Origin: Promethearchaeota archaeon
GTDB taxonomy: Archaea > Asgardarchaeota > Lokiarchaeia > Sigyniarchaeales > SOKP01
Direction of reading: 5' to 3'
Length of the DNA stretch: 18,070 bases
Assembly (NCBI GenBank): GCA_016839745.1
Contig: JAEOTS010000183.1
Coordinates: forward strand, 1 to 18,070
Shown here in pieces: positions 1 to 18,070 of this stretch (the stretch's first letter is position 1; each line of letters starts with the position of its first letter). The notes beneath the pieces are model-generated. The model saw only the letters and a list, made by a program, of their open reading frames with translations. It was not told where the DNA came from and searched no databases. The position numbers were made by a program, and so were the translations under genes.

Positions 1-663
1 ATAGCGGTAGATACGAGTACATTCGTAATTCTTTTTTCATCGCTAGCCGGATTTATTACTTATTTACGACAGAAAAGAACAAGTATTAAACTTTCAATAT
101 TTTTTAGTATATTTTCTATTTTGGGGAGTATTTTAGCCACTATTTTGTTTTCAGTTATTAGAATTGATAATTCTGTTTTAGAAATTTTATTTGCTGTAAC
201 TTTGCTAATTGCAGGATTTAATATGATTTATAAAACTATTAAGTCGAGAAATGGAGCCGAGACTCAAGAGGTTAACCACATCGATTTTTCCTTAAACAAC
301 CGCGAGGATAAAGTTAGTTTTAAAAAATCTATACCGTTATTCATTTTAGCGGGATTTACTGCAAATTTATTAGGAATTGGAGGTGGTATAATAAACACCC
401 CATCGCTTAATATGGTCCTAAATTTCCCTATTCACAATTCTACAGCAGTCTCAACATCTATAATTTTCTTTACCGCTATATACAATACAGTTATAAAGAG
501 TTTGATAGGTCAGATTGACTACTTAATAGGGCTTTTAATTGCAATCGGTTCGATTTTGGGATCGATATTAGGTGCTAAAATATCAAAGAAGATGTCTAAA
601 AAGTATCTACAGTTCTTTGTGTCAGTCGTATTGATAGGTTTAGCAATAAGAATGTTTTTTTAA
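1..663 (+). CDS. Sulfite exporter TauE/SafE family membrane protein (5'-partial; frame open from base 1)
   Basis: Frame 1 reads without a stop from base 1 (IAVDTSTFVILFSSLAGF...), so the TTG at 121 is not the real start. Multiple hydrophobic helices and the TauE-type motif AGFTANLLGIGGGIINTP...AVSTS; C-terminus GSILGAKISKK..KYLQFF. Confidence 0.85.
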   Translation: MAVDTSTFVILFSSLAGFITYLRQKRTSIKLSIFFSIFSILGSILATILFSVIRIDNSVLEILFAVTLLIAGFNMIYKTIKSRNGAETQEVNHIDFSLNNREDKVSFKKSIPLFILAGFTANLLGIGGGIINTPSLNMVLNFPIHNSTAVSTSIIFFTAIYNTVIKSLIGQIDYLIGLLIAIGSILGSILGAKISKKMSKKYLQFFVSVVLIGLAIRMFF

Positions 664-711
664 AGGTTATAACTTGGTAATAATTATAGTCTAAAATTTG
701 TATAGTAAAAT

Positions 712-751
712 GAAATTTATATATTAAAATAAAGAAATAAAAGAATTGGAG
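712..751 (+). promoter_or_regulatory. Putative archaeal promoter (BRE-like GAAA + TATA box TTTATATA 716-723) and SD-like GGAG (748-751) of the crotonase gene
   Basis: TTTATATA preceded by purines about 36 nt upstream of ATG 759; GGAG 7 nt before the ATG. Confidence 0.45.
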
Positions 752-758
752 AAAGAAA

Positions 759-1550
759 ATGGAAAACCTTGTGAAACTAACAATAAAAGATCATATTGCT
801 GTAATAAAACTTACCAATTCCGAGAATTATAACCCATTAAATAAAGCTACCGGTAAGAAACTATTAGAAACTATAGAAGCGATTAGAAGCGACAGGGATG
901 TTCGGTGTTTAATCATAACTGGTTCTGGAAAAGCTTTTTCTGCTGGTGGAGACATAAAACAGTTCAAATCTAGTATTGAAAGCGGCACATCAGGTCAAGT
1001 CATGGACGATTTAACTCAAGATCTTTATAAAATCGCATTGATTTTGCGACTCTATCCTAAACCCGTGATAGCCGCGGTAAATGGCTGGGCTGTGGGAGCA
1101 GGTATGAACCTTGCTCTTTCTTGCGATTTAATAATAGCATCTGAAAAAGCGAAATTTAAACAATCATTTTGTAAACTAGCATTAATTCCGGGATTTGCTG
1201 GTACTATTATCCTGAGTCGTCAACTTCCATGGCAACAAGCTACACAAATGGCTTTTTTTGGAGATACCTATACAGCAGAGGAGATGAAAAAGCTTGGGTT
1301 TGTTAATGAAATCGTTCCTCCTGAAAATTTGGAAGGAGTTTCTATGGATTGGGCTCATAAACTTGCTAGTGGTCCCACTTTAACATACGCAAGGACTAAA
1401 AAACTATTTTTTGACGCCCTTAGTACTCCGTTAGAAGAACATCTAGAGAAGGAACGACAAATGCAAATTAAATCGGCAGAATCGGAAGATTATAAAATTG
1501 GTGTATTTGCTCTAAACGAAAAAAAGGAACCGAAATTTGTAGGCAATTAG
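759..1550 (+). CDS. Enoyl-CoA hydratase/isomerase (crotonase) family protein, PaaG-like
   Basis: Motifs IITGSGKAFSAGGDI (oxyanion hole), PKPVIAAVNGWAVGAGMNLALSCD, and C-terminal EDYKIGVFALNEKKEPKF. Confidence 0.93.
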   Translation: MENLVKLTIKDHIAVIKLTNSENYNPLNKATGKKLLETIEAIRSDRDVRCLIITGSGKAFSAGGDIKQFKSSIESGTSGQVMDDLTQDLYKIALILRLYPKPVIAAVNGWAVGAGMNLALSCDLIIASEKAKFKQSFCKLALIPGFAGTIILSRQLPWQQATQMAFFGDTYTAEEMKKLGFVNEIVPPENLEGVSMDWAHKLASGPTLTYARTKKLFFDALSTPLEEHLEKERQMQIKSAESEDYKIGVFALNEKKEPKFVGN

Positions 1551-1562
1551 TAAAATCCTAAA

Positions 1563-1577
1563 TTTTTTTACTTTATT
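1563..1577 (+). terminator. Oligo-T archaeal-type terminator after the crotonase gene
   Basis: TTTTTTTACTTTATT starting 12 nt after the stop codon. Confidence 0.4.
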
Positions 1578-1619
1578 AATTATTAATTCATTATAATATA
1601 TCTTCATGTGATTCTTTCA

Positions 1620-2435
1620 ATGAGTAATGGATTTAGGTTATTAAGAATTGAATACCTGTTTAGCGTACTAGTACCCTGTTTACTCAGTATTTATTTAAAT
1701 AATTACGAGGTCATTGCTCACATATGGATATTAGCTGGATTTGCCTTTTATGCTATTACTGGGAATACTCTGAACGATGTTATAGATATGAAAGATCCAG
1801 ACGAAAAAGAAACGCTCAAAAGAGTCCAAGGTTATAGTCGTAAAGAAATTTTAACTATTTCGTTAGCAAGTTTCTTAATAGGGACCGTTTGTTTTATGAA
1901 TAGCATTGTAATATATCCAATTTTAGGTATTTATTTGGCAATCATTGTTATTTTAGTAATTATGTACTGCCTCTTCAAATCGCTTGTTATTATTAACCAC
2001 ATCGTTTTAGGAATCTCGCATATAGTATTACCTTGGTTGATGATAAAAATCAATGCTGGCGACCTAGCACTGTATTTTTTTCCCAATTTGAGCCTGTCTG
2101 AATTACTAATATTACTCTCTATAGCTTCAGTTGGGTATACTGGACAAATGTTACACGAGTTAATCGATGGAGATTCGTTGTCAAAATTATCTCCTAAAGC
2201 GTCTCAATTAGTGATATGGATTGCGTCTTTAATATCGCTCATAATTACAATATTTTCTTTAATAATTACCCAAAATTTCATATTTTTGCCTATAATTTTC
2301 TTTCCTTTTGGAATATTGTATATTTTTAGGAAACCCCGAATAGATTTATTAGATCGGACAGCGTTAAAAGACGTAGGAATTATCTTAGGAAACTTAATAC
2401 TAGTTTACATTATTGTTTTAATCATAGCACCTTAA
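1620..2435 (+). CDS. UbiA-superfamily intramembrane prenyltransferase
   Basis: About 8-9 TM segments; first Asp-rich motif GNTLNDVIDMKDPD (NDxxD); degenerate second motif QMLHELIDGD. ATG 1620 is preferred over GTG 1608 because a TATA-like TTATAATA at 1591-1598 fits a near-leaderless start. Confidence 0.75.
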   Translation: MSNGFRLLRIEYLFSVLVPCLLSIYLNNYEVIAHIWILAGFAFYAITGNTLNDVIDMKDPDEKETLKRVQGYSRKEILTISLASFLIGTVCFMNSIVIYPILGIYLAIIVILVIMYCLFKSLVIINHIVLGISHIVLPWLMIKINAGDLALYFFPNLSLSELLILLSIASVGYTGQMLHELIDGDSLSKLSPKASQLVIWIASLISLIITIFSLIITQNFIFLPIIFFPFGILYIFRKPRIDLLDRTALKDVGIILGNLILVYIIVLIIAP

Positions 2436-2536
2436 AGAATTAAGTTGGATCCAATGACTGAAAAAATATCTAAAAGAATATTTGCAAAAGAATTTAAAAT
2501 TGAAAAAAATGAGGTGATTGTAAAATATATATTCAT

Positions 2537-2806
2537 ATGTCGATTCATTACCCTAAGCCTGAAAAGCGACAGCTGTTAATTGAGTCCATGCATCGATTTG
2601 GCAAAGCTATGGAAGGTAAAAAGGGCTTAATTATGGCACATACTACAAAAGACGAAGATTCAAACCGCTTAATTGGTTTAGCAATATGGGACTCGAAAGA
2701 AAATTGGTTAACTGCAAGACCAGCCATGATCGAGGCTGTTAAGGACGATCCCTTTGAAGAATGGGAATTAAGACCTCCTGAAGTCTATCATTTAACTAAG
2801 ACGTAA
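2537..2806 (+). CDS. Small dimeric alpha+beta barrel protein, antibiotic biosynthesis monooxygenase (ABM)-like
   Basis: About 90 aa with ABM-like pattern SIHYPKPEK...GLI...D...LIGLAIWDSKENW...PPEVYHL. The start is uncertain (see findings). Confidence 0.7.
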   Translation: MSIHYPKPEKRQLLIESMHRFGKAMEGKKGLIMAHTTKDEDSNRLIGLAIWDSKENWLTARPAMIEAVKDDPFEEWELRPPEVYHLTKT

Positions 2807-2905
2807 TACCATATATATAGCTTAGTTTTCTAATTCAGCATATTTTGGGTAATTTCTATCCCTCAAAGTAATATTCACTAATTTACTTTTTCGTTATTGT
2901 CTGGG

Positions 2906-2913
2906 TTTATATA
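2906..2913 (+). promoter_or_regulatory. Putative TATA box of the MoxR-VWA-SWIM operon
   Basis: TTTATATA in the 195-nt intergenic gap, about 90 nt upstream of ATG 3002; same 8-mer as at 716. Confidence 0.3.
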
Positions 2914-3001
2914 TTTGATAGTGGAAAATTAAATAATGTGAAATTTTATTTTTAAAATAAAATCTCAAAAAGCAAAAATCTACGTGTAAAGGTCATTTAT
3001 T

Positions 3002-4132
3002 ATGGCAAAGAAACCCGTAACTAAAAATAATCAGATTAAAAAAGATCAGAAGGAAACAAAAGCAACTCCTCCTAAAGTAACAACTGTTAAACCAACAACT
3101 CAAAAGCCTATCCCTAAAAAACCAGCGCCACAAAAACCTAAAGTAAAAGTACTAGACAATCTTTCAATTCTGAAAAGTTCTCCTTATATAAAGCAGAAAA
3201 ACGACTCCAAAACAACTCAGAAACATTTATCACTAAAAGAGTTATTTGAAAAAAGTTTACTTTCCCAGAAAGAAGATAAATTAGAAATCGTATTAACGGG
3301 GCAATACGAGCAAGCTCTCGACTTAATGTTTGAGGCAGATGCTTCCAACTTATATCCAATCTTGGTAGGCCCTCCAGGAATTGGTAAAACAACATTATGT
3401 AGATATTATGCACAGTCACGGGCAGAAATTACGGGAAATGACTCATTTGAATGGATTACTTTTGACGAATCCACGAAACCAGCTCACCTGATTGGATCTT
3501 TTAACCCTGCAACCACAATTCAGAAGGGATTCTCGTTCGAAGCGTTTAATCCCGGGCCATTAATCAAAGCAATGTTAAACGGTGGCTTATTTTTAGCGAA
3601 CGAAGTGAATCGAGCTACTGAATACACGCAAAACTCGCTATTGGAACCATTAGAAGAAAAAACGCTATCAGTCCCGCATATAGGACGTGTAAAAGCATCG
3701 TCTGGGTTTTTTTTTATCGGTGCGATGAACCCTTCTGAATTAGTAGGAACTCACCGACTCGGCGAAGCGTTGAAAGATCGGTTTAATGTCTGGATTGAAC
3801 TCGACTATCCAGATAAGAAAACTGAAATGAAGATAATCGAGCATAACAATCCTTATTATAAAGTAGAAGAAAGTATCTTAGAAAAAATATATCTGATCAT
3901 CAATAGAACGCGCACCCATCATCAAATACAAACACCTGCGAGTTTACGCAGTGGAATCGCTTTAGCTCGATTGACAGGTGTCGCACAAAAAAGAAATAAA
4001 GCAGAGGAACCAAATAAAATACTTCGAAATCTTGCGAGTAATGTACTATTTGGAGCAATACAAACTAAACCTGGTGTTAAATCTAAAGATGTTATTAGCA
4101 ATATTATTTCTCAGGTATTAGGATCTGCGTAA
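3002..4132 (+). CDS. MoxR-family AAA+ ATPase (AAA_5-type) with Lys/Pro-rich N-terminal tail
   Basis: Walker A GPPGIGKT (3368-3391), helix-2-insert region HLIGSF...FNPGPL, Walker B-like LFLANEVNR, sensor I GAMNP, Arg finger ALKDRF, lid/sensor II PASLRSGIAL. Confidence 0.92.
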   Translation: MAKKPVTKNNQIKKDQKETKATPPKVTTVKPTTQKPIPKKPAPQKPKVKVLDNLSILKSSPYIKQKNDSKTTQKHLSLKELFEKSLLSQKEDKLEIVLTGQYEQALDLMFEADASNLYPILVGPPGIGKTTLCRYYAQSRAEITGNDSFEWITFDESTKPAHLIGSFNPATTIQKGFSFEAFNPGPLIKAMLNGGLFLANEVNRATEYTQNSLLEPLEEKTLSVPHIGRVKASSGFFFIGAMNPSELVGTHRLGEALKDRFNVWIELDYPDKKTEMKIIEHNNPYYKVEESILEKIYLIINRTRTHHQIQTPASLRSGIALARLTGVAQKRNKAEEPNKILRNLASNVLFGAIQTKPGVKSKDVISNIISQVLGSA

Positions 4133-4168
4133 TTTAGAAAGTATAATTAATATTAGGAATTGATTTGG

Positions 4169-6742
4169 ATGATAATTTTCCCCCAAAGCCCAGTTTGGTT
4201 TTCACTTAAATTTATAACTGCTCTACGAAACCATGAAAAATGTATGTATAAGCCGTCGATTCGTCAAGCAATCGCTATTTGTAAATTAATTCTAGCGAGG
4301 TTTCTAAATAAGGGCACATGTGAAGTCAACGACTTTATTGAAATTGCAGTTGTTACAAGTCCTCTTGAAAACCAAGCTTTAGCTCGTAAAATTGCCACAG
4401 AACTACTAACTTATAATGATCCCTCAAAAAATCGTATATCTTCTGATACGGTAAAGTCTGATATGTTTGGGAGTAAGACAGCACAGGACTTACTTGATGA
4501 TATAGGATTAGATCTGAGCGAATTAGACGAGGTTTTCGACGATTTTGAATTATTAGACAATTTTTTTAAAGAATTAGAAGATCTCGATTTAGACCAGTTA
4601 ATGGACGAGAGTCTAAACGATTTTTTTGATCGGTTTAGTGAAGAGTTGGAAGAAGATCCATATAAGACAGCTTTAGATGTCATTGACAATAATGCTATTG
4701 CTAACTTCAATAAATTCAAAGATTTAGAAGCGATGCTCGATTACGCAAGAGAATTATTAAAAAATAAAATGAACCATTTAGAGCCCAAGGATATAGATGC
4801 AGCTGAAAAATTGGATTTGTTAGAGGATATAATATCGAAATCTGATTCGTTAAAAGAGAAGATGATGTCTCAACTCGCAAAGGACAAAAACTTGGACAAA
4901 TTTAAAGAAAGCCTATCTAAAGCTTTAAGTGATAATTCCTTTGATGGTTTGAACATTGCTGAATTTGCCTTGAAATCTAATAAATTAAACCAGCAAGGTC
5001 AAAACATTGTAAAAAATCTTTTAAAACAAAATCTTTCTAAATCTAACAAAAATCTTAACGATATTTTTAACATATCAAAAGTCTTGGGATCAAATCCTAA
5101 TATAGCGAAGAAGAAAATGGATAATATCTTGAATAGCAGTTTGAAGCTCCCCTTTAAAGACGCATACAATAATGCAAAGAACTTTGATCAATTTTTTGGA
5201 GATAGTTTGAGCGAACAATACCTAGATGAGATTAACGAAAATTTTGATAACTTTAGTAAAGGAAAAAACTCAAGTGACATTAAAAAGGAACTAATCAACA
5301 ACCCAATAAAGACGCCAGCGTGGCGAAAATTAATGTCAAATATCATCGATAAAGATGTTCAATCAATGAACGAAGATTACACTGATAAGCAAATGATAGA
5401 CGCCCAGATGAAGAATTATATTGATGAATTAGTCGATTCTAAGAAGAATTGTAGTGATCTCTCTTGTCAATCGCAACTCAATAATAAAATTTCTGAATTA
5501 GTTGATAAAGCGGTCGGAAGTGCGGCGAGTAAAGAGTCGTTAAAAAATATGGTTAAGGATTTTAACAAGATGGGTTTTTCTCCAGACATTACTTCGATTA
5601 AGGACGCAGGAAAAAGGCTAGGCATGACAGAGACCGAAATTCTTAACCTTATCGAAAAAAGCTATAAAGTGTTTAAACAGTTAGTCAAGGAGAATCAATC
5701 GAAATACGAGACTTATAAAGATTATCTCGAGCAGATGGGATTAACACCCCAGCAGATAGACGAGATAGTTAAGTTAGCCCTAGGAGGAGCTCCCAAAAAA
5801 CCGCCTAATTTAGAAGTTTTGAGCGCTTTAAGCGAGAAAAATTTAGCTCAAGTATTAAAATCTGCGGAACAAATGGGAGACGATGCTCTTGATATGGCAT
5901 TTTCCTCTCTGGGTGCTGGGAGTGGTTTGGATCTATTGGAGCAATGGTTTTATTCGAGACATAATGTCTCAGCCAAAATCAAGAAAAGGTTGAAGGAGAT
6001 CATTAAGCAAATTATGATTGATTTAGGTATTAATGCAGCAAATTCTTTAATTGGTACTGCTAAATCTGGACCTCTTGTAGAGAATGTTGTGATCCCTTAC
6101 ACTTTAGGAGACGATTTTGAATTAATTGATCTAGAAGAGACGATAAGTAATTTATTGGAGGGCGGGAAAACGGTAGAAACGATTACTAACGACGATTTTT
6201 TAGTATCAAAAACTACGGATGGTCTTCGGTGCTTGGTTCTTGAATTGGATATTAGCGGAAGTATGAAAGGAAACAAATTAGCTCAAATGGCATTATGCAC
6301 AACTATGTTAGTATACGCTTTTAAACCAGAAGAACTCGCACTCACTTTTTTTGAATCTAACACGCATAAGTTAAAGAACCTTGACGAAGATGTTGAATTA
6401 GAAAAAGTTGTAGACGAATTACTCGATATTACCGCAAGGGGAGGCACGTGCATAAACCACGCACTTAAATGGGCAAACCTTCAGTTTGAAAAAAAAGCTC
6501 GTTCGAAATACAAACTAAACGTACTTTTCACTGATGCAGATGTTTTTGACTTCAACAATAGTTTAAGGGAGTTAAAAATTATGAAGGAAAAGGACATTAG
6601 ATTCGTTATGGTGGTCCCAAAATTCGGATGTTCTCCGGTAATGGCAAAAAAAATGGTAAAAGAAGCCAATGGAGTTCTTTTAACCTTAAATCAGTGGAGA
6701 GACTTTCCTAAGCTAATATCTGACATCATTACCAATCAATAA
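4169..6742 (+). CDS. Large von Willebrand factor A (VWA/MIDAS) domain protein, partner of the MoxR ATPase
   Basis: C-terminal MIDAS LELDISGSM (DxSxS from 6248), ARGGTCI (Thr) and LFTDA (Asp); pre-VWA motif IDLEETI; long helical middle region. ATG 4169 is preferred over TTG 4160 (AGGA at 4155-4158). Confidence 0.9.
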   Translation: MIIFPQSPVWFSLKFITALRNHEKCMYKPSIRQAIAICKLILARFLNKGTCEVNDFIEIAVVTSPLENQALARKIATELLTYNDPSKNRISSDTVKSDMFGSKTAQDLLDDIGLDLSELDEVFDDFELLDNFFKELEDLDLDQLMDESLNDFFDRFSEELEEDPYKTALDVIDNNAIANFNKFKDLEAMLDYARELLKNKMNHLEPKDIDAAEKLDLLEDIISKSDSLKEKMMSQLAKDKNLDKFKESLSKALSDNSFDGLNIAEFALKSNKLNQQGQNIVKNLLKQNLSKSNKNLNDIFNISKVLGSNPNIAKKKMDNILNSSLKLPFKDAYNNAKNFDQFFGDSLSEQYLDEINENFDNFSKGKNSSDIKKELINNPIKTPAWRKLMSNIIDKDVQSMNEDYTDKQMIDAQMKNYIDELVDSKKNCSDLSCQSQLNNKISELVDKAVGSAASKESLKNMVKDFNKMGFSPDITSIKDAGKRLGMTETEILNLIEKSYKVFKQLVKENQSKYETYKDYLEQMGLTPQQIDEIVKLALGGAPKKPPNLEVLSALSEKNLAQVLKSAEQMGDDALDMAFSSLGAGSGLDLLEQWFYSRHNVSAKIKKRLKEIIKQIMIDLGINAANSLIGTAKSGPLVENVVIPYTLGDDFELIDLEETISNLLEGGKTVETITNDDFLVSKTTDGLRCLVLELDISGSMKGNKLAQMALCTTMLVYAFKPEELALTFFESNTHKLKNLDEDVELEKVVDELLDITARGGTCINHALKWANLQFEKKARSKYKLNVLFTDADVFDFNNSLRELKIMKEKDIRFVMVVPKFGCSPVMAKKMVKEANGVLLTLNQWRDFPKLISDIITNQ

Positions 6743-6766
6743 ATTAATTACGCTTATCACATAAAG

Positions 6767-9118
6767 GTGAGCAAAGTAGATCTTAAAAATTTTGTTCAAA
6801 ATGGGGATTTATTTAAGAGGAACGTAATAGGAGCTAGATTCAATCGAGGAAAGAGTATTCCAAACAAAAACATAATTAATTTCAATGTCGTAAAGAGCCC
6901 CAAAATTAAAGTTTTAGCTAACATCCAAGGGTCTGGTAACTCAAAATACGTAGTAAACATCTTTCAAGACGATCAACGCGTAAATATCGTTCACGACTGC
7001 CCTGATTTTAAAAAAAATACTAAGTTCTGTAAACATATAGTAAAAGTTTTACTATTGCTTGAACCTGATGTGTGCAAAAAAGTATGTCAGGATATAAGAA
7101 CGATAAATTTCTCCTCGAATTTTACTCTAGTCCAGCGAAGTAAAACTGAAAATTTCATAATTAAAGCAGAGGAGTTAATTAAAGAATCCAAATATTATGA
7201 AGCAATAAATTTTTTAGATCAAGCCCACAGAGAATCTAATAACATTGATTACATTAAAAAGATCGCCGATATTTCTCTTAAATACAAGTTATACGACCAA
7301 TTCATAAAATATGCGGTAAAATTTGGGGATATAAGAGATTTTATCACCGATTATCCTAATTTTATAAGCTTAACGTTTAAAGGCATAAGAGAATACGAGT
7401 TACACAGAAAAGTCGATACAATCCTCAACTTACAGAGTCTTTTACTCAATTTCCCTAAGGATCTCGTCATTGAGACTATTAAAAAGATGGATGTAACTGC
7501 CGTAGAAAATCCAATATTTAGATATCTATTCCTTCATAAGTTTGCATCTGGAGTATATCTAGAGGATTTTTTTAAAGACCTCCCCATAAGTTCAAAGTTA
7601 GATTTAAAAGAACAAATCGCAGAAATAACTTTAGAAAGCGTTAACGAAGCAATTTTGAACATGGAATCAGAAGATAACATGGATAGTTATTTAGCAATTG
7701 CAAGAAATTGCAATTTCAAAAATAACGGCGCAAATTATTCTCAGATCGGTGTCTACAAGGAAAAGTTGAAAGATCTATACTTAGAGGGGCTTAAGCAAAA
7801 ACATGCGTTTCTTCGGTCTTTAGTAATAGCGAACACACAATCCGATAAACTCAAACAATTGAAATTTAATTATAGATATAACTACCCAACGCTAATTTGG
7901 GCATCTACTTCCCGGTCAGAAATCCCGTTGTATTATTACATTTTAGAAAAGTGTGGTATCGAAAAACACCACTTAGAATATCTTGAACAAAGCTATTTTG
8001 TCGAAAATTATCCCGTATTTAGCAAGATTTTCGATGGAAATAATCCCGTTAGAAATCTAGTAATGAAATTCTGGGGAAGTGATAATCCAACAATTAAAAA
8101 CACGGCATATACTAACAGAGTTGTAGATTTAGATTTTAAAGTAAATCTGAAGGAACTTGAAGCCTTTACTTTAATTGAGTGGGATTTAGCCCAAAAACCC
8201 ATGTTAGGAAGTCACATATGTCAATTCTCTGATGGATTTTTGATACCTGATAACAATCACCCTTTAAGTCACGAAATCAAACCGTTTGATTTAATTTTAT
8301 GTAAAACAACACCAATCGCAATTAAAGCGGGCAATATTAAAATTATAAGACCACTAAGAAGAATCAACATAAAAACAGCAATAGAACTCGTATGGGAAGG
8401 AATTGATTTCGTCTCAACTTATATCCCTTTTGAGATTATAACCGAATTAAAAGAGTACAAAATTGACGAGTTAGAAGCTTACGATAAAATCGATGAGCGG
8501 TTTAAAACTAGTTTTTTACCGAAAAAAGAAAGCGTTCGACAATTTTTTAGCGATTTCATTCAACGGAAAATTTTAAAAGAACTAAATAAAACTTACTTAA
8601 AGATAATACAGAAACCAAATTATAAAAGTAAGGTGTTGAGAATAATAGGATTCGAGCGTCATTCAAAAATTTTTACAAGTTCATCTTGTCTAAACGGGTT
8701 TAAAAGCGATTCTTTAAAAAGACAATCCTTACAGGAATTAAAGTTGGATTTTAAAAAATTCGTATCACTAAGACTAAGCCAATTAATTAAAATCGATGAC
8801 TTGGGGTCAATTGACATAAAAGCGCTGAAAGAATTCCCAACCTTTAAAAAATGGACTGTCAAAGTAATTTACATGTTGAAACAACAACTTTTAAACTGTA
8901 AAATCTACAAAGTTAACGATACATCGTACAATATTCACGAGCTTTCTAACAATTACTATGGAAAGATGTTACTAAACCACACTGAAAAAGTCTTAAATTC
9001 TCAGATACTGTCAAGAGCACCGGGTAAGTTTATTGTTACCAATAAATGTTTCGAGGAATTGTTAGAAAACTTTAAGCTGCTAAAACTTGATCCGCCAGAA
9101 GTAGTCAAAAGCAAATAG
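6767..9118 (+). CDS. SWIM zinc-finger domain protein with TPR-like/helical extension
   Basis: IQGSGNSKYVVNI...HDCPDF.....FCKHIVKVLL (6992-7036) is a SWIM pattern with His as first ligand, followed by a TPR-like helix pair KAEELIKESKYYEAINFLDQA. Lies 24 nt downstream of the VWA gene. Confidence 0.8.
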   Translation: MSKVDLKNFVQNGDLFKRNVIGARFNRGKSIPNKNIINFNVVKSPKIKVLANIQGSGNSKYVVNIFQDDQRVNIVHDCPDFKKNTKFCKHIVKVLLLLEPDVCKKVCQDIRTINFSSNFTLVQRSKTENFIIKAEELIKESKYYEAINFLDQAHRESNNIDYIKKIADISLKYKLYDQFIKYAVKFGDIRDFITDYPNFISLTFKGIREYELHRKVDTILNLQSLLLNFPKDLVIETIKKMDVTAVENPIFRYLFLHKFASGVYLEDFFKDLPISSKLDLKEQIAEITLESVNEAILNMESEDNMDSYLAIARNCNFKNNGANYSQIGVYKEKLKDLYLEGLKQKHAFLRSLVIANTQSDKLKQLKFNYRYNYPTLIWASTSRSEIPLYYYILEKCGIEKHHLEYLEQSYFVENYPVFSKIFDGNNPVRNLVMKFWGSDNPTIKNTAYTNRVVDLDFKVNLKELEAFTLIEWDLAQKPMLGSHICQFSDGFLIPDNNHPLSHEIKPFDLILCKTTPIAIKAGNIKIIRPLRRINIKTAIELVWEGIDFVSTYIPFEIITELKEYKIDELEAYDKIDERFKTSFLPKKESVRQFFSDFIQRKILKELNKTYLKIIQKPNYKSKVLRIIGFERHSKIFTSSSCLNGFKSDSLKRQSLQELKLDFKKFVSLRLSQLIKIDDLGSIDIKALKEFPTFKKWTVKVIYMLKQQLLNCKIYKVNDTSYNIHELSNNYYGKMLLNHTEKVLNSQILSRAPGKFIVTNKCFEELLENFKLLKLDPPEVVKSK

Positions 9119-9123
9119 CTCTT

Positions 9124-9885
9124 TTAGAAATAAATTTTCAACCAATTAATGGTTTCTCTAATAAACTCCTGTAAGTGTTCTTCTTCAAAATCGTGAGTTG
9201 CTCCTTGAACTTCAATAAATTTATGGTTGTCATCTTGGGGCATCAAACTAAAAGCTTTCTTATTTAATTCAAAAGGAACTTGTTCGTCCGCAGTGCCTTG
9301 GACTATAAGAGTTGGATCAATACATTTCTTCAAAGCTGGTCTAATTCGAAAATTAGCAACATCCATTACAAAACTCATATCAATAATAATAGGATCGTAA
9401 TCTCCGGACGATGGAATTTCTACAGGTCCCTTATCTATATCCTTAAACCAATCAACTTGGTCTGATGTTGAGTGAAGTAATAAAGGGGGAGCCCACAAGA
9501 CATAAGTAATAATTCCCGGTAGATTTGCTTTCATTGTAGTAAGACCGCCAAAAGAGAGCCCCAATACAGCAATTTTTGAATATCCTTGAGTTGTAACCCA
9601 ATTATATACATTTTCTAGATCGTTGGCCTGTTTAGTTAAATTTATCGGTTCCCTTTTATTTTCTCCAGAACCAGAAAAATCAAAGGTTAACGCATCGTAA
9701 CCTTCTTTATTTAATGCCTTTGCAGTTTCAGGAAAGCGACCCCACTCGGATTTATCGCCTGTGAATCCATGACACATAATTAGAATAGGTGGTTTTTCTA
9801 AAGAGTCTTCTTCTTTGGCAAAATAGAATACACCATGGAGATCGCTCCGTTCAGCATTAGGAATTAAAACTTTTTTCTCTGTCAT
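9124..9885 (-). CDS. Alpha/beta-fold serine hydrolase (esterase/peptidase S9/S33-like)
   Basis: HGFTG oxyanion motif, FDFSGSGE, nucleophile elbow GLSFG, acid GTADEQV, His GATHDF. ATG at 9885 (MTEKK) is preferred over TTG at 9909. Confidence 0.9.
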   Translation of the reverse strand: MTEKKVLIPNAERSDLHGVFYFAKEEDSLEKPPILIMCHGFTGDKSEWGRFPETAKALNKEGYDALTFDFSGSGENKREPINLTKQANDLENVYNWVTTQGYSKIAVLGLSFGGLTTMKANLPGIITYVLWAPPLLLHSTSDQVDWFKDIDKGPVEIPSSGDYDPIIIDMSFVMDVANFRIRPALKKCIDPTLIVQGTADEQVPFELNKKAFSLMPQDDNHKFIEVQGATHDFEEEHLQEFIRETINWLKIYF

Positions 9886-9959
9886 AAGACAATTTAAAGG
9901 TAAAAACAATTTAAAATTTTTTTAAATATACTTATTTTCATTTTAATCTTACAGTATTT
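9886..9959. promoter_or_regulatory. Compact divergent promoter region between two hydrolase genes
   Basis: 74-nt gap with TTTAAATA (9921-9928, + strand) and TTTTAAAT on the - strand around 9909-9916, each roughly 25-30 nt from its ATG. No SD visible, consistent with leaderless mRNAs. Confidence 0.4.
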
Positions 9960-10799
9960 ATGGCAGAGGAATTTGTTGAAATTAACAATATTAGAATTTG
10001 TTATCAAGTCCATGGAGATGGATACCCAGTTGTTTTATTACATGGATTCGCAATGTATAAGGAATTCTGGAAGTGGCAAGTTAAGGAACTTTCTAAGGAA
10101 TTTAAAATAATTACGCTCGACATTCGTGGTTGCGGCAAAACGGAGCATCCTATTAAACCATATTCTATGGATGATATAGCTGATGACATTAAAGCATTAA
10201 TTGATTACTTAAATCTTGATAAAATTCATCTAGCCGGTCATTCGTTTGGTGGAATGATAGCGCAGCATTTTGCGTTAAAATACCCTAATCGCCTAAACAA
10301 ATTGATTCTAATGAGTACTTTTGCTAATCTACCCTTGAGTAAGTCAGGATTAGAAATGTATAAAAGAAGTCAACTCTCATTTTATGAAGCAAAAGTAAAG
10401 GATCCATCTAAAGCATTTTGGGATAAAATGAAACAACGGTTTAGTCGTAATTTCTTTAAAGAGATGAACCAAAATCCAGGCAAGTTATTTCATAATATGT
10501 TCTCTGCAAATGAATTAATGAACCTTGAAGAAACAGAAGGTACTTCGAAACCTCAAGATATTCTCAATCTAATTAACGCGATAACACACCATGATACTAC
10601 AAATCGTCTTCACGAAATAAAATCTGAAACTTTAATTTTAGCAGCTGCGAAAGATAGAATTGTACCCAAACTCGCAAGTGAATTTCTTGATGAGAAGATA
10701 CCCAATAGCAAATTATTCGTCTTTAATAGTAGTCATTTTTTTATGTTAGAAGAAGCTCCTCACTTTAATTTGGAAGTTCTTAATTTTTTAAGACATTAG
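9960..10799 (+). CDS. Alpha/beta hydrolase (Abhydrolase_1; enol-lactone hydrolase/lipase-like)
   Basis: G.GYPVVLLHGF, DIRGCGKT, GHSFGG nucleophile, AAKDRIVP acid, SSHFF His. Confidence 0.92.
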   Translation: MAEEFVEINNIRICYQVHGDGYPVVLLHGFAMYKEFWKWQVKELSKEFKIITLDIRGCGKTEHPIKPYSMDDIADDIKALIDYLNLDKIHLAGHSFGGMIAQHFALKYPNRLNKLILMSTFANLPLSKSGLEMYKRSQLSFYEAKVKDPSKAFWDKMKQRFSRNFFKEMNQNPGKLFHNMFSANELMNLEETEGTSKPQDILNLINAITHHDTTNRLHEIKSETLILAAAKDRIVPKLASEFLDEKIPNSKLFVFNSSHFFMLEEAPHFNLEVLNFLRH

Positions 10800-10815
10800 T
10801 TTTTGGGTTTTTTTT
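10800..10815 (+). terminator. Oligo-T terminator
   Basis: TTTTTGGGTTTTTTTT directly after the stop codon. Confidence 0.45.
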
Positions 10816-10879
10816 CAAATGGAAAAACCTTAATATTGATTAAAACTTGTTTTGATTAATATTTAATTAGGAGATATTT

Positions 10880-11716
10880 ATGGTAGAATCTTTTGCAGAA
10901 GTTAATGGTATAAAACTAAGTTATGAAATTTTTGGAGATGGTTATCCTGTTGTGTTAGTCCATGGATTTGGAGACACAAAAGAAGGGTGGAGAGCTCAGA
11001 CTCCCGAATTATCAAAAAGCTTCAAAGTTATAAGATTTGATAATCGTGGAGCAGGTAATTCTAGTAGGCCTGAAGGTAGTTATGAACTAGATGATTTCGT
11101 TGAAGATATTAAAGGTTTAATGGATTACTTAAAGATTGATAAAGCACATATAATCGGTTGGAGTTTAGGTGGAATGCTAGTACAAAATTTCGTATTGAAG
11201 TATCCTGAGAGAGCAAATAAAGTTATTTTAATCAATACTAATGCCGGTACACCTGATGAATCTGGTCCAGAAGCTTATAAAAACATGCGTCTTGAAAAAG
11301 AAAAGCTTAAGAAAGAAGATCCTGCTAAAGCTTTCTGGTCAACTGCGAGAACAGGATTTTATATTAAATTTCGAAAGCAGATGGAAGCAGAACCTTCTAA
11401 AAAATGGTATGGGCTATGGTCAACTGAAGAGCTTATTGAAGAAAGTTCCAAAAATATCGCTACAGAACAAGAAATTGAATTACAAGGTAATGTATTGAAA
11501 GTTCATAATACAAAAAATAGATTAGAAAATTTTGCAAATCCCGTGCTCTTATTGTCAGCATCTCACGATAGAATAACACCAAGGTCTTCTATGGAGGAAA
11601 TGCACGAACTATTACCTAACAGCAAGTTTTATGTTGTAGATAAAGCAGGACATAACAGTCCACTAGAAAAAACTCCAGAAGTAAACCGGGAAATTATAAA
11701 CTTTTTAAAAGATTAA
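10880..11716 (+). CDS. Alpha/beta hydrolase (Abhydrolase_1), tandem paralog of 9960..10799
   Basis: GDGYPVVLVHGF, DNRGAGNS, GWSLGG, SHDRITP, AGHNS; SD AGGAGA at 10869-10874. Confidence 0.92.
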   Translation: MVESFAEVNGIKLSYEIFGDGYPVVLVHGFGDTKEGWRAQTPELSKSFKVIRFDNRGAGNSSRPEGSYELDDFVEDIKGLMDYLKIDKAHIIGWSLGGMLVQNFVLKYPERANKVILINTNAGTPDESGPEAYKNMRLEKEKLKKEDPAKAFWSTARTGFYIKFRKQMEAEPSKKWYGLWSTEELIEESSKNIATEQEIELQGNVLKVHNTKNRLENFANPVLLLSASHDRITPRSSMEEMHELLPNSKFYVVDKAGHNSPLEKTPEVNREIINFLKD

Positions 11717-11720
11717 TTAG

Positions 11721-11735
11721 TTTTCTTTTTTTCTT
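11721..11735 (+). terminator. Oligo-T terminator in the convergent gap
   Basis: TTTTCTTTTTTTCTT just after the stop codon of the second hydrolase. Confidence 0.4.
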
Positions 11736-12966
11736 ATTTATCCTTCGGATGATTTGTTAAATTTCCAATAGGAACATATTTCTTCTTATCAATTTTTTGA
11801 AAAGACATAACCATTGCTGGTAGTGCTATCAATGCTACAATTATGCCTAACCAGTATGGTGGAAGTGTTGAGATAATAAGCGCCCCAGCTAAAGGTCCGA
11901 TGATTTGAGCTATGCTGTCTAATCCAGAAGAAAGTCCATTTATTTTACCTTGAATTTTTGGCGAAGCTGTTTGACTGATTTTGCTGTTCATAGGACCTCG
12001 AGTTAAGGAGGCAGCAAAACTAACAAACATGAATATAATCATAATCACAACGACATTTGAAGAAAAACCAATTAGAAAAAAACTAACAAAGAAAATTACC
12101 AAACCTAGTCGTATTGCGTTAGACTCCCCTAGTTTCTTTATAGTTGGTTTAAACAACGTGAACCTTACTCCTGCTCTAAAAATTCCAGATATCATAAACA
12201 CAAAAGAGACATCAAGAACACTAAGTTTGAGAACATTTACGGCAAAAAATGATAGTGAAGTCATAATAATAGTGAACGAAATAGTGTGAAACGCCCAAAG
12301 TACTAGCATGAAAAGAGCATTTTTATTCTCTTTAACTTTAAGCGTAATTTCAGTTTTAATCTTATGGTAGTGAAGTCTCTTTTCTTTAGGCCACGTTTCT
12401 TCCAACATAGACAAAGTTACAACAATCGTTATTACAGTTAATCCTGCTGCGAACAAACCAGGTCCTAAAATACCATCAAATAATGTAAAGAAAAATCCCC
12501 CAATTGCAGGTCCGAACAGACCAGCTAAAACATGTGCGATACCAACATTAGCCATCTGAATACCTCGATCTTTTGGTGGAACTTTATCACTTATGATTGC
12601 TTTAGCAATTGGAAAATTTCCTCCAAACATCCCATCAATCATACGTGCTATAATTAACATCCATAATGTGTTTGAAAAAGCTGTTAATACAAAAGCAAAA
12701 AGCGTTCCAAATTGAGAAATTAGTAGTAGCGGTTTCCTTCCATACTTATCGCTGAGTTTTGATAAAATGGGGCCAAATACAAAACCGAACATCGCATTTA
12801 CAGAAAATATCAACCCAATTACAATATCAGTAGTTCCGAAGATTCCCTTAAAAAATCCTATCAGCGGAAAAAGAATCGTGTAACCTAGAACATCGATAAA
12901 AATGGCAATCCATAATGGTGCCAACATTCGATATTTGAACAATTTTTTGTTGTTGTTTTCAGCCAT
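11734..12966 (-). CDS. MFS transporter, DHA1/TetA-like drug:H+ antiporter family
   Basis: About 12 TM helices; IFIDVLGYTILFP (TM1 Asp), motif A SKLSDKYGRKP, ARMIDGMFGG, AIISD, motif C GLFGPAIGG, QIIGPLAG. Confidence 0.92.
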   Translation of the reverse strand: MAENNNKKLFKYRMLAPLWIAIFIDVLGYTILFPLIGFFKGIFGTTDIVIGLIFSVNAMFGFVFGPILSKLSDKYGRKPLLLISQFGTLFAFVLTAFSNTLWMLIIARMIDGMFGGNFPIAKAIISDKVPPKDRGIQMANVGIAHVLAGLFGPAIGGFFFTLFDGILGPGLFAAGLTVITIVVTLSMLEETWPKEKRLHYHKIKTEITLKVKENKNALFMLVLWAFHTISFTIIMTSLSFFAVNVLKLSVLDVSFVFMISGIFRAGVRFTLFKPTIKKLGESNAIRLGLVIFFVSFFLIGFSSNVVVIMIIFMFVSFAASLTRGPMNSKISQTASPKIQGKINGLSSGLDSIAQIIGPLAGALIISTLPPYWLGIIVALIALPAMVMSFQKIDKKKYVPIGNLTNHPKDK

Positions 12967-13266
12967 AAATCAAAATCACATTTTAATTTTCCGGAAGAAT
13001 AAGAGAAAATAATAGTATTATTCCCAAAACTTAACGAATAAAATAGGTAATACCTATTAAACTATACTAAAAAACATTAAGAGCATTCCTTCCTCAGTCA
13101 CATATCTTCTATTCCAATAATTTTATATGGAGATACTGGGTGATTTATTTAGAGAAAAATATATTAAAATTTTATTGATCAAACCTACTATAAGATTGTA
13201 ATTACATAATTCAATAGAGTTATCTTATTTTTAAATTAAAAAAATGAATCGTAATTAATGATAAGA

Positions 13267-14394
13267 ATGGCTGAAACTTACGAGAATTTTATGATCTTTG
13301 GATTAGAAAGTACCGGTGAAAAAGTAAAATTAGACATATCAGAAGACGAATTTCGCGCCAATAACGGTCAAAACGTACTAGATTCTCACCAAGTATTAGT
13401 GATTGTTAAGGAAGATTTAAGGAGAATTTACATTTGGAAAGGCGTAAATTCACATGTTAGAAAAAAGTTTATAGCGTCTCGCATTGCTGCGGAATTACAA
13501 AACGATTTAGTTGTTAACGGACATTTTCATCGATGTAAGATTATATCCGTAGATCAAGGAGACGAACCTCTCGAATTTATGAGAGCTTTTGGGTTGAAAG
13601 CAACCGAAGCTCCGGATTTCTTAGAAAGGGATTCTAAAGAATTTAAAGAATTACATGTAACCTCTCTTAAGGAAATTGCAGAAATTAGTGATAAAAAAGT
13701 TCACGGATGGAAAGGACCACCTCCAACGCTTAATGGCAAGTTTGAATCTCCTGTAAGTGTTAAAAAAGAGGATAAGGAAATTTCACCTAAATCTAAACAA
13801 CCAACAAAACCTCCTAAGATTCACAATAAACATTTGATTGAAAAAATTGTGAATAATAAAGTTCCCGCCAATTTTAAAAGGCAAAATTTAATTCTAGGCA
13901 ATTTTCAAATATACGGAGCAGCAGTCAAAAAAGCAAAAGTTTTCGGAGAAGAAGTAGAAGAAACTGAATGGGAACCCGTGAACTCAATACCTGAAGGACC
14001 AATTGAACTTACCAATCGAACAATAAGACTTTATACCAATAGCAATTCAGGGACAATTGAAGGAATAGAAATACTCCAGAAACTAAAAATTCCCATAATC
14101 GAAGAAAAAGTAAGCGAAGAGAAGGAAGAAATAGATTACAATTCTTGGACAGTAAGCAAATTAAAACTCCATTGCAAAGAGAACAATATTCACGTTCCAT
14201 CAAACTATCGGAAAGCACAAATTATTAACCTCATTCTGAATGGACCTCCTCGAGAAAGCGCTGAACAATGGATTGATTATAACAAGTGGACGGTCAAACA
14301 ACTAAAAGAATATTGTAAAGAAAACAAAATTAAAGTACACTCAACCTATCGAAAAGCAGACTTCTTAAAACTCGTAAAAGAACATAAAAAATAA
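13267..14394 (+). CDS. Asgard-type gelsolin-domain protein with a central unknown domain and two C-terminal SAP/HeH/Rho-N-like repeats
   Basis: N-terminal gelsolin pattern LDSHQVLVIV....RIYIWKG.NS.VRKKFIASRIAAEL...IISVDQGDEP.EF..AF; C-terminal repeats DYN.WTV..LK..CKEN.I.V.S.YRKA....L. The alternative start is ATG 13258. Confidence 0.8.
   Translation: MAETYENFMIFGLESTGEKVKLDISEDEFRANNGQNVLDSHQVLVIVKEDLRRIYIWKGVNSHVRKKFIASRIAAELQNDLVVNGHFHRCKIISVDQGDEPLEFMRAFGLKATEAPDFLERDSKEFKELHVTSLKEIAEISDKKVHGWKGPPPTLNGKFESPVSVKKEDKEISPKSKQPTKPPKIHNKHLIEKIVNNKVPANFKRQNLILGNFQIYGAAVKKAKVFGEEVEETEWEPVNSIPEGPIELTNRTIRLYTNSNSGTIEGIEILQKLKIPIIEEKVSEEKEEIDYNSWTVSKLKLHCKENNIHVPSNYRKAQIINLILNGPPRESAEQWIDYNKWTVKQLKEYCKENKIKVHSTYRKADFLKLVKEHKK
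14131..14376 (+). repeat. Intragenic tandem duplication of a ~35-aa helix-extension-helix module (copies start at 14131 and 14272, period 141 nt)
   Basis: IDYNSWTVSKLKLHCKENNIHVPSNYRKAQIINLI vs IDYNKWTVKQLKEYCKENKIKVHSTYRKADFLKLV; similarity is also visible at DNA level (TGGAC-GT, AAAGA-AACAA-ATT, CTATCG-AAAGCA). Confidence 0.9.
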
Positions 14395-14427
14395 AAAAGA
14401 GAAATATAATTTTAATTTTTTTAAATA
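14395..14427. terminator. Probable bidirectional terminator between convergent genes
   Basis: An A-run directly after stop 14394 (a T-run on the - strand) and T-runs on the + strand at about 14410-14422. Confidence 0.4.
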
Positions 14428-17388
14428 TTATATTGGAACACGGGAAAAATAAGAAACACTCTCATCTAATTGATCTAAATACATCTTTCTTTTTCCAGGT
14501 AGAACTTTTTCTGTTAGAATCTTTGCTTTATCATAGCAAGTAGTTGCTTCCTCAAGCATTCCTAGACTTTTATAACATTTCGAAAGTTTTAAGAATGTGT
14601 GAAATGCAAACCATCCAATTGGATTCATCTCTAATGCTTGATAAAATTTTTCTATAGCTGCCTCGTACTTCCCTGAAAACATCAGAATTTCACCGTAAGT
14701 ATCGAAGAGATTCGCGTCACGCGGTTCTATTTCAATTGCTTTTTTAATTGTCTCCAAAGCTTCATCGAATTTTCCTAACTCACTAAGATATATAGATAAG
14801 TTGTTTAACATAGCTACCATTTCCGGGTAAATTTTAATACTTTCTCTAAGAAGTCTAACTCCTTCTGCTATTTTTCCCAACACATAATAAGAGAACGATT
14901 TCATCTGGCGAATTTCTTTATCATTCTGAGGAAATTTCTCAAAAAATTCATCGTAGAGCGCTAATACTTCGTCTTGCTTATCGCTATAAGTTAAATATAT
15001 GTGAGTTTTTGTACTATGAATATCAAAGTGCTCCGGACTTAATTCAATTGCTTTATCGATTGTTTTTATTGCCTCGTCAAAGCCATCTGTTTCGTTTAAT
15101 ATATAACTTTCCAGTTGATAATACCTGGACAACTTCTTCTCGCTTTGTTCCATTGCTTTTGCTTTCTGAAATTCTTCTCTAAATAATTCTTTATTAGCTT
15201 TACTTTCATCAAAATTGTAAACTATGTTGAATCCGTGAACTAATCCAGTAATAATATGAGAAAGTGGATGATTTGGATAGTGGAATCTAACCTTGCTGAC
15301 AATATCTAAAGCTTTTTCAAATTTCCCCCTTGCTACATATGAAAATGATAAAATTAAATACGCAGCAGTGTCAACTCGAGGATTGCCTTTAAGCAAATTG
15401 AACTCAACGGTCTGTTTAATCCAATCTTTTGCTTGCTTATACTTATGGGTTACCGTGTATAATATCGCTTTCATTATTGAGAGTTCTGAATCGTCAGGAT
15501 TCGAATCTATAAGTGAATTTATCAATTTTAAAGGTTCGTCATAGATTTTTGTACAGCAATCCGTCATACCCACTAGAAATTTAGTGCGATTTAGCGCAAA
15601 ATTATCTGGATAGTCTTCAATTATTTCATCGATGAGTTCTTGGGCTTTATCGTGATCGCAATTAATTAGAACTTGCGCTTTTTGGGAGATTAACAAGATA
15701 TTAAATGACATGTTCAAACCTAAATCAATAACATCCAACGCATCCTTGAATCTTCCCATCAAGAAATAAGTTATAGATTGAAAAAGATATCCTACATATT
15801 CGTTGGGATATTTCTCTATGATTTCATTAGTTAATTCTAGCGATTCTTCTAATTCTCCGTTATATGTTAAAGTTAAATCCTTAAGGATCATCAGTTCAAC
15901 ATCGTTTAAATTCTTAAGATTATCCTTAAGTAGATCGTTCACTTTCGATAAGTTTCCTTTCGCTAACTTTTTCTCAATCATAGCTAAAAATTCAGCATTC
16001 TTAGAAAAATACGCTTTCTTAAACTCATCCATGCGGATAAAATCTATTTTCGAGAAATAAATTATGTCCAATGTATCAAAGATCCTATTATGCAAAAAGT
16101 AATACGATTCGTTGTCTACAGGTTTGTTTATCGTACTCGCCGTCTCCGATGTTCCAAAACTCTGAATTACCTCGAATACATTTTGAAACGCTATACCCTT
16201 TATTTTATCCGTATGGTTGATTAAACTCTTCTCCGTTTCAAACGTATAGGCTAAATGTTCAATATATTCGATTAAAAATTTCCGGAGTGCCGACTTCAAA
16301 TTTTCATTGAATAAATTACTACACAGATCTTCTAAAGCGTCGTCCAGTAACTGGTTGATATCAGGGGCATCGTATTTATCTCCATTTTTTTTCTGGAACT
16401 TGCTCAAGTATGTGAATTTTCTAATGTAGTCCTCGATAATTACGCTTAACATCTTGTCTAATCTCTCTTCAGCCTGAATATAATACGTAATTTTATCATC
16501 TACTTTTAGTTTAAAGAATTTAATAGCATATAACTTATCTTCCACGATTTTTTCTATAAAAAATTTTAATGTCGTCAGTTTTATATCATACTCTAACGCA
16601 AAATCATTTGCTGTTATGTAATTAGGGTAGTTGTCAGGATGGTTTATTGATAAGAATAGCAAAATTTTATCAAAATCTTCCTCGTCCGATAAGGTAGCCT
16701 CTACCTTAGTATAATCTAACCTTAAAACCATATTTAAGAAACGATATCGAATTTCGTTGTCGTCTATTTCGTATTCGTCAAAGAATTTGCCTACCTTATC
16801 TGTAATAACTTCAACCCTTTTAATTTCTTCGTCTAATATCGATTGGCGATCTAAATCGTACTTCTTTAACATTTTGAAGTATTCAGTTTCACCGTCCCTC
16901 GTAATACTATACTCGCGATTATTTTTTTCAATAAAATCTTTGTCTAATAAAATATTCAAGTTTTTTGATAATGAAGATTGATTGATTGAAAGAGGGGGCT
17001 CAAGAAAATCTGACCACTTACAATAGGCATTGTTATAAAGCATCCAGAGAATCCAGTGATCGTATTCCCTAGTTTTTGTAATAACCTCAGGAGGATAATT
17101 CAAAGAAGTCTCTAATGTATCTTTAACCTGTAACTCAGTGTATTGTCTACGACCTTCAGAAGTTATCCTATACTCTCCCTTCTTTTCCTTCTCAATAAGA
17201 CCATTATTTTTTAAAATTGTCAGATATTTTGACAAAGTTGCAGGGCTTATATTAACAGGTTTAGACTTGAATTCTGACCAAGTGCAAGATTCGTTGTTAT
17301 AGAGCATCCAGAGTATAATATATTCAAAATCTTTGTTGATTTTCATAGGTGTAATTATCCCTTCAGGTGGGTATTTTGTGATACTCAT
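14428..17388 (-). CDS. Multi winged-helix (wHTH) + tetratricopeptide repeat (TPR) protein, putative transcriptional regulator
   Basis: Two clear N-terminal wHTH repeats (ISPATLSKYLTILKNNGLIEK...YRITSEG; INQSSLSKNLNILLDKDFIEK...YSITRDG) and many C-terminal TPRs (e.g. MLNNLSIYLSELGKFDEALETIKKAIEIEP; LFDTYGEILMFSGKYEAAIEKFYQALEMNP). Confidence 0.88.
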   Translation of the reverse strand: MSITKYPPEGIITPMKINKDFEYIILWMLYNNESCTWSEFKSKPVNISPATLSKYLTILKNNGLIEKEKKGEYRITSEGRRQYTELQVKDTLETSLNYPPEVITKTREYDHWILWMLYNNAYCKWSDFLEPPLSINQSSLSKNLNILLDKDFIEKNNREYSITRDGETEYFKMLKKYDLDRQSILDEEIKRVEVITDKVGKFFDEYEIDDNEIRYRFLNMVLRLDYTKVEATLSDEEDFDKILLFLSINHPDNYPNYITANDFALEYDIKLTTLKFFIEKIVEDKLYAIKFFKLKVDDKITYYIQAEERLDKMLSVIIEDYIRKFTYLSKFQKKNGDKYDAPDINQLLDDALEDLCSNLFNENLKSALRKFLIEYIEHLAYTFETEKSLINHTDKIKGIAFQNVFEVIQSFGTSETASTINKPVDNESYYFLHNRIFDTLDIIYFSKIDFIRMDEFKKAYFSKNAEFLAMIEKKLAKGNLSKVNDLLKDNLKNLNDVELMILKDLTLTYNGELEESLELTNEIIEKYPNEYVGYLFQSITYFLMGRFKDALDVIDLGLNMSFNILLISQKAQVLINCDHDKAQELIDEIIEDYPDNFALNRTKFLVGMTDCCTKIYDEPLKLINSLIDSNPDDSELSIMKAILYTVTHKYKQAKDWIKQTVEFNLLKGNPRVDTAAYLILSFSYVARGKFEKALDIVSKVRFHYPNHPLSHIITGLVHGFNIVYNFDESKANKELFREEFQKAKAMEQSEKKLSRYYQLESYILNETDGFDEAIKTIDKAIELSPEHFDIHSTKTHIYLTYSDKQDEVLALYDEFFEKFPQNDKEIRQMKSFSYYVLGKIAEGVRLLRESIKIYPEMVAMLNNLSIYLSELGKFDEALETIKKAIEIEPRDANLFDTYGEILMFSGKYEAAIEKFYQALEMNPIGWFAFHTFLKLSKCYKSLGMLEEATTCYDKAKILTEKVLPGKRKMYLDQLDESVSYFSRVPI
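16867..17373 (-). repeat. Intragenic duplication of the wHTH domain (aa ~6-86 and ~98-174)
   Basis: Shared YPPE.I, ILWMLYNN..C.WS.F, LSK.L.IL, IEK, EY.IT..G...Y. Confidence 0.9.
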
Positions 17389-17408
17389 ATATAAAGTGTG
17401 TATGAGAA

Positions 17409-17430
17409 ACTATTTAAGTATTTTGTTCGG
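17409..17430 (-). promoter_or_regulatory. Putative BRE/TATA promoter of the wHTH-TPR gene (leaderless)
   Basis: The minus strand reads CCGAACAAAATACTTAAATAGT; the TTAAATA is centred about 26 nt upstream of ATG 17388. Confidence 0.45.
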
Positions 17431-17490
17431 GCGAATGTTCGAAGTTCGTTCGAACTTCATAAAGTTAAACTATATAAAAACTGGCGAACA
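17424..17490. promoter_or_regulatory. Operator-like cluster: perfect inverted repeat GAAGTTCG-TT-CGAACTTC (17441-17458) plus further GTTCG/CGAAC copies; TATA box TATATAAA at 17471-17478
   Basis: GTTCG at 17425, 17437, 17444 and 17448; CGAAC at 17451 and 17485, all in an otherwise very AT-rich divergent intergenic region. Confidence 0.65.
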
Positions 17491-17554
17491 CTATAAAATT
17501 AGCAACAAAAAAGAAAAATAAAAAAAATATAAAAAAAGGAAGTGATGAGAAAAG

Positions 17555-17833
17555 ATGGCCCAAGCAGAGCAAAAACAAGCCAGTATTAATAGTCAAATCC
17601 ATTTCCAGATCCAAGCACCTGAGGTTGCTACACCTCAGGTGTTGGTCAAAGGGATCGAAGCTCCCGGGATGGAGAGAGATGAATCACCAATAATTAGCAA
17701 AAAACTCAGGAAACTGTTTAATAAAGTTAAATTAAACGCGAAAATTACCGAGGAAGTCAAATGCATCAAATATGTGAAGGCGAACATTGACACAAAAGTC
17801 TTTACGCACGTAAATAACCTACCCTATTATTAA
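17555..17833 (+). CDS. Hypothetical small protein (92 aa)
   Basis: Preceded by TATATAAA (17471) and SD-like GGAAGTGA (17538-17545), followed by a long T-tract. No recognisable domain or signal peptide. Confidence 0.75.
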   Translation: MAQAEQKQASINSQIHFQIQAPEVATPQVLVKGIEAPGMERDESPIISKKLRKLFNKVKLNAKITEEVKCIKYVKANIDTKVFTHVNNLPYY

Positions 17834-17838
17834 TTGAA

Positions 17839-17854
17839 TTTTTTTTACTTTTTT
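17839..17854 (+). terminator. Oligo-T terminator after the 92-aa ORF
   Basis: A T-run, then AC, then a second T-run, beginning a few nt after the stop codon. Confidence 0.5.
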
Positions 17855-17937
17855 AAAAAATTTTTTCAAAAAATAAAAAATAACATAACCAGGAAAAAAA
17901 AATAGAAAAAAAGCATAAACAAGGAGGTATGAAGCTG

Positions 17938-18012
17938 ATGAGAAGAAACGAGATAAAAGAAAGCAAACTTGCGAGAAGTATGAAAGTAGAGAATTTATTT
18001 TTGAGGATATAA
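17938..18012 (+). CDS. Putative 24-aa micropeptide MRRNEIKESKLARSMKVENLFLRI (not in the ORF track)
   Basis: Perfect SD AAGGAGGT at 17921-17928, 9 nt before ATG 17938 (in-frame ATG also at 17929); double stop TAATAA; T7 tract at 18024-18030. Confidence 0.55.
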   Translation: MRRNEIKESKLARSMKVENLFLRI

Positions 18013-18070
18013 TAAAACAAAAATTTTTTTAATTAACCACCAACAAGAAAGAACAACAAAAAAACAATAA

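Follow-up and report, generated by a model that had tools for sequence, protein, structure and literature searches.

Gelsolin-type proteins of Asgard archaea and related systems

To our knowledge, no prokaryotes other than the Asgard archaea have an actin cytoskeleton that is regulated and resembles that of eukaryotes. The Thor 1DGelX protein binds rabbit actin with a Kd of 7.7 uM; it promotes nucleation at a low ratio, and its severing of filaments does not depend on Ca2+ (PMC7444086). Akil et al. proposed that its C-terminal extension contains a second, side-binding actin site, and short bundles were seen (PMC7444086). From L. ossiferum, Lokiactin and five homologues of gelsolin were recovered together by co-immunoprecipitation (PMC13716822), and one GelX protein of this organism, B35_GelX, clusters with Thor_GelX (bioRxiv 10.1101/2025.11.30.690169). 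The X region of the GelX proteins has been described as unknown, coiled-coil or disordered (PMC7444086; bioRxiv 10.1101/2025.11.30.690169; PMC13716822).

The protein studied here is a member of this published Asgard 1DGelX/GelX class, as one gelsolin domain at its N-terminus is followed by a long linker and a non-gelsolin X; it is set beside Thor 1DGelX by description, not by sequence. The closest solved structures are those of ProGel (7c2f) and of the 2DGels (7c2g, 7c2h, 7whg, 7whf), which have the same gelsolin fold and the same actin-contacting long helix. ProGel is a lone domain and a very weak actin binder, whereas here one domain is followed by a tail of 260 residues. The 2DGels have two domains and Ca2+ sites, whereas the present protein has one domain and a lysine in place of the type-II glutamate. 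Its X contains a beta domain that is common to the GelX proteins of a sister family and of Odin LCB_4, but in contrast to these it adds two HeH/SAP modules. It also differs from the class in a W-x-G-P-P-P segment that is specific to its subfamily and in lacking the [KR][KR]xLPx[IV]P peptide with which many GelX proteins end.

The sequence-only reading had taken the architecture to be uncharacterised. This was too broad for the combination of gelsolin domain and X, which had been published as 1DGelX/GelX with the Thor member assayed on actin, but it held for the content of X: no searchable paper was found that assigns any part of the GelX tail to HeH/SAP or describes X as a folded beta domain.

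Likenesses to other systems are more distant. In villin-type proteins, too, a flexible linker joins the gelsolin-type domain(s) to a small helical module at the C-terminus that provides a second binding activity, but villin has six gelsolin domains and a headpiece where this protein has one gelsolin domain and modules of the HeH/SAP clan. A search for the villin headpiece (Pfam VHP) gave no match at E<=10. Heh1/Heh2/MAN1, SAF-A and MRTF/myocardin share the helix-extension-helix module and the idea of chromatin addressing. In contrast to them, the protein has no transmembrane segment, no RPEL and no LEM-specific features, and the homology holds at clan level alone. The likeness to the eukaryotic LEM tethers is meant as an analogy and makes no claim of descent. 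In bacterial plasmid segregation, ParM is capped by ParR, a DNA-binding protein of the ribbon-helix-helix type. The ParM and ParR-parC system is a functional analogue only, with an adaptor that anchors an actin-like filament to DNA by its end, and the proteins are unrelated.

Gene and domain organisation

The window, which is the whole stretch of 18,070 nucleotides that was analysed, contains an unbroken open reading frame at 13258/13267..14394 (+) with an alternative ATG at 13258. Homologues share the Met of 13267 as their start or begin a single residue upstream of it. The product is a four-part protein that consists of a gelsolin domain, a Pro/Lys-rich linker, a domain of one helix and five strands, and two basic HeH/SAP repeats. 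Its features are as follows.

13267..14394, + strand: whole coding sequence, 375 amino acid residues and stop (ORF list, translation)
13267..13611, + strand: gelsolin-homology domain, residues 1-115 (phmmer and Foldseek to 7c2f_B; invariant columns)
13612..13734, + strand: subfamily-specific segment, residues 116-156 (helix 124-134, then K-x-V-H-x-W-x-G-P-P-P)
13735..13821, + strand: Pro/Lys-rich basic linker, residues 157-185 (variable in sequence and length; net charge +4; pLDDT <50)
13822..14094, + strand: middle beta domain, the folded core of 'domain X', residues 186-276 (AF2, homologue profiles)
14095..14127, + strand: short acidic spacer, residues 277-287 (net charge -4 for block 277-289; low pLDDT)
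14128..14244, + strand: predicted HeH/SAP module 1, residues 288-326 (Pfam HeH, best stretch 295-322)
14269..14391, + strand: predicted HeH/SAP module 2, residues 335-375 (Pfam SAP/Ish1/Rho_N, best stretches 337-373)

The search for homologues returned 524 proteins at E<=1e-3, and the best 120 of the 524 were all full-length with at least 59% identity. When 27 homologues (59-82% identity) were aligned, four blocks were kept: the gelsolin domain, the helix with the W-x-G-P-P-P segment, the middle domain and the two repeats. The conservation of these blocks across the 27 homologues is far above chance. No NCBIfam model matched the GelX-HeH protein. In the AF2 model of the whole protein (pTM 0.32) the domains had no fixed packing against each other.

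From the letters of the sequence, a gelsolin-type domain at residues ~5-115, a Pro/Lys-rich linker, a compact middle domain and two SAP/HeH-type repeats had been proposed. Each of these was recovered, the linker at residues ~148-185 and the others as described in the following sections.

The gelsolin-homology domain

With phmmer, the N-terminal domain matched 7c2f_B, a crystal-structure chain of the Thorarchaeota ProGel, at E 8.6e-8 over residues 35-113 and 2DGel3 at E 0.0018. The family profile against the PDB sequences gave a gelsolin-domain match at E 1.8e-6. The AF2 model, with a pLDDT of 66-83 in this domain, had the gelsolin fold with a central sheet against a long helix. When the model was submitted to Foldseek, 7c2f_B was found first (TM 0.81 by target, rmsd 2.7 A, 100 columns), followed by Asgard 2DGels, villin and gelsolin domains, and 19 of the 19 PDB matches at E<=0.001 were gelsolin-family domains. 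The curated cut-off of 21 for Pfam PF00626 was not reached, with 16.9 bits in the protein scan and 20 bits in the genome scan; several close homologues have a precomputed PF00626 match.

In the alignment of the 27 homologues, W57-x-G59 and the long-helix motif VRKKFI (64-69) were invariant. Ca-regulated gelsolins have a glutamate of the type-II site at the start of the long helix, which we take to be Glu97 in human gelsolin G1. At this position, nine residues after W57, the glutamate was absent in 27/27 homologues and replaced by the invariant Lys66. Lys66 aligned with the Glu of 'AREKF' in 2DGel3, and the 2DGel encoded in the same genome likewise has Glu at W+9. Because the type-II glutamate is missing, a Ca-independent mode is expected. 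The gelsolin domain is very probably a Lokiactin binder. Its invariant long helix would enter the barbed-end cleft of Lokiactin, as that of ProGel does on rabbit actin (7c2f).

The linker and the middle beta domain

In the segment 116-156, the residues E125, W148 and P153 were invariant, and the confidence of AF2 was low except in the helix. A block HMM of this segment matched the 2xHeH cluster alone. The middle domain is conserved, and its P200..KRQN..G211 motif is invariant. AF2, given this domain by itself and 90 homologues, predicted one helix and five antiparallel strands, all long, at a pLDDT of 86, with >93 in the core.

We then compared the middle domain with solved structures. Foldseek against the PDB gave nothing better than E 0.25, and in VIA-align the highest Z among 48,161 chains was 3.8, with rows resembling Cache, PAS, GAF and roadblock domains, all of them weak. 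A second gelsolin/cofilin fold or another solved fold was therefore rejected for this domain, as no gelsolin was among the best 50 VIA-align rows either; the block HMMs also found no second gelsolin domain. The missing fold match is no proof that the fold is new. The ESM Atlas feature search with the homologue P0017 returned Asgard hypothetical proteins alone at a score of 0.80, which is at chance level. In a charge comparison of the family, the gelsolin domain and the middle domain were both acidic.

The C-terminal HeH/SAP modules

The modules 1 and 2 have 21 of 39 residues identical (54%). Module 2 is a tandem duplicate of module 1, made in place within one genus. The whole protein scored above the Pfam cut-offs (in brackets) with 37.8 bits for HeH (28.9), 32.5 for SAP (23.9), 32.9 for Ish1 (26.6) and 26.0 for Rho_N (24.9), and each of these four models found two stretches in the protein. 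Single HeH copies on their own scored 20.6-23.7 bits, with module 1 at 23.7 bits, and this is under the cut-off, so that the one-HeH orthologues have stayed unannotated. By these profile matches the repeats are assigned to the HeH/SAP/LEM/Rho_N clan, and the assignment holds at clan level.

The AF2 model, read with DSSP, was in agreement with a helix-extension-helix arrangement. Module 1 had helices at 296-305 and 316-325 separated by an extension of ~10 residues, and module 2 had helices at 343-352 and 363-374 with an extended connector; the pLDDT of both modules was 77-87. Their net charge is +3 for the block 290-326 (module 1) and +7 for the block 337-375 (module 2). The means of the HeH module family are +3.4 and +3.7 with a pI of ~9.2. 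Both copies were kept with many invariant positions across the 27 homologues, among them an R/K pair in each module (R315/K316 and R362/K363). When the HeH tail was searched against the PDB sequences, the best match was a malaria surface protein at E 7.5, and the tail part of the family profile gave a Mu-like prophage protein at E 0.6, both at chance level. As a rule, SAP and HeH modules bind directly to DNA, and modules of the HeH clan also bind proteins, as LEM binds BAF, or RNA-handling partners.

Other carriers of the same HeH subtype

An HMM of the lineage HeH was run over all six-frame ORFs of the source genome. The subtype was found on five proteins only, the GelX protein and four others. 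One is a protein of 337 residues encoded between the 3' end of smc (TIGR02169) and scpB (PF04079, 48.8 bits), whose close homologues are named kleisin Rec8/ScpA/Scc1 by JGI. Another is a topoisomerase VI-B with a transducer domain of 94.9 bits. The remaining two are a GIFT-domain protein and a Rho_N + SWIM-like protein, and we know of no DNA role for either. The HeH module of the kleisin is encoded at L013:1474-1596 and that of the topoisomerase VI-B at L131:4851-4970. The HeH of GelX and that of the kleisin matched each other in BLASTP with E 3e-8 and 5e-7. All carriers have the pattern W-T-V/I-x-x-L-[KR] ... RK-x-x-I-I, and most have a conserved Cys.

The subtype was present in 49 of 53 sampled genomes of the source's GTDB family, where it recurs in ORFs of ~310-380, ~335, ~425 and ~1100-1150 residues. 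In three other families of the class it was found in 0/3, 0/2 and 1/2 genomes. Among the genomes searched, the HeH subtype is thus confined almost wholly to one GTDB family. The multi-HeH proteins from the profile search had no other informative Pfam domain.

Distribution of the core and of the HeH tail

The sequence-only reading had proposed a survey of Asgard genomes for the same architecture. The core of gelsolin domain, linker and beta domain was found without HeH in closed sister-family genomes and in Odin LCB_4. The middle-domain profile matched gel+X proteins of 337-347 residues in three closed genomes of the sister family, and these align to the profile positions 2-198 and 125-291. The Odin LCB_4 protein WEU39881.1 consists of a gelsolin and a middle domain. 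At 50% clustering there were 47 'gel-mid' representatives.

The HeH form did not appear among the listed matches outside the source's GTDB family. All listed matches of the one-HeH form were from this family, and the two-HeH form occurred in 13 of 41 genomes of the source genus. A broad Asgard spread of gel-X-HeH had been suggested by the NCBI labels Thor, Hod, Hermod and Odin. It was rejected, as three of these MAGs fall in the source's own GTDB family or genus; the MAG labelled Hermod was left out of this mapping. The MAGs labelled 'Thorarchaeota' that have orthologues belong to the source genome's own GTDB family. C-terminal elements have often been gained and lost among the GelX proteins, and this distribution indicates that the HeH tail is a lineage-specific addition to the GelX core. 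Since the GelX proteins of the sister family and of Odin have no HeH, the modules are not needed for the core activity of the family.

A possible function at the nucleoid

The reading that we prefer is that the protein regulates actin at the nucleoid. The gelsolin domain, helped by the X region, would sever and/or cap filaments without Ca2+ control in the manner of Thor 1DGelX, and the two HeH modules on their flexible linkers would bind chromosomal DNA or a chromatin component. Because the modules would hold the chromosome while the gelsolin domain caps or severs, the nucleoid would retain the capped or severed filament ends, or severing would take place mainly there. With two modules, the avidity would be higher than with the single one of the one-HeH orthologues. 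Such a tether between actin and the chromosome is made plausible by the basic modules and by the occurrence of the same HeH subtype on the SMC kleisin and topoisomerase VI-B. Against it count the binding of other HeH-clan modules to proteins or RNA-handling partners, the two carriers for which we know of no DNA role, the HeH-free GelX proteins of the sister family and of Odin LCB_4, and the Pfam gelsolin score below its cut-off. On balance we slightly favour a targeting of the nucleoid or of DNA by the HeH modules, and we give a little less than even odds to the two together, Lokiactin binding and this targeting, as the physiological function.

The tail could also act on actin itself. The HeH pair would then resemble a headpiece as a second, and possibly third, F-actin site that brings about side-binding, severing and bundling with DNA uninvolved. 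This would match the side-binding element that Akil et al. inferred in the 1DGelX extension and the short bundles (PMC7444086), and their second actin site would also fit a basic helical module that meets acidic actin. The succession of gelsolin domain, long linker and small helical end module is also parallel to villin. However, Pfam places the modules in the HeH/SAP clan and not with the villin headpiece, and the HeH-free GelX proteins of the sister lineages argue that the extra actin activity of the class sits elsewhere in X. Moreover, the same module is borne by a kleisin and a topoisomerase VI-B, for which we know of no actin role, and we regard an action of the tail on actin as unlikely.

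A somewhat better, but still low, probability is given to the modules docking onto a single partner particular to the lineage, protein or RNA, in the way LEM docks on BAF. This would bring GelX, the kleisin, topoisomerase VI-B and the GIFT-domain protein to a common scaffold, not necessarily naked DNA. On unrelated carriers the subtype is very uniform with the Cys conserved in most, its near-confinement to one family fits a co-evolution with one partner, and two carriers have no DNA function known to us. However, no candidate partner was found, and two other carriers are DNA enzymes, so that direct binding to DNA is the simpler reading. Finally, the protein might be a plain cytoplasmic severer in which the HeH pair is neutral or autoregulatory, for example by packing its basic modules against the acidic gelsolin and beta domains, without any targeting. 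The charges of the tail (+3, +7) would complement the acidic beta domain of the family, the whole-protein model leaves the domains free of each other, and C-terminal elements are commonly exchanged in the family. This is hard to reconcile with the strong conservation of both HeH copies in the 27 homologues and with the module staying on the same protein families throughout the GTDB family, which points to a selected, shared function, and we consider it quite improbable.

The analysis divides the X region into a folded, pan-Asgard beta domain, which also occurs in the sister family and in Odin LCB_4, and the lineage-specific HeH modules. Together with the presence of the same module on the condensin kleisin and topoisomerase VI-B, this offers the concrete hypothesis that some Lokiarchaeia send actin capping or severing to the chromosome. 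If true, archaeal actin and DNA would have their first molecular link, with a bearing on the origin of the coupling between cytoskeleton and chromatin in times before there was a nucleus. If it is false, a protein family that is widespread and abundant in Asgard archaea still gains a better annotation. One could go further and imagine that one Lokiarchaeia family uses HeH as a 'chromosome address' on the kleisin, the topoisomerase VI-B and a gelsolin-type capper alike, analogous to ParM/ParR and to the SAP/LEM tethers, but this wider scheme is speculative and, in our view, unlikely.

Genomic context

The neighbouring genes were considered as a clue to the function. The order MFS / GelX / wHTH-TPR was kept solely in close relatives and the strands alternate, and the neighbourhood was rejected as a clue on these grounds. 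The gene for Lokiactin is present in the same genome at L103:1474-2616.

The GelX gene and its conserved blocks

P0001, the 375-residue product of the GelX gene, is a lineage-specific, two-HeH variant of the known GelX family, the Asgard class with a single gelsolin domain and a C-terminal region X. The genes on both sides (an MFS transporter and a 986-aa wHTH-TPR gene) lie on the opposite strand, and the upstream spacer is 290 nt long and AT-rich. The database contains 524 homologues at E<=1e-3; the best 120 match over the whole length with 59-82% identity, come from Lokiarchaeial MAGs and are labelled 'hypothetical protein'. When 27 of these homologues were aligned, conservation fell into four blocks with variable linkers between them.

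The GelX gene and the conserved blocks of P0001
13258/13267..14394, + strand: GelX ORF, a single, uninterrupted reading frame
Residues 5-115: block 1
Residues 116-156: block 2, a helix, then K-x-V-H-x-W-x-G-P-P-P
Residues 186-276: block 3
Residues 288-326 and 335-375: block 4, two repeats

The gene order a/b-hydrolase(s), MFS transporter (-), GelX (+) and wHTH-TPR (-), seen at 11734-17388 of the window and at L019-L031, recurs in about a dozen related MAGs and is kept for GelX with one HeH or two.

The gelsolin domain

The N-terminal gelsolin-type domain proposed from the sequence was supported by homology and by fold. When P0001 was compared with all PDB chains by phmmer, only gelsolins were found, the Thorarchaeota ProGel 7c2f_B at the top (E 8.6e-8) and 2DGel3 next. 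The AF2 model of the whole protein, made from 27 sequences, has a pLDDT of 66-83 across the domain, and the Foldseek check against the PDB returned gelsolin-family domains only at E<=0.001: 7c2f_B (TM 0.81 by target, rmsd 2.7 A), then Asgard 2DGels, villin D6 and gelsolin G1-G6. With the Pfam gelsolin model at 16.9 bits, under its 21-bit cut-off, P0001 is placed in the family by its structurally proven Asgard relatives and by the fold.

Conservation within the domain peaks at the start of the long helix, at the invariant V64-R-K-K-F-I69 and at W57-x-G59. The type-II Glu of Ca-regulated gelsolins sits at W+9 (Glu97 in human G1), where 2DGel3 and the 2DGel of this genome have a Glu. In the P0001 family this position is the invariant Lys66. 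Since Lys66 replaces the type-II Glu, we expect from the sequence that P0001 has no Ca2+ switch. In this it would resemble the Thor 1DGelX, for which Ca2+-independent filament severing, nucleation at low ratio and a Kd of 7.7 uM for rabbit actin were reported (PMC7444086).

Region X contains a beta domain

Three Asgard gelsolin architectures, ProGel, 1DGelX and 2DGel, have been defined (Akil et al. 2020, PMC7444086). There, 'domain X' of the Thor 1DGelX was given as unknown and modelled as a coiled coil; attempts to express it on its own failed, and GFP-1DGelX was enriched near the nuclear membrane and ER region of U2OS cells. Two 1DGelX genes were stated for MK-D1 and three for Loki GC14_75 (PMC9433394). 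Among nine gelsolin-homology proteins of L. ossiferum, five co-precipitated with Lokiactin (PMC13716822); the preprint of this motility study describes B35_GelX, which groups with Thor_GelX, as one GH domain with 'disordered' regions and an X domain 'of unknown function'. The searchable literature yielded no paper on Asgard, gelsolin and SAP or HeH together. The sequence-only reading had called the architecture uncharacterised. This does not apply to gelsolin plus X, the known GelX class, but holds for the domain assignment of X; new relative to the searchable literature are this assignment and the HeH module common to the candidate kleisin and Topo VI-B.

Residues 183-290 were modelled alone with 90 diverse homologues and gave a pLDDT of 86 (core >93); the model has a single helix and then five long antiparallel strands. 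The middle domain, described from the sequence as compact, is thus folded in the model and covers the conserved block 186-276. Foldseek gave no match better than E 0.25, and Z did not exceed 3.8 in an exhaustive VIA-align pass, where weak Cache/PAS/GAF-like rows appeared. From the confident model and these weak matches we conclude that the folded core of X, as modelled, is a conserved beta domain with no relative recognisable by Foldseek or VIA-align. In this model the core is neither coiled coil nor disordered.

Searching 1.84 billion representatives with a profile gave 446 relatives, of which the best 150 were classed with HMMs from the alignment blocks. Gelsolin plus middle domain was found in 47, one additional HeH in 17 (plus 12 fragments) and two middle domains in 3; two HeH occurred only in P0001's own cluster.

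The HeH modules and their other carriers

The two SAP/HeH-type repeats were borne out. Scored as a whole, P0001 exceeded the curated thresholds for HeH, SAP, Ish1 and Rho_N, and each model matched two stretches; the AF2 model shows helix-extension-helix twice (pLDDT 77-87), and the copies are identical at 21 of 39 residues. A single copy scored by itself reaches just 20.6-23.7 bits, and because of this the one-HeH orthologues have no Pfam label. The modules are basic, with net charges of +3 and +7 in P0001 (family means +3.4 and +3.7, pI ~9.2), in contrast to the acidic gelsolin and beta domains.

An HMM of this lineage HeH subtype was run on all six-frame ORFs of the 3.5-Mb genome (89% complete). 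Five carriers were found, with only noise below them. P0001 is the first and has the module twice.

Other carriers of the HeH subtype in this genome
G000:C47:12895-13905 (L013:1447-2457): carrier 2, kleisin-type protein, 337 aa, HeH module N-terminal
G000:C47:25955-29362 (L131:1956-5363): carrier 3, topoisomerase VI-B, 1136 aa, transducer domain 94.9 bits
G000:C161:27014-28288 (L011:346-1620): carrier 4, GIFT-domain protein, 425 aa, HeH module C-terminal
G000:C57:11631-12542 (L016:694-1605), - strand: carrier 5, weaker, Rho_N + SWIM-like protein, 304 aa

The gene of the 337-aa carrier is flanked by an smc 3' end (TIGR02169) and scpB (PF04079, 48.8 bits), and many close homologues are named 'Rec8/ScpA/Scc1 (kleisin family)' by JGI. 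Pfam ScpA gave no match, and the identity as a candidate kleisin therefore rests on gene position and the JGI annotation. Some homologues of ~400-410 aa have several HeH/SAP matches each. In topoisomerase VI-B, an unusually long subunit here, the module lies past the transducer domain at residues 969-1003. The domain of the 425-aa carrier is IFT52-type GIFT/ABC_transp_aux-like, and relatives keep it as ORFs of ~420-437 aa. In the 304-aa carrier the N-terminal Rho_N/SAP-type module (33.1 bits) precedes CDCRVGSNMGFCNHFW, whose Cys/His pattern resembles a SWIM zinc finger.

The modules of the carriers are readily alignable, and BLASTP of the GelX against the kleisin HeH gave E 3e-8 and 5e-7. Among 60 further genomes of the class, each >=90% complete, the subtype was present in 49 of 53 from family f1, that of this genome (0/4 in genus g2 of f1), and in 0/3, 0/2 and 1/2 from three other families; we make no statistical claim on these counts because the genomes are kin and not independent. 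The recurrent ORF sizes were ~310-380, ~335, ~425 and ~1100-1150 aa.

Distribution and origin of the second HeH

P0001 had matches at E<=1e-5 in 365 of 400 genomes of the phylum, including 133 of 134 in family f1. A survey of Asgard genomes, proposed with the sequence-only reading, recovered the architecture in part: the gelsolin plus beta core is present in the sister family f3 and in Odin, and matches spanning the first HeH (query 1-324) are all in f1, among the matches listed, which leave out weaker ones outside the class. Three closed f3 genomes encode the gelsolin domain, a long K/E linker and the beta domain; the two tails read are basic, end in ...RTLKAIPKGN and ...RELKKIPSS and have no HeH. 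Odin LCB_4 WEU39881.1 is gelsolin plus beta domain, as is the 313-aa GelX paralogue of this genome (G000:C120:100-933; L006:67-1005), which has no HeH and ends in ...RRELPNVPSSKD. Next to this paralogue lies a convergent HEAT-repeat/zinc-ribbon gene, a neighbour that also adjoins a one-HeH GelX of another MAG (L040).

Full-length two-HeH matches (>=62% identity) were found in 13 of 41 genomes of the own genus. Since a one-HeH orthologue of the same genus (L031) shares the MFS and wHTH-TPR neighbours, the second HeH is a tandem duplicate that originated in place.

NCBI titles on three JBHL* MAG records (L046, L033, L079) name Thor-, Hod- and Odinarchaeota. The GelX loci of these MAGs correspond to those of G197, G204 and G256, genomes of GTDB family f1 or the own genus. 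These labels are therefore unfit for distribution claims, and a spread of GelX with HeH to Thor, Hod and Odin was rejected. L040, labelled Hermodarchaeota, is from the same submission series and lies outside that mapping.

A possible link of actin to the nucleoid

We propose that the gelsolin domain would bind Lokiactin, a protein 88-100% identical across the order, at its barbed-end cleft, as ProGel does on rabbit actin, and that together with the X region it would sever and/or cap filaments without Ca2+. The HeH pair may bind chromosomal DNA or a chromatin component, which is suggested because the module sits on two DNA machines and is basic. The capping/severing activity, or capped filament ends, would then be kept at the nucleoid. 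Taken together, what the sequence-only reading observed is confirmed, and its interpretation has partial support. The main rivals concern the same pair: it might be a second actin site like the villin headpiece, in agreement with a suggestion of Akil et al.; it might dock to a lineage-specific protein or RNA and not to DNA; or it might have no targeting role.

C-terminal peptides and other gelsolins

A strongly conserved terminal peptide, [KR][KR]xLPx[IV]P, is shared by many GelX proteins, whether or not they have HeH, and is seen in the representatives P0126-P0175 and at L096:1492-2532, L097:1105-2100 (-), L006:67-1005 and L040:3619-4806. It is often trailed by K/S and acidic residues, as in RRDLPKIPSSD and KRKLPEIPKA. 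As a sequence pattern it fits the class-I SH3-ligand +xLPxhP and resembles the WH2-like LKK[IV]. More distant GelX proteins including Odin's have an alternative end, L-S-D-L-V-D-F-F plus a Lys tail; the C-terminus of P0001 has neither. The invariant W-x-G-P-P-P, at window 13708-13725 (residues 148-153 of P0001), comes right behind the conserved helix that follows the gelsolin domain, and matches of the block HMM to this segment were confined to the two-HeH subfamily. A role as a proline-motif docking site (profilin-, SH3- or EVH1-like) is conceivable, or the segment could stand in for the lost C-terminal peptide.

The genome also encodes two near-identical two-domain gelsolins in open frames of 344 and 353 aa (G000:C74:19320-19820 and G000:C23:1283-1789; L001 and L002), each with a terminal four-Cys zinc-ribbon-like tail. 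They lie on near-duplicate contigs with identical neighbours, and the pair may be a strain duplication within the MAG (contamination estimate 5.8%).

Follow-up and report, generated by a model that had tools for sequence, protein, structure and literature searches.

Comparison with related loci showed that the sequence analysed here, a window of 18,070 nucleotides from a Promethearchaeota archaeon, contains an apparent cassette in which the gene for a transcription-factor-like protein lies head-to-head with an array of small genes, the divergent promoters share an inverted repeat, and the unit is conserved in orthologues (Table 1). The chances are judged to be about even that Loki-type Asgard archaea have a regulatory cassette specific to their lineage, that this is one copy of it, and that the small-gene products are ligands of the regulator and complete a feedback loop. 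The components described in an earlier note on this DNA were all found in place: a 986-aa wHTH and TPR protein, a 92-aa ORF and then a 24-aa ORF placed head-to-head with it across a 166-nt gap, and an SD and oligo-T tract belonging to each small ORF.

Table 1. Features of the cassette; positions are counted from the first nucleotide of the window.
Feature	Position	Strand	Basis
Regulator gene	14428..17388	-	986-aa ORF; Pfam; AF2 model, pLDDT 83.5; conservation in orthologues and paralogues
Winged helix 1, residues 20-89	17122..17331	-	HTH_45, MarR and HTH_34 matches; AF2 secondary structure
Winged helix 2, residues 108-177	16858..17067	-	Second HTH_45 stretch (Pfam); AF2
Predicted third, degenerate winged helix, residues 211-305	16474..16758	-	AF2 model only
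Long helical hairpin, residues 309-388	16225..16464	-	AF2 helices 309-333, 344-358, 362-388
TPR solenoid, residues 434-960, ~13 repeats	14509..16089	-	Pfam TPR families; AF2; Foldseek
Intergenic gap, regulator/92-aa ORF	17389-17554		166 nt
Regulator TATA box (CTATTTAAG on + strand)	17410..17418	-	Conserved block in alignment of 8 orthologous intergenic regions
Extended cluster of GTTCG/CGAAC half-sites around core	17424..17490		Sequence; repeat; partly conserved in orthologue alignment
Putative operator core, inverted repeat GAAGTTCG-TT-CGAACTTC	17441..17458		Invariant block in 8 orthologues
Small-gene promoter TATA box (AACTATATAAAA)	17468..17479	+	Conserved in 8 orthologues and across paralogue classes
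Shine-Dalgarno (SD) region of 92-aa gene, GTGAT core	17538..17549	+	Sequence; SD type conserved in paralogous loci
92-aa gene	17555..17833	+	Acidic disordered N-part, then basic helical hairpin, C-terminal Tyr
Oligo-T tracts (T8, T6) 3' of 92-aa gene	17839..17855	+	Archaeal terminator type; equivalents in orthologues
Strong SD of micro-ORF (AAGGAGGT)	17921..17928	+	9 nt before ATG; GAGGT-type SD at same place in orthologues
24-aa micro-ORF, 'type A'	17938..18012	+	Basic N-terminus, C-terminal VENLFLRI; positional orthologues
T7 tract 3' of micro-ORF	18024..18030	+	Sequence

Pfam revealed two wHTH stretches at the N-terminus of the regulator, with scores of 44.2 bits for HTH_45 (cut-off 25.5), 33.3 for MarR (24.6) and 33.0 for HTH_34 (27), values that exceed the curated thresholds and place this part in the winged-helix (MarR/ArsR-like) superfamily. 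The AF2 model contains the helix-helix-helix-wing topology twice, followed by a degenerate third copy predicted as helices 211-282 and a beta hairpin at 291-305, a region (residues 211-305) without a Pfam match. The long helical hairpin of the model is a possible dimerisation element, and a disordered 40-residue linker (AF2) separates it from the TPRs, for which all profile scores exceeded the cut-offs (TPR_2, 87.4 bits; TPR_19, 71.9; TPR_1, 70.2). The last ~200 residues form a unit common to the 630-aa paralogues, the short paralogues aligning to residues 765-963 (blastp). TTC7B was the top Foldseek match for the TPR part. The matches listed for the regulator at ranks 1-50 were to APC/C subunits, OGT, TTC7B, SPINDLY and IFIT5 and included no RRNPP receptor, a whole-chain search with the 986-aa model being a blunt test for one. 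By sequence, the N module had no relative among solved structures, and no NTPase family was present among the listed Pfam or NCBIfam matches. The combination of three winged helices with TPRs is an undescribed transcription-factor architecture.

The regulator family is confined almost wholly to one family of Promethearchaeota, occurring in 31 of its 40 genomes versus 1 of 160 elsewhere in a sample of the phylum; the named sources are all Promethearchaeota/Lokiarchaeota-type MAGs. The family is multi-copy (up to 10 copies per genome), with size classes of about 430, 630, 830 and 990 aa. Orthologues are 64-92% identical and paralogues about 50%. Paralogue identity was 29% in the TPRs versus 47-49% in the N module and the mean distances among regulators were 0.61 and 0.42, respectively, the presumed sensor part diverging faster than the DNA-binding part. 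A paralogous cassette was located in the same genome on contig C192, and elsewhere two cassettes lie side by side on a single contig (e.g. G044:C39 and G068:C3). According to the comparisons, the regulator and its small genes have been duplicated as a unit many times, each clade having operator variants and small products of its own.

The regulator TATA box is ~25 nt from the ATG, and because of this spacing and the lack of an SD the regulator mRNA is probably leaderless. Between the two conserved TATA boxes is the putative operator, an 8+2+8 inverted repeat (GAAGTTCG / CGAACTTC). The central palindrome reported earlier is therefore present, although not as a perfect 18-mer, the 8-nt arms being set around a 2-nt spacer. 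The half-site was found in 62 of 107 family promoters compared with 189 of 5000 random genome windows, a 15-fold enrichment. As a pair, the sites are almost unique to these promoters in the genome: only 3 places in 3.53 Mb carry two exact half-sites within 25 nt, and 2 of these are the intergenic regions of the 986-aa gene and its C192 paralogue. Judged by such comparisons, the features of the operator and of the small ORFs exceed chance. The earlier note had named homologues lacking neighbouring small ORFs or the motif as evidence against its proposal; the homologues were found to be consistently flanked by divergent small ORFs and the same motif.

A GTGAT-type SD lies 8 nt ahead of the ATG of the 92-aa ORF. 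The pI of the encoded protein is 4.7 in the N-part and 9.9 over the last 45 residues, and AF2 predicted a hairpin at residues 44-87 with a pLDDT of about 90. The product, counted as a small peptide in the earlier note, is a small protein in two parts, its helical hairpin being predicted with confidence, and is not a typical propeptide. The small-protein HMM matched in 42 loci, always divergent from the regulator and 100-230 nt away. The ~80-aa gene was found beside long-TPR regulators in 42 of 62 loci (23 of 28 for regulators of at least 900 aa, 19 of 34 for those of 800-900 aa) and beside short forms in 0 of 45 (0 of 37 at about 630 aa, 0 of 8 at about 430 aa); in the tree, whole regulator clades carry it. 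The family is conserved at the protein level across paralogues with only about 20-50% identity. A search of 1.84 billion proteins yielded 83 representatives, 82 of them stand-alone proteins of 51-108 aa and the exception a 2,525-aa protein with a local repeat match, results indicating that the ~80-aa gene represents a genuine stand-alone family. Distances among the small proteins correlate about equally with those of the N module and of the TPRs (partial r 0.30 vs 0.29) and thus do not point specifically to the TPRs.

At 8 related loci the 24-aa ORF is matched by positional orthologues of 21-29 codons, which share the SD, T-tract and C-terminal motif. In the closest orthologue, where the regulator is 92% identical, the VENLFLR tail is retained and the N-part differs; in another orthologue (L016) the ~90-aa gene and the type A micro-ORF are lost, with the regulator, operator and other micro-ORFs kept. 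The contig ends at 18070, just short of where orthologues have a second micro-ORF ('type B', beginning 95 nt past the type A stop in locus L225), and a further ~23-aa type B micro-protein is expected immediately past this point. Counting SD-led micro-ORFs of 21-31 codons that also had a basic N-terminus, a III..N..G-Y/F core and an oligo-T tract gave 37 on the divergent strand versus 1 on the control strand; among the 98 TPR-bearing loci 31 had them, and among the 8 loci lacking TPRs none did. When all six frames of the genome were searched with the micro-ORF HMM, the C192 cassette was the sole match. Type B substitutions numbered 65/44/102 by codon position, a third-position excess as expected of coding sequence. 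Each regulator clade has its own micro-protein type, and in some paralogues the micro-ORF is directly divergent from the regulator at 150-200 bp. The SD-led micro-ORFs, a family-wide set to which the 24-aa ORF belongs, form a third conserved component of the cassette. They were not called by gene callers, and annotation pipelines miss or leave unnamed the two small-gene families of the cassette.

Of the 64 small proteins, 45 end in Tyr or Phe, and 20 of the 27 micro-proteins end in Tyr, Phe or Trp, which suggests a common C-terminal recognition feature. The highest 15-residue Kyte-Doolittle mean in the 64 small proteins had a median of 0.71 and a maximum of 1.61, and the micro-proteins are basic with merely a 3-4-residue Ile run. 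A hydrophobic export segment was found in none of these small products, in accord with the earlier remark that the small ORFs have no evident signal peptide; export by some leaderless route is conceivable.

According to the mechanism proposed here, the regulator, probably dimeric, would use its winged helices to bind the inverted repeat and would thereby control its own gene and the small-gene array. Since the repeat is upstream of both TATA boxes, activation and positive feedback fit better than occlusion. The TPR solenoid would be the sensor and the products of the neighbouring small genes its ligands, the binding of which would close the loop as in RRNPP receptor-peptide pairs. The micro-proteins may address the C-terminal five-TPR unit common to all TPR-bearing paralogues, and the ~80-aa protein the extra TPRs exclusive to the long forms. 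Repeated duplication of the unit, with each clade having its own type of peptide, is what cognate pairs would be expected to show. It is improbable, in our estimation, that these are Asgard peptide-pheromone systems that arose independently of the bacterial RRNPP systems. Leaderless micro-proteins, or the conserved tails at their C-termini, would then leave the cell, in some cassettes through the DHA3-type MFS pump encoded alongside, re-enter via Opp-type peptide transporters (which are encoded in this genome) and bind to the TPR solenoid of their cognate regulator, upon which the shared bidirectional promoter would be activated. If so, the several orthogonal receptor-peptide pairs per genome would constitute a multi-channel signalling code.

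A possible though rather doubtful alternative is that the small genes are targets only, controlled by the regulator and encoding effectors that act elsewhere with no feedback on it. Such products might be peptides of a cationic, surface-active or antimicrobial type, micro-proteins that bind ribosomes or nucleic acid, or cargo for the efflux pump next to them, and the TPR domain would sense another protein or a metabolite. Some TPR paralogues with the same promoter architecture have unrelated divergent neighbours (an HATPase_c protein, small GTPases, an AbrB-like 58-aa ORF, a signal-peptide protein), so the divergent gene may simply be a target. In 7 of 25 extended cassettes the small genes are followed directly by a co-directional DHA3/EntS/Mef-like MFS efflux gene, an arrangement that fits a locus for production and export; the modelled basic hairpin of the 92-aa protein is a potential nucleic-acid binder, the hydrophilic and basic character of the small products would also suit binding to nucleic acid or membrane surfaces, and the distance correlation does not single out the TPRs. 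However, the repeated co-duplication of the regulator with its own small-gene type, the strict limitation of the ~80-aa gene to long-TPR forms and the occurrence of the micro-ORF family in this genome exclusively beside these regulators are easier explained by mutual dependence of the products and the regulator.

The many copies and variable surroundings would also be explained by a selfish or defence-type module, such as a toxin-antitoxin-like, addiction or anti-virus cassette, consistent with up to 10 copies per genome, the paired adjacent cassettes on one contig and the genes beyond the cassette that vary between orthologues. This explanation is very unlikely given that the PADLOC matches of the regulator were only weak, generic wHTH ones (best E 1.2e-6, WH_III-A) and the small proteins had none, that no integrase, transposase or repeat boundaries were seen in the retrieved flanks, that the 3' side (a SAP/HeH gene, then an MFS gene) is syntenic among close orthologues, and that the distribution follows one archaeal family and is not patchy. 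It is scarcely credible that the small ORFs are chance open frames in an AT-rich spacer beside a regulator that alone is real, although the region is AT-rich with many short ORFs and the micro-ORFs escaped the gene callers. The protein-level conservation of the 92-aa family across diverged paralogues, the conserved SD, frame, length and terminator of the micro-ORFs with their third-position substitution excess, the strand asymmetry of 37 to 1 and the lack of any Rfam family accounting for the region refute this reading to the extent that comparisons can.

Eukaryotes have no closer known relatives than the Asgard archaea, whose partnerships are obligate, for which reason receptor-like regulators with cognate micro-proteins would offer a concrete, testable handle on their regulation or communication. 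No description of this module, nor of a ribosomal-peptide sensing circuit in Asgard archaea, was found in our literature searches, and we know of no such circuit established in Archaea. Even the conservative reading adds an undescribed transcription-factor architecture, a defined putative operator and two small-gene families, in a module small enough to be tested directly by means of synthetic peptides and short DNA probes.

The RRNPP signature comprises a receptor of 250-500 aa (validated members 285-473) and a neighbouring ORF of 10-100 aa at -60 to 400 bp from its gene (PMC10075063), with an XRE/Cro-type N-terminal HTH (or none) followed directly by a core of 5 (+4) TPRs (PMC12700828). The propeptide carries a Sec signal or else is short, hydrophobic and exported by PptAB (PMC10075063). 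SHP-type propeptides have a basic N-terminus, are about 24 aa long and lack a Sec signal (PMC7564271, PMC10075063). RRNPP(A) systems, e.g. Rgg/SHP and ComR/ComS, occur in Bacillota, their phages and plasmids (PMC10075063, PMC12700828, PMC7564271). The regulator shares with this signature the TPR profile match (TPR_2, 87.4 bits) and the adjacent ORF, which is divergent and 166 bp away, with likewise arranged ORFs in 42 related loci. It departs from the signature in its length of 986 aa, in its HTH_45, MarR and HTH_34 matches with no XRE-type HTH (Pfam), in the three winged helices, hairpin and linker that precede its TPRs (AF2), in small products having neither a Sec signal nor such hydrophobicity (highest 15-residue Kyte-Doolittle mean at most 1.61 in the small proteins), and in its sources, which are Promethearchaeota and not Bacillota or their mobile elements. 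Membership in RRNPP was rejected, the protein being winged-helix and not XRE-type, twice the length and archaeal, with no secretion signal on the small products.

As in RRNPP(A) systems, a cytosolic protein combines an N-terminal DNA-binding part with a C-terminal TPR array, a small ORF lies within a few hundred bp and is often divergent, the products are about 21-50 (up to 100) residues, several paralogous receptor/peptide pairs occur per genome and a transporter follows some loci. Unlike those systems, with which no homology was detectable, the Asgard regulators have 630-1000 aa as opposed to 285-473, a DNA-binding part of three winged helices in place of an XRE-type HTH, a helical hairpin and disordered linker between the DNA-binding and TPR parts, and from 5 to about 13 canonical TPRs with APC/C, OGT and TTC7B as the nearest folds. 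The host is archaeal, the predicted small products are hydrophilic and basic and not hydrophobic, and the cassette has an extra ~80-aa small protein predicted to fold. The RRNPP-analogous, probably convergent circuit suggested earlier is partly supported: the flanking small ORFs and the motif stand, and the duplicated units show clade-specific pairing. Kinship with RRNPP receptors fails on length, HTH type and taxon; a convergent regulator-operator-peptide system is a reasonable but unproven interpretation.

MalT/LAL and AfsR-type SARP-NOD-TPR proteins (PMC10936776) are likewise transcription factors with a TPR array as presumed sensor. The Asgard regulator differs in having no NTPase (NB-ARC/AAA-type) domain between its DNA-binding and TPR parts, a winged helix and hairpin occupying that place (AF2), and in its DNA-binding fold; cognate small genes are undescribed for MalT/LAL and AfsR-type proteins. 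The EFR3 C-terminus on the TTC7/FAM126 TPR scaffold (PDB 9bax, 5dse) illustrates a way in which a helical hairpin could dock on a TPR solenoid. An EFR3A C-terminal helical segment was among the weak matches to the small-protein hairpin (Z 3.7, noise level for helical hairpins), and the modelled resemblance is taken as a lead only, with no relationship claimed. Winged helices 1 and 2 score against models of single-domain archaeal wHTH regulators and chromatin proteins (MarR/ArsR type, Lrs14, Sta1, Sso10a-like), and a palindromic site at the protein's own promoter is also a feature of this group; unlike its members, the Asgard chain has three winged helices fused to a hairpin and a long TPR array.

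The earlier note had described a large protein combining HTH domains with a TPR array, and an ORF of this kind, encoding 986 aa, is indeed located at 14428-17388 (-). The window is a complete contig of 18,070 nt from an assembly of 3.53 Mb that is 89% complete. Pfam searches of the regulator gave winged-helix matches (HTH_45, MarR, HTH_34) in two stretches as well as many TPR families, all above cut-offs. The layout in the table was predicted by an AF2 model built on 42 homologues (pLDDT 83.5). Foldseek searches with the whole model gave, among the best 50 matches, generic TPR scaffolds only, the nearest folds to the TPR part being eukaryote-type scaffolds, and a sequence search of the N-terminal DNA-binding-type part (N module) against the PDB gave no match.

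Predicted structural features of the 986-aa regulator
Feature	Residues	Remark	Source
Winged helix 1	20-89		AF2 model
Winged helix 2	108-177	followed by a connecting helix	AF2 model
Third winged helix	211-305	degenerate	AF2 model
Helical hairpin	309-388		AF2 model
Linker	386-427	disordered	AF2 model
TPR solenoid	434-960		AF2 model

Homologues of the regulator derive, by source name, from Promethearchaeota/Lokiarchaeota-type MAGs and are annotated merely as 'wHTH domain protein' or 'TPR protein'. The N-terminal 440 residues matched 68 of 101 genomes of the order, with at most 10 copies per genome; by the same query the regulators are nearly confined to one taxonomic family within the order (66 of 81 genomes), and a phylum-wide sample located them in 31 of 40 genomes of that family versus 1 of 160 outside it. 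The N module is ∼50% identical between paralogues and the C-terminal part is variable. The proteins fall into size classes of ∼430 aa (without TPRs), ∼630 aa (∼5 TPRs), ∼830 aa and ∼990 aa. The TPR array of the 630-aa class, which is short, matches the C-terminal ∼200 residues of the window regulator. The window genome encodes two further paralogues, of 846 aa on contig C192 and 824 aa on contig C170. Pairs of regulator-family cassettes of different size classes lie within 5-22 kb of each other on single contigs of three genomes (G044:C39, G068:C3 and G082:C13), an arrangement that suggests local duplication.

Both small ORFs claimed to lie opposite the regulator were found, encoding 92 aa at 17555-17833 (+) and 24 aa at 17938-18012 (+), both with an SD and an oligo-T tract of their own, and the 166-nt gap between the regulator and the 92-aa ORF was confirmed. 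The expectation that homologues also have small-ORF neighbours was borne out when the ORFs of 111 fetched regulator-family loci were searched with a small-protein HMM; all matches were divergent from a regulator at a distance of 100-230 nt, and in long-TPR loci only. The gene accompanied 23 of 28 regulators of at least 900 aa, 19 of 34 of 800-900 aa, none of 37 of ∼630 aa and none of 8 of ∼430 aa, counts that describe a pattern among related loci and are not a statistical test. On the N-module tree its presence fills entire clades, with scattered losses. When 1.84 billion representative proteins were searched with a profile, 83 members were obtained, stand-alone proteins of 51-108 aa with the exception of a local repeat match in one 2,525-aa protein. 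Members start with a conserved M-A/V-Q; a variable, acidic region (pI 4.9) precedes a basic C-terminal domain of ∼45 residues (pI 10.1) that often closes with RNYGVY or similar. In 45 of 64 members the last residue is Tyr or Phe. In the AF2 model of the 92-aa protein the N-terminal part is disordered and residues 44-87 form a helical hairpin (pLDDT ∼90). The small proteins matched no model of Pfam, NCBIfam or PADLOC defence systems; the ESM Atlas gave unnamed clusters only (at 0.90, low recognition), and VIA-align only generic helical hairpins (Z ≤ 4.0).

In orthologous loci the roughly 90-aa gene is followed on its 3' side by two to three micro-ORFs of 21-29 codons, each with a GAGGT-type SD and an oligo-T tract, of which the 24-aa ORF of the window represents the first (type A). 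The closest orthologous locus, L225 (regulator 92% identical), retains the type A C-terminal tail VENLFLR after a different N-terminal part, and 95 nt further on has a type B ORF, whose core is IIIxNAG; transferred to the window, the type B position falls just past the contig end. Substitutions in type B per codon position (65/44/102) are in excess at the third. Comparable micro-ORFs are found after the small gene in many clades of paralogues, in variants specific to each clade; common to them are basic residues at the start, an Ile run, Asn, a Gly-Tyr/Phe core and an aromatic residue at the end. Some loci without the roughly 80-aa gene, 630-aa forms included, have a micro-ORF directly divergent from the regulator. 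Under a strict definition, 37 micro-ORFs were on the divergent strand versus 1 on the opposite strand of the same regions, and none were found beside TPR-less forms. An HMM of 27 micro-ORFs collected programmatically from the loci, run on all six frames of the genome, gave a sole match, adjoining the C192 paralogue (E 7.6e-5); all other segments had E > 0.1. Rfam returned nothing meaningful for 17200-18070.

The motif ACCAGGAA at 17888-17895 (+), located after the 92-aa gene's terminator and before the micro-ORF SD, recurs at the equivalent position in five orthologous loci (L013, L014, L017, L018, L226) and may serve as a promoter, start-site or processing element. In some 990-aa-class cassettes (L020, L022, L030, L066) the micro-ORF position upstream of the regulator is taken, on the divergent strand, by zinc-ribbon mini-ORFs of roughly 45 aa with two CxxC pairs, ending in NFDF in L030 and L066. 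Locus L066 also has a 27-aa ORF, situated 179 nt upstream of the regulator, that begins in the manner typical of the roughly 80-aa family (MVQVLEK) and continues with a tail of micro-ORF type; from its sequence it looks like a deletion fusing the two genes.

The intergenic gap had been called palindrome-rich; its central palindrome, at 17441-17458, has 8-nt arms and a 2-nt spacer. The sequence GAAGTTC or its complement occurred in 62 of 107 family upstream regions versus 189 of 5000 random 250-nt genome windows. The half-site is placed between two divergent TATA boxes, and its variant differs by paralogue class. That homologues share the motif was upheld in eight orthologues (regulators 54-92% identical), in which the conserved blocks are the core repeat and both TATA boxes and the remaining spacer is variable. 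Genome-wide, two exact half-sites at most 25 nt apart occur in three places, including the window and C192 cassettes; the third, on contig C151, is inside a hydrolase gene and was taken as chance. Since the regulator TATA box is ∼25 nt from the ATG and no SD is present, the regulator mRNA is probably leaderless. The inverted-repeat site is upstream of both TATA boxes. In archaeal promoters a site upstream of the TATA box typically goes with activation more than with occlusion, and the position of the candidate operator would thus fit activation better.

On the 3' side of the regulator, close orthologues share synteny for a convergent gelsolin/SAP-HeH gene and an MFS gene, and gene content past the micro-ORFs varies between orthologues. 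The former, at 13258-14394 (+), encodes 378 aa with a weak gelsolin-repeat match and two C-terminal SAP/HeH modules, and is retained in L225, L227 and a third contig. A cluster of three genes at 3002-9118 (+), encoding a MoxR-type AAA+ ATPase, a VWA protein of 860 aa and a protein of 783 aa without Pfam match, is unrelated to the cassette. The divergent position has other occupants elsewhere. In the 824-aa clade (C170, L099, L103, L110), with the operator variant GAACTT-N6-AAGTTC, it is a conserved gene for a 245-aa HATPase_c protein (C170 1844-2581 (-)), in place of small genes; on C170 a small GTPase gene follows the regulator. In an 832-aa clade (L024, L056) a directly divergent 23-aa SD-led ORF precedes Rab/Arf-like small GTPase genes. 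In a 638-aa subclade (L083, L090, L091, L102, L114, L115) the product is predicted to be secreted or membrane-anchored because the gene begins with a classic signal peptide (basic start, long hydrophobic stretch).

The results show that regulator, operator, small protein and micro-proteins form a conserved unit that was duplicated repeatedly. In the proposed mechanism the regulator would control its own gene through the winged helices, and its TPRs would sense products of the adjacent small genes. That the roughly 80-aa gene is confined to long-TPR forms, and that micro-ORFs occur more widely, across all TPR-bearing forms, suggests two putative classes of ligand that would address two parts of the solenoid. 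The main rival explanation is that the small genes are merely targets of the regulator, or encode exported effectors. A Mantel-type test of whether small-protein distances follow the TPRs over and above the N module did not discriminate (partial r 0.29 for TPRs versus 0.30 for the N module). No hydrophobic segment was found in the small proteins. Of 25 extended cassettes, 7 (most from 830-aa clades) have a DHA3/EntS/Mef-like MFS efflux gene located after the small genes and co-directional with them. The genome has six matches to Opp-type peptide-binding proteins and an M50 protease, which permit peptide import and processing and are not evidence for either.

An attenuator or leader-peptide role, considered for the Ile-rich micro-ORFs, is unlikely because the genes downstream are not conserved. 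A RiPP reading was prompted by a 265-aa radical-SAM-type protein (CxxxCxxC; C192 9114-9911 (+)) encoded convergently with the C192 micro-ORF; it was rejected as a general feature, the gene not being conserved in sister loci L141 and L142 and neighbourhood clustering showing no recurring modifying enzyme.

A literature search found no published description of this module. The regulator differs from STAND and LAL regulators because no NTPase domain is present. The likeness to RRNPP systems proposed in the earlier note holds for the overall logic; by receptor length, HTH type, taxon and propeptide character the cassette does not qualify as a member. Among RRNPP(A) systems the logic of the cassette matches above all that of Rgg/SHP, in which short, leaderless-type propeptides with a basic start adjoin an HTH-TPR receptor and a genome has several such pairs (PMC10075063, PMC12700828, PMC7564271).
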